Source of the DNA: an uncultured archaeon
GTDB taxonomy: Archaea; Asgardarchaeota; Lokiarchaeia; Sigyniarchaeales; SOKP01
Reading direction: 5' to 3'
Assembly (NCBI GenBank): GCA_964493385.1
Contig: CAZBNW010000004.1
Span: 566-64,565 of the forward strand
DNA length: 64,000 nucleotides
Part shown: piece after piece, positions 1 through 64,000 of the stretch
How the letters are laid out: the number at the start of each line of letters is the position of its first letter
Position numbering within the stretch: position 1 is the first letter of the stretch
The notes under the pieces: model-generated
The model's input: the letters and a program-made list of their open reading frames with translations, nothing else
Database searches by the model: none
Told to the model about the DNA's origin: nothing
Position numbers and translations under genes: made by a program

Positions 1-1
1 A

Positions 2-361
2 GAAAGAACATCTTTACGTATTGCTTATGCGTGTTCCTCAGGAGGTATGACGGGGTGTAAGTATTGTACTGACTTCTCGGGAGAATTCTCAGATATTTCC
101 TACTCCCCTTGGGGTGCTCCAAAAGGTTCTGGAGAAGCTCTTTTAATTATTAGAACTGATACAGGACAAAAGCTTATTGATGCTGCTGTTAAGAACAAAT
201 TGATTGAAATTACTGATCCGAATCCAGATTTATCCGAGATGAAGAAGTTCCTAAATAAGAAACGCAAAAAGAACTTCCTAACTCTTCTTGGTAAAGATTT
301 GATAAAAGCTAGATATTTAAATCTAAATATTGATGAGTTAAAGGATATTCTTGAAGATTAA
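2..361 (+). CDS. C-terminal part of a coenzyme F420 hydrogenase/dehydrogenase beta subunit (FrhB/FdhB)-like protein; 5' end lies outside the window
   Basis: The frame is open from base 2 into listed ORF 47..361. CKYCTDFSGEFSDIS..WG..G..LIIRTDTG resembles the FrhB-family C-terminal domain. Confidence 0.5.
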   Translation, partial: ERTSLRIAYACSSGGMTGCKYCTDFSGEFSDISYSPWGAPKGSGEALLIIRTDTGQKLIDAAVKNKLIEITDPNPDLSEMKKFLNKKRKKNFLTLLGKDLIKARYLNLNIDELKDILED

Positions 362-437
362 AATAAAGAAATCCCATATTCTTTTTATTGATATTTAATT
401 CATTTCTGCTGTAAAATTATTCTAAAAGAAATTAAAA

Positions 438-968
438 TTATTTTACAATTTCTTTTTTCTTTAGGATAGAGCGCGTTAAAGTTTCAAAAATATTTTTGTT
501 ATTTTCACCACTCTTCGAAGATGTTTCGAAAAAGTAGTCAAAATCATGTTTTTCTTTGAATTCTTCAGCGTGTTCATATTGTACACTTCTTCTTATGTCG
601 GCTAAATCAAGTTTTTCTCCAACCAAAATAAATACGGGATCATCAGCATTTTTATTAACGATAGTGTACCATTCATCCAAACTGTCAAAACTTGTACGTC
701 TTGTTATATCATAACATAATAAACATCCAGTTGCGCCTCTAGAATAATTAGGTAAAAATAGTCTAAAGCGTCTTTCTCCAGCAAAATCCCAAATTTGTAA
801 TGTAGTATTAATATTATCTATATCAACGTCAATTGTAGCCAAATCAGTTCCAATTGTAATCTTTTGAGGAATAAATTGCCCTGTTGTTAATCTCTGTACC
901 ATGGTGCTTTTTCCAACCCCTCCATCTCCCACAACAACGACTTTAAAAAGCATTCTTCTCTGCAACAT
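438..968 (-). CDS. Rab/Ras-like small GTPase
   Basis: P-loop GDGGVGKS, switch II WDFAGERRF (canonical form WDTAGQE), and LVGEKLDL as a divergent NKxD-like G4 box. Confidence 0.85.
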   Translation of the reverse strand: MLQRRMLFKVVVVGDGGVGKSTMVQRLTTGQFIPQKITIGTDLATIDVDIDNINTTLQIWDFAGERRFRLFLPNYSRGATGCLLCYDITRRTSFDSLDEWYTIVNKNADDPVFILVGEKLDLADIRRSVQYEHAEEFKEKHDFDYFFETSSKSGENNKNIFETLTRSILKKKEIVK

Positions 969-1033
969 TATATAGACCCATACTTTTTTGAGAGGATATT
1001 AATAATAATATAAATGTTGATTTTAATAAAATT

Positions 1034-1918
1034 TTATTCACTTTTCAATTGTTCCCTTATTTTATTATTTAATGCTTTAAGATTTTCAACTATTTTAATT
1101 TGCATATTTCTTGGCAGCGGTTCGATAACCTTATTCAACTTATCTCTACTAAAATTATTAATGGTTTTATAATTCCAAATTAAGAGAATAATAGTTAAAA
1201 TTGGCGAAATAATAAGAAATCCATAGAAAATATAAGAAAGCGTAATTGGTTGTGAACCTGGCAGAATTAATTGTATTCCAATAGAATTGTAGGGTATAAG
1301 TAAAAGAATAATTACATTTAAAATGTTCAAAATAATGAAAACTAAAAAGGTACTGATAGAAACTATCCTAAAATTTTTCAATTTTAAAAATGAAATTACG
1401 TTACTTAAATCGTCCGAAATTTGAGAATCATTATATTGAGGAATTCTGCCTTCAATAGCTTCTGTAATAAGTTCTATTTTTGCATATTTCCATAAATCAA
1501 TAAAAATCCAAAAAAATCCAAAAGTATATGAAAAAATTAGAATTCCTGGAAAAAAGGAGTAATAACCTACAACTATATGAGGATTGTATAATGACTCTGC
1601 ACCTAACCAGAAAATTAAGATCAATTGAAAAATTGAAGAAAAAAATAACCGATTTGCATTTTTCCTTTCAAAACCTAAAGGATTATAAATAACAAGACTT
1701 TTTTGAAATTCGGTTCTTTTTTTATTATTACTTATAATTCTAAAAAATAGCGAAAATGTAAATGTTATCAAAGGGAATAATAATAAGAATATACTATCCC
1801 ATGCTTGACTGATGATTAATAGAAATGGGAAAATAAATAAAATTAAATCTCGTAGTAGACTTTCAGAGATTAAATCTTTTATTGACAAATAATATTTCTT
1901 ATTATTTTTTTCATTCAT
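1034..1918 (-). CDS. Polytopic membrane protein of unknown function, co-oriented directly upstream of the GTPase
   Basis: 294-aa ORF with many hydrophobic segments, 65 nt upstream of GTPase 438..968 on the same strand. Confidence 0.55.
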   Translation of the reverse strand: MNEKNNKKYYLSIKDLISESLLRDLILFIFPFLLIISQAWDSIFLLLFPLITFTFSLFFRIISNNKKRTEFQKSLVIYNPLGFERKNANRLFFSSIFQLILIFWLGAESLYNPHIVVGYYSFFPGILIFSYTFGFFWIFIDLWKYAKIELITEAIEGRIPQYNDSQISDDLSNVISFLKLKNFRIVSISTFLVFIILNILNVIILLLIPYNSIGIQLILPGSQPITLSYIFYGFLIISPILTIILLIWNYKTINNFSRDKLNKVIEPLPRNMQIKIVENLKALNNKIREQLKSE

Positions 1919-2093
1919 TTTTTTATAAAAAAATACGTAATAAATAAATTTTTATGATTTTCATTTAGAATAATATTATTTTCAATGTAAGCTTTTAGTT
2001 CTTATCGTAAAGCCTAAAAATTTAAATTAAGCATACTATTTTATTCCACTATACATCTCAAACACATTAATACTGTAAGTGTGTGTAGAAATT

Positions 2094-3191
2094 ATGAGTA
2101 CTGAACCAATTGAAATTAAAAAAACTGCACTCTATAATATTCATTTAAAACTTAATGCTCGGATGGTTAGTTTTGCTGGATATTATATGCCAGTTCAATA
2201 TGAGAGTATAATAAAGGAGCATGAAGCTGTTCGCTCTAGTACCGGTGTATTTGACATCTCACATATGGGTGAATTTCTTCTCGAAGGTAAAGACGTGATT
2301 GAATTCCTTCAATATATAATGATAAATGATTTAAATTTATTAGAGCCGTCTAAAGGCCAATATTCTTGTATGTGTTATGAAAACGGAACAGTTGTAGATG
2401 ATTTAGTGTATTATAAGGAAAATCCAGAGCGTTTTAGAATGATTGTTAATGCTATTAATATTGAAAAAGATTTCCAATGGCTTAATGATCATATAGGAAA
2501 TTATGATGTAAAAATCACAAATCTTTCTACAAAACGATCTCGTGTTGCATTTCAAGGACCAAAATCTGATGAATCTCTTCAGCCATTAGTGGATGTTGAT
2601 CTTTCTCAAATTAACAGGTTTTATTTTGCTTATTGTACCATTAAAGATACTCCCGTTTTTCTAGCGAGAACTGGGTATACTGGTGAAAGAGGATTTGAAA
2701 TATCCTTTGAAAATAAGTATGCAGAAAAAATTTGGAATGATTTAATGAGTATTGGGGCAAATCCTACAGGTTTAGGGGCTAGAGATTCATTAAGATTGGA
2801 AGCATGTTATTCACTTTATGGTCATGAAATAAGTGATTCTATAACTCCTGTTGAAGCAGGGCTTGGTTGGTTGGTGAAACCTAAGGAAGGAATTGATTTC
2901 ATTGGAAAAGAAATTCTAATGAAACAAAAAACTGAAGGGACAAAAAGAGTTTTAGTTGGTCTCAATTTGATAGACAAAGGTATTATTAGAGAGAACTATA
3001 AAATCTTTAAAGATGGCAATGAAATTGGATTTGTTACTTCTGGGGGGTATTCACCCACGCTTAATAAGACAATTGGTTTAGGACTTGTGAAGAAACAATA
3101 TAAAGAAATAGGAAGTGAAATTGATATCGAAATTCGCAAAAAATTCCTAAGAGGAGTGGTTGTTTCTACACCGTTTTACCGTAACGTGTAA
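2094..3191 (+). CDS. gcvT: Glycine cleavage system T protein (aminomethyltransferase)
   Basis: Motifs YMPVQY, GVFDISHMGEF and ARTGYTGERGFE; first gene of the gcv cluster. ATG 2094 is preferred over the listed GTG 2079. Confidence 0.9.
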   Translation: MSTEPIEIKKTALYNIHLKLNARMVSFAGYYMPVQYESIIKEHEAVRSSTGVFDISHMGEFLLEGKDVIEFLQYIMINDLNLLEPSKGQYSCMCYENGTVVDDLVYYKENPERFRMIVNAINIEKDFQWLNDHIGNYDVKITNLSTKRSRVAFQGPKSDESLQPLVDVDLSQINRFYFAYCTIKDTPVFLARTGYTGERGFEISFENKYAEKIWNDLMSIGANPTGLGARDSLRLEACYSLYGHEISDSITPVEAGLGWLVKPKEGIDFIGKEILMKQKTEGTKRVLVGLNLIDKGIIRENYKIFKDGNEIGFVTSGGYSPTLNKTIGLGLVKKQYKEIGSEIDIEIRKKFLRGVVVSTPFYRNV

Positions 3192-3224
3192 TTCCATGCA
3201 TAATATAAAGAAAAAGTGAAAATT

Positions 3225-3620
3225 ATGGAATATGAATTTCCCAACGATTTAAAATACACATCAACTCACGAGTGGGTAAGAATTGAAGATACTGTCGCCA
3301 CTGTTGGAATTACTGATTATGCCCAACATCAATTAGGTGATATTGTATTTGTAGAACTTCCTGAAGTTGGTATGCTGTTTGAAAAGGGAAGTAATGCAGC
3401 AGAAATTGAATCAGTAAAAGCTGTTGGTGATTTAATCATGCCATTATCAGGAGAAATTATTGGTATAAATGATAAGCTTGCTGATAATCCAGAGCTTGTA
3501 AATTCTTCTCCATTTGGAGATGGATGGATGATAAGGATAAAATTTTCTCACCAGGATGAAAGGGATGGTCTTTTATCTACCGAAGAATACAAACAAATAA
3601 TCCAAAAAGAAATACATTAA
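3225..3620 (+). CDS. gcvH: Glycine cleavage system H protein (lipoyl carrier)
   Basis: YTSTHEWV, lipoyl-lysine context EIESVKAV, and GDGWM. ATG 3225 is preferred over GTG 3216. Confidence 0.9.
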   Translation: MEYEFPNDLKYTSTHEWVRIEDTVATVGITDYAQHQLGDIVFVELPEVGMLFEKGSNAAEIESVKAVGDLIMPLSGEIIGINDKLADNPELVNSSPFGDGWMIRIKFSHQDERDGLLSTEEYKQIIQKEIH

Positions 3621-3682
3621 TATTTTTTTCTTTATTGTTTTTATTAATTTTTGAATTAACATATAAATGAGTTAACAAATAA

Positions 3683-5023
3683 ATGAATTTTGTACCTCAT
3701 GATAATAAAACAATTGCAGAAATGTTAAATGTTATTGGTGCTAATTCTTTACAAGAACTTTTTCAGGATATTCCTAAAGATTTACTGATTGAGAATTTTA
3801 ACTTACCTTCTGGTTTATCCGAATCAGATCTTTTACATCAAATAAAGAAACTTTCTCAAAAGAATAAAGAATATTCAAGTTCTTTCATAGGAGCTGGTTG
3901 TTATTATCATTATATTCCATCTTTAGTTGATTTTGTAACCTCTCGATCTGAATTTTATACTTCTTATACACCATATCAAGCTGAGGCTAGTCAGGGTTAT
4001 TTACAAGCTATTTATGAATACCAAACTATAATCTCTCGACTGACACAAATGGATGTTGCAAACGCGAGTATGTATGATGGATCAACTGCCCTTGCTGAAG
4101 CTGCTATTATGGCTACGATTATTGCAAGGAAAAGTTCAGTTATCTTGCTTAGTGGGATTCACCCTGAATATGAAGAAGTCGTTAGAACCTATTGCTGGGG
4201 ACAAAATATTAATGTTGAAACTGTAAAAAAAGAAATTCTAATTGACAAATTAAATAATGAAGTAGCTGCTGTATTATTTCAAAGTCCTAACTTTTTTGGT
4301 GATATTGAAGATATTTCCAAAATCACAAAAATAGTGAGAGATAATTGCCCTAATTGTTTGATTATTCAAGTCATGACTGACCCAACCTGTCTAGGTATTC
4401 TAAAACCTCCTGGAGTAACTGATATTGACATTTTTGTAGCTGAAGGACAATCTTTTGGCATTAGTCCATCTTTTGGAGGACCAGGATTAGGAATATTTAC
4501 TGCTAAGCAAAAATATTTAAGAAAGATGCCGGGAAGATTGATTGGTAAAACTAAAGAAATTAATGGACAAAAAGAGGGATTCATACTTACTCTGCAAGCA
4601 CGTGAACAACATATACGCAGAGAAAAGGCAAGTTCTAATATTTGTACTAATCAAGCACTGTGTTCATTGGCAGCGTTATCTTATCTTTTAGCAGTGGGAA
4701 GAACTGGTTTAAAAGAAGTTGCATTTCAAAATTTTCAAAAAGCTCATTTTGCTAAAAAAGAACTTAGTAAACTTCCTGGTTATGAAATATTAAATAAGAA
4801 ACCAACTTATAACGAATTTTTAGTTAAATGTCCTAATATTAACGCTCTAATTAAGCAATGTAAACAAAGAAATCTTCAACCTCCTCTTAATATTTCACGC
4901 TACTATCCTGAAATGAAAAATATTGCTTTAGTTTGTGTAACTGAAATGAACTCAAAAGATTCAATTGATACATTTATAGAAGCAGCTCGATCTGTTTCAA
5001 ATGATAAAATGGAGGTAATATAA
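3683..5023 (+). CDS. gcvPA: Glycine dehydrogenase (decarboxylating) subunit 1
   Basis: 446-aa ORF with YTPYQAEASQG and a PFGGPGLG-like SFGGPGLG; lies next to gcvH and gcvPB. Confidence 0.9.
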   Translation: MNFVPHDNKTIAEMLNVIGANSLQELFQDIPKDLLIENFNLPSGLSESDLLHQIKKLSQKNKEYSSSFIGAGCYYHYIPSLVDFVTSRSEFYTSYTPYQAEASQGYLQAIYEYQTIISRLTQMDVANASMYDGSTALAEAAIMATIIARKSSVILLSGIHPEYEEVVRTYCWGQNINVETVKKEILIDKLNNEVAAVLFQSPNFFGDIEDISKITKIVRDNCPNCLIIQVMTDPTCLGILKPPGVTDIDIFVAEGQSFGISPSFGGPGLGIFTAKQKYLRKMPGRLIGKTKEINGQKEGFILTLQAREQHIRREKASSNICTNQALCSLAALSYLLAVGRTGLKEVAFQNFQKAHFAKKELSKLPGYEILNKKPTYNEFLVKCPNINALIKQCKQRNLQPPLNISRYYPEMKNIALVCVTEMNSKDSIDTFIEAARSVSNDKMEVI

Positions 5024-6462
5024 TTATAAAATCTAATGTTCCATTAATTTTTGAAAAAGGATTTGACGGTGAACAACAGATATTTATACCTCAAATGGAT
5101 GTTGAAGTAGTTGATCTCAATGAAATTATACCAGAAATTTTACAAAGAAAAGATTTACCAATTCCAAATCTCCCAGAGGTAGAACTAGTTCGCCATTTTA
5201 TCAATTTAAGCCATCGAAATTATGGAGTAGATACTGGAATATATCCTCTAGGCTCATGCACTATGAAATATAATCCTAAAGTAAATGAAATTGTTGCAAA
5301 ATTACCAGGATTTACGTTCATTCATCCATTACAAGAAGAAAATGAAGGTTGTATTGAATTACTTTATCATCTCTCAAAACTATTAGGAGAACTGACGGGA
5401 ATGGGTGGATTTACCTTACAACCAGCAGCTGGAGCTCATGGAGAATTAGTGGGTTTACTTATTATGAAAAAATATTTTGAGATTAAAGGTCTTAAAAAAC
5501 AGAAAATAATAGTTCCAGATTCTGCTCATGGAACCAATCCAGCATCGGCAAAGATGGCAGGATTTTCAATCATAGAATTAAAATCAAATAAACAAGGAGA
5601 AGTTCCATTAGATCAATTAGAATTCGCAATGCAGGAAGGTGATGTTGCGGGAATCATGCTCACTAATCCCAATACTTTAGGGGTTTTTGATAGGCAGATA
5701 AAAGATATTACGCGTATTGTACATGATAATGGAGGATTATGTTATTATGATGGGGCAAATCTAAACCCAATGTTAGGAATATGCCGTCCTCGGGATATGG
5801 GATTTGATATTGTTCATTTAAATTTACACAAAACATTTTCTACTCCACATGGTGGAGGGGGGCCAGGATCAGGGCCCATAGGTGTTGTAAATGAATTAAT
5901 TCCTTTCCTTCCTGAAATCTGCTTAATATCAACAGAACAAGGGATTGTATGCAGAGAAAAAAATGATAATTCAATTGGAAGAATTAAAACTTTTTGGGGT
6001 AATTTCGGAGTAATCATTAGAGCATATGCTTATATCCTAGCTTTAGGTGCAGAAGGCTTAAAGAAAGTTGCTCAGATTGCAGTTTTAAATGCAAATTATT
6101 TAAAAGTTCAGTTACAACAAAAATATTATCTCCCTTATAACCGTGCCTGCCAACACGAGTTTGTCTTATCAGATCAAGCTATGCCCAATAATGTCACTAC
6201 TGAAGATATTGCAAAACGTATTCTTGATTTTGGAATTTATGCTCCAACCATCTATTTTCCATTAATTATTCCAGGAGCTTTAATGATCGAGCCTACTGAA
6301 ACCGAATCAAAACAATCTTTAGATTACTTTGTGGAGGTAATGAATAAAATTTATGAAGAAGCAGAATCTAACCCTGATCTCTTAAAAAGTGCTCCTCACA
6401 ATACTCCAGTTAAACGCCTTGATGCTGTACTTGCTGCAAGAAAACCTATTCTACATGATTAA
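5023..6462 (+). CDS. gcvPB: Glycine dehydrogenase (decarboxylating) subunit 2; the start is apparently non-canonical (ATT 5023 or ATA 5020/5026)
   Basis: PLP-site region NLHKTFSTPHGGGGPG. The conserved N-terminal PLIFEK motif is encoded in frame upstream of the listed ATG 5095, and no ATG/GTG/TTG occurs back to the stop at 5005. GGAGGT lies at 5011..5016. Confidence 0.8.
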   Translation: MIKSNVPLIFEKGFDGEQQIFIPQMDVEVVDLNEIIPEILQRKDLPIPNLPEVELVRHFINLSHRNYGVDTGIYPLGSCTMKYNPKVNEIVAKLPGFTFIHPLQEENEGCIELLYHLSKLLGELTGMGGFTLQPAAGAHGELVGLLIMKKYFEIKGLKKQKIIVPDSAHGTNPASAKMAGFSIIELKSNKQGEVPLDQLEFAMQEGDVAGIMLTNPNTLGVFDRQIKDITRIVHDNGGLCYYDGANLNPMLGICRPRDMGFDIVHLNLHKTFSTPHGGGGPGSGPIGVVNELIPFLPEICLISTEQGIVCREKNDNSIGRIKTFWGNFGVIIRAYAYILALGAEGLKKVAQIAVLNANYLKVQLQQKYYLPYNRACQHEFVLSDQAMPNNVTTEDIAKRILDFGIYAPTIYFPLIIPGALMIEPTETESKQSLDYFVEVMNKIYEEAESNPDLLKSAPHNTPVKRLDAVLAARKPILHD

Positions 6463-6595
6463 TTTCATGTGTTAACATTTCAAATTAAAACTAATCAGTC
6501 CAGAAGTTTTTAGCTAAGCTTCTTCTCCTTTCCCAAAGCTCATTTTTTTGAGAAAAACCCATTACTCCAGCACCTTGATCTGCATCCTTTATTTT

Positions 6596-7324
6596 TCACA
6601 TTCCACTAACTGCTCCTGTTAACGCACCCGATAACACTTCAAAACCCTGTGCTGTATAAAGATCACACTCAACACCTTTATTTATTATAAATTTAAGTTG
6701 CCTCATACCTTGTTGATTTTTAGATTTGAGTATTTCGAGTAATTTTTCTACCTCATTATCAAGTTGATCGTTTGGAACTAGACGATTCCATAAATTCCAT
6801 TCTACTGCTCGCTGTGCTGTATGAAGTGCTCCTATTAAATTGATTTCCTTTGCTCTACGTCTTCCAATAAGGCGTGATAACCTAGTTGTTCCTCCCCATC
6901 CTGGTGTTATACCTACATCCACTTCTGGCATTCCCCATTTAGCTCTCTCTGTTGCAATGACAAAATCACAAACCATTGTGATCTCTAATCCACCACCAAC
7001 CGCAAAACCATCTACCGCTGCAACTGTAATTTTATCTAACTCTTCTAATTGATTTGCCATATTTTGATAATATCTTACGCGCCGCGTTATCCCATTCGCA
7101 TCGCCCCATTTTAGCATCTCAGTAATATCATCACCTACACTAAAATTATTTCCAGCACCTTTAATTACTAAAAACTTCAATTTTGTAGATTGGCGTACCA
7201 TTTCTATAGCAGCTACAATTTCATCAGAGAGTTGCATACTTAAGGCATTTAAAACTTTTGGGCGGTTAAGGGTGATTCTTGCTACTTGATCTTTCTCTTC
7301 ATAAATTAATTGTTCGAATTTCAT
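6596..7324 (-). CDS. Enoyl-CoA hydratase/isomerase (crotonase) family protein; the ORF ends at a TGA followed by 34 open codons (see findings)
   Basis: ITLNRPKVLNAL, GAGNNFSVGDD and AAVDGFAVGGGLE are typical crotonase-fold motifs. Confidence 0.85.
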   Translation of the reverse strand: MKFEQLIYEEKDQVARITLNRPKVLNALSMQLSDEIVAAIEMVRQSTKLKFLVIKGAGNNFSVGDDITEMLKWGDANGITRRVRYYQNMANQLEELDKITVAAVDGFAVGGGLEITMVCDFVIATERAKWGMPEVDVGITPGWGGTTRLSRLIGRRRAKEINLIGALHTAQRAVEWNLWNRLVPNDQLDNEVEKLLEILKSKNQQGMRQLKFIINKGVECDLYTAQGFEVLSGALTGAVSGM

Positions 7325-7516
7325 AAACGTTAATTGGACAAATTACTATAAAAATGTTATATAAATTTTACTTTAACTATGAAAAAAATGAGCAAATCTC
7401 CATTATATATCCCATTTTAGTTATGTTTATTACGGAATAAGTAAATTTTTATAGTCTATGGTAATATAAATTTTAGAATAGTATGAAATACATAAATTAG
7501 ATATTGCTGTACAAAA

Positions 7517-9484
7517 ATGGACTATTTATCTTTTTTCCCTTACGAGCAATTCAGAGAAAATCATGAGAATATTACCAAGCAGATTGAACTAAGTTCAAGA
7601 TCAAAAAAAGTAACTCTTTTATTAGCTCCTAATGGAACAGGAAAAACAATAATTGCTTTATGTGGGCTTTTACCTTTAGCTTATGAGAAAAATCTAAAAA
7701 TCATTTATATGTGTCGAACACATTCTCAAAATCGTAGAATAATCAAAGAGTTGATAAAAATCTCACAAAAAATAACCGATGATAATCTTGGAATTAAACT
7801 TAACTGTCTATCGATAAGAGGGAGAAATGAGATGTGCCTAAATAAAACCTTATTATCTCTTAAGCTAAATCCAAGGGAAGCTATGTCTGTTTGTAGAGAC
7901 TTAAGAAAGAATAGGAATTGTATTTATTTTTTAAATTTATTAAAAAAGAAGGGACAAAATGAAAATCCAATATCAATCGCACCAGAATTATTTAATAAGC
8001 CAGTTGATGCGGAAGATCTTATAAATTTCTGTAAGGTAAAAAAATTTTGTCCTTATTTCTTAAGTAAGTTCTTACTTGAACAGATGAAAGTAATTATCTG
8101 TAATTATCAATGGATTTTCAATCCATTCATTCGAGATTCTTTTTTAGAATTTATTGGTCAAGAGCTTCAAAACTGTATATTAGTATTAGATGAATGTCAT
8201 AATATAATTGATGTTGCTACAGAAGTAAATTCAAAAAAAATCACACCATATTCATTAAGACTTTGCTTAAAAGATCTAGAAATGTACAGGTCCCCTATCT
8301 TAATGCAGAGTTTTGTTAAAATATTATTAGATCAATTAAATGAGAAGAAAAATAATCTAAGAATTGAAGAAAAATCGGTTTTACCAGGTAAATTTTTAGA
8401 AATTATTTATAAAAAACTTGGACTTCATGACTTGAATGGATTTAAGATCTATATCGAAGAACTTCATGATTACAGTGTTTCAATTCATGAGGAAAAACTC
8501 GCTAATGGTGAAATCTCAAGAGATTTTGTTGGTTCTTTAGCAGAATTTTGGTTGAAATGGCTGAAAACATACACTTTAGATAATTATTTCTTTTGTTACA
8601 ATCTAAAAACCATTAAAGGAAAACGATTAGTATCACTTGAAATTGTAGCATTAGATCCGAGAGAAATTTCTATTCCTATCTTAAAAAGATGCTATACATG
8701 TTTAAATCTCTCTGGCACTGTGAATCCCTATGTTTTTAATAATTTAATGGGATTAAATGAATGTGGTAAGAGTTATAAAGGGATTATAGCAGGCTCACCA
8801 TTTAGTAATAAAAATATTAAGGCTATTATCACTGAAGGAGTAGATACTAAAAGAGATAATAGAATACCGAGTATGTTTAAAAAAATGATTAAGAAAATTA
8901 GTGAAGTTTTGCAATGTACTCCCGCAAATATAGGGATTTTTTGTGCATCCTATCAAATTCTTAATGCCCTCATAGAGAATGGTATAGAATCTGTAATAGA
9001 AAAAAATAATAAAAAACTCTTCATTGAGGAACCTGGATTGTCCGCCTCTGAAAATGCTGTTTTAGTAGATAATTTCAAAAGTATGGCTTCAAATGGAGGG
9101 GCTGTTTTATTAGGAGTATGTGGAGGAAGAAACTCAGAAGGAGAAGATTATCCAGGAGGCTTCATGAATTCTGTTATAATTGCTGGATTTCCATATCATC
9201 TACCAACTCCTAGAGTTGAGGCAAAAATAGGTTACTATGATAAAGTTTTTAAAAGACAAGGTTGGAATTTTGGGTACCTTTATCCAGCGGTGCAACGAGC
9301 CAATCAAGCTTCTGGGAGACCAATAAGAAAGATCTCTGATAAAGGGGCGATTATTTTTATGGATAGCCGATTTAAAGCAAAATATAAATGGATTTCAGAC
9401 TGGATAAGAAAAGAATTAGAAATAATTCCTGATAAACCCAATGCTATAATTCAGAACTTACATCCTTTTTGGAATGCTGTATAA
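7517..9484 (+). CDS. XPD/Rad3-family superfamily-2 DNA helicase
   Basis: Walker A APNGTGKT and a DEAH-like VLDECHNI. Four spaced Cys between them (EMCLN, SVCRD, NCIYF, FCPYF) fit the FeS domain. C-terminal QASGRPIR. Confidence 0.8.
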   Translation: MDYLSFFPYEQFRENHENITKQIELSSRSKKVTLLLAPNGTGKTIIALCGLLPLAYEKNLKIIYMCRTHSQNRRIIKELIKISQKITDDNLGIKLNCLSIRGRNEMCLNKTLLSLKLNPREAMSVCRDLRKNRNCIYFLNLLKKKGQNENPISIAPELFNKPVDAEDLINFCKVKKFCPYFLSKFLLEQMKVIICNYQWIFNPFIRDSFLEFIGQELQNCILVLDECHNIIDVATEVNSKKITPYSLRLCLKDLEMYRSPILMQSFVKILLDQLNEKKNNLRIEEKSVLPGKFLEIIYKKLGLHDLNGFKIYIEELHDYSVSIHEEKLANGEISRDFVGSLAEFWLKWLKTYTLDNYFFCYNLKTIKGKRLVSLEIVALDPREISIPILKRCYTCLNLSGTVNPYVFNNLMGLNECGKSYKGIIAGSPFSNKNIKAIITEGVDTKRDNRIPSMFKKMIKKISEVLQCTPANIGIFCASYQILNALIENGIESVIEKNNKKLFIEEPGLSASENAVLVDNFKSMASNGGAVLLGVCGGRNSEGEDYPGGFMNSVIIAGFPYHLPTPRVEAKIGYYDKVFKRQGWNFGYLYPAVQRANQASGRPIRKISDKGAIIFMDSRFKAKYKWISDWIRKELEIIPDKPNAIIQNLHPFWNAV

Positions 9485-10664
9485 CTTTTTTTTCTGGTAA
9501 TTTAAATAGAAAAAGAATAATTAATGTCGAAATTACTGGAAATATCATCATGAAAGACATAGATATATAATAATTAGACGGGAAAACTGCTAATAAAAAA
9601 CTAAAAAATACACCCCCTACTGTGGCACCCGCATACAAACTTGTGTTAGCATATCCCATGTACTTCCCCTTATTTTGAGGCGTAGAATTTTGAGCTATAT
9701 AAACTATGATTGCCATCCAATACATTGAATAGCTAAGAGAGATCATAATCTGAAAAATAAAGAAGCTCCAAAAATCAACAGACACAATATACCCAAAAAT
9801 AACAATAACAGATAAAATATTACCTATAATTATAAAAAATTTGATTTTCTTTTGAGTTAATATCTTTCCTACTAAAAGCAATAGAAAAAATTGTAATAAT
9901 GGATTTAAACCAATTAAAAATCCAATTTCAGTATTACTGGGTATGAAAATGTACATGATAAGTATAATAATCGTCAAGATTGGTTGGATACCAAAATTTC
10001 TAAAAAATTAGCTATAAAATAATGATTGAGAAATTTGGTCATCTTGTTCGGGAGGATTCATTAGCGTTTCTTTTTCAATATTCTCAGTTACCTTTTTATG
10101 ACTTTCTAATATTAACTGTCTATTCTCTCTAATGAAAAAAACAAAAATTATGCTTATCAAGTAAGTTATTAAGGTAAAAAAGAATATGTTTACAATACTA
10201 AATACATCGATCAACAAACCACCTATGAGTACTCCTAAAAACCATCCAATTGCGCCAATAGCGTTATAATAGGATATCCATTTTGTATCATTCTGAACTA
10301 ACTCACTGTAAAGAGTAAGATAAATTGTCAAAAATGAGGTGAAAAAGCCAAGGATAAATAGTTCTATATTTAATATTACTATATTTTGAGTAAATAAAAG
10401 TAAAACTAAAGTAATAAGCATCCCACCTGAACCAAAATATATAAAATAAACTCTATTCTGGAGTTTGTCTGAATATTTGCCTAAAAATGGTGGAAAAATA
10501 ACTAACGCGGACATAAAGACTGTTACTGTTAAAGTAATTATTGATGGTTCTGTACCTAAATCCTCTAAAAATGGGGGTACATAGGTAAGTAACATCATTA
10601 TAGAGAAGTAAATGAAAAAAGCAGATATTAAAAGAAAGACAACGGATTTTTTTGAAACAATCAC
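9444..10664 (-). pseudogene. MFS transporter paralogue interrupted by an in-frame TAA (10008..10010)
   Basis: ORFs 10008..10664 and 9444..9977 are in the same frame and together are colinear with the intact neighbour 10761..11930. The TAA aligns with a Leu codon of the paralogue. Confidence 0.7.
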
Positions 10665-10760
10665 AGATTATTCGCCTATTCTAATATGTAAAGAAATAAA
10701 TCTTTTTTCGATGAAAATATTTGAAAATAACTTCTATATAAAGGTATTTTAATACGCCCT

Positions 10761-11930
10761 TTAATCACTTTTAAACTTCATAAGAATGGCTAGAGTAGAT
10801 ATTAATGGAAAAATCATCATTATCCACATAAAAGCATAATAGTTAGGATTGAATGACAACAACAAGCTAAAGAAAAGTCCTCCTGAAAAACCACCTGAGA
10901 AGAAAGAAGAGTTTGCATATCCAAGGTATTTGCCCTTATTTCTTGGATTTGTTTTTTGAGCAATATAGATTTGTGTAGCATTCCAAAATAATGCAAATGA
11001 ACTTGAAATCATAATTTGACTCAGTAAAAATCCAAAAAAATCAGTTGCTAACATATAACCCAATATGGCTACACTGCTCAAAAAAAATCCCGTCATCAAA
11101 ATATATTTTTCATTCTTTTTTGTAATAATTTTACCTATTAATAGCATTAGAAAAAATTGTAGTAATGGGTTAAATCCTAATAGAAATCCAATTTGAGTCT
11201 CACTCTTCAAATTAATAATCATTAAAACAGCTAATATTGTAATAATTGGCCTAACACCAAAATGACGGGAAAAGAGGGCAATATAGATAGATTTCGAAAT
11301 AATATTTTTCTTTTCAACATTGGTTAAGTAATTAAATTCAGAGTTTTCAACTTCTTCACTATTATAATGCTCTAATATAACACTCCGGTTTTCTCTAATA
11401 AAAATAATAATAAATACATTAATCAATGAAATGATTAGTAAAAAAATAAAGATTTGTGAAATCCCATATATATCAATAAAAATTCCCCCAAGTTGAGATC
11501 CGAGAAACCACCCAAACACGGAGATTGCATTGTAAAAAGTGACAAATTTAGGATTGTTTTTTGTCAATTCTTGATACAATGTAAAATTTAGTCTATATGA
11601 AGCACCGCACATACTATAAAAAATTAAAACAATTATTATTAATATTAAATTATTTGAAAAGGTTAAAGTTAGGATAGTCATACTTGCGCCAATTGAACCC
11701 AATAAGATAAATACATATCGATTTTGTAATTTATCCGAATATTTGCCTAAAAATTGAGGTAGAAAAATCATACTAAAAGGGTACACCGTAGTAATTAATT
11801 GTACTACTGGTGGAGTAAATCCTAGGTTTTTTAAATATAGAGGAAGATAATAAATCAGTCCCATAGCAGCTGTTCCATAAATTAAAACCGAGATTAAGAT
11901 AAGAACGACAGATCTTTTTGATATAATCAC
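10761..11930 (-). CDS. MFS-type transporter
   Basis: 389 aa with about 12 hydrophobic segments; it is the intact tandem paralogue of 9444..10664. Confidence 0.75.
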   Translation of the reverse strand: MIISKRSVVLILISVLIYGTAAMGLIYYLPLYLKNLGFTPPVVQLITTVYPFSMIFLPQFLGKYSDKLQNRYVFILLGSIGASMTILTLTFSNNLILIIIVLIFYSMCGASYRLNFTLYQELTKNNPKFVTFYNAISVFGWFLGSQLGGIFIDIYGISQIFIFLLIISLINVFIIIFIRENRSVILEHYNSEEVENSEFNYLTNVEKKNIISKSIYIALFSRHFGVRPIITILAVLMIINLKSETQIGFLLGFNPLLQFFLMLLIGKIITKKNEKYILMTGFFLSSVAILGYMLATDFFGFLLSQIMISSSFALFWNATQIYIAQKTNPRNKGKYLGYANSSFFSGGFSGGLFFSLLLSFNPNYYAFMWIMMIFPLISTLAILMKFKSD

Positions 11931-11942
11931 TATATTGTCTCC

Positions 11943-13742
11943 TTAAACGTTTGGTGAGCGAAGATTTTTTATCATTGTATATAACTCGATTAATTTCTGG
12001 GAGACAATATTCCATCTAAAATTGTTTTTAACTCTTTTATAACAGTTCTCTTTAATTTTATTGTAATAATCTGGATCCAAAAGTACGAGGGATTTAAGAA
12101 TTTCATCAGGAATTTGATTTACTATCTTAAAATTTTCTGTGTCATAAATTAATTCCTTACTTTTTACTTTCTCGGATATTTCTTTTAATTTAAAAATAGA
12201 AATTAGTGCTTCAGCAAACTGAGATGGATTATCTTTTTCAATCAAAATACCGGTGCCAATTTCAGGAAAACTTCTAATATCTATTATAGATTCTTGAAAC
12301 CCTCCGACTCTTGTTGCGATTACTGGCAATTTTGTAGACATTGCTTCTAAAGCAATAATACCAAATGGCTCCCACCTAGACAAGGCACAATAAACATCAG
12401 AAGAAATATGTGCGAGATGAAAAATATCTGTAGCTACTCCAAAAATAATTCTTATGTTATTAGGATACTTTTTAACGTATTGGGCATAGTTCTTTATTTC
12501 ATTTATACTATAATCGGTAGGTAGTATGAGAAATAAGAATTTAGCATTAGGGATTGCTTTTATTACTTTTGGAATGGCCTCAAAAATTGTTTCAAATCCT
12601 TTTTGTGGTGAAATTCTTCCAGTTGTGATTACTAAAGGTCCTGATTCGTCGAAAGCCCTAATATATCCGTTTCTGACGAATTCATTTCCATTTGAAATCT
12701 CATTAATTACCTCCAAGACTTTTTCAGATTGAATTAATGGACTTCTATCTAAATGGGATAATTTATGGGTTAACAAATATTTCTTCATATCTGATAATGT
12801 TAAATCATTCCCATACGATATATCTAAAGTTTCTCTTATTTCATATTCATGATTGTTTAATACTTGTTGAAAAATCTCATCATAATCCCAATCACACCCA
12901 TCCCAGACGAAATTAGATTTGAATTCAATTAATTCTTTACCACAATTTGGTATTATATCTGATTTTAAATAGGATTGACTTACTGTTGTCACTAAATCAC
13001 TGATAAATGTCCCTATTTGTTCTACTGAAGGTGGCTGATAAACTCCACTTATTTTTTCACAAATAGAGAAAATTTCATGTAGAGTTAATGGTTTAATTCC
13101 TTCTTTTAAATGAATAGTAATAGGAGTTTGATCGATTCCACATGCTCTATAAAAATCAATTGTATATCTTGGCCAAGTTAATAAATGGATAGTAATTACT
13201 GAGGATACATCTAACCCGTTTTTAGCTAATATTTGTTTAATTCCAATAAATGGGATAACTGCATGATAATCATGTATATGAATTATATCTGGTAAATCTT
13301 CTTTATGATTGTCAATTAAAAAATCAATATAACAACGCATTCCTATGCTAAACAGGAAAATCTTTCCACTAAGGGTATCTGGATTATATACAATCTTATC
13401 ATCCAAAAATCTACTAGTGAATGGATTTTCCCCATATAATAAAATAATATTTACATTATTAATTCTCGATTTGTAAAAGGAAATATTATAAGTAGTTTCT
13501 GGTTCATTTATTCCAAAATGGGAAGGTTTTATCTGTCCTACACAATTAAATGGTAGTTTTTCCCATTCAAGAGTTTTTTCTAGCTTTTGTATTTGACCAT
13601 GTGAAGGAATAAAAACTGTGATTTCATAATCGTTAGCTAGATGTTTAGCTTGATTAGCGGGTACTTCTCCAAGACCGCCTACTTTCACAATTCCCGCGTA
13701 TTCGAAGGTAAATATCCAAATATTATCTTTGGTACTTTTCAA
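11943..13742 (-). CDS. glgA: Glycogen/starch synthase-like glycosyltransferase (GT-B fold)
   Basis: N-terminal FEYAGIVKVGGLGEV (K-x-GGL motif) and C-terminal EPFGIIALEAM. Confidence 0.75.
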   Translation of the reverse strand: MKSTKDNIWIFTFEYAGIVKVGGLGEVPANQAKHLANDYEITVFIPSHGQIQKLEKTLEWEKLPFNCVGQIKPSHFGINEPETTYNISFYKSRINNVNIILLYGENPFTSRFLDDKIVYNPDTLSGKIFLFSIGMRCYIDFLIDNHKEDLPDIIHIHDYHAVIPFIGIKQILAKNGLDVSSVITIHLLTWPRYTIDFYRACGIDQTPITIHLKEGIKPLTLHEIFSICEKISGVYQPPSVEQIGTFISDLVTTVSQSYLKSDIIPNCGKELIEFKSNFVWDGCDWDYDEIFQQVLNNHEYEIRETLDISYGNDLTLSDMKKYLLTHKLSHLDRSPLIQSEKVLEVINEISNGNEFVRNGYIRAFDESGPLVITTGRISPQKGFETIFEAIPKVIKAIPNAKFLFLILPTDYSINEIKNYAQYVKKYPNNIRIIFGVATDIFHLAHISSDVYCALSRWEPFGIIALEAMSTKLPVIATRVGGFQESIIDIRSFPEIGTGILIEKDNPSQFAEALISIFKLKEISEKVKSKELIYDTENFKIVNQIPDEILKSLVLLDPDYYNKIKENCYKRVKNNFRWNIVSQKLIELYTMIKNLRSPNV

Positions 13743-13973
13743 AATGTCTCAATCTTTATAGAATGCTGTTAGTAGTCTTAAATCCAAATGTTCAGTATAA
13801 TTTTTATAACAATAAGTTCTAATTCGTTAAAAAAAGAATTTTATTAAAACTTAATTAAAATCGGATTTGTTTGAATCATATACGACAATAAGTAAATTTT
13901 ATAATGATGTAATAATGCTAATTGGTAATAATTCAATATGAAATAATTAAGAATTATATAGGTGATAAACAAA

Positions 13974-14348
13974 ATGGTAAATATTGAAGAAATTGATACT
14001 GGTACTCCAAAAGCGGGACCATATAGTTTAGGTATAAAAGCTGCGAATCTCCTTTTTATCTCAGGACAAGTTACTACACCAGAGGCGCAAGGTATAAAGG
14101 GACAAACGTTATCTGCGTTTGAAAAAATAAAAAATATTTTAGAAGCTGCTGGAGCAAGTGTTTCTAATATAGTTAAAGTGAGTGTTTTTTTAAAAAACAT
14201 TTCCGATTTCAAAGAGATGAATCAAGCTTATAAAGGATTTTTCGTACAAAATGGTGTGACTGAAAAATTTCCCACAAGAACTACTATCGAAGCAACTTGT
14301 CCACTACCATACGGATTAATTGAGATTGATGCTATAGCTGTAATTTAA
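13974..14348 (+). CDS. ridA: RidA/YjgF/L-PSP family enamine/imine deaminase
   Basis: GPYSLGIKAANLLFISGQV and IEIDAIA. SD TAGGTGAT lies 7 nt before ATG 13974, so the listed GTG 13962 is part of that SD. Confidence 0.85.
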   Translation: MVNIEEIDTGTPKAGPYSLGIKAANLLFISGQVTTPEAQGIKGQTLSAFEKIKNILEAAGASVSNIVKVSVFLKNISDFKEMNQAYKGFFVQNGVTEKFPTRTTIEATCPLPYGLIEIDAIAVI

Positions 14349-14461
14349 ACAATCTATTTTTTTTTCTCTTTTTTTGAATTAGAATACCATTTTACATTTA
14401 TTAACCGATATTTTTATTTTAAATTAGATTTTCATTTTTATTATATTTTAAAAAAAGCGAA

Positions 14462-15691
14462 GTGATAGTATTGGACAATATAGAAAAAATGCTATTAGAA
14501 AAAATAGATAATATGAAAGATGATATTATCAATTTTCTCCAAGAGTTAATTCGTATTCCTTCTGAGGTTCCTCCAGCGAAATACAGACAGATTTCTCAAT
14601 TCGTGGCAGCCAAAATGGAAGAGTTTGGAATAAAAACTCAAGTTAAACGAAAAAATGTAATAGGTGAGATAGACGGCGAAAGTGGACCATCTTTGATACT
14701 ATATAGTCATATAGATACAGTTCCCGCTTTTACAGGATGGAAAAAAGATCCTTATGGCGGTGAAATAATAGAGAATAAAATTTATGGACGAGGGGCTGCA
14801 GATGATAAAACTTGTGTAGCAGCAGCATTATTCGCTCTTAAAGCAATAATGGATCTTGGAGTAAATTTTAATGGAAAATTGATACTTGCTGCTGTCATTA
14901 ATGAGGAAATTGGCGGGATTCACGGTATCGAATATCTTCTTGAGAAAGGATATATAAAAGGAGATGCTTGTTTATTAGGTGATGCTTATAGTGATTATCC
15001 ATCTGGATATTTAGGGGGCGGATTTTTTATAAGGTTTATTATTAATGGAAAGCTAACACATTTAGAGGAATTTCCTGATCTCCCTCTTCCTAATCGAAAT
15101 AAATATTCTGGGATTAATGCTATTCAAAAAATGATACCTATAATGAATTTTTTAATGGAATTACAAGAAGAATTTAAGAAAGTGGAAACTAAATATCTAT
15201 TACACCCAGATCTTCCGTGTAAAATATCTACTGTTAATTTAGCAATAATAGAAGGAGGAAAAGGACATACTTCAGTACCTGATAAATGTATTTTACAATG
15301 TTTTATCAATACAATTCCAGAACAAGATGTAGAGATTTTAAAAACAAGAGTATTAGATTATATAGAAAATATGAAAAATAAAGACCCTGATTTAAATATT
15401 GACGTTAATGTTGCAAGGATTTTTAAACCACATAAAGTAGATGTAAACACAAATTTTGCTAAAGTTGTAAAAAATTCATACAAATCTGTTTATGGAGAAG
15501 AAAGAGAATTTAAATTGTACACACCCATTACTGATGCTCAATCATTTATAGAAAAAGGAATCGAAACAATTTTAATTGGTCCAATTCGTGGAGAAAATAA
15601 TATACATGCGATTGATGAGTTTGTGTATATTGAAGATGTAATGAATGTAACAAAATTGTATGCCCTTACAGCATTTAATTACCTGAAATAA
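14462..15691 (+). CDS. M20-family metallopeptidase (ArgE/DapE/acetylornithine deacetylase-like)
   Basis: LYSHIDTVP, GRGAADDK and an NEE.GG block. Confidence 0.8.
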   Translation: MIVLDNIEKMLLEKIDNMKDDIINFLQELIRIPSEVPPAKYRQISQFVAAKMEEFGIKTQVKRKNVIGEIDGESGPSLILYSHIDTVPAFTGWKKDPYGGEIIENKIYGRGAADDKTCVAAALFALKAIMDLGVNFNGKLILAAVINEEIGGIHGIEYLLEKGYIKGDACLLGDAYSDYPSGYLGGGFFIRFIINGKLTHLEEFPDLPLPNRNKYSGINAIQKMIPIMNFLMELQEEFKKVETKYLLHPDLPCKISTVNLAIIEGGKGHTSVPDKCILQCFINTIPEQDVEILKTRVLDYIENMKNKDPDLNIDVNVARIFKPHKVDVNTNFAKVVKNSYKSVYGEEREFKLYTPITDAQSFIEKGIETILIGPIRGENNIHAIDEFVYIEDVMNVTKLYALTAFNYLK

Positions 15692-15715
15692 ACCAAAAAA
15701 GAAAAAAAAATAGCT

Positions 15716-16882
15716 ATGTGTGATACTTTAGTAGCATTGGGCAATTCTACTTATGATGGAAGTGTAATTTTTGGCAAGAATTCAGATCGCCCGTTTAATG
15801 AGGTTCAATTAATAACATATTCCCCTAAATCTAGATTTTCGAAAGGAGAAGAAGTAAAATGTACATATATTTCGATTCCCCAAGTTACTGAGACCGCAGC
15901 AATTATATTAAGTCAACCATGGTGGATGTGGGGTGCAGAAATGGGTGCTAATGAGTATGGAGTTGTAATTGGAAATGAGGCAGTATATACTCATGAACCA
16001 TTAAGGAATTCTGGTCTTTTAGGTATGGATCTATTAAGGTTAGGACTTGAGAGAGAAAAAACAGCAAAAGATGCAATGGATGTAATTACATCTTTATTAG
16101 AAAAATTTGGACAAGGAGGAGGTTGTGCATATGACGATCCGAGTTGGTCGTACCATAATTCCTTTATAATTGCAGATTCCAATGAAGCTTATGTATTAGA
16201 AACTGCTGATAAATGGTGGATTGTTGAAAAAGTTAAAAGTGTAAGATCAATTTCAAATGGTATTACTATTAGAGATAAAGGAGACCTCAGGAAAAAAGGA
16301 ATAATCCAACATGCTATTGAAAAAGGATACTGTAAAGACGACAATAATTTCGATTTTGCTGTAACTTTTTCGGGATCTCCGATTTCTACTATACCCTTAC
16401 CTTATTCAAGAGGAGGAAAAACTACTTTATTACTAAACGAGAACGTAGGTAAAATTACCCCAAAATTGATGATGGAATTTCTAAGAGAGCATCAAGCAGG
16501 AATATGTATGCATGGAGGCTCTGAATCGACTGGCTCTCAAGTTTCCCATTTAAGGAAGGGAAAAAAATCGATTCACTGGTTTACAGGAACTACACTTCCA
16601 TGTGTTAGTATTTATAAACCTTATGCTTTTCCTATTGAGGGTCAAAAATATTATGACTCAGGTCCATATCCAATGGTTAACTCTGACTGGTTTTGGTGTA
16701 AGCATACAATTTCCAAACCCGTAAACAAAAAAACTGAACTTAGAAACATTGAAAATTCTATTATTTCAAAAATAAATGACTTGATAATTCAAGAGGACAA
16801 AATTGCTGAAGAGAACTTCATAGAAAAAATGAAATTACTTAATTTAGAATCATGGAATAAATCTTATGAGTCGATAAATTAA
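15716..16882 (+). CDS. C69-family Ntn-hydrolase dipeptidase, secernin-like
   Basis: N-terminal MCDTLVAL..GSVIFGKNSDRPFNEVQ, with the catalytic Cys right after Met. Confidence 0.7.
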   Translation: MCDTLVALGNSTYDGSVIFGKNSDRPFNEVQLITYSPKSRFSKGEEVKCTYISIPQVTETAAIILSQPWWMWGAEMGANEYGVVIGNEAVYTHEPLRNSGLLGMDLLRLGLEREKTAKDAMDVITSLLEKFGQGGGCAYDDPSWSYHNSFIIADSNEAYVLETADKWWIVEKVKSVRSISNGITIRDKGDLRKKGIIQHAIEKGYCKDDNNFDFAVTFSGSPISTIPLPYSRGGKTTLLLNENVGKITPKLMMEFLREHQAGICMHGGSESTGSQVSHLRKGKKSIHWFTGTTLPCVSIYKPYAFPIEGQKYYDSGPYPMVNSDWFWCKHTISKPVNKKTELRNIENSIISKINDLIIQEDKIAEENFIEKMKLLNLESWNKSYESIN

Positions 16883-17082
16883 ATTTGAGTAATTAATATA
16901 ATCTTTAAACGAAATTTTAACTTTGTTGAAAGAAACTCTCATCAGTTGAAATCAAAAGTAAAAAAAAACAGAAATTTTATTCATTATCCCATAGGGTAAT
17001 TATTTGAAAAAACTTAATAGTATTGAAATATTTCTTCCATTAATTTAAGAGTGGAAAATAGATTATAGATAATTAATTTAAA

Positions 17083-17376
17083 ATGTCGCTGAATAAATTA
17101 GAAATATTAGGCATGGAGGGAGTTATTTCAAATTATAAACGTGGTCGCCATACAGTACACCAGAAACACTGTATCTTATTCTTCCCAAATATAAAAACAA
17201 GAAAAAATGCTAATAAACTTATTGGGAGAGTAGTTATTTGGACTACTCCTACAGGTAAGGAATTAAAAGGAGTAATAACTCGAGCACATGGAAATAATGG
17301 TGCTGTAAGAGCGCACTTTAAGAAAGCGGGAGTTCCAGGTCAAGCTTTAGGAAAAAAAGTAAAAATAATTAAATAA
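17083..17376 (+). CDS. rpl35ae: Ribosomal protein L35Ae (eL33)
   Basis: GVISNYKRGRHTVHQ...GVITRAHGNNGAVRAHF. Confidence 0.85.
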   Translation: MSLNKLEILGMEGVISNYKRGRHTVHQKHCILFFPNIKTRKNANKLIGRVVIWTTPTGKELKGVITRAHGNNGAVRAHFKKAGVPGQALGKKVKIIK

Positions 17377-17534
17377 CTTTTTTAACACCACACTTATCCT
17401 TCTTCCCAGTTATATCTGGATATTACATGATACATGTATAATATAATGATATAATAAGAAAAGAATTTCTTATTCTTTTGAAAAAGCGATTTTAAAGATT
17501 TCTTATATTATTTGGTTGGGTTAAAAAATTAAAG

Positions 17535-19514
17535 ATGTCAGATCAAGTTTGTCGTTTTTGTCACAGATATGTTAAGTTAGCTTATTATTGTGAAGAGTGT
17601 GGCACTAGTTGTTGTTCTGACTGTTTACATGAGAAAAAAGTTGATTTTTTCATTTGTCAAGATTGTAAATCAAAATATATTAAAATTTTAGACTCTGAAA
17701 AAAAGAAAGTTTGCAATGAATGTGGAAAAGAGAATATAATTAAAGTTAATCAACGTTTAAAATCTTGCCCAAAATGTGATTCGCATCAAATAATTAATAT
17801 TTATGAGAAAAAAGAAGAACTTGAAAAGAGGTTTTTAGACTTAATTAAAAATTCACGATTATTCGTTAATCCCTTAAAAGATATTCTTGATAAGTTATAT
17901 TTATATCAAACAAAAATCAAGGAGGTAAGAGATCCTCCCAATAAATGTTATCACTTTCCTAAAATGGAATCAGATTTATTAGCTCTTTTTAAATTATATC
18001 TCTATATACAGAATACTTTATTTGAAAAAATAAATGTTCATTTTCATCAATTAAATCAAAATAAAGAATATTTCTTTGATACTTACACTCAACCAAATTC
18101 GAATATAACTATCATTGAAGGAATTTTTGAAAATTTATCAAGAAGTTTTAATGCTATCGATGAGTTTATAACAAATAATTTCCAAACATTCAATGATAGT
18201 TTTGAAACCTTCGAAAAAAACTTACAATTTATTGCTAAGATAAGTTATTATTTTAGCGCTTATAAGAAACTACTAAGGCTTGCGGGAAGTGAAAAACCTG
18301 TTTATGCTATTTTTGCTAAATTAACCAATGGATTGAATACCCAAGAAAAATTCAAGAAAGATAAAGGGATTTTATTTATTACTAATTTTGATCTATCATT
18401 TGTTCATGAACATGGTGTAGTTAAAAAGAAAAAGGAATTAATTTTTAAAGCACCTGTTCAAGATTTAACAAGAATAAGAGAAAAAGGTAAAGTTTTCAAA
18501 AAGCTATATATTGAGTTCACATACGGAAAATATGAGTTTACATTACCCCCTAAAGCGGTTTCTAGAGTAATTGAATACATTCTTCTAGCAAGAACTTTTG
18601 ATGAAACTACGATATATGATGTAAAAACAGCGGAAAAACTTCAACAAATTAATATTGACTTAAATGAATTAATAAACTATATTGAAGAAAGCATTAACTC
18701 ATTTTTTAGTATAAAATGTCAATATAATAAAAATTTTGAAAACCCACATAATTATAATAAAGATTTAGCTAACCCTTTTAATGTTCACCCCAATCAAATA
18801 CCCAATTTTGTATCTCGACCACAGCATCAATTTATCTACCCCCAAAATAGGGCTCAACCTTGGCTCAACTTTGCAGGAAATTCAAATTTTTATCATAAAA
18901 TAAATAATTCACCTTATATCCAACCTCCTATTCAATCACCTCAATTTATCGGCAATTCTCAAATACCTCCCTATGATAAAAATAATTTCTTTTTACAAAA
19001 TGTCTATAATCCAAATCGCTTTCAAAATTACAATCCTCAGAGAATAAATTCTAATAATGAATTACTCAACAACTTAAATCCCTACTCCCCAAACCCAGTA
19101 AATAATATAAATAATAATATATACAATGAAAATGATTATTCTTTAAATAATGAAGCGGCATTCGAAGATTATAATAGAAATCATTTATCTGATTTATTTG
19201 ATTCAGAATATATTTCACCACATAACTCTTATAGATACAAACGAAAGCTTTTTAAAATAGATAAAGAAAAACACAAAAAAATGCTCGAATTGGATAAAGA
19301 GAGATACAGTCTGAAAGAAACACTAAAAAAGCTTGATGCTAAATTCGATCAGGGGATTATTTCTGAGGTTGATTATTTTAAAACCTTTAAGAACCTACAA
19401 AAAGAGATTTATTTAATTGACAAAAAAATACAAGATTTACAAGAAAATCTACAAGAGGTTGAAGATATAAGGAAAAATAGTAAAAACTTTGATAAAAAAC
19501 GGTTTTATACATAA
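17535..19514 (+). CDS. Multi-domain protein: N-terminal Cys-rich zinc fingers, coiled coil, PH/GRAM-like segment, Q/N/P-rich low-complexity region and C-terminal coiled coil
   Basis: CxxC pairs at CRFC, CEEC, CSDC, CQDC, CNEC and CPKC. About 170 aa is N/Q/P-rich (NPHNYNK...NNINNNIYNEND). C-terminal heptad-like segment. Confidence 0.55.
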   Translation: MSDQVCRFCHRYVKLAYYCEECGTSCCSDCLHEKKVDFFICQDCKSKYIKILDSEKKKVCNECGKENIIKVNQRLKSCPKCDSHQIINIYEKKEELEKRFLDLIKNSRLFVNPLKDILDKLYLYQTKIKEVRDPPNKCYHFPKMESDLLALFKLYLYIQNTLFEKINVHFHQLNQNKEYFFDTYTQPNSNITIIEGIFENLSRSFNAIDEFITNNFQTFNDSFETFEKNLQFIAKISYYFSAYKKLLRLAGSEKPVYAIFAKLTNGLNTQEKFKKDKGILFITNFDLSFVHEHGVVKKKKELIFKAPVQDLTRIREKGKVFKKLYIEFTYGKYEFTLPPKAVSRVIEYILLARTFDETTIYDVKTAEKLQQINIDLNELINYIEESINSFFSIKCQYNKNFENPHNYNKDLANPFNVHPNQIPNFVSRPQHQFIYPQNRAQPWLNFAGNSNFYHKINNSPYIQPPIQSPQFIGNSQIPPYDKNNFFLQNVYNPNRFQNYNPQRINSNNELLNNLNPYSPNPVNNINNNIYNENDYSLNNEAAFEDYNRNHLSDLFDSEYISPHNSYRYKRKLFKIDKEKHKKMLELDKERYSLKETLKKLDAKFDQGIISEVDYFKTFKNLQKEIYLIDKKIQDLQENLQEVEDIRKNSKNFDKKRFYT

Positions 19515-19527
19515 AATATTATCCATA

Positions 19528-19552
19528 AATTTTATGCAGAATGCATAAAATT
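19528..19552. terminator. Perfect 11-bp inverted repeat with a 3-nt loop, just downstream of 17535..19514
   Basis: AATTTTATGCA-gaa-TGCATAAAATT, followed by a T-rich tract. Confidence 0.3.
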
Positions 19553-19601
19553 CATATTTTATCTATCCTATATTTATATTTTTATTACTATTCTAAAACT
19601 T

Positions 19602-20621
19602 ATGAATAAAGTGGATGGATTATTTACTACAGTCGTCGGTAGTTGGCCCTTAAGTAATACTACTGATAACATGTTAAGGGTTTTCAACGATATAATAGAT
19701 ATAGGAATTGATTATCCATGTTATCCTCAATTAATTTCAATGATTAGTCAATTTCTATCTCCTTTAGCAAAAACTATTACCCAATTAAAAGAGATTTATA
19801 AAAAATTTTATCTATTTGGAGATTTCGAGAATCCAAAACACAATGTGGCAACAGAATATGGAGAATTGATGATTAAATTTTTGAAAGAACATCCTCATTT
19901 AAATGAGTTAATTAAAGGAACAAAAGCATGTTTAACTGGACCATTTACGCTAGCATTTGAAATTATTTTAAAAGAGGATCTTAGAAAAGGATTCACACGC
20001 TTTATTTTTAAAGAACCGAGAGCAATAATGGTAGATTGGATTATTGATAAGCTCGCAGAAATAATGAAACAAATTGGAGCTGCTTATAATGATATGGGGA
20101 TAAATATAATATCCATGGATGAACCTATATTAGGTCTTTTAGTAGGAAGGAAGCCTTTATTTCATAAAGAAGATTTTTACATTAAAACTATAAATAAAGC
20201 GATATCTGGGATAAAATCCTTGTCATCTGTTCATGTATGTGGTAAAATTAGTCCTAAATTACGAGATATATTATTGAACACAGAAGTAAACATACTAGAT
20301 CACGAGTTTAGAACAAATGAAGAAAATTTCAATATATTTGAAAAAAAGCATTTCCAAGATACAGGTAAATTATTAGCTATGGGGACTGTTGAATCTAAAT
20401 TCGCCCCACTTCACAATAAACGAATTAGCGAATACATTGAGGATATTGAGTTTCTTAAAAAGTTTATAAAAAAAGGAATTGATCAATATGGTTCTGAAAA
20501 TTTAATAATAAAACCGGATTGTGGTTTTTTCGAGTTAAGATCTTTTGGAGAAAAAGATGGATATGAAATAGCAATCAAAAAAGTGAAAAACATGGTCCTT
20601 GCGTTAAAGGAATTAAAATAA
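19602..20621 (+). CDS. MetE C-terminal-like (cobalamin-independent methionine synthase II family) protein
   Basis: N-terminal TTVVGSWP motif, a TIM-barrel-sized 339 aa, and HVCG. Confidence 0.6.
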   Translation: MNKVDGLFTTVVGSWPLSNTTDNMLRVFNDIIDIGIDYPCYPQLISMISQFLSPLAKTITQLKEIYKKFYLFGDFENPKHNVATEYGELMIKFLKEHPHLNELIKGTKACLTGPFTLAFEIILKEDLRKGFTRFIFKEPRAIMVDWIIDKLAEIMKQIGAAYNDMGINIISMDEPILGLLVGRKPLFHKEDFYIKTINKAISGIKSLSSVHVCGKISPKLRDILLNTEVNILDHEFRTNEENFNIFEKKHFQDTGKLLAMGTVESKFAPLHNKRISEYIEDIEFLKKFIKKGIDQYGSENLIIKPDCGFFELRSFGEKDGYEIAIKKVKNMVLALKELK

Positions 20622-20686
20622 TTGATCTTATATTTAAAATTAAAATAGGTTAATAGTAAAAAGTAAAAGATTTATGCAAAAAAGAA

Positions 20687-21343
20687 TTAACCTTCCAATT
20701 CCTTTCTTAATTTGTCAATCTCATCCTTTAACTTTTCTTTTGACTTAAGTTCAGTTTCTTCTTCGAGTTCATCATACTCTGGTATGTACTGTAGATCATC
20801 TGCAGGAATTTCAGGCATTGCTCCTCCTTGTTCTAGAAGCATTTCTGTTTCTAATTGATTCAATTCTTCTGTAACATCAATAGCGAGATCAATTTCTGGA
20901 TCACCAGCTAATATTTCAGCTGCTTCTTCAATTTCCGCTACATATGCTTCAGAATCCTCTGCTATCTCAGCCACTTTCGCAGGAGATGCTTTTGTGGCTA
21001 TATATTCTAATTCATCTCTTATGCCTCCCATAACATCTCCAGTTTGGGATATTAGCATTCCCTCTTCTATTGCCTGAATTTGTCGTTCGATTTTTCCCCT
21101 AATATTAGTAGCACGGTCAACCTTCGCTTGATATGATTTATATTGTATTAGATAATTCTTAGCACGATCTTTTTCTCCTCGTTTTAAAGCAATTTTTGCA
21201 TTTTTTCGGCTTATTTCAGAACGCTTACTGTAATTTCTATTCATTAAATTTAATTTGTGAATATGACCTTTCGCTTTCATAACGAGATTCTCCTTCTCTT
21301 TGCTTTTTCTGGGAAATAGTTTCTTTTTTAAACCCATTTTCAC
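20687..21343 (-). CDS. ESCRT-III / Snf7 (CHMP)-family protein
   Basis: Basic N-terminal half (AKIALKRGEKDRAKNYLIQYKSYQAKV...) and an acidic C-terminal half ending in a MIM-like EKLKDEIDKLRKELEG. Size and charge layout match CHMP proteins. Confidence 0.65.
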   Translation of the reverse strand: MKMGLKKKLFPRKSKEKENLVMKAKGHIHKLNLMNRNYSKRSEISRKNAKIALKRGEKDRAKNYLIQYKSYQAKVDRATNIRGKIERQIQAIEEGMLISQTGDVMGGIRDELEYIATKASPAKVAEIAEDSEAYVAEIEEAAEILAGDPEIDLAIDVTEELNQLETEMLLEQGGAMPEIPADDLQYIPEYDELEEETELKSKEKLKDEIDKLRKELEG

Positions 21344-21488
21344 ATAGCTCCTTTTAGAGGTTTATATTTATTCTATCTGATTTATGAATTATATGATTTT
21401 TCTAACTTAAAAATTTAATAATATTTGATATAATATAATTAAATAATTCTTATCAAAAAAGTTTTTATAGACCAAAATTTGAAGCACT

Positions 21489-22604
21489 ATGAAAAAATTA
21501 ATTTTAAACTTCGAAACCAAGGGTAAAAATTTCAAAGAATTAGTTCAAGAAGCATTTAATAATGATATTTTGAGATTTTTAGTTTCGAAAGAAACTTATA
21601 ATGAATTTAAAAAAATCGAAAGAGTTATCATTTACTCGAAAGATGTTGAGATTCCTGCTAAATTCTTAGTTTATGATAATAAAAGAGAAATAGAAAAAGT
21701 AATAGCTAAAGAACGATCTTCAGAGGAAAATATTGGATTTTATAAAGAATTAAAATCTAAAGAAGATGAAAGAGAAATAAACGAATTATCTAAAACTGGA
21801 TATGTAGATTTTATTATTGTTTCTGCTAAGGATTGGAAAATAATTCCTTTTGAAAACCTTATCGCTGAAATGCATTCAAACGATACAGACTTAATTGCTG
21901 CAGTTAATACATTAGAAGAAGCGGAATTAATGTTAAAAACCCTAGAAGTTGGAGTTGATGGAATAGTTATGACGCCTAAAAGTGCGAATGATATTGTTGA
22001 TTTAAAGAAACTTATCCATACGCGGTTTCATATAGAATTAACTAAAGCTAAGGTTATTAGCATTAAAAACATACCTGAGGCTGAGAGGGTATGCGTTGAT
22101 ACGACATCACTTCTAAATATAGGAGAGGGGCTTTTAGTTGGTTCCACGGCAGCTGGATTCTGCATGATTCATTCCGAGACATTTGAAACAGAGTTTGTGG
22201 CATCTAGGCCATTCAGAGTCAATGCAGGGGATGTTTCTGCTTATGTATTAGTACCTGATGATGATCCAGAAAAACTATATCTCACAAAATATCTTAGCGA
22301 ATTAAAAGGTGGAGATAAAGTTTTGGTAGTTTCAGATAAAGGTGAGGCTAGAATCGTTTCTGTAGGGCGAGTTAAAATTGAAACACGACCAATGTTGAGA
22401 TTTGAATTGGATGTTTCAATAGGAGAAAAAAAAATTCCAATAAGATGCATTTGCCAAAATGCTGAGACGATTCGTTTAGTGGGGGTTGATAGGAGAGCTA
22501 AATCTGTTGTTGATATTAAGGTTGGAGATGAGATTTTAGTTCATATAGGGCCTGGGGCAACACATTTCGGCACACCAATCAAAGAAAACATCATTGAAAA
22601 ATAA
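21489..22604 (+). CDS. aroB: 3-dehydroquinate synthase type II (archaeal aroB')
   Basis: 371 aa; ASRPFRVNAGDVSAY is typical of archaeal DHQS-II. Confidence 0.75.
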   Translation: MKKLILNFETKGKNFKELVQEAFNNDILRFLVSKETYNEFKKIERVIIYSKDVEIPAKFLVYDNKREIEKVIAKERSSEENIGFYKELKSKEDEREINELSKTGYVDFIIVSAKDWKIIPFENLIAEMHSNDTDLIAAVNTLEEAELMLKTLEVGVDGIVMTPKSANDIVDLKKLIHTRFHIELTKAKVISIKNIPEAERVCVDTTSLLNIGEGLLVGSTAAGFCMIHSETFETEFVASRPFRVNAGDVSAYVLVPDDDPEKLYLTKYLSELKGGDKVLVVSDKGEARIVSVGRVKIETRPMLRFELDVSIGEKKIPIRCICQNAETIRLVGVDRRAKSVVDIKVGDEILVHIGPGATHFGTPIKENIIEK

Positions 22605-22628
22605 AGTTATAAAAAATATTAAGAGTAG

Positions 22629-23747
22629 TTAGACATTAGAGTTTCGAAATAATGGAATAATTTCCTCACTTATTATTCTTGAAGCATCCCAGTAAGTAAA
22701 TGGTGCATTTTTACTCGATGCTCCATTAGTAGATGAAAATATAAAATGTTGAGCGCCTGCTTCTATAAATTTACGAATTTTTTTAATAATTTCTTCCTTT
22801 GTCCCAAACATTGTGTTTTCATGTAGTAAATCGTCTGGAATTTCATTTAATATGGGTTCTAATTTTTTAATATCAAATCTTGCAACATCCTCTCGATCAA
22901 TCTTTAGAATACTCATTTCTTCACTTCTAATCCATGTTGCATCAAAAAAAATCTCATCATATTCATCTTTCCAATATCCTAATTCTTTTATTCTTCGAGG
23001 ACTCATCAGTAATTCAAATTTATTACCTTGTATTCTTTGGTTGACTTTTTTTTCATCATCGTTTATAAAAATAAAATGGAACACCCCGAATGAAAATTTC
23101 TCCAAATCTCTCCCGTTTTCTCTCATTACTTTAGAAATTTGTTGTTTTTTTCGTTTATAAGTAGTATGATCAATTCCAACGGGCATCCATCCATCCGCAA
23201 TTTCTCCAGTCAGTTTTAATGTTTTTGGACTATTAGCTCCTATCCATATAGGAATATCTGATACAGGTTTAGGGAGCAAAATAGCTTTTTCGGCATTGTA
23301 ATGTTGTCCTTTAAAAGTAACTCTCTTACCCTTTTTCCAAAATAATTTCATCAGTTTTATAGATTCTCTCAATTTAGAAAGAGCATGGTCAAATGGAATG
23401 TTATAAGCCTTTAAATTCATTGCTTCTCCAGCTCCGATCCCTAAAATAAAATTTCCTCTAGTAATATGATTAATTGATGAGCATAACTGTGCAAGGACAG
23501 CAGGGTGTATCCTATGAGGATCTGTAACAGCAGTTCCTAAAGTTTTCCCATTGGCTATATCTGCCATTGAACCAAACAGTGGCCAAGTGCTTAAAAAATC
23601 GTCAATTAATGTACCACCCATACCAGTTAGATGATCAGGAAGCCAAAGAGAATCCCAATTTTCTTTACTTGCCGCCTAGACTTTTTTTCGGAAAAAGTCA
23701 TAAGAGTGAAGATAATACAATTGATGGCCAAATTTTATTTCACTCAT
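22629..23747 (-). CDS. Luciferase-like (LLM class, F420/flavin-dependent) oxidoreductase with an in-frame TAG at 23676..23678
   Basis: Listed ORF 22629..23621 lacks the family N-terminus. The same frame upstream encodes MSEIKFGHQLYYLHSYDFFRKKV-TAG-AASKENWDSLWLPDHLTG, which carries the MKFG and DH motifs. Confidence 0.7.
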
Positions 23748-23871
23748 TTTATATCACGATAATTAAAATTGTATGATTTTACAAAAAAATATTATTAGAA
23801 TAATTCTAATTATAATTTAACAATACTGATATTTAAAAAGATATTATTTAAAGTTAGGGTTATTAAGTTAA

Positions 23872-25149
23872 ATGATAACATATTGGGCTCCCTTACTACA
23901 TATTTATCAACCTCCTACTCAAGAACTTAAGATTTTGAAAGAAATTGATAAAGAGAGTTACAAACCCTTATTTAGTTTATTGGAAGAATATGAAAATGCA
24001 AAGTTCTGCTTAAATATTAATGGAGTCCTTATTGAATTGTTAAACGAATATGGAATATCAGACACTATGGATCTTTTAAAGAATTTAGTATCTGAAAGTA
24101 AAGTTGAGATTGTGGGGACAGCAAAATTTCATCCAATCCTTCCATTAATTCCAAAAAAAGAAGCGCAACATCAAATCCAAATGAATGAAGAATTAAACAG
24201 AAGAGAATTTGGTCGCTGGGAAAGAAAAGGTTTTTTTCCGCCAGAAATGGCCATCTCAGGAGGCGTTGCTAAATATATTCGCCAGCTAGGATACAAATGG
24301 GTAATTATGAGTGGAATTGCTTGTCCAGTTGATTGGCCATATGATCAGATTTTTTGCTCTCCTAATGGTCTTCAATTATTCTTTAGAGATGAAATTCTCA
24401 GCAACAAGATCTCATTTAAGAATATTACTGCTAAAGAATTTGTAAAAGCAGTAAAGGAGATTTTCCAACCAAAAGAAAAACAAAAGGCAAAACCAGTAAA
24501 AGAAATTGATAGATATATTATCACAGCAATGGATGGTGAGACTTTTGGTTATCATATCAAAAATTATGAAAGAACTTTTCTAAAGAAGGTGTTAGATCTC
24601 ATTCACGAGGAAGAGAGAATTAAAATAATATCTATCTCAGATTTAGATCAACACTTTCCAATAAGTAATAAAAAAATCATACCACGGGAATCAAGTTGGA
24701 GTACCACTTATGAAGATATTCAGCTAGGAATTCCTTATCCATTATGGAAACATCCTAATAATAATATACATAGATATTACTGGAAACTGATGAAAAGCCT
24801 TAATAATTTAATGAAATTAGCAGATAATTTAGATTTAACAACAGATTGGGAGGTTGAGAATTATTATAATACTGGAAGGTGGTATTATGATAGGGGTCTT
24901 CATTCATGTCCAACATGGTGGTCTAACCCACTCAACGGGACTTGGTCTCCAAATTTAATTTATAAAGGGATTGAGCTTTTAATGAGAGCAGCACTCAATG
25001 CTCAAATGGCATTAGTTCATGCTGGTAAAGCGGACTTAGGAGAAGTATACTATGATTCGATTTCTTATTATCACGGACTTTTACTTATGGAATTAAGCAC
25101 TATTACAAAAAAGAGTTTAAAAAATATTAATAAGTATAAAAATACATGA
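23872..25149 (+). CDS. Glycoside hydrolase family 57-like alpha-glucan enzyme
   Basis: N-terminal LLHIYQPP and the later block AMDGETFG. Confidence 0.7.
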   Translation: MITYWAPLLHIYQPPTQELKILKEIDKESYKPLFSLLEEYENAKFCLNINGVLIELLNEYGISDTMDLLKNLVSESKVEIVGTAKFHPILPLIPKKEAQHQIQMNEELNRREFGRWERKGFFPPEMAISGGVAKYIRQLGYKWVIMSGIACPVDWPYDQIFCSPNGLQLFFRDEILSNKISFKNITAKEFVKAVKEIFQPKEKQKAKPVKEIDRYIITAMDGETFGYHIKNYERTFLKKVLDLIHEEERIKIISISDLDQHFPISNKKIIPRESSWSTTYEDIQLGIPYPLWKHPNNNIHRYYWKLMKSLNNLMKLADNLDLTTDWEVENYYNTGRWYYDRGLHSCPTWWSNPLNGTWSPNLIYKGIELLMRAALNAQMALVHAGKADLGEVYYDSISYYHGLLLMELSTITKKSLKNINKYKNT

Positions 25150-25152
25150 ATT

Positions 25153-25551
25153 TTATCTATTTTTTGAAACCAACTTATTAAGAACTTCATTCCACTTATC
25201 TAATTTTTGTACATACCAGGCGGCAGAGTCAATTTCTCCAATTTCATTGTTAAATGTTACCTTTAAAAGTGGCCTAAATACTGATCTATGCATGTGTGAT
25301 TTTGGATTTGTGATTTTAATAATAGATTTAATAGGTATTAATAACTCTTTCTTAGGTTTCCACATCCCAAAGATTAGTTCTTCTTCTGTTAGTAATAAAA
25401 CGCCGTTCCCGCGAACTTTCCATACTCCTAATGATTCTAATCCAAAGAAGTTAGAAATATCATCAGCGATTAGAATGCTTTTATCCCTAAATTTCTCATG
25501 TATTTCATTAATTCTTTTATTAAAGACTTTTTTTAGCATATATTCCAACAA
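25153..25551 (-). CDS. Hypothetical protein, possible PH/GRAM-like fold
   Basis: 132-aa ORF. Its beta-rich pattern resembles the central segment of 17535..19514; no recognisable catalytic motif. Confidence 0.45.
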   Translation of the reverse strand: MLEYMLKKVFNKRINEIHEKFRDKSILIADDISNFFGLESLGVWKVRGNGVLLLTEEELIFGMWKPKKELLIPIKSIIKITNPKSHMHRSVFRPLLKVTFNNEIGEIDSAAWYVQKLDKWNEVLNKLVSKNR

Positions 25552-25661
25552 TATTCCTATTTATTTAATTAATTAAATTGTAAACAAAAATTATATAATT
25601 TTTAGTTTATATATTTTACAAAATACTGTTATGAAAAAGATTTTTATTAAAAATAAGAGCT

Positions 25662-26702
25662 ATGTCAAAAGATAATAACAGAAAAATCAAATACTGCGTA
25701 TATTGTGGATCTGATGTTGAGGAAGGTAAGACTTATTGTCCTAAATGTGGCAAATTAGTTATTAAAGTTGAACCAAGCAAAAAAATTCCGAAACCACCGC
25801 CCTTCCAAAAGGTAGAAATTTCAAGAAAATGCCCTGGTTGTGGTTCTATGATTACATCCACTATTTTAGATCAATGTCCAATATGCAACACCGCATTAGA
25901 AAAATTATCTGAAGTTAAAAAAGCAGCTATTCAAAAGAAACCAGGATTAATTTTTACAAGTAAAAAACTTGAGCTCGAACAAAAGTTTTTATTAAAGAAA
26001 GATACTTGGAACTTAAAAGAAGGTATTAATGTTTTCGGAACCAGTATTTATGTTCTAGTGATTGTCTTCTTTTTACTATTTACTTTTATTTCATTAGAAA
26101 TGAGTATTCAACTAATTATATTGAGTCAAATTCCTGAATTATTATTCGGCGTGTATCCAATATGGTATATTTATAGAAAAAAGCACAGCTTTAACAAATT
26201 GGGTTTTTTTTCGGATTCAAAAAAAATAATTATAGCAATACTAATCGGGATTTTGGGTAGTCTTGTTTTATTATTGGTAAGTTTTTTTTCTGATTCTTTA
26301 ATTAACTTCATTTCAGATGCAGGCTTAGATTTTTTTGATATTAAATCAAGGATAGAAAATCAGAACCTGGTAATTAGAAATGCTGATTTATTGTGGATAA
26401 TTCTCCTAACAATATTAATATTTATAAGGACAATCTTTTCAGAAATTGTATTTAGAGGGGTCTTACATAACGCACTAAAACAAAAATTTAAAAATGAATT
26501 TTATGTGATCCTCCTGGTAGCACTAGCTTATTCACTTGTAATGCTGTTATTTTCTTTTCCGGTAGGAGTGAGTTTTATTCTTCTAAATTTCCTATCATTT
26601 ATAGTGCTTGGACTTCTTTATTCTTTAAATGGAAATATATATAATACAATTATAGCCAATATTAGTTATAATGTTCTTGCATTGTTCCTAATTTTTCTTT
26701 AA
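25662..26702 (+). CDS. Zinc-ribbon plus CPBP-family (CAAX/Abi) intramembrane protease
   Basis: N-terminal CVYCG..CPKCG and CPGCG..CPICN; membrane domain with SEIVFRGVLH (EExxxR-type motif). Confidence 0.7.
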   Translation: MSKDNNRKIKYCVYCGSDVEEGKTYCPKCGKLVIKVEPSKKIPKPPPFQKVEISRKCPGCGSMITSTILDQCPICNTALEKLSEVKKAAIQKKPGLIFTSKKLELEQKFLLKKDTWNLKEGINVFGTSIYVLVIVFFLLFTFISLEMSIQLIILSQIPELLFGVYPIWYIYRKKHSFNKLGFFSDSKKIIIAILIGILGSLVLLLVSFFSDSLINFISDAGLDFFDIKSRIENQNLVIRNADLLWIILLTILIFIRTIFSEIVFRGVLHNALKQKFKNEFYVILLVALAYSLVMLLFSFPVGVSFILLNFLSFIVLGLLYSLNGNIYNTIIANISYNVLALFLIFL

Positions 26703-26831
26703 TTTAAATAACTCATTACCCCCCAAATATAAAATTTTAATAATAAGAAAAATCAATAATCTCTAGATTTATTATATTTTAACTATAGTTTTATTATTAC
26801 GATTTAATCTTATTGTTTGGAGTAAAAAGGC

Positions 26832-27548
26832 TTGGGTAAACAAATATATAGAAATAGAGGAAGTAAAGATAACATTATCATCTCTATTGCAGGAACTCAT
26901 GGTGTTGGAAAAACCACTGTATTCAATCTTTTTAAAAAAGAAAAAGATGTTAAAGATAATAATAAATTCAAGTTTTTTCCTGAAAGATATATAAAAAAAC
27001 CACCCTTTCCTTTTGGATCACCAAATAAGCAAATTGGGTTTAGAAGTGAACTTCACTTTCTTCAACAATTTATTAAACGTAATCAAAATATTGTAAATTT
27101 TGATGATAAATATAATGGAAGAATAATCATTTTAGATAGAACTCCTATATGTGTTCTAATATATTCTAAGAGTTTGAACTTAAAAGAAAAAGATTATAAT
27201 CTTATTTTAGACACTTACTATTCTATTCAATGGAAAGAAGATTATATTTTTCACTTGCATGCTAAACCAGATACAATCATGAAACGAATACTTCAGAGAG
27301 GTTCATTAGAAAAAATAAGGAAGGAATGGAATGAGGAAGATAAAGAATATTTACTAAAAATTCTTTCTTATTACAAACAATTTCTTTCAAATAAAGAGGG
27401 TGTTTTCATGATCAATACAGATAATTTAACTCCAGAAGGAGTAATCAATAAAATGAAGAAATTAATTACACACTTATCTGGATACTCCTTCGAGAAGCTT
27501 GAAAAACCAATTTCGACCCAGATGAATTTGTTGAAATTTTTAAGATGA
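26832..27548 (+). CDS. P-loop kinase, deoxynucleoside/nucleotide kinase-like
   Basis: Walker A IAGTHGVGKTT, LDRTP, and a LID-like RGS region. TTG start. Confidence 0.55.
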   Translation: MGKQIYRNRGSKDNIIISIAGTHGVGKTTVFNLFKKEKDVKDNNKFKFFPERYIKKPPFPFGSPNKQIGFRSELHFLQQFIKRNQNIVNFDDKYNGRIIILDRTPICVLIYSKSLNLKEKDYNLILDTYYSIQWKEDYIFHLHAKPDTIMKRILQRGSLEKIRKEWNEEDKEYLLKILSYYKQFLSNKEGVFMINTDNLTPEGVINKMKKLITHLSGYSFEKLEKPISTQMNLLKFLR

Positions 27549-27648
27549 ATTAATGATAAAATATATTAAAATAGGCTTTCTATTTATACTTAAATCTAAG
27601 CTAAAAAAATTGTGTTTAATCCTATATTATAGCAAGGAGCGAAAGTAA

Positions 27649-28641
27649 ATGTCCACTATCGCAGAAGATATCCGTAAAAAAATGATGTATGTTTTAAGAG
27701 AAGAAGAAAACAAAACTGATTTAGAAAATCTTGCAGTTTTATCTCGAGTAGGAATGAAAGTAGCCAGCTCAACTTCTTCAGAATTAGATGCTGATGCGAC
27801 TTCTGCATCAAGTACTGCCTTAATAGATTTAGGATTAAGATTAAACCAAGCATTTGTTCATGGTGCTTTGACAGAGATTATTTTACACAACACATCAGGC
27901 TATAGTATCTTGATGGCTATTGATGACGAATATATTGTATTTGGAGGTCTACGAGCTATTTATCGCATTGGATACTATCTAGGTTATTTAAGAGAGTTAG
28001 CAAAAAAGTTAAATAAGTTAATTTCTGGAGACCAAGAAACAGAGATGATGCTCTCTCTTGAAGAATCCGAAATAGAGAAAATTGAACAGCAAAAGATAGA
28101 AGAAGAAGCTAAACCAATAGTAAAACCTTCACTTGAACAAGATAAAGCAGCTTTAGATGATTTATTAGGATTTTTAGATGATTGGGAAAAAGAAGATGTT
28201 GAATTCGAAGAACTTGAAGCATCAACAGAAAGGGGCATTGTTTCGATTCCAAAATCAGTAGGTTTAGGGATTGATAAGGAAATAAAAGAAGTTGCTGAAT
28301 TTGAGGCATCTCAGATTCCAGAAAGCCTAATTCAAGAAACTCAGACTGAATTTAAAGTATATGAGGATGAAGTTCCACCCATTCCCCTTGATGATTATAC
28401 CCCAATGGAAATAGATGAAGAACCCGTTTCAGAAGAACCAGCACCCATTTCAGAGGAACCTATATCAACAGAAGAATTACCCCCTCTTGATGAATTACCA
28501 GCTTTTGAAGAGTTAGGTCCACCAGATTTCGAATCAGAAATTTCTGCTTCTGAATATGATACTGAATTTGTGTTAGAGGAAGAATCTGAAGCTCTAGGCT
28601 CTGTTTTAAAAGATCTTGGATGGGACCAGGAAGAAGATTAA
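27649..28641 (+). CDS. Roadblock/LC7 (MglB-like) domain protein with a long acidic proline-rich tail
   Basis: The N-terminal ~125 aa pattern (LAVLSRVGMKVAS...GYSILMAIDDEYIVFGG) fits Roadblock/LC7. The C-terminal ~200 aa is E/D/P-rich. Confidence 0.65.
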   Translation: MSTIAEDIRKKMMYVLREEENKTDLENLAVLSRVGMKVASSTSSELDADATSASSTALIDLGLRLNQAFVHGALTEIILHNTSGYSILMAIDDEYIVFGGLRAIYRIGYYLGYLRELAKKLNKLISGDQETEMMLSLEESEIEKIEQQKIEEEAKPIVKPSLEQDKAALDDLLGFLDDWEKEDVEFEELEASTERGIVSIPKSVGLGIDKEIKEVAEFEASQIPESLIQETQTEFKVYEDEVPPIPLDDYTPMEIDEEPVSEEPAPISEEPISTEELPPLDELPAFEELGPPDFESEISASEYDTEFVLEEESEALGSVLKDLGWDQEED

Positions 28642-28796
28642 AACTATTTTATAGTTTCCAGTTCCCCTCTTTAGCCAAACTAACTATAATTATATTCTTT
28701 TAGTATGAATAAATCTTTAAATAAAGTATTCTCTAATCTATATTAGAATAAATTTTTTTATTAAAAAAATAGTATTTTTAATATCGTTGAATCAAA

Positions 28797-30155
28797 ATGA
28801 GTGAATTAGCTGAAATAAAGAGAGAAAAAACGAGTAATCGCAGAAAAATAACTTATAGCATGCCGAGACTTGGAAGTTCATTAGTATTGGGAATTGAAGG
28901 ATTCGCTTTTTTTAATCTTTATTATTCAGGATATGGAGTTCCTGCTACTCTTGTCACCTTGGCTCAAGCTATAGGATTTATTGTCATAGGACTATCTCAA
29001 GTTCTTATTCCTTGGATTAGTGATACTAAATATACTCGATGGGGTAGGAGAAAACCATATATAATTGCGTTTACTCCTTTATTAGGAATTTCATTTATTT
29101 TTCTATTCTTACCCTCCTATATGGTACCTAATCTTAATGATAAAATAGCAATTTTTATATGGTTCTTAATCTGGGATATAATTTTTAAGATAAGCTATTC
29201 AATGACAACAATATACCAGGCATGGTTAGCTGAACAATTTGAAATTACTGAGCGTCCTGCTGTTTCTCAATTTCAGAACATTTTTCTATGGATTGGAAAT
29301 GGAGCAATGGGGATTGCATCTCTCCTCGTTATACCAAAATTTGTAGACCAATTAAAAGTAGATATATATGCCTCACCCCCCATCGACTATTTACTACTTA
29401 TTATACTATTTGGAGTAATAGCGATAATTCTATTCTTTTTAGTAGCATTTTTAATGCCAACAGAACCACATTATAAGATTGAAACAAAACCTTGGGAAAA
29501 TTTTAAAAACGTGCTGAAAAATAGAAACTATTTAAATATCATACTAATGATTGGTATCTCAAGTCTAGCCTGGTCAATTGTAACTGATGTAATGTTAACA
29601 TATTCTAGCGATGTATTAGATTTACGTGGTACTGATTATTATATAATTGCTGCATTTCTTATTATAGGGATATTCATTTTCTTATATATTTGGAGGAAAT
29701 TAATTTCTGAAAAAGGGAAAAAACAAAGCCTTTTATATATATTTCTATTTGGAGTGATTTTTCTTCTTTTTACATTTATGGGATTAATCCCTCTAGGCTC
29801 AGGTTTAGTTTTTGGAATAATTTTTATCATTGGTATAGCGGGAATGCTAGGAGGATGGTTTCTCTTCCCATATATTATTTATGCCGATCTCGCCGAAGAT
29901 GATGAGAAATCCACGGGAGAATTAAAAGCGGGACTTTATGCGGGTTACCCAGCGATAATTCTTAATATCTTTCAAGCATTTGGAGTATTTGTTCTTGGTG
30001 TATCTATTGATGCATTACCTAAAATAGCTGTAGGATCTTTAACATATTCTCTAGGATTAATTGTATGGGGCCCAATATGTTCTTTAATCTTGCTCATCTC
30101 ATACTATTTTACTAAAGACAAAGTTAAACTAGATTTCGATTGGGAGAAAAAATAA
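28797..30155 (+). CDS. GPH/MFS-family cation symporter (MelB-like)
   Basis: 452 aa with about 12 TM segments and a DTKYTRWGRRKP loop typical of the GPH family. Confidence 0.7.
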   Translation: MSELAEIKREKTSNRRKITYSMPRLGSSLVLGIEGFAFFNLYYSGYGVPATLVTLAQAIGFIVIGLSQVLIPWISDTKYTRWGRRKPYIIAFTPLLGISFIFLFLPSYMVPNLNDKIAIFIWFLIWDIIFKISYSMTTIYQAWLAEQFEITERPAVSQFQNIFLWIGNGAMGIASLLVIPKFVDQLKVDIYASPPIDYLLLIILFGVIAIILFFLVAFLMPTEPHYKIETKPWENFKNVLKNRNYLNIILMIGISSLAWSIVTDVMLTYSSDVLDLRGTDYYIIAAFLIIGIFIFLYIWRKLISEKGKKQSLLYIFLFGVIFLLFTFMGLIPLGSGLVFGIIFIIGIAGMLGGWFLFPYIIYADLAEDDEKSTGELKAGLYAGYPAIILNIFQAFGVFVLGVSIDALPKIAVGSLTYSLGLIVWGPICSLILLISYYFTKDKVKLDFDWEKK

Positions 30156-30329
30156 GGAAATTAAATCAATTATCTTTTTTTTTTCATTTTTGATTATTAA
30201 TCTTATAGAATTGTAAATTCACTAAATTATAAAAGATAAACTTCAATTAAACAACTTTAAAATAGAATAAGCGCTTTAAGAAAAATAATTTAAAAACTAA
30301 TATAATTAAAATTCTAAAACTATTTGTAA

Positions 30330-31367
30330 ATGTCACTTCAAGAATTAGGAATATCCCATGAGAAGATTAATAAAAAATTAGTTACTTATACTAATTTCAG
30401 AGGGGAAATTCAAGAAATTCCCGCAAAAATTGATGAAGTATACCAAAAATGTAAAAGCTATGCTTTTAATCCAGCAATAGCTATTATTGATTACGGAGTA
30501 TATAGTGAAGGAGGTAAAGAAATTGATATTTGTTTCCCAATTTCAAAGATTCCAGAAAAGGAAGATATCAAAACTAAATACCTTGAAGAAGTGGAAGTTC
30601 TATCCATAAGCCATCACGGTTCATATGATAGTCTAAATGAAAGTGCTCAGAAATTATTTAATTATTTACATACTTATGGTGTGTTAGGAACAAGTTGGAT
30701 AAGATTAGTTTATCATAAATATGATTTAAAAAGCCTACATGAGAATGAAATAGAAATTCAAGCAATTTTACATAAATGGGATGATAGATTAGCAAGAAAT
30801 TTAGATCGAGTTTTAGGTGAAGATGTAAGAAAAGAAGTTATGAAAGGTAGAGAAAAGAATTTTACTGTTGAATCTACGTTGGATGAGAAAGTTCAGTGGA
30901 TTAAAGATGTTCTAATAAGATTAGATAATCTAGCAAATGATTATCAAAAATACGATATCTTGTCTTGTTGTGCCCATGAATTCTCACAAAAAAGAATTGA
31001 CAAATTAAAAACTATCTATGAAAATACTGGAGATGTAGATGAAGTACTAAAAGAAATGGATAAAGATTTTGCTTGGTATGAAGGACAAAAAAGAGAAGGC
31101 AATCTTATCTTTGTACAAAAAATACCTTATAACCGGGAAGACTATGCTAAGGCAACAAATTTAAATGAAAAGAAAAGGAACTATTGTCATTGTTCACTAG
31201 TAAGAAATTATTTAAATGAAAATATATCCCCTACTTTTTGTAATTGTAGTGCTGGTTGGTATCGTCAATATTGGGAAGGAATTTTAGGAAAGCCCGTGCA
31301 TATTAAGTTGTTGAAATCCCTTGTAAAAGGAGATGATGTTTGTGAATTTGAAATATCCATACCCTAA
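30330..31367 (+). CDS. GyrI-like effector-binding domain protein with a Cys-rich C-terminal domain
   Basis: The N-terminal ~150 aa has a GyrI-like pattern (ISHHGSYDSLNES...). C-terminal CHCS..CNCSAGW..CEFE. Confidence 0.45.
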   Translation: MSLQELGISHEKINKKLVTYTNFRGEIQEIPAKIDEVYQKCKSYAFNPAIAIIDYGVYSEGGKEIDICFPISKIPEKEDIKTKYLEEVEVLSISHHGSYDSLNESAQKLFNYLHTYGVLGTSWIRLVYHKYDLKSLHENEIEIQAILHKWDDRLARNLDRVLGEDVRKEVMKGREKNFTVESTLDEKVQWIKDVLIRLDNLANDYQKYDILSCCAHEFSQKRIDKLKTIYENTGDVDEVLKEMDKDFAWYEGQKREGNLIFVQKIPYNREDYAKATNLNEKKRNYCHCSLVRNYLNENISPTFCNCSAGWYRQYWEGILGKPVHIKLLKSLVKGDDVCEFEISIP

Positions 31368-31454
31368 AATTATTAGTTATTTACAAAAATTTCTTAATCA
31401 ATAATAAAATAAAAAGAGATTAAATAAGATGGACAGTGTTTTTGAATTAAAAAT

Positions 31455-31697
31455 TTAATATCTTCTGTCCTTTGAAACGATCTTTACGTTTAATGCTTCA
31501 GGACCTTTTCCTTCTTTAGATTCAATTAGTTCAAATTCTACTTCGTCGCCTTGATCAAGTTTACGGAAACCTTCCATATCAATATTTGAAAAATGGATAA
31601 ACACATCATCCTGATCGTCAACACTGATGAAACCGAAGCCTTTTTTTATATTAAACCATTTGACGTATCCTCTTTCCAAATTCTTCTTTTTTGCCAT
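31455..31697 (-). CDS. csp: Cold-shock domain protein
   Basis: RNP1/RNP2-like [15 protein letters not shown] and DVFIHFS. Confidence 0.85.
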
Positions 31698-31888
31698 GTG
31701 TAACTCTCTTATTTTTAGTTTCTATTGAAAAACAAAATATAACAAAAATACTTTAGTTCTTTCTCTTAACTGTATTGTTTATAGAAATTATATAGGAAAA
31801 TAAATTTTTATTTTAAAATTTTTTTACTCCCCTCCCTTTCTTTTCTTGATAAAATCAATAAATAATCATTTACTTAATTTATGTAGGA

Positions 31889-33247
31889 ATGATTTTTGAC
31901 AAAGTTTTAGAAATTTATCAGAAATACTATATATGCATTCATTGTCTAGGGAGAATGTTTTCTCTATTAGGTACAAATACAACAAATTATGAAAGAGGTA
32001 ATTCTTTATTACTTTCAATAACTATGGAAAATCACAGAAATTATTTATCTGGAAATGAGGCTCTACAAAAAGAATCACTTATTAATCTTAAATTATTAGC
32101 TGAAAATGCTAAGTATGTACCCGCTCAAAAAGTTTTATCTAATGAAGGGATAAAATATATAAAGAACGATTTAAATCAAATCTGTTATTTATGTCATAAT
32201 ATTTTTTCAAATATTCAAAAATACACTAACAAATCAGAACAAATACTTGAAAAAATCGAATTTAATAGTTTTTTAGTTGGTTCAAGTCCAGAATCTCAAA
32301 TTATTAATCGGGAAGACAAATTTAAAACAGAGTTTAATATTTTGGAAGCAGAATCTTTCAAAAGTCATTTTAATCGTGTAGTAGGAAAAAATTTAATGTT
32401 TAGGCTTAATAAAACTCCAGAATTTAACAATCCTGAGGCATTAATTGTATACACTTTCGGTTTTGAAGCATTTAATATTGAATTAACATTAAAAAGTCTT
32501 TTTATTTATGGAAGATATAATAAGTTGATTAGAGGAATCCCTCAAACTCATTGGTTCTGTAAAAAATGCATGGGAACGGGTTGTGAATTATGTAATTTTA
32601 CGGGAAAGCAATATTTAACGAGCGTAGAAGATCTAATAAGCCCAGAGTTTATTAAAGAATCAAAAGCAACCGATTCAAAATTTCATGGTGCTGGAAGAGA
32701 AGACATTGATGTGAGAATGTTAGGCTCGGGAAGGCCTTTCATTCTTGAATTAAGAAATCCAGAAAATAGAAATTTAGATTTAGTTAAAATCGAAAGAAAA
32801 GTTAACAAAAATAATAGAAAAAAAGTAAGAATTCGAAATTTAGTATATAGTAATAAGAAGGAAGTAATTAAACTTAAAACTGAAGCGAAAAATACAAAAA
32901 AAGTTTATCGAGCGATTGTTGGGACTGATGCCAAAATAACTAAAGAAAAATTTAACCAGAAATTAAATCAATTAAAGAAATTAGTTGAAGATCAAGAAAT
33001 ATATCAAAGAACTCCAAATAGAGTATCTCATCGTCGTGCTGATAAAACAAGGGCAAAAATTGTCTACAGAATAGAAGGAAAATTCATCAAAACTAATTTA
33101 TTTGAATTTCAAATGGAAACACAAGGAGGAACCTATATAAAAGAACTTATTAACGGTGATAAAGGGCGCACATCTCCTTCTTTTTCAGAAATTTTTGAAA
33201 TACCCCTAATGTGTAAAGAATTAGATGTGCTAGAAATCTCGCTATAG
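31889..33247 (+). CDS. pus10: tRNA pseudouridine synthase Pus10
   Basis: N-terminal CIHCLGR zinc motif, a second CKKC..CELC cluster, a THUMP-like middle and a GREDIDVRMLGSGRPF catalytic block. Confidence 0.8.
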   Translation: MIFDKVLEIYQKYYICIHCLGRMFSLLGTNTTNYERGNSLLLSITMENHRNYLSGNEALQKESLINLKLLAENAKYVPAQKVLSNEGIKYIKNDLNQICYLCHNIFSNIQKYTNKSEQILEKIEFNSFLVGSSPESQIINREDKFKTEFNILEAESFKSHFNRVVGKNLMFRLNKTPEFNNPEALIVYTFGFEAFNIELTLKSLFIYGRYNKLIRGIPQTHWFCKKCMGTGCELCNFTGKQYLTSVEDLISPEFIKESKATDSKFHGAGREDIDVRMLGSGRPFILELRNPENRNLDLVKIERKVNKNNRKKVRIRNLVYSNKKEVIKLKTEAKNTKKVYRAIVGTDAKITKEKFNQKLNQLKKLVEDQEIYQRTPNRVSHRRADKTRAKIVYRIEGKFIKTNLFEFQMETQGGTYIKELINGDKGRTSPSFSEIFEIPLMCKELDVLEISL

Positions 33248-33364
33248 TTTTTATTACAAATGGTTCTATATATCTAAAATCAAAAAATAAATAAACAATC
33301 CTTCATAATTCTACTAAATCAATTGATTTGTTTTTCATATTACTATTCTTAAAGGTGTGTAGCA

Positions 33365-33670
33365 ATCGTAAAACATAGAGGCTATAGAACTAAAACACGT
33401 CATAAGCATAGGAAAAATATCCGTGAAAGGGGATTAGGATCCATTGAGAAATATTTAATAGATTATAACACTAACGATAAAGTCGATATTATAACTGATC
33501 CCTCTGTGCATCGCCGCGGAATGCCTCACTCTAGATTCCACGGAAGGACAGGTACTATTACTGGTCAACGAGGGCGCTGCTATTTAGTAGAAGTGAAATT
33601 AGGTAACTCTAAAAAAACGTTAATAATTGGAAAAGAACACCTTAGATTAAGTACTGTTTCTGTAAAATAA
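33365..33670 (+). CDS. rpl21e: Ribosomal protein L21e (eL21); absent from the ORF track because it has no ATG/GTG/TTG start
   Basis: The frame is open from 33353 and encodes (I)VKHRGYRTKTRHKHRKNIRERG...DPSVHRRGMPHSRFHGRTGTI...GKEHL. SD AAAGGTG at 33351..33357 lies 7 nt before ATC 33365. It sits in the expected place before rpoF. Confidence 0.85.
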   Translation: MVKHRGYRTKTRHKHRKNIRERGLGSIEKYLIDYNTNDKVDIITDPSVHRRGMPHSRFHGRTGTITGQRGRCYLVEVKLGNSKKTLIIGKEHLRLSTVSVK

Positions 33671-33695
33671 AATTATAATAATCATAGGATTTTTT

Positions 33696-34061
33696 ATGTC
33701 TGGAAGAAAAAAAGACGAAAAAACAGTCTCTATTCCTGAAGTAAAGGAAATAATGGAATATATTAAGGATAAATTGTTAGAGATTGATAATGAGGAGGGA
33801 ATGTCCCACTTTCAAGAAATAACATACAACTATGTTAATAAATTTGCGAAATATGATACGAAAACCGCAAAAAAAATAATTAAATTTTTAATAGACAAAC
33901 ATAATATTGAAGAAATTTACGCTATTAATATTGTAAATGTTTCTCCGAAGACTGTACCTGAGTTACGGATGATTTTGGAAAAAAGTTTCACTGGTAAGAC
34001 TTTAACAGATAATCAACTGCTAGAACTTCTAAGTCAAATAGAAGACATAAAGACATCTTGA
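33696..34061 (+). CDS. rpoF: RNA polymerase subunit F (Rpo4/Rpb4-like)
   Basis: 121 aa, helical, in the conserved position between rpl21e and the DUF655 gene. Confidence 0.65.
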   Translation: MSGRKKDEKTVSIPEVKEIMEYIKDKLLEIDNEEGMSHFQEITYNYVNKFAKYDTKTAKKIIKFLIDKHNIEEIYAINIVNVSPKTVPELRMILEKSFTGKTLTDNQLLELLSQIEDIKTS

Positions 34062-34228
34062 ACTAAACCATCCTAATTATAAAATTTCGATTGTTGGTTA
34101 TAAGATCCGATAAACTTATAAATTTAAATTTTTTAAATTCTAATGAACAAGCCCAACTAATTAAGTATTTTATAACAATAAAAATTTTGAAATGGTAATC
34201 TCAAAAGTAAAAAACAAGTTAATATGTA

Positions 34229-34873
34229 ATGATGGAAAGAAGAGAGCGATACAGAGGTCCTCCACGCAAAAGAAGATATCGGGGTGGTCCAAGGAAGAAA
34301 AAGCAATTTATAAAGAAATTTCGGGAAGTTATTGTCTTAGATCTATTGATACATGGCCATCCCGAAGAAGATAAACCTAGTTGGGCAAAAACGCCAATAG
34401 CACAAGTTCTTACTTTTCCAGATTTTGTTTTATATGAAGTTAAAGTGAATAAGAGTTCTGATATCCAAGTTCAAGAAAAAAAAACGTATGAAGAATTCTT
34501 AAATGAAGATAAATTAAAAGAAGTCTTAAAAAAAATAGATTATAACGATTTAACTAGTACCTCAAAAGCACTAATTCAACCAATTTTAGAAAAAGAAATT
34601 ATGAAATATGAAGAAGAATTTATTAATTTCTTCAATAATTCTACTTCTATTACTCCAAGAATGCATGCTTTAAAATTATTACCTGGAGTTGGGCAAAAGC
34701 ACATGTGGGAAATACTTGAAGCAAGAGATAGGCAAAAATTCGGAACATTTCAAGACATTGCCGATAGAACTAGTATTTCAAATCCTGCTAAATTAATCGC
34801 ACAGAGAATTATTAAAGAACTTCAAAGAGATGTAAAATACTACCTTTTTAGCAAGACTCAAAAATATGAATAA
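34229..34873 (+). CDS. DUF655-family putative RNA-binding protein (OB plus HhH)
   Basis: Arg-rich N-terminus and a LLPGVGQKHMWEIL HhH-like motif, in the conserved position before rsmA. Confidence 0.65.
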   Translation: MMERRERYRGPPRKRRYRGGPRKKKQFIKKFREVIVLDLLIHGHPEEDKPSWAKTPIAQVLTFPDFVLYEVKVNKSSDIQVQEKKTYEEFLNEDKLKEVLKKIDYNDLTSTSKALIQPILEKEIMKYEEEFINFFNNSTSITPRMHALKLLPGVGQKHMWEILEARDRQKFGTFQDIADRTSISNPAKLIAQRIIKELQRDVKYYLFSKTQKYE

Positions 34874-34878
34874 ACCTT

Positions 34879-35730
34879 ATGAATTTAAGAGAAGTTAAAC
34901 TCATTTTAAATCAGTTAAAAGTAAGTCCAGATAAGCGCTTAGGTCAAAATTTTCTAATTGATAATAATATTGTCGAAAAAGTTATTATTAAATCAGAGCT
35001 CCTAAGAGATGATATAATTCTAGAGATAGGTCCAGGTTTAGGTGCTTTAACAGAAAAATTGGTGGAAAAAGTTAGGAAGGTATATGCCATCGAAATAGAT
35101 CCGCGGCTCTGTTCGTATCTAGAGAATGAATATTCAAAATATAATAATATTGAGATAATAAATGCTGATATATTAAATGCAAATGTCCCTTTCCATAATA
35201 AAGTTGTTTCAAACATACCTTATAATATAACTGGTCCAATTTTTGAAAAAATATTCTATAACTCAAATCCTCCTGAAGGAATTATGATTATTGAGAAAAA
35301 AATTGCGGATAGAATTTTTTATGATGGAACTTACGAGAATTTCTCGAGAATTACGATAAATTTTAATGCTTTTATGAAACCAAAAGAAAAATTTATAGTA
35401 TCTAGAAATTGTTTCTTTCCAACGCCTAATATTGATCTATCATTAATTAAAATAAGCCCTAGAGAGGAAATTAACCAATTTTTATTAAACGATGATAATA
35501 AATATTTTTTTCTAAAATTTATTGCTGGTGTTATGCCTTATAAGAATAAAAATCTATTAAATGCTCTTGAAATATTTTTAAAAAATAGTAAAATAATTGA
35601 TCTTAATAAGGAACGAATAAACCAAATTTTACAGGCAAATAATTATAGTAATAACAAGGTTTTCAGCTTAAATATTGATGATTTTATAAAATTAAGTAAA
35701 TTATTTTCTAATTTAAAGGAAAAAGCATGA
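34879..35730 (+). CDS. rsmA: 16S rRNA (adenine-N6,N6)-dimethyltransferase
   Basis: LGQNFL, EIGPGLGALT and SNIPYNIT motifs. Confidence 0.9.
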   Translation: MNLREVKLILNQLKVSPDKRLGQNFLIDNNIVEKVIIKSELLRDDIILEIGPGLGALTEKLVEKVRKVYAIEIDPRLCSYLENEYSKYNNIEIINADILNANVPFHNKVVSNIPYNITGPIFEKIFYNSNPPEGIMIIEKKIADRIFYDGTYENFSRITINFNAFMKPKEKFIVSRNCFFPTPNIDLSLIKISPREEINQFLLNDDNKYFFLKFIAGVMPYKNKNLLNALEIFLKNSKIIDLNKERINQILQANNYSNNKVFSLNIDDFIKLSKLFSNLKEKA

Positions 35731-35737
35731 GAAAATT

Positions 35738-36424
35738 GTGAGAACTATTAAATCTTTACCCGATCCTATAATAAACTGCCATAAGAAAGATGTTTATCAG
35801 CCATCTGATGATACCTATTTAATTATTGATTATTTGAAGAATCATGTTAATGAAAAATATTTCGATGGTATTAATATAAAAAATATTGATAAAATCCTCG
35901 ATTTAGGTACTGGAACGGGAATTATTGCAATCTTTTTACAATTACTCATAAAGGTTAATCCTAATTTTAACGCAGAGATTTATGCCTCGGATGTTTTAAA
36001 AGAGGCTATAGAATGTGCTAAACACAACGCAAAAGCGAATAATCTCGGAGAAGAAATCAAATTTTTTACATCTAATCTTTTTAAATCTTTTCCAAATTCT
36101 CTAAAACACTCTTTTGACATAATAATTTTTAATCCCCCTTATTTACCTTCCTTAGAAGGAAATGAAACCAAAGAAATAATTGATGCAAGTTGGAACGGTG
36201 GTAAAAAGGGATACGAAATTATAATTGACTTTCTTGATACTGCTATAAATTTCCTCAATGTTAACCATAATTGTTATATTTATTTTGTTAGTTCAAGTAA
36301 ATCTGATTTAGGAAAGCTAAATGATTTAATAAAGCAAAAAAGTTTAAAACAACAAATTTTAAAAAAAAAGCATCTCTTTTTTGAAGATCTTCTTTTAAAC
36401 AGAATAGCACTTACTAGATTTTAA
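35738..36424 (+). CDS. HemK/PrmC-like N5-glutamine (NPPY) methyltransferase
   Basis: SAM motif LDLGTGTGIIA and catalytic FNPPYLP. GTG start. Confidence 0.8.
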   Translation: MRTIKSLPDPIINCHKKDVYQPSDDTYLIIDYLKNHVNEKYFDGINIKNIDKILDLGTGTGIIAIFLQLLIKVNPNFNAEIYASDVLKEAIECAKHNAKANNLGEEIKFFTSNLFKSFPNSLKHSFDIIIFNPPYLPSLEGNETKEIIDASWNGGKKGYEIIIDFLDTAINFLNVNHNCYIYFVSSSKSDLGKLNDLIKQKSLKQQILKKKHLFFEDLLLNRIALTRF

Positions 36425-37701
36425 AAAGGTCTTCTGTTTCTTCTTTTTTCTAGTAAAGATATTCCATGAGTATTTAATGTCCTAGTTAAATTATTAAGTA
36501 ATAAATCTACTTCTTTTGGTTTAAAGACAGCTCTCCTATGGGCTTCAATTTGGGGGATCGGCAAACCATAATGTTCGTTCAAACTTGATATTGGTAGTAA
36601 GATGGAAGAAATTAAATCTGCTCTCCTTGAAGCATTGTTAAAAGCATGTTTTTCATCCATGAAGAATTCTATTCTACAAGGTGTATCATATCGAGCAGTT
36701 TTTAGATAAAATGCGTAAAAGGAAAGAGGAAAATAATAAGGTATTTCTTTTTTGATTCCTGTATCTCTGATTTTATCGATTTCTCTTTTACAATTAAAGA
36801 TACAGGTTCTTTCAGATTTTTTTAAAACTCGATTAAACAAATCTATATCCGAAAAGAATTCGATTACCTTTCGATAATCTATTTTAATAAAATCGGATAA
36901 TTTTGAATGACTAGGTTTTAATAATTGTATAGAATCCCTTAACAGATGAGATAAAGCAGATGTTCTTGTGTCTTTAATTGAACCGATTAATAATATTCCG
37001 TTTTCTTTACAATTTGAATATAACTTATGATATTCTTTCAATAGTTTATCATACTTTTTAGAAATTTCAGGATCTTTGGAAAACAACAAATTTATTGGCA
37101 TGATTACAATTGATCCATCAATTATTATCATATCAATATCAGAAAATTTTCTAATCATATTATTTAACAGATTAATCTCCATGAAATTCATGTCTAAAGA
37201 GTTCTTAGTTTCTACTGCAGTTTCGTCTCTATTCAAAAAATTTCCTTGAACAAAATAATTATTAAAACCGCTTAAATCAGGATAATAGGCTATTTTTGCT
37301 GAATGATTTTTATGAAAATAATATTTTACAGCAATAGCTTTTAAAAATGAAAAATCAACGTTCATAAATTTCTTAGACACCGAACTTCCATCCACACTAA
37401 CAACATTTAATCCTCTAATATTAGCGGAGGATACATTTTTTTTTAAAAAACCTTCTTTTATATAAAATCTAGGAAAATCAATGAACTTCGAAAAATCTAA
37501 ATCATCAAGATTTTTCAAGAAAATATTAACAAAATTTTTTTTTAATTTTTCGATTGCTAAATATTCTTTCGCAATAGTTTTTAGATCTGTTAATAAAAGT
37601 TGTTCTTTTGTTAATCCAAGATTATTAATAATTTCTTTATCATGAGAAAGAGTTAGAAAATTACTTTCTTCTGAATTTAAATATTTATCCCTAATTGTCA
37701 T
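36421..37701 (-). CDS. nurA: NurA-like 5'-3' nuclease domain protein
   Basis: VVSVDGSS motif and later IIIDGS/GSIKDTR blocks consistent with the NurA fold. No herA is adjacent. Confidence 0.55.
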   Translation of the reverse strand: MTIRDKYLNSEESNFLTLSHDKEIINNLGLTKEQLLLTDLKTIAKEYLAIEKLKKNFVNIFLKNLDDLDFSKFIDFPRFYIKEGFLKKNVSSANIRGLNVVSVDGSSVSKKFMNVDFSFLKAIAVKYYFHKNHSAKIAYYPDLSGFNNYFVQGNFLNRDETAVETKNSLDMNFMEINLLNNMIRKFSDIDMIIIDGSIVIMPINLLFSKDPEISKKYDKLLKEYHKLYSNCKENGILLIGSIKDTRTSALSHLLRDSIQLLKPSHSKLSDFIKIDYRKVIEFFSDIDLFNRVLKKSERTCIFNCKREIDKIRDTGIKKEIPYYFPLSFYAFYLKTARYDTPCRIEFFMDEKHAFNNASRRADLISSILLPISSLNEHYGLPIPQIEAHRRAVFKPKEVDLLLNNLTRTLNTHGISLLEKRRNRRPF

Positions 37702-37794
37702 TAAAAGTACAAATAATAGAATTCATAATAATAATATTGAGATATTTAATTTTTTGATTTATGAGGATTAATCGAAAATAATATAATAAGAAAA

Positions 37795-38436
37795 ATGGCA
37801 ATACAATTAGGAGAAAACCCATGGATTTTAATATGTTTAACATTTTTGGAGATATTGTTTGTTGTAGTCCCTGCATTAATATCCAGCAGATTGGAGAAAA
37901 AGTCTTTCATAGACGCAATAAAAGATATGGGATTTCAAAAAAATGAGGATCTTTTTCTAAAAATAATATCTGGATTAAGTTTTGGAATCTTATTTCTTTT
38001 TTTCGGTAATTATATCATTATTTTTTTCAGAGATTTTATTATTGGAAGTTTATTTGGTGCCGAATTTGTCGAACAAGCTCAAGAAGGAGCTATTAGCACA
38101 GCGCTTATCCAACCCAATCTTATTCAATTAATTATTTTAGCAATTTTACAGATAATTGTAATTGGACCTTGTGAAGAAGCGTTTTTCAGAGGATTCCTTA
38201 TTAAAAAGTCTAACACAAAATTAAAATTAATCTATTCGATTATTATCTCATCTGTTTGTTTTACTATTTATCATGTTCCTCCGTTTTTAGTGCCTATAAC
38301 TACAATTATTACTTTTTCTGGGTATTATTTTACTTTCGGATTTCTATTATCTCTCATTTTTGTATATTTTAATTATTCAATAATTCCTTGTGCAGTTGCT
38401 CATTCTTGTTTTAATCTTTTATTATTTGTAATATGA
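37795..38436 (+). CDS. CPBP-family intramembrane protease
   Basis: PCEEAFFRGFL, FTIYH and AHSCFN motifs in a polytopic protein. Confidence 0.7.
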   Translation: MAIQLGENPWILICLTFLEILFVVVPALISSRLEKKSFIDAIKDMGFQKNEDLFLKIISGLSFGILFLFFGNYIIIFFRDFIIGSLFGAEFVEQAQEGAISTALIQPNLIQLIILAILQIIVIGPCEEAFFRGFLIKKSNTKLKLIYSIIISSVCFTIYHVPPFLVPITTIITFSGYYFTFGFLLSLIFVYFNYSIIPCAVAHSCFNLLLFVI

Positions 38437-38585
38437 ATCCTGCCTTTTTATGAAATTTTAAATTAGACAAAAATTAATTAATATTAGGTATATTAATATT
38501 ATAAACTAAAATCAAATCTATATTAACATTAAGGTTCAATCCTTCTAATTATACATTTAGAAAAAACTCCAAAATACCGAAAATA

Positions 38586-39119
38586 TTGATTAGGTTGACA
38601 CAATACGATTATACATTTAAAATGCTAATGTTGGGGGATGCATCTGTTGGTAAAACATCCCTTACGATAAGATATATTTCGGGCTATTTTCAGGAAGATT
38701 TAAAATTAACGATAGGTGTTGATTTTTATTCAAAAACAACAAACTTTAAAGATCAAAAAGTTAAATTACAGATATGGGATTTTGGAGGAGAACAAAGATT
38801 TAGATTCCTACTCTCACAATATTGTAAAGGTGCCAATGGGGCTTTTTTTTTGTATGATATTACTAATCAAGTCTCGTTAGACCATCTCCCCGATTGGACA
38901 CAGATAATTAGAGAAAACGCAGGAGACATTCCTATAATGTTAATCGGATCCAAAGTGGATCTTAATGAATTTAGAGCCGTTCCAAGAGATGATGGAATAT
39001 TAGCTGCAAAAAAATATAATCTTGCTTCTTTTGTAGAATTATCTTCTAAGACAGGAGAGAACGTAGAAAAAGCTTTCGAAGTTATAACAGAAATTCTTTT
39101 CGAAAAGTATTCAAGCTAA
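38586..39119 (+). CDS. Rab/Ras-like small GTPase
   Basis: GDASVGKTS, WDFGGEQRF, GSKVDL and SSKTG. TTG start. Confidence 0.85.
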   Translation: MIRLTQYDYTFKMLMLGDASVGKTSLTIRYISGYFQEDLKLTIGVDFYSKTTNFKDQKVKLQIWDFGGEQRFRFLLSQYCKGANGAFFLYDITNQVSLDHLPDWTQIIRENAGDIPIMLIGSKVDLNEFRAVPRDDGILAAKKYNLASFVELSSKTGENVEKAFEVITEILFEKYSS

Positions 39120-39219
39120 AATGAAAAATGTAATCAAAAATTTTTACTCTGTACATTTAAGTAAAACTTAAATTTATTATTTTACTTATTTTTTAATACA
39201 CATATTTGGTTGAAAATTA

Positions 39220-39591
39220 TTGATTGAAGTTTTTAATAGAAAAGAGAAATTAGAAGGTTTTATTGAAGGGAAAAAATATTTGAATAAAAAAAGGAAATTA
39301 ATAGGCTTCTTGGAAAATAATGAGTTGAAAGATAAATCGGGCTATACTCTCTTGATTCTTAAGAGTAACGGTGATATAACATGGAATGAAGGGGAAAAGC
39401 AAGGATTTATCAAAGAAGGAAAAATTTATTCTGCTTTTGATGATAGACTCATTTTCGAATTTAAAAAGGAAAACGGTGAGATTTTAGATTCTGGTGGAGG
39501 AACAATTCTATATTTAAAAGGTGATATTGAATCTCTTGAAGAAGAAGACTTTTTTGGGATTGCAGGGCAATATTTAGAATTATTTTCTTAA
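39220..39591 (+). CDS. Hypothetical 123-aa protein with an internal duplication, directly downstream of the GTPase
   Basis: Two similar halves (GFIEGKKY...GYTLLILK and GFIKEGKIY...GGTILYLK). TTG start. Confidence 0.4.
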   Translation: MIEVFNRKEKLEGFIEGKKYLNKKRKLIGFLENNELKDKSGYTLLILKSNGDITWNEGEKQGFIKEGKIYSAFDDRLIFEFKKENGEILDSGGGTILYLKGDIESLEEEDFFGIAGQYLELFS

Positions 39592-39702
39592 AATGATTAT
39601 TATTAAAAACGGAGTTAATTTTTCAAAATAAATATATATTTAAAATTTCTAATTCTAATTTTAAATTATATTCATAAAATTTGCATTTTAAAGGTTTCTT
39701 TC

Positions 39703-40236
39703 ATGACAGATATAAACAATGAAGAACCTCCAAGACCTCCAGGATTACAAATAAACACAAAAGCGCCACTGATAGATACTGTAGATATTTATGGGAATCC
39801 AATAAATTTAAAAGATCTTCTCCTATCTTACAATGGAGTTTTGATAGATTTTTTCCGAGGAAATTGGTGAAGTCATTGCAAAAAACACTTAAAGCTGTTA
39901 ACTGAGCATATCTCTGAATTTGAAAATAGAAATATTAAACTTATTTCTATTGCGAGCGATAGCGTCAGACTTCTGAGGATATTTAAAGAAGAAAATGATT
40001 TTAATGTTGACATGATATCTGATAGAGGTGCTAAAATAGCGAAGGAATATGATGTTTACTGGTTTGCTCCCGGTGGAGGAAAAAATTATAAAATAAAACA
40101 AGCAGTACCAAGTAAATTCCTCATCAATAAAAATGGTGAAATTATCTGGAAATATATAGGGAAAGATAAAACAGATAGACCCTCGATCGACATGATGATT
40201 AGCATTATTGATAAACAAATTATAAATCCCAAATAA
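39703..40236 (+). CDS. Thioredoxin-fold redoxin (AhpC/TSA-ResA-like), predicted selenoprotein with an in-frame TGA at 39868..39870
   Basis: ATG 39703 is in frame with listed ORF 40012..40236. The translation reads ...VLIDFFRGNW-TGA-SHCKKHL..., so TGA replaces the first Cys of WCxxC. The downstream D..G.IA..Y and P.KFLINKNGEI blocks fit the fold. Confidence 0.8.
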
Positions 40237-40245
40237 GAATGAATT

Positions 40246-40296
40246 GAGCGTAAAAAAATGAGACGTTCAAGGACAACCTTGTGAGGGTTTTGGGAT
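40246..40296 (+). promoter_or_regulatory. GC-rich hairpin island in the redoxin 3' UTR; candidate SECIS element
   Basis: CAAGG-ACAA-CCTTG stem-loop (40268..40281) flanked by UGAG on both sides (40259..62 and 40282..85). It is the only GC-rich stretch in this intergenic region. Confidence 0.3.
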
Positions 40297-40377
40297 TATT
40301 TTTCTTTTTATTTTTCAACAATAAATAAAAGTTGAACATAATTCTTCTATTTAATTACTAACTTTTTTGATTAGGAA

Positions 40378-41031
40378 ATGGAACAAGATAAAGAATTAAC
40401 TGATAAATTGGTTGAATATAGTAAAAAAGTTGGCCTTGATTTCATAGGCTTTGCAGATCCAAAATTGTTTGATCGATTCCCTAAAGCAAATCAACCTTTT
40501 GCATATTTAAAAGAAACTAAAACTGTGATAATCATTGGAATTTATATGTATGACATTATGCTTGATACATGGAGTTATCCAACAGGAAAAAGTTTACAAT
40601 TTGCTGATTCGGTTTTGAAAAATTATTGCAATTCAATTAGAAAATTTCTTATTAAGCATGGATTTCTGGCTAAAGTTATCCCATATCATCCTGGATTGTT
40701 TTTGAAGGATTCTGCTGCTCTAGCAGGACTCGGTTCAATTGGTAAAAATAATTTACTTATTACTGAAAAATATGGTTCACAAGTTAGATTAAGAGCAATA
40801 GTTACATCCGCACTACTGGAACTTGGAAACCCAATTTATGAAAATCCCTATTGCGAAGATTGTAATTTATGTATTGATTCATGCCCCGCTAAGGCATTTC
40901 CTAATGAAAAATATGACAGAAAAATCTGCAATGATTATAATCGCGCTAATTGGAAAATTCTTTCAAAATATTCCCGCCTTTGGTGTAATGAATGTATTGA
41001 ATCATGTCCAGTTGGTAAATCTAATAATTAG
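40378..41031 (+). CDS. QueG/reductive-dehalogenase-related 4Fe-4S protein
   Basis: N-terminal LDFIGFADP (DUF1730-like) and two ferredoxin-type motifs, CEDCNLCIDSCP and CNECIESCP. Confidence 0.55.
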   Translation: MEQDKELTDKLVEYSKKVGLDFIGFADPKLFDRFPKANQPFAYLKETKTVIIIGIYMYDIMLDTWSYPTGKSLQFADSVLKNYCNSIRKFLIKHGFLAKVIPYHPGLFLKDSAALAGLGSIGKNNLLITEKYGSQVRLRAIVTSALLELGNPIYENPYCEDCNLCIDSCPAKAFPNEKYDRKICNDYNRANWKILSKYSRLWCNECIESCPVGKSNN

Positions 41032-41094
41032 ATTCTCTTTTTTTGGAGTCTTCTTTATCTCCAATTTAGATCTATGATTATCATTAATGAAAAT

Positions 41095-41277
41095 CTATGG
41101 GTTAAACCGTAAATATTTTACATATTGTTTAATTAATGTGTTATACCGTAATCCTGATTCATAGCAATACCCACATTTAGAACAATGATGCTGTGTTGAT
41201 TTCCCACCGTCTAAGCGTTTAGAGAAGTTACTCAACATAATATTTCCACATTTTTCACAATTACTTTTAAATTGCAT
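41095..41277 (-). CDS. Small zinc-ribbon protein
   Basis: CEKCG ... CSKCGYC spacing in a 60-aa ORF. Confidence 0.4.
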   Translation of the reverse strand: MQFKSNCEKCGNIMLSNFSKRLDGGKSTQHHCSKCGYCYESGLRYNTLIKQYVKYLRFNP

Positions 41278-41360
41278 ATTATAAGTTGAAATTTTAAGAG
41301 TATTTAAAATAAGGAAGTAAAAAGATTTAGTAAAAAATAGAAAAAAAAATATTTTTAAAA

Positions 41361-41410
41361 TGCTGGAATTATGAAAATCGCATAAAATTAAATCTTATTT
41401 AAAGATTTAC
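41361..41410. repeat. Intergenic repeat copy A (conserved box plus 7-bp hairpin)
   Basis: tgctggaattatgaaaatcgcataaaatt followed by AAATCTT-atTTa-AAGATTT. It is similar to 42183..42232. Confidence 0.5.
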
Positions 41411-41492
41411 ACTTAATTAATACTTTAAACAAATAAGTAGGACGATTTAGTAAAAAAATTAGATGAAAAAATATAAAAATTAGTTTGTTTCT

Positions 41493-42065
41493 TCAAGTCC
41501 TCTTAAATCTGTTAATTATTATGATAATTAATGCTACTATAAAATATGCTATCGCAGCAAATAAGAAACTAAACTTTATTAAGGCACTTAAGGAAGCAAG
41601 AAATGAGTTAATATTTGAGATTAATGGGGACATTATCCAACCATCAAGCATTATTAATAAATTAATGTTCTCAATAATATCAAAAACACCTGTTAAAAAA
41701 GGTGTTAATGTAAAATAAAGACCAATAGTTTGAACTTTTTCATCTGACTTCCTTAGTATAAGTAAGATTAATCCTAGAGCTAAGGAACTATAACCAACAA
41801 TAAATAAAAAATCCCAATATATTGCTAAAGTTTGTCTAAGAATTCCTTCAACTCCCCATGATAAAAGGATTATTTGCACTCTTTCAGGTGTCCAGGCAAA
41901 TTCATAATCCAGAATCCCATAAGTTGGAACAGCAGCTTCAATAGGTATAAAAATTAGTAGATAGACTAATAAGACTATCGCCAAACCTATTATAGTCATA
42001 ATTATTACATATTTATCTTTAGGAGAATCTTTGAATTTGTCTAAAAACATGTGCAATTCACACAT
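41493..42065 (-). CDS. Membrane protein of unknown function
   Basis: 190 aa with 4-5 hydrophobic segments. Confidence 0.5.
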   Translation of the reverse strand: MCELHMFLDKFKDSPKDKYVIIMTIIGLAIVLLVYLLIFIPIEAAVPTYGILDYEFAWTPERVQIILLSWGVEGILRQTLAIYWDFLFIVGYSSLALGLILLILRKSDEKVQTIGLYFTLTPFLTGVFDIIENINLLIMLDGWIMSPLISNINSFLASLSALIKFSFLFAAIAYFIVALIIIIINRFKRT

Positions 42066-42182
42066 AGGTTAATCATTATTTATGAATATATTCTATTAAA
42101 AATATTATTTAAAATTAATAATATTCCTTTTGGCAATTATTCAGTGTAAGGTTTTTAGATTAAAAAAAAAAAATTAAAAAGT

Positions 42183-42232
42183 TGCTGGAAATAATAAAAT
42201 CGCTTAAATTTAAATCGTAATTAACGATTTAT
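42183..42232. repeat. Intergenic repeat copy B (conserved box plus 7-bp hairpin), abutting the histone stop codon
   Basis: tgctggaaataataaaatcgcttaaattt followed by AAATCGT-aatta-ACGATTT. Relative to copy A the stem differs by a paired change (T-A versus G-C). Confidence 0.5.
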
Positions 42233-42435
42233 ACTAAGCCAATAGCGATTTTCATATCTGCAGCAGTTACTTTCTTTCTGCCAGAGTGCTTTGCAATGTC
42301 AAGCGCGCAACCAGTCAAATTTTTAGCATATTCCTCTAAATAATCCATTAATTTGTCAACTGCGGCTCGACTTACGATTTCTGCTCCGGCTTTCTTCATT
42401 AGAGCCCGTAGTGGACTCCATGCAAATGCGGCCAT
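42229..42435 (-). CDS. Archaeal histone (HMf family)
   Basis: 68 aa: PLRALMKKAGAEIVSRAAVDKL...AKHSGRKKVTAADMKIA, a histone fold. Confidence 0.9.
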   Translation of the reverse strand: MAAFAWSPLRALMKKAGAEIVSRAAVDKLMDYLEEYAKNLTGCALDIAKHSGRKKVTAADMKIAIGLV

Positions 42436-42946
42436 TTTCTTATTCCTCCACTAATTTTTTAACTTATTTTTAATCTTTTTTATAAATTGTATTTAAATTT
42501 AATTTAGTATTTCTTATATTTAAATGTGTTGGTTGATCATCATTAATCCGATATATGTGATCAATCAAATATGGTCGACAAAAAAAAATGATGATAAAAA
42601 TCGACAAATTTTTTACTAGTGAATTCAATTAATCAGAAATGATCAATATTTGATTTCAAATGATGCAGTTGTAAATGGAAGTATATAAACTTTGTTATAC
42701 TTGGGGGAAATTTATCACCCCGTTTATAGAAAATCTCATAGAAGATAAAAGATTGAAATACTAATCATTGATAATTTTTACAAAATAACAATTTTAATGC
42801 AAATTTTAAAACATTTCTCAAATATTAATACTTTATAATTAATTTTGCTTTACACTAATTTAAGAGTTAGTGAATCTCCTTAATAATTCTCTTACATTTT
42901 ACTTTATCTAGATTAAAATGTTTATCTAAAATTGGAGTATTAAAAA

Positions 42947-44020
42947 ATGGGTATAATCAATCCTAAAATTTTAGTAGTTTCAGACATTCACTTAGGTTCC
43001 TTGGATAGTGAAAGGGATTTATTTATTCAATTTTTAAGAAAAATTGTTAATGGAGAGTTCGGAAATGAATTACAAGTCCTTATAATATTAGGAGATTTTA
43101 TTGATTTATGTACTGATATTCCTGAAGCTCTCTTGAAAAGAGAAAAAATCCAAGAAATTCTCACTCTTTTATTAGAAGTTAAAAAAGAAAAAAACCTTAT
43201 TTTTGTACTTGGAAATCATGAAATTCCTATTACCGGAGATTATGACGAGAAATTTCGACGTCGAAAAGAGAAGTTTTTATTCAAGTTTAAAAATAACAGT
43301 TTCAATGAATTGTTTGATAATGAATTATTTGGTCAATATATATTATTGAAAAAGTGGAACAATGAGGATATGCTACTTTTATACGATTCACGAGATCAAA
43401 TTGAAAATACTCCTAATAAAAAAGTAAGAATTGAGGGGCTTGATTTAGATAGCAATTATAGGTGTTTAATGACACATGGATATCAGTTTGATAGTGAAAT
43501 ATATCGATTTTTTGTAGGTCAAGTATGGAAATCTATGATTTCTTCTAATAAGTTTGAAATAAAAGAAACTTTCGATTATTTCTGGAATGAGATAATTAAG
43601 AATGGTAGAAAAATTAAACCTATTACATTCAAAGATATGAAAGCAGAATTGACAAAGTTAAAAAATATGTCTTTAGAATCAATAGATACACTTTTTTCAG
43701 AATTAAGTAATTTGGAATTTAACTTAATTAAAGCTAACGCGCGAATAATGAAGAAATGGGAACGCGCAAAAAAATTTGAGTATTATTTTGAGGAAATAAA
43801 AGAGTTCTTAGAGGATGATGATTATGATTTCTCAAAAGTTAATCATTTAATATATGGTCATTCACACAATAAGGGAGTATATAATGGAATGATAAATGGA
43901 CATCCAATAGAAATTGTAAACGATGGTTCTTGGCAGCACATCCAGCCATCTTATGTAGAGATTCTTTATAAGGGAATATTAAATTTAAGAACTGTTTTTA
44001 GTAATATGAATTCTTCATAA
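42947..44020 (+). CDS. Calcineurin-like metallophosphoesterase
   Basis: VVSDIHLG, LGDFID, GNHE and GHSH motifs in order. Confidence 0.75.
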   Translation: MGIINPKILVVSDIHLGSLDSERDLFIQFLRKIVNGEFGNELQVLIILGDFIDLCTDIPEALLKREKIQEILTLLLEVKKEKNLIFVLGNHEIPITGDYDEKFRRRKEKFLFKFKNNSFNELFDNELFGQYILLKKWNNEDMLLLYDSRDQIENTPNKKVRIEGLDLDSNYRCLMTHGYQFDSEIYRFFVGQVWKSMISSNKFEIKETFDYFWNEIIKNGRKIKPITFKDMKAELTKLKNMSLESIDTLFSELSNLEFNLIKANARIMKKWERAKKFEYYFEEIKEFLEDDDYDFSKVNHLIYGHSHNKGVYNGMINGHPIEIVNDGSWQHIQPSYVEILYKGILNLRTVFSNMNSS

Positions 44021-44045
44021 CTTTGTTAAAATGAAATAAAATTTT

Positions 44046-44510
44046 TTATATTCTCAACTCTATTTTCGGTTCTTTTTTCTCAGCATAGAAAAACCGTCCA
44101 GAACCCATTACATCTACATGACGGAAATAGATCTCATTAAATACTAATGTTTGAGAGTCGATCTCATCCTTTTTTTTAATCTTATCAATAAACTTTTTTG
44201 AATTCGAAATTATAATGTCTTTAATCATTTTACCTAATTCAGAAACAAGGATCTCTTCTTCAGAAGGATAATATTGATCTGGGGTGGCTCCTATTGCTAT
44301 ATTTCCTTCCTGATAACCACCCCGATTTTTTTCTGCCGCAATTTTGTATTTATTGAAATGCCCTACAATTTTTTTTAATTTTTTAAGATTTAGTTGACCA
44401 ACTTCCTCAAGAATCTCAAAAACAAATGAATTTGGTTTTTTTAAATAGTCATAAACGGTATCTGGAGTTAGTTTTGGTTCATAATCAGGGAATAAATCTT
44501 TCTCATTCAA
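44046..44510 (-). CDS. Hypothetical protein
   Basis: 154-aa ORF with no recognisable motif. Confidence 0.4.
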   Translation of the reverse strand: MNEKDLFPDYEPKLTPDTVYDYLKKPNSFVFEILEEVGQLNLKKLKKIVGHFNKYKIAAEKNRGGYQEGNIAIGATPDQYYPSEEEILVSELGKMIKDIIISNSKKFIDKIKKKDEIDSQTLVFNEIYFRHVDVMGSGRFFYAEKKEPKIELRI

Positions 44511-44621
44511 AACTTATTCAACACCGAATTATATTAATATGTTCAAAACTTATAAATCCAAACTTTTATTTTTAATTATTAAGTTTAGTTTTTTTTAATA
44601 ATAAAATAAACTATTATACTC

Positions 44622-45230
44622 ATGGCTGACCAAACAACTCCTCTTTCTAACATGGAAGAAAAAGGAAAACCAATTTATATTTTCAAGATATGCATTTTAG
44701 GGCAAGAAAGAGTCGGAAAAACATGTATCGCGAAAAGATTATGTTTTAACACATTTGATGTGAACACTAAGGAAACATTAGGAATCGAATTCTATACAAA
44801 AGATTTTCCTATTATTGTTGATGGAGAGGATACTTTTGTTAGGCTCAGTATTTGGGATTTTGGAGGACGAGAACAATTCAAAAAATTGTTTCCATATTAT
44901 ATTAATGGTGCCAATGGAATATTTATGGTTTTTGATTTAATAGATCTTCAAACTTTGCTGAGATTAGACTGGTGGTATGAGAGAATGGGTGAGTACAATC
45001 ATGCAAATACTCCAAGAATATTCATTGGTGCTAAAAATGACCTTATTAAAACAGCAGATGAGAAAGCTAGGGTTGACGATTTAGTTATAAATAGGTTCAT
45101 GGAAAGACATGATGAAGTTGACTTTTATAAAACTTCTTCGAAGGAGAATTTTAATATTAAATTAATTTTTAAAGAACTTGTCATTAAAATATTAGAAAAA
45201 AACAAATTGGATTATAATCGGTTAGCATAA
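44622..45230 (+). CDS. Rab/Ras-like small GTPase (divergent)
   Basis: GQERVGKTC P-loop, WDFGGREQF, GAKNDL and TSSKE. Confidence 0.8.
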   Translation: MADQTTPLSNMEEKGKPIYIFKICILGQERVGKTCIAKRLCFNTFDVNTKETLGIEFYTKDFPIIVDGEDTFVRLSIWDFGGREQFKKLFPYYINGANGIFMVFDLIDLQTLLRLDWWYERMGEYNHANTPRIFIGAKNDLIKTADEKARVDDLVINRFMERHDEVDFYKTSSKENFNIKLIFKELVIKILEKNKLDYNRLA

Positions 45231-45301
45231 ACGAATGTAATCGATTTATTTAAGAGACTTATTTTTTATGTGATTAACTTATTTTTTGAGGTTAAATCGA
45301 A

Positions 45302-46381
45302 ATGGTTGATATATTTCATGAAGAAGATGGAGATCTTTCAATTATAGAAAATAAGACGATAAGTATTATTGGTTATGGAAATCAGGGGAGAGCTCAAGCT
45401 CTTAACTTGAGAGATTCAGGTTTAAATGTTATTGTAGGAAATATTGAAGATGAGTATAAGAATATTGCTATAAATGATAACTTTCCAGTTTATTCAATTA
45501 AAGAAGCTAGTGAAAAATCCCAGATCATATTTTTATTAATCCCAGATGAGATAATGAATGATATTTTCGAAAAAGAAATAAGCCCTTATTTGAAACCTGA
45601 ATCTATACTTGTTTTTGCTAGTGGCTATAATATTGGTTTTAACTTACTAAAACCCCCTGAAGACACAGATGTATTATTAATTGCGCCTAGAATGATTGGA
45701 GTTGGCGTAAGGGAGAATTTTCTTAAAAATGAAGGATTTTTTAGTTTTATCGCGATTGAACAAGATGCTTCTGGACAGGCAAAAGAGATTTTGCTTGCCC
45801 TGGCTAAAGGCATTGGAACATTAAAAAAAGGTGCCATAATGATAACTTTTAAGCAAGAAGCCGAATTAGATTTATTCAATGAACAAGCATTTGGACCGGT
45901 ATTTGGTAGAGTTTTATTATCGAGTATATACACATTAATTAATGCGGGATATCCTCCAGAAGCTGTGTTAGTTGAAATGTATATGAGCGGAGAAATGTCA
46001 TATACCTATAAGAAAATGGCAGATGTAGGATTAATAAAGCAAGTAGATTTTCATTCTCAAACAAGTCAGTATGGGGCAATGAGCAGAGGAATACGGTATC
46101 GTAAGCTTCCTCTTATGGATAAGATGAAACGGATCTTAAGAGAAATTCAAAACGGCGAATTTACCAAAGAGTGGGAAAAGAAAATTACCAAATTAAAATT
46201 TAAGATAATAAAGTACTTCGCAACTAAACAGAAGATTAATAAATTAGAAAAGCAAGTAAGAAAAAATCTTAAATTAGAACTCTATGATATTTATGAAGAA
46301 GAACCCCCAACCGAAGCAGAACTTATTGAGTTAAAAAAAATTTCAGATGAGTTAAAGTTATTTGAACAATATTTTGAATAA
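45302..46381 (+). CDS. ilvC: Ketol-acid reductoisomerase with a C-terminal extension
   Basis: IIGYGNQGRAQALNLRDSG, plus the knotted-domain block EQAFGPV. Confidence 0.9.
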   Translation: MVDIFHEEDGDLSIIENKTISIIGYGNQGRAQALNLRDSGLNVIVGNIEDEYKNIAINDNFPVYSIKEASEKSQIIFLLIPDEIMNDIFEKEISPYLKPESILVFASGYNIGFNLLKPPEDTDVLLIAPRMIGVGVRENFLKNEGFFSFIAIEQDASGQAKEILLALAKGIGTLKKGAIMITFKQEAELDLFNEQAFGPVFGRVLLSSIYTLINAGYPPEAVLVEMYMSGEMSYTYKKMADVGLIKQVDFHSQTSQYGAMSRGIRYRKLPLMDKMKRILREIQNGEFTKEWEKKITKLKFKIIKYFATKQKINKLEKQVRKNLKLELYDIYEEEPPTEAELIELKKISDELKLFEQYFE

Positions 46382-46391
46382 TCTCTGCTTG

Positions 46392-47369
46392 TTATATAAG
46401 GATAATAACTACTCCTATAATAGTTAAGATAACACCAATAAAGCCATACCTAGAAATCCTTTCCTTATTTACAAAATAAGTTAATGGGAGGGCAAATAAT
46501 GGACTAGCACTAGCAATTAATGCAACTATATTTGCTCCTGCTATATGTACAGATTCAGTATATAGATATGCACCTAGTGAAGTACCTATTATTGAAGCAA
46601 CTAATAATAAAATCCATGAACGAAGTGAATTTTTTTGATTGGGTGAATTTTCGTTTCTTTTCTTTAAGTAATTTTCTCTCAACACCATTGAACCCAAAAT
46701 CAATAAAGCAAATGGAAATCTAATTACATTTCCTATAATAGAACTTAGTTCTTCTATATGAATTATCTGATCTATTTGAATAGTAGCAAATTCAATTATT
46801 ACTGCACCTATAGCCCACCCAAGAGATGCTGTAAAACAAAAACCTATTGCTTTAACAATGTCTTTTCTAAAAATCTCTTGAATTCTGATTTTAATGGAGT
46901 GTTGTAAGATAGAATTGCTTTCACGTTTCGAATTCTCAGAGTTTATTTTGGATTTTCCAATAGTAGTTATTCCAATACCAATCAGAATTAAAGAAAAAAC
47001 TAAATTAAGTTTAAATGGTCGGTTAAGAAAAATTAGAGACAATATAAAAGTAAATAGAGGAAATGTCATTGAAATAGCAAGAGCGATGGTAGTTCCTAGT
47101 TCTTTTTGAGCAGTAAAATAAGCGGTGTCACCAATTACTTGGCCAAAAATGAAACTCAAAATTAATAGCAACCATAACTCCCATGGTATTATAAAAATGA
47201 GATTTAATTGATTTAAAAATAAGACTATTAGAATGAATGTTAATGTACCTATACCTGTTCGAAAGAAATTAATAAAAGTCGGACTAACTTCTTGGTCAGT
47301 TTTGCGAAAAATAACATTAGATCCGACAAATGTTAGCACAGCTAAAATTGCGATAAATTCTCCTAACAT
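46392..47369 (-). CDS. EamA/DMT-family transporter
   Basis: 325 aa with about 10 TM segments in two EamA-like halves. Confidence 0.75.
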   Translation of the reverse strand: MLGEFIAILAVLTFVGSNVIFRKTDQEVSPTFINFFRTGIGTLTFILIVLFLNQLNLIFIIPWELWLLLILSFIFGQVIGDTAYFTAQKELGTTIALAISMTFPLFTFILSLIFLNRPFKLNLVFSLILIGIGITTIGKSKINSENSKRESNSILQHSIKIRIQEIFRKDIVKAIGFCFTASLGWAIGAVIIEFATIQIDQIIHIEELSSIIGNVIRFPFALLILGSMVLRENYLKKRNENSPNQKNSLRSWILLLVASIIGTSLGAYLYTESVHIAGANIVALIASASPLFALPLTYFVNKERISRYGFIGVILTIIGVVIILI

Positions 47370-47447
47370 TGAATGTGTAAATTAAAGAATACATATATTG
47401 TTTTGTATTATAATTCCCTTAAATGTGAAAATTAATAAAGACAAGAA

Positions 47448-48934
47448 TTAGTTATCTTCTTGATTTATTCTTGCTAATTTCTTACCAAATTCATATAATT
47501 TTAAAAAAGATTTACTTCCCCTTTCAATTGAGGGATAAACGATAAAACCATCATCAATAAGAAGTTCATAATAATCATTACGAATTTTAGTTGGAGTTTC
47601 TGCCAAAATCAATATCAAAGTCTTATTTAAAGACTCAATATATTTTTTTATCTTCTTTAAATTATTGTAATATCTTTCAAATCTATCCTTATCTCTAAAA
47701 CCAAAAGCATTTGTATGCATAATTACCAGATCTATATCTTCTGTAATTGCTGCTTTGCATAATTCAACATATTTTTCTGATCGTGAAAGCCATGGCAAGT
47801 CTAATGGATTATTGAGAGAACCTACTTTAATTGGATATACTTCCATTAATCGTTCTTTTGTTTTTCCTTCAAATAAAGGTAAATTAAGTTCTAATTTTGT
47901 TAAAGTATCAGTATCAAGAATTCCTAATCCTCCTGACCACATAATAACTAGGACATTTTTCCCTTTAGGATAATATTTGATTTGTTCTTCAAATGCCAAA
48001 TCTCTACATTTTCTAAAAAAACTATGAAAAATAAACATATAATCAACCATTTCATCTAAAGAACTTCCCACTTCAATCAAGGTTGTTTGTTTAAAAACTG
48101 CATCCCATATCCTTTCATCTGATCCTAAAGAACCAGTATGAGTCTGAACTGCAGATCGAGCACGATGTGTCGTTCCCCCTCTTAAAAATAAGATCGGTTT
48201 GACATTTTTTTTAAAATAGTTAATAATTTATGTCCTGCTGATTCTTGGTATTTTGAAAAACCTTCAAAATATACGCTAATTATTTCAATTTCACTGTCAT
48301 TCTCAAAATATTCCAAAAAATCTGTGACTTGTAAACTTACACAATTACCAATACTTGCTCCTTTTGAAAACGTGAGTCGATATCTGCTATATCCATACAT
48401 TATAGCTCTTGAATGTAAATCGCCAGAATGGTAAATTAATCCAATATTCCCATCATCTAGTGGAAATCTAGGCAGATATGCCATTTTTTCACTGGGACAA
48501 TAAACACCCATGCAATTGGGGCCTATAGCTTTGATGTTAGTGTGATTATCAAAAAAATCTCTCAATTGTTTTTCAATTTTTACTCCGATATCATCGAATT
48601 CTCCTGTTCCAGCAGTAAAAATATGTATAAAATTAATTTTCTTTTTTGCTGTAATTTCTTCTAAGGATTGAATAAGTAATTCTCTTCTAACAGCTAAAAT
48701 CAGTAAATCGATTGTATTATCAGGTATTTCCTCAATCGATTTGTAACACTCTATACCGGAGATCTCTAACTCTGTTGGCGATATTAAAAATAATTTCTCT
48801 AAATTATATCCGTGTAGTTTAAAGCCTTCAATAAAATATCCAAATTTTTCTTTTGCTTCAAATATCGCAATATTTCGGGGTTTAAATAGAAGATCTAAGG
48901 ATTTTTTTTTCATCACAATTACCATTTTTATCAT
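47448..48934 (-). pseudogene. NDP-forming acyl-CoA synthetase alpha-like paralogue, split by a frame shift at the A8/T8 run 48205..48212
   Basis: ORFs 48182..48934 and 47448..48080 plus the 48081..48204 link are colinear with intact 49102..50580. A -1 shift after ...ILKK gives NVKPILFLRGGTTHRARSAVQTHTG, matching MKKPVLFMRGGRTSRGQTAVLTHTG. Confidence 0.7.
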
Positions 48935-49101
48935 TCATTAATTAACTGAGATTATGATTATTTTATAAAACGTGTAAACTATCATGTTAAGCATTAGATT
49001 TAGATTTTTAGATTTTATTCTAAAAGAAAAATGAAGTTAATTGAAGATTTATTGAATTAAGAGAATCAACAAAAAGTTATAAGGATAAAATTAGAAACTG
49101 T

Positions 49102-50580
49102 TTACCTTTTGGATTTTAATTGACTTAGTTTTTTTCCATATTCATATAATTTCAAAAATGATTTAGCAGCAGCTTCAATTGTAGGATAAACAATGAACTT
49201 ATCATTAATTAGTAAGTGGCTAAATTTGGCTTGAGATTCACTAGGATACTGATGTAAGATAATAATAAAAACCTTATTTAATGATTCAACATACTCTCTC
49301 AATTCTAACAGATTATTATAATAACCTTTAAAACGTTCACCTTCCATGTCTTTCCAAGAATCGGTTTCGACTATTATCAAATCAATATTTTCGCTGATAG
49401 CGGATTTACAAACCTCTACTAACACTTTTTGGTGTGTTACCCAAGGTAAATCAAAAGGGTTTGATAAACTACCAACTCTTATTGGATATATTTCTTTTAA
49501 TTTCTCTAGAGCATCACCTTCAAAATAAGGTAATTTTAATCCTAACTCTATTAAGGTATCTGTTGCTAAAATGCCAAAACCACCAGACCAAAGAACCACT
49601 AAAGCTCGTTTGTTTATGGGATAAATAATATTCTTCTTTAATTTACTAAACCGAGATATATAACTAGAAAAAAGAAAAGTATAATCAATTAGTTCATCCA
49701 AAGAAGGAGGAACTTCAATAGTGCGGGTTTGTTTATAGATCGCACCCCAAATATCGCCTTTTGTTGCTAAAGCTCCTGTATGAGTCAAAACAGCAGTTTG
49801 CCCTCTTGAAGTTCTTCCACCTCTCATAAATAATACTGGTTTTTTCATCTTTTTCAAAATATTAAATAAATTCTTTCCCTCATTTTTGTGGAATGGCGAA
49901 ATTCCTTCAAAATAAACACATATTACATCAGTATCAACATCTTTATTGAGATATTCTAAAATTTCTGAAATTTGAATATCTATACAATTTCCAATGCTTA
50001 TTCCAATCGAAAATCTAAGATTATATCTTCGAGAACCAAATTTTATCATTTTAGAGTGCAAATCTCCTGATTGAAAAATAAGACCAATATTGCCTCTCTC
50101 CACAGGAAAAGATGAGTAATATGCAGTTTTTCCGCGAGGATTATATAATCCCATACAGTTTGGACCTATAGCTCTTGTATTCTTATAATTTTCCAATAGT
50201 TCTTTTAACTGGCGTTCAATTTCTACGCCTAAATCGTCAAATTCCCCTGTTCCAGCTGTAAATATATGAACAAAATTTACTTTTTTTTTCGATAAAATAT
50301 CTACTAATGATTCAATAAGCAATTCTCTTCTTACAGATAAAATTAATAGATCTATTATATCCTCTGGAATGTCATCAACAGTTTTATAACATTTCAGACC
50401 TGAAAATTCTTCTTCTTTAGTTGATATTAAATATAACTTCCCTAAATCAAAACCTTGCCTTTTAAATCCTTCAATGAAAAATGAAATACCTTGGCTTACT
50501 TTAAAAATTGCTACACTATTAGGCTTAAATAATCTCTCAAATGAATGTATATTATCCTTCTTTTCCATTTTTATCCTCAA
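49102..50580 (-). CDS. NDP-forming acyl-CoA synthetase alpha-like protein (CoA-binding plus CoA-ligase domains)
   Basis: GPNCMGLYNP, the phosphohistidine-loop-like AVLTHTGALA and FTAGTGEFDD. Confidence 0.7.
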   Translation of the reverse strand: MRIKMEKKDNIHSFERLFKPNSVAIFKVSQGISFFIEGFKRQGFDLGKLYLISTKEEEFSGLKCYKTVDDIPEDIIDLLILSVRRELLIESLVDILSKKKVNFVHIFTAGTGEFDDLGVEIERQLKELLENYKNTRAIGPNCMGLYNPRGKTAYYSSFPVERGNIGLIFQSGDLHSKMIKFGSRRYNLRFSIGISIGNCIDIQISEILEYLNKDVDTDVICVYFEGISPFHKNEGKNLFNILKKMKKPVLFMRGGRTSRGQTAVLTHTGALATKGDIWGAIYKQTRTIEVPPSLDELIDYTFLFSSYISRFSKLKKNIIYPINKRALVVLWSGGFGILATDTLIELGLKLPYFEGDALEKLKEIYPIRVGSLSNPFDLPWVTHQKVLVEVCKSAISENIDLIIVETDSWKDMEGERFKGYYNNLLELREYVESLNKVFIIILHQYPSESQAKFSHLLINDKFIVYPTIEAAAKSFLKLYEYGKKLSQLKSKR

Positions 50581-51160
50581 TTGTTATTGTTAAATCTGTA
50601 TTACAATTATAGCAAAATTTTGGGATAGATTCGAATTCAGTTCCACAATTTGGGCACATAGTTTTACTCGTACTCGCAATAGCATGTAAATCTTCAATTT
50701 GAGTCTCAATTTTAAGTCTCTTGATTTTTCTTAGTATTGATGAAAGTCCGATTGAAAGGCCAACAATTACAACACCTAGCAGAATTGTGTGTAAAAAATG
50801 AAATTGAAAATTAGAATTAAAATATTCAGGTGAATATCTTGACAAAAATACATAAAGAAAAAAATTTGGAAAGAAAAATGTTATTAAATTCATTGAATAC
50901 GATTTTTTGAAATTATCATAAATGAATATTGGAATTAATGATACTAAAATCCAAATCAAATATATAATAAATAAACCAAACAAATTATCAAACAAAATAT
51001 AGTTTGCTAAGAACTGTATAATAACTTTTTGTTCTTCTAAAACGCCTGCATCAAAATTTATGTTAATCTTATAATCCATAAAGAATATAAATAGAGTTAG
51101 AATTAGAGTTTGGATGATAAAAATAACAATTCTACTTCTAAAAACTTCTTTTAATTTCAT
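50552..51160 (-). CDS. Membrane protein with a C-terminal zinc ribbon
   Basis: Hydrophobic N-terminal two thirds; CPNCG...CYNC at the C-terminus. It overlaps the downstream gene by 29 nt. Confidence 0.5.
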   Translation of the reverse strand: MKLKEVFRSRIVIFIIQTLILTLFIFFMDYKININFDAGVLEEQKVIIQFLANYILFDNLFGLFIIYLIWILVSLIPIFIYDNFKKSYSMNLITFFFPNFFLYVFLSRYSPEYFNSNFQFHFLHTILLGVVIVGLSIGLSSILRKIKRLKIETQIEDLHAIASTSKTMCPNCGTEFESIPKFCYNCNTDLTITIEDKNGKEG

Positions 51161-51415
51161 TATTTAATAATTAAATATATTAAAAAATTAAACTCTTCTA
51201 AAAAGAATCTGATTTTAAATCTATTTGAAACTTAAAGTTGCCCAAAACAGTAAAATTTTTAATATTTGCTATCTTTATTTATGTACAGTGGAAGACTCGT
51301 ATTCTTGTTTTTTAAAATTAGCATTTTATAATTGTTTTAGAGGATGTTTTATCCCATGAATCGTACTTCTTCTTCAAAATTAAATAATAAAAGTATTTTT
51401 TTGGAGGTTTAGCTT

Positions 51416-54337
51416 GTGAGCTATACATTTTCAAGAACTAAAATGATTGAAAAAATCAAATTTGGGCTCCTAAGCCCTGATGAAATACGTAAAATGTCTG
51501 CTGCTCGTATAATCACAGCAGATACGTATGATGAAGATGGTCTCCCGATCCCGAGTGGACTTATGGACCAAAGACTAGGTACCATCGAACCTGGCCAACG
51601 TTGTCAGACCTGTGGAAATCTTGTAAGTAATTGCATGGGACATTTTGGCCATATTGAACTTGCAAGACCAGTTATTCATGTAGGTTATGCAAAAAAAGTG
51701 TTAAAAGTTCTTCGATCTATATGTCCTGAATGCTCTCGATTAATGCTAACTGAAGAGGAAAAAGAAAGTTTTAGACAAGAGCAGTTGAAGCATCGAAAAA
51801 TATTTTTTGAAGGTGATGAGGATGCCGCTAAAATTGTATTCAAAAAAGCGAGAAAAGTAAAGACATGCCCTCATTGTGGAGCTAAGAAAAAAAAGATAAT
51901 TATTGAGAAACCAACTACCTTTTATGAAGAAGAAGAAGGAAAAGGTTCACGGAGAATAACACCTATTGAGATTTTAGAACGATTAAAAAAAATGAGCGAT
52001 GTGGATCTTAGGATCCTCGGTATTTCACCTGAAAATGCTAGACTCGAATGGGTAATATTTACAGTCTTACCAATACCTCCCGTATGTGCAAGGCCATCAA
52101 TTACTTTAGATAGCGGAATTCGTTCTGAAGATGATTTAACGCATAAATTGGTTGATGTCATTCGAATTAATCAGAGATTAAGAGAAAATATTGATGCTGG
52201 AGCGCCACACTTAATTGTTGAAGATCTTTGGGAATTATTACAATATCATATTACAACTTATTTTGATAATCAAGTATCTGGGATCCCTCCTGCGAGACAT
52301 CGTTCTGGTAGAGCACTGAGAACGTTAACTCAGAGACTGAAAGGGAAAGAGGGAAGATTTAGAAGTAATTTAAGCGGGAAAAGAGTTGATTTTTCTGCCC
52401 GAAGTGTTATATCACCAAATCCATACATCAGTATTAATGATGTAGGTGTACCAATAGAAATTGCAAAAATTTTGACAATACCTACTAATGTTAACGATTG
52501 GAATATTGAAGAGATGAAGCAAATAGTCCTAAATGGTCCATTTAATCATCCAGGTGCAAATTATATTATACGAAATGATCGTAGAAGGATTGATCTTCGA
52601 TATGTGAAAAATAGAAAAATAATTGCAGATATGCTCACACCGGGCTTTACTGTTGAGCGTCACCTAAATGATGGGGACTTAGTGTTATTTAATCGCCAGC
52701 CTTCACTTCATAGAATGTCAATAATGGCTCATGAAGTAAAAATTATGAAAGGAAGAACTTTTCGATTAAACTTAACTGTATGTCCACCATACAATGCTGA
52801 TTTTGATGGAGATGAGATGAATTTACATGTACCTCAAAGTGAAGAAGCTCGAACGGAGGCAGAATTACTTCTTAAAGTTCAAGAACATATACTTTCTCCG
52901 CGATTTGGCGGACCAATCTTAGGTGGAATTCAAGATTTTATTTCAAGTGTATTTCAATTTACTAGTAAGGATTCATTATATAATAAAAAAGATACATTAA
53001 AATTATTGTATATTGGAGATGTTTATAAAAATAATCCTAATTTTAGTTTGGATCAACTTATTCCTGTAATTACCGATCCCAAACCAATGTATTCTGGAAA
53101 AGAAATTTTCAGTACATTATTTCCAGAGGATCTAAATATTAAAGTAAAATCTAAATTTTGTAAAAAATGTGAAGTCTGTGAAGAAGATAATTGTAGTTAT
53201 GACGCATATGTTGTAATTAAAAATGGTAAATTGATTACTGGAACTGTTGATGAGAATTCGTTTGGTGCCATGCAATCAAATAGTATATTACAACGAATTA
53301 TCAAGGATCATGGCAATGCGCGAGGAAGACAATTTTTAGACAGTGCTACTAAGATGCTCCTATACGTTATTAGGCAAAATGGAATGACTATGGGATTGGA
53401 TGAAGTATATGTGCATGGACATGCATATGATGAAATCAAAAAGATATTAGAAGAAGCAAATATAGAATCTGAGAAATTAATCAAAGCTTTTTATGATAAC
53501 GATACTAAAATACTTAAACGAGCTCCTGGTCGTTCTATGAGAGAAACCTTGGAATTAAGAATCAGACAGGTATTAGCAGAAGCCCGTAAAAAAGCTGAAG
53601 AAACAGCAGCAGAGTTCATTGGTGATGAAGCTCATTCAGTTATAATGACCAAATCTGGAGCCAGAGGTAATATATTAAATCTAGGACAAATGTCTGCTGT
53701 TGTTGGACAACAAGCTATTAGAGGTGAGAGAATTAATCGAGGATATAGTATGAGAACTTTACCTCATTTTAAAATAAATGACCTTAGTCCTCGAGCTCGT
53801 GGTTTTGTTGCATCCTCTTACCGAAATGGATTAAAACCAGTGGAATTCTTCTATCATGCTATGGGTGGTCGAGAAGGGCTTGTTGATACAGCAGTCAGAA
53901 CAAGCACATCTGGATACATGCAACGGAGGCTTGTAAACGCCTTACAAGATATGGTTGTTGAAAATGATGGAACTGTAAGAAACTCAGACAAAAATGTAAT
54001 CCAATTTTGCTTTGGAGATGATGGCATAGACGCTATGCATACCGATCACGGTGCTGCAGTAAATTTAGATGTTTTATTATTAAAGGCTAAAGCTTTGGAT
54101 GTTGAAAAGGTGCGTGAAGAAATTAAAAAAGACTCTACAACAAAAACTTCTCTATCTAAAAAGAAAGTTGTTTCTAAGAAAAAACAAATAAAAAAAGCTT
54201 CAGTTCAAGCACAACCGAAGAAAGTTAAAGTTGATGAAGATTCCTTACAGCAACAGTTTGAAGAGGAAACTGGCAAGAAAGCAATTTGGCGGGGTAAAGA
54301 AACTAAAGCTTATTTAGAATGGAAAGAAGAAAAATAG
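51416..54337 (+). CDS. rpoA1: DNA-directed RNA polymerase subunit A' with a ~70-aa Lys-rich C-terminal extension
   Basis: Zinc motifs CQTCG..CMGHFGH, the catalytic NADFDGDEMN, and RQPSLHRMS. GGAGGT at 51403..51408 lies 7 nt before GTG 51416. Confidence 0.95.
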   Translation: MSYTFSRTKMIEKIKFGLLSPDEIRKMSAARIITADTYDEDGLPIPSGLMDQRLGTIEPGQRCQTCGNLVSNCMGHFGHIELARPVIHVGYAKKVLKVLRSICPECSRLMLTEEEKESFRQEQLKHRKIFFEGDEDAAKIVFKKARKVKTCPHCGAKKKKIIIEKPTTFYEEEEGKGSRRITPIEILERLKKMSDVDLRILGISPENARLEWVIFTVLPIPPVCARPSITLDSGIRSEDDLTHKLVDVIRINQRLRENIDAGAPHLIVEDLWELLQYHITTYFDNQVSGIPPARHRSGRALRTLTQRLKGKEGRFRSNLSGKRVDFSARSVISPNPYISINDVGVPIEIAKILTIPTNVNDWNIEEMKQIVLNGPFNHPGANYIIRNDRRRIDLRYVKNRKIIADMLTPGFTVERHLNDGDLVLFNRQPSLHRMSIMAHEVKIMKGRTFRLNLTVCPPYNADFDGDEMNLHVPQSEEARTEAELLLKVQEHILSPRFGGPILGGIQDFISSVFQFTSKDSLYNKKDTLKLLYIGDVYKNNPNFSLDQLIPVITDPKPMYSGKEIFSTLFPEDLNIKVKSKFCKKCEVCEEDNCSYDAYVVIKNGKLITGTVDENSFGAMQSNSILQRIIKDHGNARGRQFLDSATKMLLYVIRQNGMTMGLDEVYVHGHAYDEIKKILEEANIESEKLIKAFYDNDTKILKRAPGRSMRETLELRIRQVLAEARKKAEETAAEFIGDEAHSVIMTKSGARGNILNLGQMSAVVGQQAIRGERINRGYSMRTLPHFKINDLSPRARGFVASSYRNGLKPVEFFYHAMGGREGLVDTAVRTSTSGYMQRRLVNALQDMVVENDGTVRNSDKNVIQFCFGDDGIDAMHTDHGAAVNLDVLLLKAKALDVEKVREEIKKDSTTKTSLSKKKVVSKKKQIKKASVQAQPKKVKVDEDSLQQQFEEETGKKAIWRGKETKAYLEWKEEK

Positions 54338-54371
54338 AATAATTATTATCAAAAGGAAGAGAATAAAAAAA

Positions 54372-54512
54372 ATGGCAAAAAAAAAATCAACAGGAAATCC
54401 TGATTTAGTAGCTTTAAAAAAACAATATAAAGAAGAAACAGGAAAAAATGCTGTCCATTGTGGAAAAATAACTAAAGGATTTCAAGAGTGGAAAAAACAA
54501 AAACAAGGTTAA
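54372..54512 (+). CDS. 46-aa ORF repeating the C-terminal mini-domain of RpoA1
   Basis: MAKKKSTGNPDLVALKKQYKEETGKNAVHCGKITKGFQEWKKQKQG aligns with the RpoA1 tail SLQQQFEEETGKKAIWRGKETKAYLEWKEEK. It is below the ORF-track size cut-off. Confidence 0.5.
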   Translation: MAKKKSTGNPDLVALKKQYKEETGKNAVHCGKITKGFQEWKKQKQG

Positions 54513-54519
54513 AATTTAA

Positions 54520-55778
<1,259 letters not shown>

Positions 55779-55886
55779 ACGAAAACTTTTAATAAGGAAG
55801 ATTTATCTTAAACGTGCTAAAAAAAAATTAAAAATTAAAAAAGTATTATTCTTATTACTTATTATAAGATATCGATTGAATATACC

Positions 55887-56258
55887 ATGGCAAATAGAAA
55901 GAGTAAGGATGTTGCTGGTAAAGTTGATCTAAGTAGAAAAAAAAAAAAAGAATTTGATGTTGGTACCAATATTAAAGTTGCTTATAAAACTGGCAAAATA
56001 GTATACGGTAAAAATCAAATCCTTAAAAACTTAAGGGAGAATCCCTTTAAAATGCTCATTGTGAGTAAAAATTGCCCAACAGAATTAATGAGTCAAGTAA
56101 ATTATTATAATTCTCTTTTAAAAGATGAAATCTTTATCTATAACTATAAAGGTTCAAGTTGGGATTTAGGGTTAGCATGTGCTAAACCATATATGATTTC
56201 TATTATAGGAGTAATTGATTTTGGAGATTCAGATTTAATATCTTTAAAAACTAAATAA
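55887..56258 (+). CDS. rpl30e: Ribosomal protein L30e (eL30) with a basic N-terminal extension
   Basis: YKTGKIVYG, KMLIVSKNCP and LGLACAKPYMISIIGVIDFGDS. Confidence 0.85.
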   Translation: MANRKSKDVAGKVDLSRKKKKEFDVGTNIKVAYKTGKIVYGKNQILKNLRENPFKMLIVSKNCPTELMSQVNYYNSLLKDEIFIYNYKGSSWDLGLACAKPYMISIIGVIDFGDSDLISLKTK

Positions 56259-56286
56259 TTTTAACTACATTTCGCTAGATTTTTAC

Positions 56287-56763
56287 ATGTTAAAAAAGAA
56301 TATTAAAATTGATCGGGAAGCAATGGAGCTTATTTCGTTATTCAATAATATCTCCGGTGCTATTATAAAAGACTGTCTTATTTTTAAATCACCAGAAAAT
56401 GGGACCGAAATCATCATTTTTTTAGTAAAAGAACAAGATGTAGGAAAAGCCATTGGAAAAGCCGGTGAACATGTTAAAGATTTAAAGTCAAAACTCCAAA
56501 AAAAGATAGATGTTATTGCATTTTCAGAGGATCTAAACCATTTCATCCAGAATATCTTACAAACTACTAAAAATTCTATAATGGTTCAGAATATTGAAAT
56601 AAAGGAGAGTAGAAATCTAAAGAAGACTGTGATAATTACAGTACGACCTCAAGATCGTGGTAAAGCTATTGGTAAAGATGGTTCAATGATAAGGAAAATA
56701 AAAGAAATAGTTTTAAGGTATTTCGAAGTTGATAATGTAATCATCAATACAAAGAATATCTGA
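56287..56763 (+). CDS. nusA: Archaeal NusA-like transcription termination/antitermination factor (two KH domains)
   Basis: Two GKAIGK(A/D)G KH motifs, in the conserved position after rpl30e. Confidence 0.8.
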   Translation: MLKKNIKIDREAMELISLFNNISGAIIKDCLIFKSPENGTEIIIFLVKEQDVGKAIGKAGEHVKDLKSKLQKKIDVIAFSEDLNHFIQNILQTTKNSIMVQNIEIKESRNLKKTVIITVRPQDRGKAIGKDGSMIRKIKEIVLRYFEVDNVIINTKNI

Positions 56764-56826
56764 ATTTTTTTTCAGAAATTATTCTTACATTTAGTTCTTA
56801 ATTTAATTTAAAAATTAGTCATCAAA

Positions 56827-58083
56827 GTGATTTATATTTCAACATTAAAACTATATGAGGAGCAAGCTGCAATTAATCATGTTAAATCGTTAAGTTTCAA
56901 TCGTTATGCAGCAACTGATGGTGAAACTAAAACTATAAATTATATCTTAAAAGAATTGGATAAAGAGAAAGTTGATCCTAAAGTAGAGTCTTTTGAGTGG
57001 GCTAAAACATTGACAAAATTAATGAAGTTAGTTTATATATATATCTTTATTTTTATTTTAATTTGCCAAATTCTTTTATTGTATCCAATTATTACTTGGA
57101 CAATTCTTCCTCTTGATGGATTATTTATTATGATATTATTTTTAGGAAGAAAACACTTATTTGATCACACACGAATTTCATACATTGGTAAGAAGAGAGA
57201 GTCAAAAAATGTTATAGCAACAATACAAGCAAAAGATTTACATCCTAAAAGGCCAGTTATTATTTTTTCAGCTCATCATGATTCTGTCTCATCATTATTT
57301 CCAACCAAAATGATGAAGATAATACATATTACGGCTGTCGTCCTTCTTCTTTCCTATATAATTATAAATATAGTTATTTCAATTTGGTCGATCATTGTCA
57401 TTTTTACTTTTTTTTCGATTGATTTTGGATATCTGCTAATAAGAAATATATCCTTAATTATTGGCATTGTAATCATGATAGAATTTTTCATTTCATTTTT
57501 TAATAAAAAAATAAATAAATCTATTGGTTCTGTAGATAATGCTTCAGGTGTTGCAATTTTATTAGAGTTGGCTAAACTAGTTAAAAAAAATCCCCTTGAA
57601 AGAACTGATGTAATCTTTTTATGGTGTGGCGCGGAGGAGATGGGACTCTGGGGATCGAAACAATATTGTTCTAAACATTTCGAAGAATTAGATACTGATT
57701 ATGACTTGAATAAATCATATAACATTAACATAGATATGGTCGGTACTTATATAGGTTTAATTGAGAAAACTGGGGTAATAAAAAAGAAAAAATTAAATGA
57801 AAATCTGAATGATGTCTTAAAAGCATCCGATACACAACAGAAAATTCCATCTGAGAAAGCAAAAATGTCATTTGGTTCTGGGAGTGATCATTTAGTTTTT
57901 CGTGCATTTGTAGAAAAGGCAAAAAGAAAAGGCTTTCAAGTTTGTCGTTTTTTATCAAATAATGATTCAAAATATATACATTCTAAAAAAGATACTCCTG
58001 AATTGTGCTCTGCTGAAAATCTAAATAGCTGTATTGAAATTTGCTATAATGCTATAAAAAGCCTTGATCTGCGAGTTGAATAA
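56827..58083 (+). CDS. Membrane-anchored M28-family aminopeptidase-like protein
   Basis: SAHHDS, DNASGVA and GAEEMGLWGS motifs, with a block of TM segments inserted. GTG start. Confidence 0.65.
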   Translation: MIYISTLKLYEEQAAINHVKSLSFNRYAATDGETKTINYILKELDKEKVDPKVESFEWAKTLTKLMKLVYIYIFIFILICQILLLYPIITWTILPLDGLFIMILFLGRKHLFDHTRISYIGKKRESKNVIATIQAKDLHPKRPVIIFSAHHDSVSSLFPTKMMKIIHITAVVLLLSYIIINIVISIWSIIVIFTFFSIDFGYLLIRNISLIIGIVIMIEFFISFFNKKINKSIGSVDNASGVAILLELAKLVKKNPLERTDVIFLWCGAEEMGLWGSKQYCSKHFEELDTDYDLNKSYNINIDMVGTYIGLIEKTGVIKKKKLNENLNDVLKASDTQQKIPSEKAKMSFGSGSDHLVFRAFVEKAKRKGFQVCRFLSNNDSKYIHSKKDTPELCSAENLNSCIEICYNAIKSLDLRVE

Positions 58084-58181
58084 CTTATTCAAAAGTAGCA
58101 ATGTTTCATAATATACATAAATTTTAAGTTTAAAGAATCATTTTTTCTTCTACTAAAGTTCAATCAATTAATAATTAAAAG

Positions 58182-58625
58182 GTGTTAGATATAGGTAGCC
58201 CAAAAGGACTCTATGCTGCTCGAAAGCTTCAAACTAATAGAAAGAAATTTCGTTGGTCCAAGACCAAGTATAAAAGAAGAAAACTTCAATTGAAAAAACG
58301 AGTAGACCCTCTTGAGGGATCATGTCAAGCTCTTGGCATTGTTCTTCAAAAAGTTGGGAGAGAAAGTAAACAACCTAACTCAGCAATAAGAAAATGTGTA
58401 AGAATTCAATTGAAAAAGAATGGTAAAGGAGTAACTGCATTCTTACCTGGAGATGGAGCTTTAAATTTTATTGAAGAACATGACCGAGTCATTGTTGAAG
58501 GAATTGGCGGGGCAAAAGGAAGGAGTATTGGAGACCTTCCTGGCGTAAGATATAAAGTTGTAAAGGTAAATGGTGTCAGTTTGGAGGCATTGCTTCAAGG
58601 AAAGAAGGAAAAACCGCTGCGATAA
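58182..58625 (+). CDS. rps12: Ribosomal protein S12 (uS12); the start is GTG 58182 or ATA 58191
   Basis: [24 protein letters not shown] and [13 protein letters not shown]. Confidence 0.9.
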
Positions 58626-58643
58626 TCATTGAGGTAAGTAAAT

Positions 58644-59261
58644 ATGAGCAAAACTAAAAAAGAAATAAAACTTTTTAATAAATGGCCTTTTAAGGACTTA
58701 AAAGTTAGAGATAGAACTCTTGAAAACTACATAAATTTAAAACCTATTATAGTACCTCATTCTGCAGGGAGACATGAGCATAAGCGATTTTGGAAGTCTT
58801 CAAAAGTCTCAGTTATTGAACGTTTTTCTAATAGATTGCTCTCTCCCGGTTTTATTGGCAGTAAAATTAAGGGCCATAAAAGTTCTTACAATTCTGGTAA
58901 AAAAAGCAAATTATTAAAAAGTTTAGAAAATGCTTTTACATTAATAGAGCTACTCACTGAGCAAAATCCTATTCAAATTTTAGTAGATGCTATCTGTAAT
59001 TCTGCACCGCGAGAAGAAACAACCAAAATTGCGATGGGAGGTATCTCCTATGCATCAGCCGTAGATATAGCCCCACAACGCCGAGTTGACTTAGCTATAA
59101 AGTATATCGTTCAAGCAATCGGTGCAAGATCACATGCAAATGTGAAGATGTTCGAAGAAAATTTAACCCAAGAACTAATATTAGCAGCAAATAATAGTCA
59201 AGAATCTAGAGCTGTAAAGCGAAAAGATGAAATCGAGAGAATTGCTGTTTCTGCACGATAA
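58644..59261 (+). CDS. rps7: Ribosomal protein S7 (uS7)
   Basis: 205 aa with the C-terminal blocks PREETT and AVKRKDEIERIA. SD GAGGT lies 8 nt before the ATG. Confidence 0.9.
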   Translation: MSKTKKEIKLFNKWPFKDLKVRDRTLENYINLKPIIVPHSAGRHEHKRFWKSSKVSVIERFSNRLLSPGFIGSKIKGHKSSYNSGKKSKLLKSLENAFTLIELLTEQNPIQILVDAICNSAPREETTKIAMGGISYASAVDIAPQRRVDLAIKYIVQAIGARSHANVKMFEENLTQELILAANNSQESRAVKRKDEIERIAVSAR

Positions 59262-59570
59262 ACATATTCAAGAATTTTAACAAATCACTTTTTATAAAAA
59301 AGAATCCTTATTATGGTAATTTGCTAAAGATAATATATCTTGGATTGGAAAAAAACTTCTATATTTTAATATAAATTATATTTGAAAGACTTTTTACTTC
59401 AAAAATTTACCATTTTCTTTTAAATAGTACTATAGAATTATTGTTGCATAGGGATATTAATGATATATCAATTTCTATATAACTCATTTTTAGATTTAAT
59501 CACTTATTTAAGGAGGTAATGAAGGATTAAAGCACTTAAAAAAAGGATATGGTTGATTGAACACAAAAAA

Positions 59571-59762
59571 ATGCAAGAAATGAGTCCAAAGGAATACTAT
59601 AGCGAAATTTTTAAGGAAATTGTACAAGAAATTAAAAATAATGAAAAGAGTATTGGAAGATTTGTTATCTGACCTATTTGTAATACTAAGAATTTGTCTA
59701 TCAATAAACTTTGTCATAAATGTGGCAAGAAAAATAACCGTTTGATTGAAAAATATCTTTAA
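59571..59762 (+). CDS. Candidate 63-codon zinc-ribbon protein with an in-frame TGA (59670..59672) at the first Cys position
   Basis: MQEMSPKEYYSEIFKEIVQEIKNNEKSIGRFVI-TGA-PICNTKNLSINKLCHKCGKKNNRLIEKYL, which is (U/C)PxC-x10-CxxCG. It is not in the ORF track. Confidence 0.4.
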
Positions 59763-59820
59763 ATTTGTTTTTAAAATTAAGCTTAAAGATAGATATCAAA
59801 TAAATAAAAAAAAATAATAA

Positions 59821-60483
59821 TTATTGAGGTGTCCCACAAAACACACAATATTTTGCTCCAGGTTCAGCTGGTGCTCCACATTGCTGACAGAAATTGGTAT
59901 GTCCCTCAACTTTATATTTTGCATGAGTTCGAGAAGTTTGAACAACTTCAAATTCACTTAAATTTGTTCCACAACTATGACAGAATTTCGGATTTCCTTT
60001 CACTTTTATACCACAAGATGGGCAAATCATAAGAACTCTTGTACCACACTCTTGACAAAATTCCCACTTACCTTCAATTTGTTTTCCACATTTTGAGCAA
60101 AATTTTACTTCTTTTGCAGCATATTCTAGAATAGTAAAAAAGATGGCTAAAATAAGCGTGGATCCAATGGGGATTAGAGGGATCCAATAATCATAAGGTG
60201 GGAAAACAGCGACTTGGAGAATAAGCATTACCAAAGTCGTTATTGCAAATATTGTCCAAAATCCAATCATCCCAAATTTAACTTTTCTTTTACTAGAAAA
60301 ATCTATAATTGTCCCTATGATAGCGAATATGAGGACTGTTCCAATTGGAATTGGCATCCAAAACTGAAAACCATAAAAAACACCTTCAGCAAGAATAATC
60401 ATTACAAACGTAGTTATTATAAATAATGCCCACAAACCAATAGTACCCATACTGATTTTTTTTTTAATTTCATTCCAACTCAT
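59821..60483 (-). CDS. Membrane protein with a triple zinc-ribbon C-terminal domain
   Basis: Four TM segments followed by CSKCG..CQECG, CPSCG..CHSCG and CQQCG..CVFCG. Confidence 0.6.
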   Translation of the reverse strand: MSWNEIKKKISMGTIGLWALFIITTFVMIILAEGVFYGFQFWMPIPIGTVLIFAIIGTIIDFSSKRKVKFGMIGFWTIFAITTLVMLILQVAVFPPYDYWIPLIPIGSTLILAIFFTILEYAAKEVKFCSKCGKQIEGKWEFCQECGTRVLMICPSCGIKVKGNPKFCHSCGTNLSEFEVVQTSRTHAKYKVEGHTNFCQQCGAPAEPGAKYCVFCGTPQ

Positions 60484-60797
60484 AAAAAAACCGTTTCTAT
60501 TAATTAAGTTTTAAAATAATACATATTACTTATAATGTTTATATATTTTATAAAAAATAATTGGAGTCCAATTTTATTTGTTAAAATAAAGAGTAAAGAT
60601 GAGATTTAGAAGTTAAATTTCTTATAGATAAAATTAATTTGACTATGAGATTAATTCTCTTAAATTAAAGTTTCATATCACCTACATATTATTAATTTTC
60701 ATAGATAGCCTAGAAAATTCCTTAATTTTTATATAATAGCTAAACATAATATTTATTTAAACAGAATTAAAGAAACAGAACAGGGTCAATAAGTAAA

Positions 60798-62780
60798 GTG
60801 GATACCGACAAAAATCAAGATATTTTAGAAAAGCAACTAAAAGTATTAGGTAAAAAGGTTAGGATTGATATTTTAAAAAAATTAAAAAACACTCAAACTC
60901 CATTATCGTTTTCAAAGCTTCAAAAAGAGGTTTTAGGAAATAATCTTTCTTCTGTTAATTTGTCATTCCATCTAAATACTTTAAAAATGGGTGAATTAAT
61001 TTTATCATCAGAAGAAGGTTATTCAATTACTTTATTAGGGGAACAAATTATAGATAAGATTTCGTCTATTGAGCAAATTCTAAATAAACAACACAAGGCA
61101 AGGATGATCCGAACCTCAAAATATTCTAAGGAACTATTTGATTCAAGAAAAATTGAGGAATATTTAGTGAAAGAAGGTGAATTAGAGCGATTTTTAGCTA
61201 AACAAATTGCCCATGAAGTAGAAGAGCGTCTCTCTAAGACAAATATAGAATATATGACTACACCCTTGATGCGTGAGTATATTAATGCAGTTTTATTAGA
61301 AAATGGTTTAGAGGAAGTCAGACACAAGTTAACTCGATTAGGAACTCCTCCATTCGAAGTATTTCAATTATTTGATTCAAAAAAGTGTGAGATTAGGCCT
61401 GAAAACTTTATTAAAAGATTAGGTTCTGATGTTTCTGAACAGTTTTTACTTCTTAACCTTTTGCCTAAGAACCTAGCCGATCTATATTTATCTGGAGAAA
61501 TTGCCTTACTCTATTTGAATTATTGGAGTTTAAGGCCATTAAGTTTGTATATAAACACAAAAACAATAATTAATTATCTTTTCAAAACTCATTCATATTC
61601 TTCACAGAAAATTAAAGGATCTACAGATTATACAGATTTTCTTATTCACTTTTTTGATCTGTTATATACACTAAACCAATTTTATTCCGAAGACTTATTT
61701 CTAGGCGATTTCAATACTCAATTTCTCTCTTATTTTGAATTACCAAAAACAAAATCATTCAATTTTAATTTATTAACTTCTCAAATGCTTAGGTTCAATA
61801 ACTTCTTTAATGATGGTAAAACACATTTATCATTGAACTTTAATTATAATAGAGAATTAGTAGAAAACTTTGCAATTCAGAATCAGATTGATGAACAATT
61901 TCTTAATTCTTTAAATATACAAAATAGAGACCGCACAAAACCACTACTATTTTTTGAGTGGTTGACGCTTTTATCATCAGAATCGGGAAGTGGTATCAGA
62001 AAAAGTCTTCTTACTGATTCTAATAAAAATAATCTAATTATCTATAATAAAGATTATTCAGATTTATTAAATTCAACCATAATTCAAATACCAAATCCTA
62101 AAGAGGAAAAAATTATTTTAGACAAGATCTTAGTGAATTTACACATGATATCAGTAGAGGCAAAGCAAAATGATGATTTATTTTTAGATTTACTACAAGA
62201 TAAATTAAATTCTATATTTGAATTATTTAAATATAAAGATAAATTAGTTCAAAAAAGGCTAAATTCTCTTAAACAATGGAATTTCTTAATTTCTCGGATT
62301 TTAAATAAGAATATAAGACATCTATTTGGAGAAGCTTTAAAGGCCATTAGTTTTTTCGGCTTAAATGAAGCTATTTTAAATCATTGCGGAATTGAACTCG
62401 ATAGAACAGAAAGCAGTGAAGCTTTTGCGCTAAAAATCCTATCAAAAATGAAAAATATTATTGAGGAAAGAAATGAAGTTGATAACAATTATTTTATTCT
62501 AAGTCAACCACATTATGATTCTTATTTGAAAGATTCCTACCATAATGGTATGGCACAATACAAACAAAAAATAAATGGATATTCTTCAAGAATAATTAGA
62601 AGTGAATCAAATCTTTCCTTGAATAAAAAAATCAAATTATTCAAAAAATTTCAAAAAATCCTCAATGGAGGGACTTTATTTATAGAAAAAAAACCACTTG
62701 AAATGTCATATCAAAAATTTTTAAAAACTTTATTTGAATCCAAAATAGGTGCGATTTCTTTAAGTGATTGCATATTCTAA
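60798..62780 (+). CDS. Winged-helix (ArsR-like) plus ATP-cone domain protein with a large uncharacterised C-terminal region
   Basis: wHTH pattern RIDILKKL...LSFSKLQKEV...VNLSFHLNTL. ATP-cone pattern MIRTSKYSKELFDSRKIEEYL...YINAVLLENG. The rest has only a weak class III RNR-like flavour and no glycyl-radical motif. Confidence 0.5.
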   Translation: MDTDKNQDILEKQLKVLGKKVRIDILKKLKNTQTPLSFSKLQKEVLGNNLSSVNLSFHLNTLKMGELILSSEEGYSITLLGEQIIDKISSIEQILNKQHKARMIRTSKYSKELFDSRKIEEYLVKEGELERFLAKQIAHEVEERLSKTNIEYMTTPLMREYINAVLLENGLEEVRHKLTRLGTPPFEVFQLFDSKKCEIRPENFIKRLGSDVSEQFLLLNLLPKNLADLYLSGEIALLYLNYWSLRPLSLYINTKTIINYLFKTHSYSSQKIKGSTDYTDFLIHFFDLLYTLNQFYSEDLFLGDFNTQFLSYFELPKTKSFNFNLLTSQMLRFNNFFNDGKTHLSLNFNYNRELVENFAIQNQIDEQFLNSLNIQNRDRTKPLLFFEWLTLLSSESGSGIRKSLLTDSNKNNLIIYNKDYSDLLNSTIIQIPNPKEEKIILDKILVNLHMISVEAKQNDDLFLDLLQDKLNSIFELFKYKDKLVQKRLNSLKQWNFLISRILNKNIRHLFGEALKAISFFGLNEAILNHCGIELDRTESSEAFALKILSKMKNIIEERNEVDNNYFILSQPHYDSYLKDSYHNGMAQYKQKINGYSSRIIRSESNLSLNKKIKLFKKFQKILNGGTLFIEKKPLEMSYQKFLKTLFESKIGAISLSDCIF

Positions 62781-62817
62781 AAAGCAGAATAAAAAACTAG
62801 AACAAATTCTTTAAAAT

Positions 62818-63747
62818 TTATTTTGTCATTAATTCTGCTAAAAGAGCTTTCCTCATTGGGATCCCATAATAAGTTTGTTTAAAGTAAAGCGCCTTTTCTG
62901 AACCATCGACACTTGGAGAAATTTCTGTAATTCTTGGTAAAGGATGTAATAATCTGAAATTATTTTTTGTTTCTTTAAGGTCCTCTTGTCGAAATATATA
63001 GAACCCTTTAATTCTTTCATACTCTTCCAGATCAACAAATCTTTCTTTCTGGATCCGTGTCATATAAAGGACATCTAAAATATTTAGTATTTTCCTATAA
63101 TCTGTGATTTCTTTATATTTAGCTTGCCGGTGTTGTAAAAAATCTTTATCACGATTTCTCATTCTCAATTCCATAGGACTTATGAAATAAATATTAACAT
63201 CGAAATTCGAAAGTAAAATCGCAAGTGAATGAATGGTTCTCCCATATTTTAGATCTCCCATTAAACCTATATTCAACCCATCTAATGTCCCTATTTCTTC
63301 ATCGATAGTTAATAAATCCAATAATGCTTGAGTTGGATGTTCTCCACTTCCAGATCCAGCATTGATAATTGGAATTTTCGCAAATTTAGCAGCCAATGTT
63401 GCAGCTCCTTCAAGTGAATGTCTCATAACTATGCAATCGCTATAATTCTCTACGGTTCTTATTGTATCTGCAATACTTTCCCCTTTTTTAATAGAAGAAA
63501 CATCTCCAGAATGGAATCCAATTACACTCCCACCTAATCTATACATAGCGGATTCAAAACTAAGACGAGTGCGAGTAGAAGGTTCAAAAAATAAAGTAGC
63601 TAAGATTTTTCCTTGAAGAATATTTGAATTCTTGATATGAATCATTTCTTTGCTTTTCTTTAAAATGTATTCGATATCTGCTCTATCAAATTGCTTAGCA
63701 CTAATTATACCTTCGCTAAACTTCTCTTTAAACATTTGAATTCTCAA
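62818..63747 (-). CDS. pyrB: Aspartate carbamoyltransferase catalytic subunit
   Basis: FFEPSTRTRLSFE, HPTQALLD and LHPLPR motifs. Confidence 0.9.
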   Translation of the reverse strand: MRIQMFKEKFSEGIISAKQFDRADIEYILKKSKEMIHIKNSNILQGKILATLFFEPSTRTRLSFESAMYRLGGSVIGFHSGDVSSIKKGESIADTIRTVENYSDCIVMRHSLEGAATLAAKFAKIPIINAGSGSGEHPTQALLDLLTIDEEIGTLDGLNIGLMGDLKYGRTIHSLAILLSNFDVNIYFISPMELRMRNRDKDFLQHRQAKYKEITDYRKILNILDVLYMTRIQKERFVDLEEYERIKGFYIFRQEDLKETKNNFRLLHPLPRITEISPSVDGSEKALYFKQTYYGIPMRKALLAELMTK

Positions 63748-63897
63748 TCAATATGTTTTTATTAACATTATGTAAATAAGATTTAAATTATTTTTTATTA
63801 AATGATGGTTATTCAAAAAGAACTGAACAGAACTAATAAAATTTAAAATTTATAAATAATTACTAAACTTAATCTTAAAGCTAATGGTTACTAATAA

Positions 63898-64000
63898 ATG
63901 AAATACCCTAAAACTGTCAACCGCTATTGTCCATCATGTAGATCACATACAAAGCATAGTGTGGCACTCTATAAAAAGGGTAAGGAGAGAGCCTTAAATC
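63898..64000 (+). CDS. rpl44e: Ribosomal protein L44e (eL42), 5' part; continues beyond the window
   Basis: MKYPKTVNRYCPSCRSHTKHSVALYKKGKERAL matches the L44e N-terminus with its zinc knuckle. Confidence 0.8.
   Translation, partial: MKYPKTVNRYCPSCRSHTKHSVALYKKGKERALN

Follow-up and report, generated by a model that had tools for sequence, protein, structure and literature searches.

The interval 39703-40236 encodes a Prx-like thiol:disulfide oxidoreductase (PrxL) of the UxxC form in a Lokiarchaeial (Promethearchaeota) genome. We consider it roughly 93% probable that the UGA at 39868-70 is decoded as Sec, directed by a lokiSECIS. The gene is the PrxL selenoprotein (PrxL.2, UxxC) of Mariotti et al. 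2016; it is already known and not new. Throughout, the window means the whole 64-kb stretch of DNA that was analysed. The features discussed below are collected in Table 1.

Table 1. Coordinates of the PrxL gene, its RNA element and eukaryotic-signature genes in the window.
Feature	Position	Strand	Remarks
PrxL (Prx-like thiol:disulfide oxidoreductase) selenoprotein CDS	39703..40236	+	Complete; 177 aa including one Sec; stop TAA 40234-40236
Sec codon TGA, first position of redox box U-S-H-C	39868..39870	+	TGA in 72/72 copies; Cys in 108/138 distant domains; aligns with first ResA Cys
TGC, resolving Cys of redox box, sole Cys of the protein	39877..39879	+	Aligns with peroxidatic Cys of BCP
5' arm of proposed lower helix H1, AAUCCCAA (final codons before the stop, Asn-Pro-Lys)	40225..40232	+	Pairs with 40290-40297
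lokiSECIS core	40239..40273	+	AUGA 40239-42; stem 40243-51/40263-71; loop 40252-62 AAAAAAAUGAG; GA 40272-73
Possible 3'-side hairpin H3 (AACCU / UGUGA loop / GGGUU)	40275..40289	+	Arms 40275-79/40285-89, between core GA and H1
Proposed lower helix H1, 3' arm UUGGGAUU	40290..40297	+	In the window centroid fold
T-rich tract directly after SECIS	40299..40316	+	T-rich tails follow the element in nearly all loci
Ras-family small GTPase	441-968	-	
Ras-family small GTPase	38586-39119	+	
Ras-family small GTPase	44622-45230	+	
ESCRT-III/Snf7 homologue	20687-21343	-	
Archaeal histone	42229-42435	-	68 aa

From ATG 39703 to the TAA, the gene is one frame of 178 codons. Its sole interruption is the TGA at 39868-39870, in the context FFRGNW-TGA-SHC (TGG 39865-67, TGA, AGT, CAT, TGC 39877-79). 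The mechanical ORF list broke this frame into a 55-aa head (39703..39870) and a 74-aa tail (40012..40236), and placed an antisense 106-aa ORF at 39898..40218. The sequence-only reading had described the tail and the antisense ORF, and both were present in the list together with the head. It had also proposed that ATG 39703 is in frame with the tail and that the TGA is the only interruption, which was confirmed by reading the sequence. An AhpC/TSA fold had been suggested for both sides of the TGA. As expected for such a fold, the product (with U written as C) matched Pfam AhpC-TSA (PF00578) across the TGA, over residues 17-149 (E=2.3e-21); it also matched Redoxin (PF08534, E=1.2e-15). The N-terminus and the length of the protein agreed with those of full-length homologues. 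No signal or anchor was evident, and we regard PrxL as a small cytoplasmic protein. It has one Cys in total and none outside the redox box. Across the family, one Cys was found in 58 copies, none in 13 and two in 1. The absence of Cys outside the redox box was remarked in the text of Mariotti et al. (PMC4989117).

The codons of the redox box were examined in relatives. A scan of one genome per species gave 67 Asgard loci with tblastn matches through the TGA (residues 1-177), and the window PrxL was 53-85% identical to these over the matched residues, with a maximum of 85% to any genome representative. Codons were read directly in 72 PrxL copies, namely the window copy and 71 copies from 64 of the 67 loci. 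The first redox-box codon was TGA in 72/72 copies, well outside what chance would give. The second was TGT in 32 and TGC in 26 (Cys in 58), and TGA in the remaining 14, which are of the UxxU form. No Asgard PrxL orthologue among the 72 copies had a Cys form at the first box position. The earlier reading had raised the chance that the true codon is TGT or TGC; all 72 independent assemblies carried TGA.

More distant relatives (identity of 50% or less) were gathered with the homologue P0002 as query. In these, CxxC occupied the box in 108/138 aligned domains, typically as FYRGxWCPYC. The Sec column aligned with the first Cys of WCKPC in ResA (PDB 4nmu). Both results agree with the proposal, made from the sequence, that the TGA stands at the nucleophilic Cys of a WCxxC motif. 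When the archaeal BCP (PDB 2cx3) was used for comparison, the Sec column corresponded to the Ser/Thr of S/TxxC, and the second Cys to the peroxidatic Cys.

Selection and gene order were also analysed. Upstream of the TGA (39 codons), pN/pS was 0.27 in frame versus 1.09 and 1.28 in the two alternative frames, and downstream (60 codons) it was 0.13. Purifying selection acts on the PrxL frame ahead of the TGA. The order NurA (minus strand) / CAAX protease / Ras-like GTPase / PrxL was kept in at least 35 genomes; therefore, the window PrxL is a positional orthologue. In the window, the Ras gene of this conserved order, just upstream of PrxL, is the one at 38586. In 7 loci (L004, L007, L011, L012, L013, L021 and L024), PrxL occurred as a tandem pair in which a UxxC copy was followed about 740 nt later by a UxxU copy with two Sec. 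Each of these paralogues had its own SECIS, as in L004 (3001-3534 and about 3745-4274). The window carries the UxxC copy only; the rest of its 64 kb yielded no further lokiSECIS, no other redoxin interrupted by UGA and no PrxL paralogue.

The sequence-only reading had proposed a SECIS search in 40237..40377, and an element was present inside this interval, starting 2 nt after the TAA of PrxL. The stem arms AUUGAGCGU (40243-51) and ACGUUCAAG (40263-71) form 8 standard pairs and an A.G next to the core. The apical loop AAAAAAAUGAG is 11 nt long, A-rich, and ends in AG. The lokiSECIS pattern had this single match in the window. The core folded at -7.3 kcal/mol with a z of -3.5 when delimited; folded as one piece, 40237-40377 gave z = 0, and the lokiSECIS stands out only when delimited. 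In the text of PMC4989117, the lokiSECIS is defined by AUGA, a 9-bp stem, an 11-nt loop and GA or AA after the stem, near the stop codon; the first five loop bases are adenine-rich, and the last is G, usually preceded by A. The window element meets every one of these published features. Directly downstream, the T-rich tract at 40299-40316 is likely an archaeal oligo-T transcription terminator, judging from its composition.

The same architecture followed 70/72 PrxL copies. The exceptions were L055, with an AGGA core, and L019, where the element is cut by the contig end. Of the loops, 60 were 11 nt long and 12 were 12 nt long; the last loop base, G, was invariant in the alignment of 70. Variants of the core were AGGA for AUGA (L055:3506-3584) and AA for GA after the stem (L001:3537-3571). 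In 7 loci (L002, L008, L016, L029, L039, L053 and L065; SECIS offset -4), the usual TAA position was a sense codon and the gene stop was the UGA of the AUGA core. A stop codon that shares bases with the AUGA core was already noted in the text of PMC11227280.

Covariation was tested on an unfitted MAFFT alignment of 70 elements. Double-sided changes were found in 8/9 pairs of the lokiSECIS stem (for example UA:34/CG:31, GC:46/AU:18 and UA:34/CG:21). Under a three-helix model, 83.7% of cells paired, versus 25-50% with the partner slid. The covariation score was 0.424 versus at most 0.144 when slid, and 0/500 shuffles reached 0.424. RNAalifold on the unfitted alignment found the stem independently, with 7/8 pairs compensatory. 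A covariance model built from the SECIS alignment had one match in the window (96 bits, 40223-40304), at the place of the element. In 466 kb of loci, it had 75 matches, each directly after a PrxL copy, including those in 5 held-out loci. No SECIS family of Rfam matched at the locus (E up to 10) or in the whole window (gathering). This was expected, since the authors of the lokiSECIS report, in the text of PMC4989117, that existing SECIS tools fail on Lokiarchaeal genes. The weak Rfam matches to snoR21 and STnc230 at the locus were set aside as chance, though the snoR21 alignment paired the same AAUCCC/GGGAUU ends.

The flanks of the core may pair as well. According to its text, the 2024 survey (PMC11227280) modelled the core, upper stem and loop only, with family-specific lower stems for frhA and selD, not prxL. 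In contrast to such published lokiSECIS models, the flanks of the window element probably also pair (H1), and a further hairpin (H3) is possible. In an alignment-free test, the flanks paired with at least 5 bp in 73/75 SECIS sequences. On average, 7.6 pairs formed versus 3.5 when the 3' flank was shuffled, at energies of -10.0 versus -4.9 kcal/mol. Compensatory variants of H1 included AUCCU/AGGAU and ACCCC/GGGGU. H1 was kept in species in which the CDS ends earlier, where the 5' arm lies in the 3' UTR. The centroid fold of the window contained H1, H2 and H3 (z -2.3). The best pair statistics for H1 and H3 come from a model-fitted alignment. For H3, 88% of cells were paired and 3/5 pairs had a double-sided change. 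RNAalifold on the unfitted alignment recovered neither H1 nor H3, and H3 did no better than shuffles in the alignment-free test. For these reasons, we grade H1 as probable and H3 as weak. The text of the published lokiSECIS papers contained no description of H1 or H3 for prxL.

Taken as a whole, the larger element is a tentative proposal, to which we give somewhat less than even odds. It holds that the prxL SECIS extends beyond the published lokiSECIS, with H1 pairing AAUCCCAA with UUGGGAUU 17 nt past the core and the stop codon inside an internal loop, and perhaps with H3 completing a three-way junction. If this is true, the conserved C-terminal 'NP' of PrxL would be a by-product of RNA structure, and a ribosome reaching the stop would need to unfold some of the SECIS. 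Constructs with the minimal core might then fail without H1, which is one possible cause of the inactive Loki SECIS in a heterologous test.

With respect to mechanism, Sec insertion at UGA 39868 would follow the established course of Sec decoding described in the cited papers. Sec-tRNA(Sec) would be brought by an archaeal/eukaryotic-type EFsec to this UGA, 371 nt upstream of the SECIS, and the AUGA/GA core of the lokiSECIS would fold as a kink-turn. In the protein, Sec would be the nucleophilic first position of the thioredoxin-type box U-S-H-C. If PrxL works like CxxC redoxins, its U56 and C59 would alternate between the selenolate/thiol state and a selenenylsulfide joining the two. Within the 64-kb window, ARAGORN found 0 tRNAs, and 0 Rfam families, tRNA-Sec included, reached gathering. 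No Pfam domain of the Sec machinery (EFsec, PSTK, SepSecS, SelD) was detected in the 57 long ORFs and the 68-aa histone ORF. The Sec competence of this genome is therefore presumed from its relatives and from the literature. In the text of Huang et al. (PMC11227280), the Sec trait is given for 85.9% of Lokiarchaeia/Helarchaeales genomes, and Prx-like selenoproteins for 43.2% of Sec-using Asgard archaea.

The UGA could instead be read through or suppressed without Sec (for example with Cys or Trp by a near-cognate tRNA), or translation could end there while the 3' RNA element has another role. We regard this as very improbable. It gains something from the lack of Sec-machinery genes in the 64 kb, and from a report in which one lokiSECIS tested in the methanogen Methanococcus maripaludis was not functional (PMC11881835). 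According to the same report, no experimental proof of function exists for any lokiSECIS. However, the element has the AUGA/GA core, the A-rich loop and the position of a SECIS, and was found only after PrxL copies. The recoded position is exactly the Cys of the CxxC relatives, and the frequency of the Sec machinery among Lokiarchaeia/Helarchaeales genomes cited above also argues against decoding without Sec.

A change of the genetic code is suggested at first sight by protein databases. Our protein search gave two populations: 'full-length' proteins of 170-177 aa from short contigs, and proteins of 112-117 aa from MAGs (Lokiarchaeota, Promethearchaeota and Thorarchaeota), which cover the C-terminal 63-65% of PrxL only. 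Every full-length database PrxL had Trp at the TGA column (FFRGNWWSHC), and some had Trp at the second box position too. On the DNA, this 'W' was a TGA (L068:357-890, TGG TGA AGT CAC); therefore, the full-length proteins are code-4 translations, and the short ones are restarts after the TGA. The PrxL family is thus systematically misrepresented in protein databases, either shortened or with the Sec codon rendered as Trp. Distant representatives whose box reads WxxC or WxxW, among them P0121, P0124, P0135, P0143, P0157 and P0230, are probably further unrecognised selenoproteins. An 8-kb contig with an Asgard PrxL and SECIS (L047, DATKTW010000172.1) was binned in the MAG 'Candidatus Nanopelagicaceae bacterium' (Actinobacteria); it is most likely a mis-binned contig.

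The use of TGA in ordinary genes was determined from 57 non-overlapping ORFs of at least 120 aa under the standard code, which cover 84% of the window. Their stops were TAA in 45, TGA in 8 and TAG in 4. The sequence-only reading had cited four ordinary TGA stops (25147-49, 27546-48, 34059-61 and 35728-30). All four proved to be true ends of long ORFs with Pfam domains (GH57, dNK-like kinase, Rpb4 and KsgA). For some TGA-ended ORFs of the window, the next gene begins within a few bases. Moreover, the invariant Trp120 of PrxL was TGG in 70/70 genome copies and never TGA. The claim that the TGA reflects context-dependent recoding and not a code change is therefore supported, both by the ordinary TGA stops in the window and by TGG at Trp120 in these copies.

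These results bear directly on the reassignment of TGA to Trp (code 4-like), as in the database translations. This reading could draw on the W at the Sec column in about 40 full-length homologues among public gene calls, and on a Logan contig (L068) that has TGA at Trp120 too. However, the W of the database proteins is TGA on the DNA, and relatives carry Cys, not Trp, at this column. MAG annotations under code 11 shorten the gene to 112-117 aa, and TGA ends 8/57 long ORFs of the window. Together with TGG at Trp120 in the 70 genome copies, the TGA stops and the Cys in relatives effectively refute reassignment, to which we assign a negligible probability. The Logan contig has low coverage, and its TGA (713-715), at a Trp120 that does not vary in the genome copies, probably reflects an error or a dead allele. 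It is probably also the reason why the gene caller chose code 4. A pseudogene, a nonsense mutation or a sequencing or assembly error splitting an ordinary Cys-redoxin gene has only the raw look of two ORFs in its favour and practically no probability left, being ruled out by the identical TGA in 72/72 independent assemblies and contradicted by purifying selection on both halves and by a dedicated, conserved RNA element downstream.

Decoding of the UGA as Sec agrees with what has been published for this family. The sequence-only reading had cited Mariotti et al. 2016 for Sec use in Lokiarchaeota, and that paper indeed describes the very same family (PrxL.2, UxxC) with its SECIS. In its text (PMC4989117), PrxL.2 is the UxxC form and PrxL.1 the UxxU form, and both the family and the SECIS are described in Lokiarchaeota. 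The Prx-like selenoprotein was re-surveyed across Asgard archaea in 2024 (Huang et al., text of PMC11227280), and a 2026 review lists a 'Prx-like thiol:disulfide oxidoreductase, PF00578, UxxC/UxxU' (PMC13188914). The window protein shares with the published PrxL.2 the AhpC/TSA scaffold, the UxxC box with Sec first, and the lack of Cys outside the box. It also shares the lokiSECIS directly after the stop and the Lokiarchaeial host. Nothing essential differs, and the window gene is another orthologue. Likewise, its RNA element has the AUGA, the 9-position stem, the 11-nt loop with 5' adenines and terminal AG, and the GA of the published lokiSECIS, lies 2 nt from the stop, and folds below -5 kcal/mol.

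The element was also compared with eukaryotic type I SECIS. Both have the AUGA_GA quartet core, an apical loop with unpaired adenines, a 3'-UTR location and, in the window through the probable H1, a helix below the internal loop. In contrast, the upper stem in the window is shorter (9 positions versus about 12-15), and the window element lies immediately after the stop, overlapping the last codons, and is without an Rfam SECIS match. According to the text of PMC4989117, no SBP2 homologue is known in Asgard archaea.

At the protein level, PrxL has the same fold as ResA/CcmG-type oxidoreductases (PDB 4nmu, 1st9) and archaeal BCP (PDB 2cx3, 2ywn), with sequence similarity at E of about 1e-10. In the alignment, W-U-S-H-C of PrxL falls on the W-C-x-x-C box of ResA, with Sec in place of Cys. 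Compared with a typical peroxiredoxin (AhpC/BCP, PxxxT/SxxC), PrxL is without the Pro, and Sec sits at the Ser/Thr column. PrxL is not a typical peroxiredoxin, since it has neither the T/SxxC motif nor the Pro; the text of PMC4989117 states that it 'lacks typical Prx features'. A ResA/thioredoxin-like redox box on a Prx scaffold is an accurate description, because the BCP alignment puts Sec at the Ser/Thr and the second Cys at the peroxidatic Cys.

The gene content of the window (G+C 29%) fits a Lokiarchaeial genome. The Ras GTPases, ESCRT-III/Snf7 and histone in Table 1 are eukaryotic-signature genes typical of Asgard archaea, and the window also encodes NurA and an rpoA1-rpoA2-L30e-NusA-S12-S7 cluster. 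Directly 3' of the SECIS lies a gene (40378-41031, +) whose 217-aa product has two ferredoxin-like CxxCxxCxxxCP motifs and no Pfam match at E <=1e-5. Homologues of this gene were found downstream in 6 loci only, at a distance of at least about 1.85 kb from the stop of PrxL, and it is therefore not a fixed partner of PrxL. An L7Ae/L30e-family protein, with a kink-turn-binding fold, is encoded at 55887-56258 (+) in the rpoA-NusA-S12-S7 cluster and is almost certainly ribosomal L30e. In the same region, the gap between rpoA1 (51416-54337) and the ORF with the rest of Rpb1 domain 5 (54921-55778) is unusually long, about 580 nt. It (54337-54921) holds only a short, very basic ORF, with many stops upstream in the rpoA2 frame. 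Elsewhere, an MFS transporter gene (9447-10664, -) is interrupted once, by an in-frame TAA (10008-10010), which leaves two same-frame half-ORFs (...SLFYS*FFRNFG...); this may reflect a pseudogene, an error or a pair of half-transporters.

The PrxL gene mainly confirms known biology, namely the presence in Lokiarchaeia of a Prx-like selenoprotein that has a eukaryote-like SECIS. The residual value of the analysis lies in the documented systematic mis-annotation and in the likely lower helix of the prxL SECIS. With TGA in 72/72 copies and 75 aligned SECIS elements with the likely lower helix, the data set offers a compact basis for the design of a functional lokiSECIS reporter. The Lokiarchaeial PrxL and its SECIS are a key exhibit for an archaeal origin of the eukaryotic Sec system.

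Follow-up and report, generated by a model that had tools for sequence, protein, structure and literature searches.

Lineage-specific additions to RNA polymerase (RNAP), such as the C-terminal domain of the bacterial alpha subunit (alpha-CTD), the C-terminal domain (CTD) of Rpb1, Rpo13, and the SI3 insertion of beta', are sites where regulation plugs into the enzyme. The alpha-CTD is a small domain flexibly linked to a core subunit, which reaches DNA and regulators and whose binding to DNA and activators is proven. In Sulfolobales, Rpo13 is a small basic add-on near the shelf and jaw, on the downstream-DNA side, and its Lys-rich tail has been proposed to touch DNA; to our knowledge, it is restricted to Crenarchaeota and does not occur as a promiscuous module in other proteins. 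Here, we have analyzed the rpoA1-rpoA2 region within a 64,000-nucleotide stretch of DNA (hereafter the window) from an uncultured archaeon of the Lokiarchaeia (Table 1). Judged from sequence, the window holds two paralogous copies of an unnamed module of ~30 residues found in Lokiarchaeia, one at the end of RpoA1 (A') and one in a free open reading frame (ORF) between rpoA1 and rpoA2. In Loki-type Asgard archaea, the largest RNAP subunit terminates in a conserved Lys-rich tether and this small module, predicted to be folded and unnamed before. We hold this anatomy and the family assignment with high confidence.

Table 1. Features of the rpoA1-rpoA2 region, with positions numbered from the first letter of the window.
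Feature	Position	Strand	Basis
rpoA1 (Rpo1N/A') coding sequence, 973 aa, tail and stop codon included	51416..54337	+	ORF listing; Pfam RNA_pol_Rpb1 domains 1-5
Conserved helix closing the A' body, residues 884-905, NLDVLLLKAKALDVEKVREEIKK	54065..54130	+	Helix predicted by AF2; conserved at the start of 42/42 tails
Lys-rich linker, predicted disordered, residues ~906-940	54131..54235	+	AF2 pLDDT ~50, without secondary structure
Tail copy of the module, residues ~941-973	54236..54334	+	Predicted helix 941-952, beta-hairpin 957-962, helix 964-972; AF2 pLDDT 93-94; profile E=8e-20
Spacer 1 (IGR1)	54338..54371	+	Homologous to the ordinary rpoA1-rpoA2 spacer of L051, L053, and L061
Free module protein, 46 aa, MAKKK...HCGK subfamily, MAKKKSTGNPDLVALKKQYKEETGKNAVHCGKITKGFQEWKKQKQG	54372..54512 (stop codon included)	+	Identical protein on 7 contigs
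Spacer 2 (IGR2)	54513..54543	+	With the 3' end of the free ORF, homologous to the L032 RpoA1 tail end and spacer
rpoA2 (A''), putative exon 1	54544..54814	+	Pfam Rpb1_5; alignment with relatives
29-nt insertion, candidate bulge-helix-bulge (BHB) intron	54815..54843	+	Absent from L010, L051, L032, and L053
rpoA2, putative exon 2	54844..55778	+	Frame open from 54768; listed ORF begins only at 54921

The rpoA1 product contains Rpb1 domains 1-5 in order (PF04997, PF00623, PF04983, PF05000, and PF04998; Pfam E=2e-97 to 7e-27). The domain 5 match stops at residue 875, so that the series closes in the first part of that domain, and a separate A'' gene follows downstream, as in A' subunits; the closest PDB matches are Rpo1N chains. 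However, whereas solved A' chains (880 and 906-910 aa) close within ~10-15 residues of the domain 5 segment, the window protein runs ~70-80 residues further. Since solved archaeal A' chains stop 9-13 residues past the position aligned with window residue ~890, residues ~906-973 are without counterpart in solved structures, and a search of solved A' chains and Rpb1 for a counterpart of the tail found none; the protein is therefore a genuine A' to which a tail has been added. A first-pass annotation of the window, made from the letters alone, had located rpoA1, its tail, the free ORF, and a 206-nt spacer, and these coordinates and sequences were reproduced exactly. It had also described ~40 Lys/Ser/Val-rich residues after "...NLDVLL"; a basic linker is indeed present, but the first ~20 of these residues (884-905) form a conserved predicted helix of the A' body, which partly aligns with the chain ends in Thermococcales A' structures, which leaves a linker of ~35 residues (906-940).

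A genome search returned 61 loci, all in metagenome-assembled genomes (MAGs) labelled as Asgard lineages (mostly Promethearchaeota) or "uncultured archaeon", and in 41 of these rpoA1 is followed by rpoA2 and its product bears the module at the extreme C-terminus. The tail is not confined to the genome of the window, as every one of these 41 related RpoA1 loci has it. The earlier suggestion of a lineage-specific A' appendage made of a flexible basic linker and a small module is supported. In 42 species, the stretch that leads from where the tblastn body match stops (residue 885) up to the module, and takes in the conserved helix 884-905, spans 47-108 aa with 29% Lys and a net charge of +4 to +26, and the linker often consists of tandem K/P/T/A repeats, such as PTKK (six times in L032), TTPKTKQPxK (eight times in L025), and APAKK (four times in L017). 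The tail module itself, which includes the last 31 residues of the window protein (SLQQQFEEETGKKAIWRGKETKAYLEWKEEK, 54242..54334), shows a mean pairwise identity of 71% over 29 residues in the same 42 species. A divergent Lokiarchaeia lineage has three tandem modules on RpoA1; three modules were seen on RpoA1 of P0142 (RLI63988.1, Lokiarchaeia) and of P0172.

Among described systems, the alpha-CTD offers the closest functional analogy for the mechanism proposed below, as both would be independently folded small domains on a flexible linker of a core RNAP subunit. The alpha-CTD, however, sits on alpha and not on the beta'-like A', is all-helical and about 85 aa long, and has no sequence or predicted-fold kinship to the Loki module; its binding to DNA and activators is established experimentally, whereas that of the Loki module is proposed here, and the linker of the Loki tail carries a strong positive charge and is repetitive. 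Rpo13 resembles the tail in being a lineage-specific, small, and basic archaeal RNAP add-on, although, instead of being fused to A', it forms a subunit of its own with a helix-turn-helix, and it is unrelated in sequence to the module. The heptad-repeat CTD of Rpb1 is likewise a disordered and often tandemly repetitive extension of the largest subunit, and the Loki tail occurs in the archaeal group with kinship to eukaryotes, but this tail lies at the A' end, which matches Rpb1 residue ~880, where the foot begins, rather than at the A''/Rpb1 end, is composed of K/P/T/A rather than YSPTSPS, and terminates in a module predicted to be folded; no evidence for homology between the two was found. The likeness to Lys-Pro-Ala-rich tails of the histone H1 or SPKK type is confined to linker composition and repeats, the Loki linker sequence not being conserved between the 42 species, and it suggests non-specific binding to polyanions (DNA).

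A profile search, which the first-pass annotation had proposed along with structure prediction and a survey of other Asgard rpoA1 genes, identified exactly two sites when the window was translated in all six frames (next best match, E=1.5). Both copies carry the signature (F/Y)-x-E-(E/T)-T-G-K-x-A-I-(W/H/Y)-x-G-x-x-T-x-x-(F/Y)-x-x-W and match the A3 profile (E=7e-25 for the free copy). Homologues numbered 13 at first and then 136, and among 1.84 billion proteins 518 representative clusters were detected at E<=1e-3 (114 at E<=1e-10). W, G, and T as well as the ETGK motif hardly change across the 518 clusters, and the alignment columns that show near-invariance are E, T, G, K, A, G, T, and W. 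Pfam, NCBIfam, PHROG, PDB, and BFVD contain no match to the module and the literature searched does not mention it, in agreement with the earlier statement that the motif belongs to no named family. When AF2 was run with family alignments, a helix/beta-hairpin/helix fold was predicted for both copies, with helix 10-23, hairpin 28-33, and helix 35-45 in the free protein (mean pLDDT 79, 85-90 in core residues 11-40). The mean net charge in 197 modules is -2 for the first helix and +4.5 for the hairpin plus helix 2; in the predicted fold, the first helix is acidic and the one that follows the beta-hairpin is basic.

The module is not specific to RNAP but occurs in hundreds of other proteins. It is fused to response-regulator/HisKA proteins, ABC ATPases, small GTPases (Arf/Ras/Roc, at the end of a long linker in P0164), ribosomal protein L13e, and the tails of membrane proteins; REC was found as a partner domain in 29/83 and HisKA, with a borderline RHH_1 match, in 19/83, and further partners include RT plus Cap4 nuclease, L13e, Zn ribbons, and RNAP.

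Several known families were considered and rejected. WHEP-TRS of eukaryotic aminoacyl-tRNA synthetases (PF00458) shares a local L-K-x-x-Y-K-E-x-T-G-K at a helix end (Pfam E=0.021; PDB 1d2d, E=0.46), but the match reaches 15.3 bits against a cut-off of 32.5, covers only profile positions 32-46 (15 residues), and appears in only 2/86 family members; moreover, WHEP is a helix-turn-helix that lacks the beta-hairpin and W...W half of the module. A zinc ribbon or C2H2-like beta-beta-alpha zinc finger requires four Cys/His ligands, whereas the tail-type module has no Cys or His and the free type a single His-Cys pair, and no Zn-ribbon Pfam match falls on the module itself. Phage_Gene33 (PF25742) gives at best 14.7-14.8 bits (E about 0.02-0.04) against a gathering threshold of 27, although this sub-threshold match recurs in 7/86 members and in the tail.

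The free ORF matches the tail with 17/34 identities (BLASTP, composition-adjusted E=1e-10), and the motif first noticed in both is a real, conserved mini-domain that is predicted to fold. An AT-rich genome, Lys-rich flanks, and the shortness of the ORF might have led one to regard the similarity as a Lys/Glu low-complexity artefact and the ORF as a spurious frame in an AT-rich spacer. This reading, to which we give practically no credence, is refuted by the composition-adjusted E-value, by profile E-values down to 1e-25 in a search of 5.8 billion proteins (4e-25 for the free ORF), by the near-invariant W, G, and T columns and ETGK motif in the 518 clusters, by the confident fold prediction, and by orthologues of 43-46 aa in many Lokiarchaeia, with length and start conserved over many species. 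Also contrary to an artefact, the dN/dS of the free ORF against divergent orthologues is 0.09-0.18 at a near-saturated dS of about 0.7-1.4; because of this ratio of about 0.1-0.2, the free ORF is a genuine conserved small gene, and such purifying selection argues for its translation. The first-pass annotation had described it as a duplicate of the tail mini-domain and a possible RNAP accessory element; read in this way, it would be a recent tandem duplicate of the tail and a dedicated RNAP accessory subunit. It does adjoin the tail and share its motif, the same arrangement exists in L010, its 3' end and IGR2 are 85% identical to the tail end and spacer of L032 over 79 nt, and the gene is probably co-transcribed with rpoA1 and rpoA2 here, since neither IGR1 nor IGR2 contains an oligo-T run. 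However, free 44-aa proteins that other Lokiarchaeial genomes encode away from rpoA share 73-77% identity with the free ORF, compared with only ~46-50% for its own neighbouring tail, and the ORF bears the MAKKK N-terminus and HCGK/KGFQEW signature of a subfamily of its own. L051 (98% identical A' body) and L032, both close relatives, lack it, and 6/7 species representatives with the gene encode it elsewhere, L010 being the only one with the gene at rpoA; in L001, L004, and L011-L016 it lies in unrelated and variable gene contexts. The conserved linkage to RNAP genes expected of a dedicated subunit is therefore confined to the window lineage and L010. A tail duplicate with a dedicated accessory role is largely refuted and very improbable, and, as the free ORF falls in a separate, usually rpoA-distant subfamily, it appears to be a member of an older stand-alone subfamily inserted at rpoA. 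In sum, the conserved module and the A' appendage of the first-pass annotation stand, whereas local duplication, an RNAP accessory role for the free ORF, and RNAP specificity are not supported; a nucleic-acid-binding or accessory role continues to be the most economical guess.

The history of this insertion may be read from the spacers. The rpoA1-rpoA2 spacer measures 206 nt (54338..54543) in the window versus 28-56 nt in 11 relatives without the free ORF. IGR1 is 81% identical to L051 over 81 nt, coding flanks included, and the free ORF and rpoA2 have a common start, ATGGCAAAA; IGR2 shows a weak likeness (69-71%) to the region upstream of free genes elsewhere, with 1/55 controls as high. The last residues of the L036 tail, TKGFQEWRKQK, are of the free type, and an NJ tree made without bootstrapping gives (L032,(L010,(L051,window))). 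The free ORF would thus have been inserted between rpoA1 and rpoA2 in the clade of the window and L010 and later lost in relatives, cleanly in L051 and by recombination between the two module copies in L032 and L036, leaving chimeric tails. We lean moderately toward this scenario, in which recombination is read from short AT-rich alignments and the unbootstrapped tree.

With regard to function, our best guess is that the module is a tethered knob for nucleic-acid binding or docking. In the mechanism that we tentatively propose, at somewhat less than even confidence, it would be a minimal nucleic-acid-binding knob, most likely for DNA. The tether would exit RNAP in the shelf module, near the downstream-DNA side, where eukaryotic Rpb1 goes on into the foot domain, and knob and cationic linker could hold DNA or nascent RNA around the polymerase, much as the alpha-CTD or the Lys-rich tail of Sulfolobus Rpo13 might. 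The same knob could act as the output domain of response-regulator-type proteins and membrane-anchored sensors, and the free protein, small and basic, would bind nucleic acid through the same surface. The Lys content and charge of the linkers (29% Lys, net up to +26) and their H1/SPKK-like repeats, the +4.5 of hairpin plus helix 2, the net charge of the free protein (+8), and partner domains that mostly need or have a nucleic-acid output (REC, HisKA, RT plus Cap4 nuclease, L13e, Zn ribbons, and RNAP) are consistent with such a role. On the other hand, all invariant residues but one Glu and one Lys seem to have structural roles (helix caps, turn Gly, and aromatic core); a DNA binder would not usually have an invariant Glu and an acidic first helix, it is not obvious why ABC ATPases, Arf/Ras/Roc GTPases, or the cytoplasmic tails of membrane proteins should need nucleic acid, and no likeness of the module to known nucleic-acid-binding folds was found. 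The full account, in which anatomy, history, and mechanism are combined, seems to us slightly better than an even proposition.

Some of these observations would also fit a protein-protein adaptor, either homotypic, with the acidic helix of one module meeting the basic helix of the next head-to-tail, or acting via one shared hub. Its placement at the very N- or C-terminal ends of widely differing proteins (ABC ATPases, Arf/Ras/Roc-LRR GTPases, and membrane-protein tails among them), its occurrence in tandem arrays and as free single-module proteins, the charge dipole, and the mainly fold-determining nature of its conserved positions all suit an adaptor, and on RNAP the tail would then offer a landing site to regulators that carry the module, such as RHH-HisKA-REC proteins and small GTPases, with the free 46-aa protein as a competitor or bridge. 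Nevertheless, the steady pairing with polycationic linkers would be superfluous for a pure adaptor and no likeness to known adaptor folds was found, and we regard this explanation as possible but rather unlikely. A little less likely still is that the A' tail is a recruitment platform on which the module docks two-component-type regulators, Asgard small GTPases, membrane sensors, and the free protein, module to module or via a hub; if true, recruitment in the style of the CTD or alpha-CTD would have a functional forerunner or analogue in archaea related to eukaryotes, situated at the A'/A'' junction where eukaryotic Rpb1 gained its foot domain. Targeting of host proteins to membranes or acidic phospholipids might be suggested by the conserved Trp/Phe/Tyr and Lys-rich face, by the module on ABC ATPases, TM-less HisKA proteins, and juxtamembrane tails, and by its position after long linkers on small GTPases (P0164), where eukaryotic GTPases have polybasic or lipid anchors. 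We find it improbable, as the aromatics appear in the models to build the core of the mini-domain rather than an amphipathic surface, and fusions to RNAP and L13e would be hard to account for.

A whole Asgard class carries a conserved, flexibly tethered mini-domain on the catalytic RNAP subunit, and Lokiarchaeia are now in culture. Because response regulators, Asgard small GTPases, ABC ATPases, and membrane sensors also contain the module, knowledge of its ligand would annotate hundreds of "hypothetical" Asgard proteins and could reveal a signalling route to transcription in Asgard archaea.

A separate observation concerns rpoA2, which is listed as two ORFs of 94 and 285 aa with a 29-nt insertion between them. 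Conserved A'' sequence was found upstream of the listed ATG of the second part, and the apparent split fits a putative BHB intron, with two 3-nt bulges, a 4-bp helix, and a conserved in-frame product. In this layout, H (GCGU) pairs with H' (GCGU), the bulges are AGA (B1) and AAA (B2), and a 9-bp hairpin lies between; the outer exon-exon helix is absent, and the motif is thus of the relaxed form. The BHB conformer has a predicted energy of -15.1 kcal/mol versus -15.7 for the minimum free energy structure. Four splice pairs would restore HYAGVEEFSV, only one of which has BHB geometry, and the predicted cut after the second bulge nucleotide would restore this sequence in an A'' of 401 aa. With putative BHB introns in rpoA1 and rpoA2, RNAP genes that look "split" or "frameshifted" in Asgard MAGs may be intron-containing, which would touch both annotation and the extraction of phylogenomic markers.

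In the window, an unnamed mini-domain of about 30 residues occurs exactly twice, once at the C-terminal end of RpoA1 (the A' subunit) and once in a free ORF ahead of rpoA2; a regular-expression search and a family-HMM search over all six frames of the 64 kb agree on this. The HMM scores the tail copy at E=8e-20 and the free copy at E=7e-25, and the next match lies at E=1.5. Aligned with each other by BLASTP with compositional adjustment, the copies are ungapped, with 17 of 34 residues identical and 26 of 34 similar (E=1e-10); these pairwise and HMM values place the two-copy observation well beyond chance. The coordinates in the first-pass annotation agree throughout with the ORF list and the raw sequence, and its observation is confirmed, whereas its interpretation was right in part only. 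By all domain criteria, the host protein is an ordinary A' plus an added tail.

Features of the rpoA1-rpoA2 region in the window and of related loci (L-numbers, related genome or metagenome loci bearing the module)
Feature	Locus	Position	Length	Remarks
Two ORFs directly upstream of rpoA1	window	49102..51160, - strand	492 aa, 202 aa	
rpoA1	window	51416 to 54337	973 aa	Pfam Rpb1 domains 1-5 on residues 9-875
Conserved helix past A' body	window RpoA1	residues 884-905		NLDVLLLKAKALDVEKVREEIKK
Lys/Ser/Val-rich stretch	window RpoA1	~residues 906-940		
Tail copy of module	window RpoA1	C-terminal end, after the Lys/Ser/Val-rich stretch		DEDSLQQQFEEETGKKAIWRGKETKAYLEWKEEK
Spacer 1	window	54338..54371		between rpoA1 and free ORF
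Free ATG ORF	window	54372..54512	46 aa	inside 206-nt spacer ahead of rpoA2; encodes MAKKKSTGNPDLVALKKQYKEETGKNAVHCGKITKGFQEWKKQKQG
Spacer 2	window	54513..54543		between free ORF and rpoA2
rpoA2, first listed ORF	window	54544..54828	94 aa	
rpoA2 insertion	window	54815..54843	29 nt	AGGGAGACAGATAACTGTCTTCTGCGTAA
rpoA2, second listed ORF	window	54921..55778	285 aa	
Tail module in +1 frame	L005	2780-2810		JGI metagenome contig
rpoA1 insertion	L029	5405-5435		
rpoA1 insertion	L023	5333-5372		
rpoA1 insertion	L021	1839-1888		
rpoA1 insertion	L036	2894-2978		
rpoA1 insertion	L037	5338-5367 plus next 35 nt		two adjacent BHB units, twin-intron-like
rpoA1 insertion	L024	~5340-5405	65 nt	

The motif is conserved in many relatives. 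Searched against 5.8 billion proteins, a profile built from the pair matched 13 (E down to 4e-25), and its iterated version matched 136. Among 1.84 billion cluster representatives, scanned exhaustively with HMMER, 518 reached E<=1e-3 and 114 reached E<=1e-10. In an alignment of 86 sequences, the Trp of '(E/D)W' never varies, and every named residue of 'E-T-G-K-x-A-...-G-x-x-T' is at least 90% conserved. Low-complexity Lys/Glu bias, which the first-pass annotation had named as a possible source of the similarity, fails as an explanation because the conserved columns, with their invariant Trp and their Thr, Gly and Ala, are not Lys/Glu positions. IMG/VR viral contigs yielded no match to the motif profile, so this search does not point to an origin in viruses or mobile elements. 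NCBI assigns one free-module protein, P0017, to a Nanopelagicaceae bacterium; its contig is probably mis-binned.

When each GTDB species was represented by a single genome, the scan gave 61 loci, all in MAGs whose labels read 'uncultured archaeon' or name an Asgard lineage (mostly Promethearchaeota). At 41 of them, the module forms the extreme C-terminus of an RpoA1 of ~975 aa whose body is 82-98% identical to that of the window, and rpoA2 follows in each case. Some of the MAGs (L010, L020, L026, L034, L042, L058 and L069) are titled Hod-, Thor- or Odinarchaeota; their RpoA1 bodies are 90-97% identical to that of the window, and these labels are therefore probably inaccurate. Solved archaeal A' chains (880 aa in Sulfolobales, 906-910 aa in Thermococcales) end 9-13 residues past the equivalent of window residue ~890, and homology to yeast Rpb1 ends at residue 880, a region that we take to be the start of the foot domain in the shelf module of the Pol II structure. 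Together, these end points mark the tail as an addition at the A'/A'' junction. Judged from the sequences surveyed, the Loki-type RNA polymerase has an A' tail that is conserved.

Across 42 tails (including that of the window), the 29-residue module core has a mean pairwise identity of 71%. The segment before it, measured from body residue 885 and thus including the conserved helix, spans 47 to 108 residues, with 29% Lys and a net charge of +4 to +26. The linker often consists of lineage-specific tandem repeats, such as PTKK x6 (L032), APAKK x4 (L017) and TTPKTKQPxK x8 (L025), or a duplicated KKAPVKKPGKKQAIKK (L021), and these four linkers resemble histone-H1/SPKK-type tails in composition. 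A more divergent Lokiarchaeia lineage is represented by two RpoA1 proteins, P0142 (RLI63988.1, from a Lokiarchaeia MAG) and P0172, which carry three tandem diverged modules (for example ERYQMYHDEMKKNAIYRGKVTKIYKEWEAGK), the first linker being basic and the inter-module linkers acidic. In L005, the tail module lies in the +1 frame owing to one extra A in a GAAAAC run relative to L053. Programmed frameshifting was rejected, since L053, the species representative, reads this stretch in frame; the shift is probably due to an indel that arose in assembly or between strains. A similar arrangement is seen in L006, where an 84-aa ORF overlaps a module ORF at an A-run.

AlphaFold2 with family alignments predicts the same helix, hairpin, helix topology for both copies. 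The model of the free protein (mean pLDDT 79) consists of a helix (10-23), a two-stranded hairpin (28-33) and a second helix (35-45), and that of RpoA1 residues 875-973 has a helix at 884-905, a disordered stretch (pLDDT ~50) and the module itself (pLDDT 93-94). In these models, T-G would cap helix 1, Ala and Trp would lie in strand 1, Gly would make the turn and Thr would cap helix 2, whose Phe/Tyr and Trp would complete a small aromatic core. The mean net charge over 197 modules is -2 for helix 1 and +4.5 for the hairpin plus helix 2. A conserved autonomous mini-domain is thus predicted to end a polycationic disordered tether on A'.

Neither the two copies nor 86 family members matched any family above threshold in Pfam, NCBIfam or PHROGs, and the weak matches were confined to WHEP-TRS, Phage_Gene33, UPF0223 and AID. 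WHEP-TRS membership was rejected at 15.3 bits against a cut-off of 32.5 bits, with 15 residues covered, and its sub-threshold matches fall on the LKxxYKExTGK stretch. Phage_Gene33 (PF25742) was likewise rejected (~15 bits against a cut-off of 27); it recurs below threshold in 7 of the 86 members, the window tail and P0130, a module-bearing exported protein (E ~0.02-0.04, in every case at profile positions ~11-52). The sub-threshold matches to both families may reflect chance or a very remote relationship. Membership in zinc-ribbon or C2H2 families was tested and rejected as well. A profile search of PDB sequences gave nothing below E=0.25, and a Foldseek search of the AlphaFold2 model against PDB and BFVD gave nothing with E<1. 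Searches for the motif string and for Asgard RNAP extensions found no description of the tail or module; as far as the searchable literature shows, neither the domain family nor this conserved extension of an Asgard RNAP subunit has been described before. Tethered accessory parts on RNAP are already exemplified by alpha-CTD, Rpo13 and the Rpb1 CTD, with which the module shares the general idea but no relationship.

The module is also found in many other proteins. A scan of 83 longer family members found a receiver (REC) domain in 29 and a HisKA domain in 19, typically in the order N-terminal module, a segment close to RHH_1 (20.0 bits against a threshold of 20.5), HisKA and REC. Other partners include ABC-transporter ATPases, Arf/Ras/Roc GTPases with or without LRRs, zinc ribbons, ribosomal protein L13e with two modules (P0187), a Cap4-nuclease/LRR/reverse-transcriptase protein (P0240) and the NosD-like exported protein P0130, with two modules in its post-TM tail, and up to eight module copies alternate with Lys-rich linkers in P0132 and P0156. 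Given this range of partners, the module is a terminal element used promiscuously across the Lokiarchaeial proteome and is not specific to RNAP.

Considering composition, predicted fold and domain partners, we tentatively favor, with somewhat less than even confidence, the reading that the module is a minimal nucleic-acid-binding knob, which would unify most of the architectures and fit the basic face and linkers. On RNAP, the knob and its cationic linker would grip DNA or nascent RNA close to the shelf/downstream side, much like alpha-CTD or the Rpo13 tail, and in REC-containing and membrane-anchored proteins the module would act as the output domain. The ABC, GTPase and membrane-tail fusions would also fit a protein-protein adaptor, possibly homotypic via the charge dipole, through which signaling proteins or the free protein would dock on RNAP. 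The invariant residues, being mostly structural, are compatible with such an adaptor, which we consider rather unlikely. Targeting of the host proteins to the membrane is a third reading and appears quite improbable. We thus infer an order of preference in which the nucleic-acid-binding knob precedes the adaptor and the adaptor precedes membrane targeting.

The relatives of the free ORF form a tight subfamily of 43-46 aa with the pattern MAKKK-(8-10 variable residues)-L-x-x-x-(Y/F)-x-(E/K)-(E/T)-TGK-(N/K)-A-x-(H/Y)-C-G-(K/N)-x-TK-(G/A)-(F/Y)-x-EWK. The window protein is 73-77% identical to four other free proteins (P0002, P0003, P0004 and P0014) and ~46-50% identical to the adjoining tail, which speaks against its origin as a duplicate of that tail. 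Comparison with Loki's Castle-type orthologues (Nei-Gojobori) gave dN/dS values of 0.09-0.18 at dS ~0.7-1.4, indicating purifying selection on the reading frame; on these substitution patterns, the free ORF is a real gene, a paralogue under selection. An identical protein is encoded on seven contigs from several assemblies and adjoins rpoA1 every time. Among species representatives, the gene lies beside rpoA1 elsewhere only in L010 (A' body 97% identical), and the free gene is accordingly not RNAP-specific by placement: it occurs amid unrelated, variable neighbors in L001-L003 and L011-L016, and in L004 it has a Rad51-like gene on one side and a DUF8156/PolB pair on the other. No conserved operon was found, the neighbors differing between L001, L004 and L011-L016; the exception is a 41-aa gene downstream of the free gene in Loki's Castle-type genomes. 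Free genes outside the rpoA locus have a well-placed Shine-Dalgarno-like AGGTGAT ~7 nt 5' of the ATG. Neither spacer in the window contains an oligo-T run, and in this lineage the free paralogue and the RNAP genes probably share a transcript.

Several similarities bear on how the free gene came to lie between rpoA1 and rpoA2. The window tail end and spacer 1 are homologous to the tail end and ordinary spacer of L051 (81%), and the 3' end of the free ORF (EWKKQKQG*) and spacer 2 to the RpoA1 tail end (EWKEQKQG*) and spacer of L032 (85%). The L036 tail ends with the free-type TKGFQEWRKQK, and the free ORF and rpoA2 have a common start, ATGGCAAAA. An unbootstrapped NJ tree of the A' body gave (L032,(L010,(L051,window))). 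The simplest reading of these short AT-rich alignments and this tree is that insertion of a free-subfamily gene ahead of rpoA2, in the common ancestor of this small clade, was followed by its loss in two ways. In L051, the loss would have occurred between the two ATGGCAAAA starts, and in L032 and L036, once or more, through recombination between module copies, leaving chimeric tails that are evidently tolerated. Spacer 2 is 69-71% identical to the 5' flank of the free gene, and one of 55 control upstream regions is equally similar; an origin of spacer 2 from that flank, as in a circle-integration model, is a weakly suggested possibility.

The rpoA genes themselves may contain introns. In the window, A'' (the rpoA2 product) is split by a 29-nt insertion in the codons of the trigger-loop motif HYAGVEEFSV. 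Four close relatives in the alignment lack the insertion, and the truncated 94-aa product is encoded on all seven contigs bearing the free ORF. The insertion folds into a 4-bp helix (GCGU/GCGU) with 3-nt bulges (AGA and AAA) and a 9-bp inner hairpin, a conformer within 0.6 kcal/mol of the MFE. Cutting past nucleotide 2 of each bulge would remove precisely the insertion, restore the conserved peptide and give an A'' of 401 aa, the length in L005; the insertion thus fits a putative bulge-helix-bulge (BHB) intron. Searches of the window and of JGI metagenome contigs turned up no further copy of its 22-nt hairpin, which is therefore not a repeated mini-element. Six other Lokiarchaeial species have rpoA1 insertions of 31-85 nt that interrupt the universal GHFGH|IELARPV motif at two positions separated by 4 nt. 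In L029, L023, L021 and L036, the sole splice choice that restores the peptide also has canonical BHB geometry, and unconstrained folding of L021 and L036 gives an outer helix, a 4-bp helix and an inner helix; scripted analysis found no canonical BHB units in the L024 insertion. The inner helices differ wholly in sequence between species, and all pair. The (alpha-beta)2 splicing endonuclease encoded by Asgard archaea has broad specificity, and crenarchaeal cbf5 mRNA is known to contain BHB introns (PMC5829648). We found no report of BHB introns in Asgard RNAP genes in the literature searched on Asgard mRNA BHB introns, and 'split' or 'frameshifted' RNAP genes of Asgard MAGs may be intron-containing.

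The usual archaeal arrangement is rpoH-rpoB-rpoA1-rpoA2. The ORFs directly upstream of rpoA1 in the window lie on the opposite strand, and rpoA1 is therefore not behind rpoB; downstream of rpoA2 are the usual L30e/L7Ae-type gene and a gene for a NusA-like KH protein.

Follow-up and report, generated by a model that had tools for sequence, protein, structure and literature searches.

A Lokiarchaeial zinc-ribbon micro-protein gene with TGA at its first zinc-ligand codon, best explained as a nonsense substitution

Among the known small archaeal proteins comparable to the one described here are the one-domain C(P)XCG micro-proteins, such as Haloferax volcanii HVO_0758 and Halobacterium Brz, which are often regulators or stress-related (PMC11241148, PMC6562870, PMC10716476, PMC2253796). 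The present family is likewise archaeal, shorter than 80 aa and often unannotated, with a single C4 finger or ribbon built from CPxC and CxxCG knuckles, but it has no detectable sequence relation to them, belongs to another phylum, and has a first knuckle of the form CPxCN and not CPxCG. Among described domains, Zn_Ribbon_1 (PF13240) and DZR (PF12773) have the CPxC-x(10)-[FYL]CxKCG spacing and residues in common with the family, whereas the N-terminal helix of the small family is unrelated to them and the scores lie under the Pfam gathering cut-offs. With Cys imputed at the interrupted position, the product scores 16.2 bits against a cut-off of 25 for PF13240 and 16.6 against 27.3 for PF12773, a sub-threshold but real resemblance, and 11 of 14 family members weakly match Zn_Ribbon_1/DZR.

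The best analogues of the ribbon itself are eL40 and the RanBP2/NZF fingers, which share the pattern xxIC-xx-CN-x-[RK]N-x6-C-x-KCG, and the small gene also adjoins ribosomal protein genes. Unlike eL40, it is fast-evolving, often truncated or deleted, and confined to one class. In profile searches the RBM10 zinc finger is matched at E=0.006 and eL40 at E=0.014-0.05; the top Foldseek match is Thermococcus kodakarensis eL40 (41% identity in 32 aligned columns), NZF fingers superpose at 0.6-0.9 A rmsd, and all Foldseek matches have E >0.5. Since neither the profile nor the Foldseek matches are significant and the gene evolves unlike a ribosomal protein, it is not regarded as an eL40 paralogue. Nor is it a member of TackOD1 (PF18551), to which a match at E=1.3e-4 and 22 bits (cut-off, 32 bits) is driven by the ribbon.

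A small gene family downstream of rps7

The window, as the whole 64,000-nt stretch of DNA analyzed is called here, comes from a Lokiarchaeia-type Asgard archaeon (Promethearchaeota) whose GC content is 29%. At 59571-59762(+) it contains a frame that reads MQEMSPKEYYSEIFKEIVQEIKNNEKSIGRFVI-TGA-PICNTKNLSINKLCHKCGKKNNRLIEKYL-TAA, 63 codons from the ATG, in which the TGA (59670-72) stands where a CxxC...CxxC zinc ribbon would have its first Cys; the xPIC and CHKC knuckles are 10 residues apart. The frame is antisense to a listed ORF, 59508..59717(-), and was left uncalled by gene callers. It is flanked upstream by rps7 (58644-59261) and downstream by a convergent gene for a 220-aa zinc-ribbon membrane protein (59821-60483, minus strand), which begins 58 nt past the stop of the small ORF; the spacer between them holds the palindrome TTAAGCTTAA. 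The neighborhood is that of the rps12-rps7 genes. A sequence-only reading of the window had reported the frame, the position of the TGA, the 10-residue gap, the antisense ORF, and the palindrome, all of which were reproduced from the window sequence. It had also pointed out that both halves of the frame stay open, which is correct but is no sign of a gene: the window contains 66 in-frame TGAs with at least 25 open codons on either side, so that open flanks around a TGA are, taken alone, no better than chance.

Homology and shared synteny are what identify the frame as a gene. With Cys imputed at the TGA, the best match to its product is the 63-aa protein P0001 (E=2.6e-24, 78% identity), and the P0001 locus, L085, has the same order as the window: the small gene follows rps7 after 309 nt and is itself followed, 58 nt on, by the convergent 220-aa gene. 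Orthologues were sampled by tblastn against 80 species-representative Promethearchaeota loci and by a metagenome scan, the patterns of which left out the first-knuckle Cys codon and which gave 10 contigs (L086-L095). Together these place the same gene downstream of rps7 in ∼35 further loci; the helix motif SPKEYY..FKEI..EIK.NE is kept in ∼35 loci, and in most loci the distance from the rps7 stop to the start is 307-313 nt, with conserved blocks upstream. Substitutions follow a protein-like pattern. A first, word-indexed protein search returned a single homologue, and it was the profile-based and exhaustive searches that revealed the family, with profile E-values within it down to 1e-33. It is small, with 12 clusters among 5.8 billion proteins and ∼20 family-level representatives at 50% clustering.

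The members (P0001-P0009, P0013-P0017, P0021, P0025, P0027, and P0049; for example, NCBI loci ACFFDB_14465 and ACXAAH_08750) are all annotated as hypothetical, and no Pfam domain is assigned in any of them. These unnamed "hypothetical protein [Promethearchaeota archaeon]" entries have the same helix motif and the same C-terminal CPxC-x10-CxKCG ribbon, encoded ∼310 nt downstream of rps7, and the window allele differs from them in having TGA where every intact member has Cys. On these comparisons the frame at 59571-59762 is a real small gene of an uncharacterized, Lokiarchaeia-restricted family, which bears out the proposal made from the sequence alone that an unannotated zinc-ribbon gene lies here. 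That a Lokiarchaeia-specific micro-protein family combining a helix with a zinc ribbon was missed by gene callers is a reminder of how small genes fare in annotation.

In the AF2 (AlphaFold) model of P0001 (mean pLDDT, 74.6), a helix at residues 6-28 is followed by a two-hairpin zinc ribbon, with the beta-hairpins at residues 31-55 and a pLDDT of ∼83-88 in the ribbon core; the model has the two-hairpin fold of such ribbons, and zinc binding is predicted. The ribbon of the small ORF also resembles one of the repeated ribbons in the adjacent 220-aa protein (47% identity over 21 aa), and multi-ribbon proteins, which the exhaustive search matched in large numbers, align with positions 36-63 alone.

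Coding probably begins farther 5' than the ATG at 59571. In nearly all loci the frame is open for 16-17 codons before this ATG, with IK[AV][LI]KK[RK]xWL conserved, and five members (P0049, which begins MKALKKRNWL, and P0003, P0004, P0007, and P0016) have an ATG start inside this stretch; together, the open conserved frame and these members make an upstream start likely. The window's version of the in-frame extension, (I)KALKKRIWLIEHKK (59526..59570, plus strand), offers possible starts at ATT 59526 or TTG 59553, and a TTG ORF at 59553..59672 is present among the listed ORFs. A non-coding RNA element was considered for the same stretch and set aside, as the ATG-started members that cover it favor coding; codon-position entropy is uninformative in this A-rich sequence.

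A Shine-Dalgarno-like AGGAGGT (59511..59517, plus strand), which may act as the ribosome-binding site, lies 9 nt before the conserved ATT, and A[A/G]GAGGT occurs at the same place in most loci; it is followed by an out-of-frame mini-ORF of 3 codons (ATG AAG GAT TAA, 59519-59530, plus strand). Farther upstream, the most conserved non-coding block of the spacer between rps7 and the small ORF in an alignment of 22 loci is ACTTCAAAAATTTACCATTTTCTTTTAAATAG (59396..59427, plus strand), which is predicted to be the gene's own promoter. It includes a TATA-box-like TTTAAATA (59419-59426, plus strand), so read from the archaeal TATA consensus, and a conserved TAGGGATAT (59449-59457, plus strand) is located where transcription would start. 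Directly past the TAA is a T-run, TTTGTTTTT (59764..59772, plus strand), a likely archaeal oligo-T terminator by prediction.

The TGA codon and the cysteine it replaces

The TGA is not an assembly error, because the same codon is present in L001-L004, which derive from the same organism (two ENA and two Logan assemblies) and are identical to the window over 59262-59820 except for one SNP. This C/T SNP, at 59263, separates two haplotypes, and the TGA is present in both of them and identical across the five assemblies.

The column in which it falls is otherwise strongly conserved. All four ribbon Cys residues are invariant in the alignment of 13 intact orthologues, and the first-knuckle Cys is also found in each further intact database member, the knuckles being of the CPxC type. 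Of 14 loci read as DNA, 13 (L085, L086-L095, L047, and L058) encode the first-knuckle Cys by TGT and the other (L039) by TGC; one of the TGT-bearing metagenomic orthologues comes from the original Lokiarchaeum LAZR assembly. L096 has TCT (Ser) at this column, and TGA is confined to the window lineage, a singleton among ∼25-30 orthologues. The window allele therefore has three Cys residues and lacks the full C4 ligand set, whereas the intact orthologues carry four. TGT is the commoner Cys codon in the window (164, versus 49 for TGC), a change from TGT to TGA is a single transversion, and TGA is a normal stop in this organism, since it ends 8 of the 56 long ORFs in the window. From the letters alone, the TGA had been placed at a first-knuckle Cys position and a recent TGY-to-TGA mutation named as one possible origin, with the residue in homologues as the check; homologues were found, every intact one examined (some two dozen) has Cys there, and the TGT and TGC codons of the 14 loci support that origin.

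Our reading, to which we give a probability of about 0.88, is that a TGT-to-TGA nonsense substitution at the first zinc ligand truncates a fast-evolving, lineage-specific micro-protein, and that the TGA is an ordinary stop and not a selenocysteine (Sec) codon. In members of the family, an N-terminal segment that is basic leads into a single amphipathic helix and then, at the C-terminal end, a zinc ribbon with four cysteines; the length is ∼63 aa if counted from the ATG or ∼77-79 aa from the conserved upstream stretch. The gene, ∼310 nt downstream of rps7, appears to have a promoter-like block of its own and a strong Shine-Dalgarno sequence. The first-ligand codon would have changed from TGT to TGA in the window lineage. 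Three parts of the locus can be told apart on this reading: a translated part as it stands (59571..59672, plus strand), with the ATG, 33 sense codons (MQEMSPKEYYSEIFKEIVQEIKNNEKSIGRFVI), and TGA, encoding the conserved amphipathic helix of the family; the TGA at the first zinc-ligand position (59670..59672, plus strand), best read as the nonsense substitution serving as the stop; and an untranslated zinc-ribbon relic (59673..59762, plus strand) of 29 codons (PICNTKNLSINKLCHKCGKKNNRLIEKYL) plus TAA, still open and with the other three Cys residues kept. Translation presumably terminates at the TGA, and the product would lack the ribbon and measure 33, 39, or 48 aa with the ATG, TTG, or ATT as the start, respectively, the 29 codons beyond being a young, still-open relic.

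As to role, our best guess is a zinc-ribbon adaptor or regulator that binds nucleic acid or protein, in which the ribbon would be dispensable and the helix the functional core; the guess draws on the analogy with the C(P)XCG micro-proteins and on the basic N-terminus.

Ribbon loss and the fate of the truncated peptide

Truncation of this kind is not peculiar to the window. At least 13 loci (L025, L033, L042, L043, L031, L019, L011, L009, L015, L012, L052, L030, and L026) encode only a 31- to 37-aa helix peptide ending where the ribbon would begin, and ribbon-less proteins have also been called (P0097, 33 aa; P0051, 39 aa; P0040, 50 aa). Over helix codons 5-26 of the ribbon-less forms, pN/pS is ∼0.31 and pS is 0.45, compared with 0.41 for rps7 (the pairs are not independent), which shows that the helix stays under purifying selection as coding sequence where the ribbon is gone. 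Other loci carry other lesions. In L096, the closest allele to that of the window, C34S (a TCT codon that one change separates from TGT and two from TGA) is accompanied by K46stop and C48Y; in L005, codon 3 is a stop, and there are also frameshifts and C37F. The gene is degraded in L005, L006, L014, and L018, with stops even in the N-terminal part in L005, L006, and L014, and it is deleted in other relatives, such as L008 and L010, where the convergent gene directly follows rps7. Within the window's own clade, the ribbon is intact in L085 alone. By these comparisons the zinc ribbon is expendable in the family and has been lost repeatedly and independently, and such repeated truncation with the helix kept amounts to a small natural experiment in domain dispensability.

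Close comparisons of the window with L085 show how the locus is now evolving. The flanking genes have dS=0.11-0.12 and dN of ∼0.02, and the small ORF has dN=0.13, similar to the flanking dS, so that its replacement sites change at near the neutral rate. The two parts differ, with omega of ∼0.31 before the TGA and 0.71 after it; codons 35-63 give ∼0.7 against either L085 or L096, and the N-terminal half gives ∼0.3-0.46 in close comparisons. In three-way site patterns, L085 has 19 unique changes, L096 has 13, and the window has 6, of which 5 are at or past the TGA (codons 34, 39, 43, 52, and 57), a split of 5 versus 1 that is not statistically significant. These small numbers are suggestive of drift in the part beyond the stop. 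The ribbon core differs from that of L085 by one amino acid, and the persistence at 29% GC of 29 open codons and three Cys residues past the TGA fits a young lesion, although it would also be expected if that part were still translated.

An attempt to polarize the changes with L005 as the outgroup, which gave ∼17 window-derived and 4 L085-derived changes and a cluster at codons 55-59, was discarded, as most of these are shared with the L096 allele class. The incongruence of allele classes that misled it is explained by a recombination mosaic: between the window and L096, dS is 1.07 in rps7 and 0.18 in the 220-aa gene. The locus thus documents homologous recombination between diverged Lokiarchaeial populations.

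The nonsense substitution leaves two possibilities for the peptide, which differ solely in whether the truncated product is useful. The whole locus could be a dead pseudogene in the window lineage, its N-terminal half being open only because the lesion is young. The whole-ORF dN against L085, close to neutral dS, fits this, as do the outright deletion of the gene in many relatives and the lesions that reach the N-terminal part in L005, L006, and L014. It accounts less well for the low N-terminal omega in the window and the low helix pN/pS of ribbon-less forms in many lineages, for the conservation in the window of the promoter-like block, the Shine-Dalgarno sequence, and the upstream frame, and for the single window-specific change, out of six, that lies upstream of the TGA. 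We consider a dead locus unlikely, though a serious contender, and lean slightly toward continued usefulness of the truncated peptide, by comparison with the natural short forms, which appear to work.

Read-through, selenocysteine, and other readings of the UGA

Improbable, in our judgment, is a leaky UGA at which most ribosomes terminate and near-cognate read-through yields a minor full-length zinc-ribbon isoform, so that one gene makes two forms. UGA followed by C is a leaky termination context in other organisms, and the stop here has the context TGA-C; the downstream frame and its three Cys residues are intact, and short and long architectures are both evidently viable in the family. However, a C4 site would probably not be regained by inserting Trp or Arg in place of the zinc ligand, the window-specific substitutions are mostly past the stop, where omega is ∼0.7, and there is neither a conserved read-through signal or structure by the fold test nor a counterpart in the relatives. 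A functional recoding site of any kind, whether regulated read-through or Sec insertion by an unrecognized or distant signal, is less probable again. If it were real, the gene would make both a ribbon-less peptide and a full-length U/x-PxC...CxxC protein, and would represent a new Asgard selenoprotein family at its birth from a Cys ancestor.

The more specific proposal, raised by the sequence-only reading as a Sec-containing metal site, is that the TGA encodes Sec in a UPxC...CxxC metal-binding or redox-active site of a small zinc-ribbon protein. Selenoprotein screens pick out just such cases, with a UGA at a conserved Cys column in an organism that decodes Sec, and here the UGA aligns exactly with the conserved Cys, like true Sec/Cys pairs, with an open downstream frame and a nearly unchanged ribbon core. 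Cys homologues that gain a SECIS are the presumed source of new Asgard selenoproteins (PMC11227280). The window also provides its own comparison, a Prx-like UxxC gene (∼39703-40236) with a TGA at 39868-70 in FFRGNW-U-SHC, which resembles the small ORF in having UGA aligned with the Cys of its homologues and followed by xxC. The Prx-like gene has a lokiSECIS at 40239-40273, 3 nt past its stop (ATGA-ATTGAGCGT-AAAAAAATGAG-ACGTTCAAG-GA), composed of AUGA, a 9-bp stem, an 11-nt loop that is A-rich at its start and has AG at its end, and then GA. It folds at z=-3.3, with the flanking lower helix present, and it agrees with the published lokiSECIS definition (PMC4989117). This UGA and its canonical element indicate, indirectly, that the organism decodes Sec, though the 64-kb window contains none of tRNA-Sec, EFSec, PSTK, or SepSecS.

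The small ORF, in contrast, has no such element, and its UGA occurs in no orthologue. The pattern sought was [A/G]UGA, a 7- to 15-bp stem, an A-rich apical loop, and [G/A]A, usually just 3' of the coding sequence, and the scan is able to detect this organism's SECIS, because it recovered the Prx-like element. The strict lokiSECIS pattern has no match at the small ORF over 59262-60400, a span that includes the 5' region and the few hundred nucleotides in which a SECIS had been suggested as the check. The loose Asgard model (Huang et al. 2024, PMC11227280) gives 3 matches in the 728 nt downstream of the TGA, compared with a background of ∼9 per kb per strand over the window, and those in the 728 nt all lack both the [A/G]UGA core and an A-rich loop. 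Its lone match with an RUGA core in the region (59641-59672) is in the wrong place, lying upstream of the UGA and ending on it, and 2 positions of its 8-bp stem are mismatched. A bacterial-type SECIS hairpin just 3' of the UGA was rejected as well, since 59664-59830 folds at z=-1.64, a level that 12 of 200 shuffles reach. For the small ORF, Rfam finds nothing beyond chance-level hits, whether the whole window is searched at gathering thresholds or 59200-60600 at E-value thresholds; one of these hits, to the C/D-box sR20, spans the TGA and scores 15 bits (E=4.6; threshold, 44 bits), and a C/D sRNA reading (AUGA...CUGA) was dismissed.

The spacer itself leads to the same view. The 58 nt beyond the small ORF are 57/58 identical to those of the Cys-encoding L085 and well conserved in L096 and L005, so that no SECIS was acquired with the TGA, and the T-run, as a terminator, would leave no room for a 3'-UTR SECIS ahead of the convergent gene 58 nt on. 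What the small ORF shares with selenoproteins is a UGA at the Cys position of its homologues, in a Sec-decoding organism; what it lacks is a SECIS on the same mRNA and conservation of the UGA and the downstream coding sequence in other lineages. Its closest allele has Ser at the column together with other lesions lethal to the ribbon, and zinc is absent from the main text of the Asgard selenoproteome survey (PMC11227280). With no SECIS between the TGA and 60400 or in the 5' region, negative Rfam and fold statistics, no TGA in any other lineage, and sister alleles that break the ribbon by other means, the proposal of a Sec-containing metal site fails, and we regard it as highly improbable, below even recoding in general. 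The case shows the worth of an in-genome SECIS control combined with orthologue sampling.

An artefact, whether a frame open by chance in AT-rich sequence between genes or a sequencing or assembly error at the TGA, has virtually no standing: the 66 comparable TGA-interrupted frames that arise by chance in the window and the missing gene call would allow it, but homologues at E=2.6e-24 and profile matches to 1e-33, conserved synteny, a protein-like substitution pattern, and a TGA seen in five assemblies and two haplotypes all oppose it.

A separate observation concerns rpoA'', elsewhere in the window. At 72 of 77 related loci, 12 nt (GAAGAATTTTCT) separate RTFHYAGV from the next conserved segment, and the window, L001, L002, and L085 have 29 extra nucleotides at this point (GGAGACAGATAACTGTCTTCTGCGTAAAA, 54817-45 in the window). 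The insertion is flanked by GAG...GAG, contains an 8-bp hairpin and an in-frame TAA, and causes a frame shift of 2; the conserved segment downstream of it has no canonical start codon ahead of it. Given that the rpoA'' subunit is essential, the insertion suggests removal at the RNA level, bypassing during translation, a frameshift, or a split subunit.

Frame-breaking insertion in rpoA''

The rpoA'' gene in the window carries a frame-breaking 29-nt insertion (GGAGACAGATAACTGTCTTCTGCGTAAAA; positions 54817 to 54845, within 54811 to 54854) in the region coding for the trigger loop of RNA polymerase subunit A''. The insertion is bordered by GAG on both sides (GAG...GAG), contains an in-frame TAA, and includes a hairpin whose stem is 8 bp and whose loop is AUAA. 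It is also present in L001 and L002, which are other assemblies of the window organism, and in L085, a relative with an intact, Cys-encoding version of the small ORF downstream of rps7. In 72 related loci there is no insertion and the site reads GAAGAATTTTCT (EEFS); in L096, the relative with the small-ORF allele closest to that of the window, a 401-aa A'' is encoded without interruption. The insertion is a candidate mini-intron, or it may be bypassed by a translational hop of 32 nt from GAG to GAG. It could also be handled by a frameshift, or the gene could code for a split subunit. There is no canonical start codon in the downstream frame ahead of the conserved rpoA'' segment 3' of the insertion.

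In the related locus L082, the HYAGV and VTQGLP segments of rpoA'' are separated by a gap at the trigger-loop position that carries the insertion in the window. This gap is 1590 nt long, a multiple of 3, and looks like an intein.

Mosaicism and insertions downstream of rps7

Comparison of L096 (2074 to 3911) with the window (58644 to 60483), spanning rps7 through the convergent 220-aa zinc-ribbon membrane protein gene, gives different dS values, with 1.07 for rps7 and 0.18 for the 220-aa gene, which lies only ∼600 nt further downstream. The small ORF (59571 to 59762) has two allele classes, one in the window and L096 and the other in L085 and the related locus L005, and these are incongruent with the rps7 relationships. 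Judged by these sequence comparisons, this locus is a recombination mosaic of diverged Lokiarchaeial populations.

Two further related loci have insertions between rps7 and the small gene. In L047 (region 6619 to 8200) the insertion is ∼1.2 kb and contains a duplicate of the rps7 3' end (7758 to 7874, encoding ...LAQELILAAKNSQESRAVKRKDEIERIAVSAR), and in L039 (region 6712 to 7815) it contains a 367-aa ORF; the small gene retains its own upstream block in both. Within the leader, a strong and conserved Shine-Dalgarno (SD) sequence, A[A/G]GAGGT, is followed within 2 to 3 nt by an out-of-frame mini-ORF of 3 to 4 codons with a conserved TAA end. SD and mini-ORF together occupy 59511 to 59530 in the window, where the mini-ORF reads ATG AAG GAT TAA, and most related loci have them at the corresponding place. 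The main frame has a conserved ATT/ATA 9 nt past the SD and no conserved canonical start codon, and the arrangement may reflect initiation at a non-canonical codon or a short uORF with a regulatory role.

Other protein-coding genes

A rightward-transcribed gene (60798 to 62780) codes for a 660-aa protein with an unusual domain architecture, consisting of a winged-helix domain (DUF7347) at the N terminus, a weak match to the ATP cone, and part of an anaerobic ribonucleotide reductase (NRDD) domain, which is matched at E=1e-15 over profile positions 284 to 473 only; L085 keeps the same architecture.

The Prx-like selenoprotein gene (39703 to 40236, forward strand), which has a thioredoxin fold and a TGA at 39868 to 39870 (FFRGNW-U-SHC), served together with its SECIS as the positive control. 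This lokiSECIS (40239 to 40273) begins 3 nt past the stop and is of textbook form, with AUGA, a 9-bp stem, an 11-nt A-rich loop with an AG end, and then GA; its fold z-score is -3.3.
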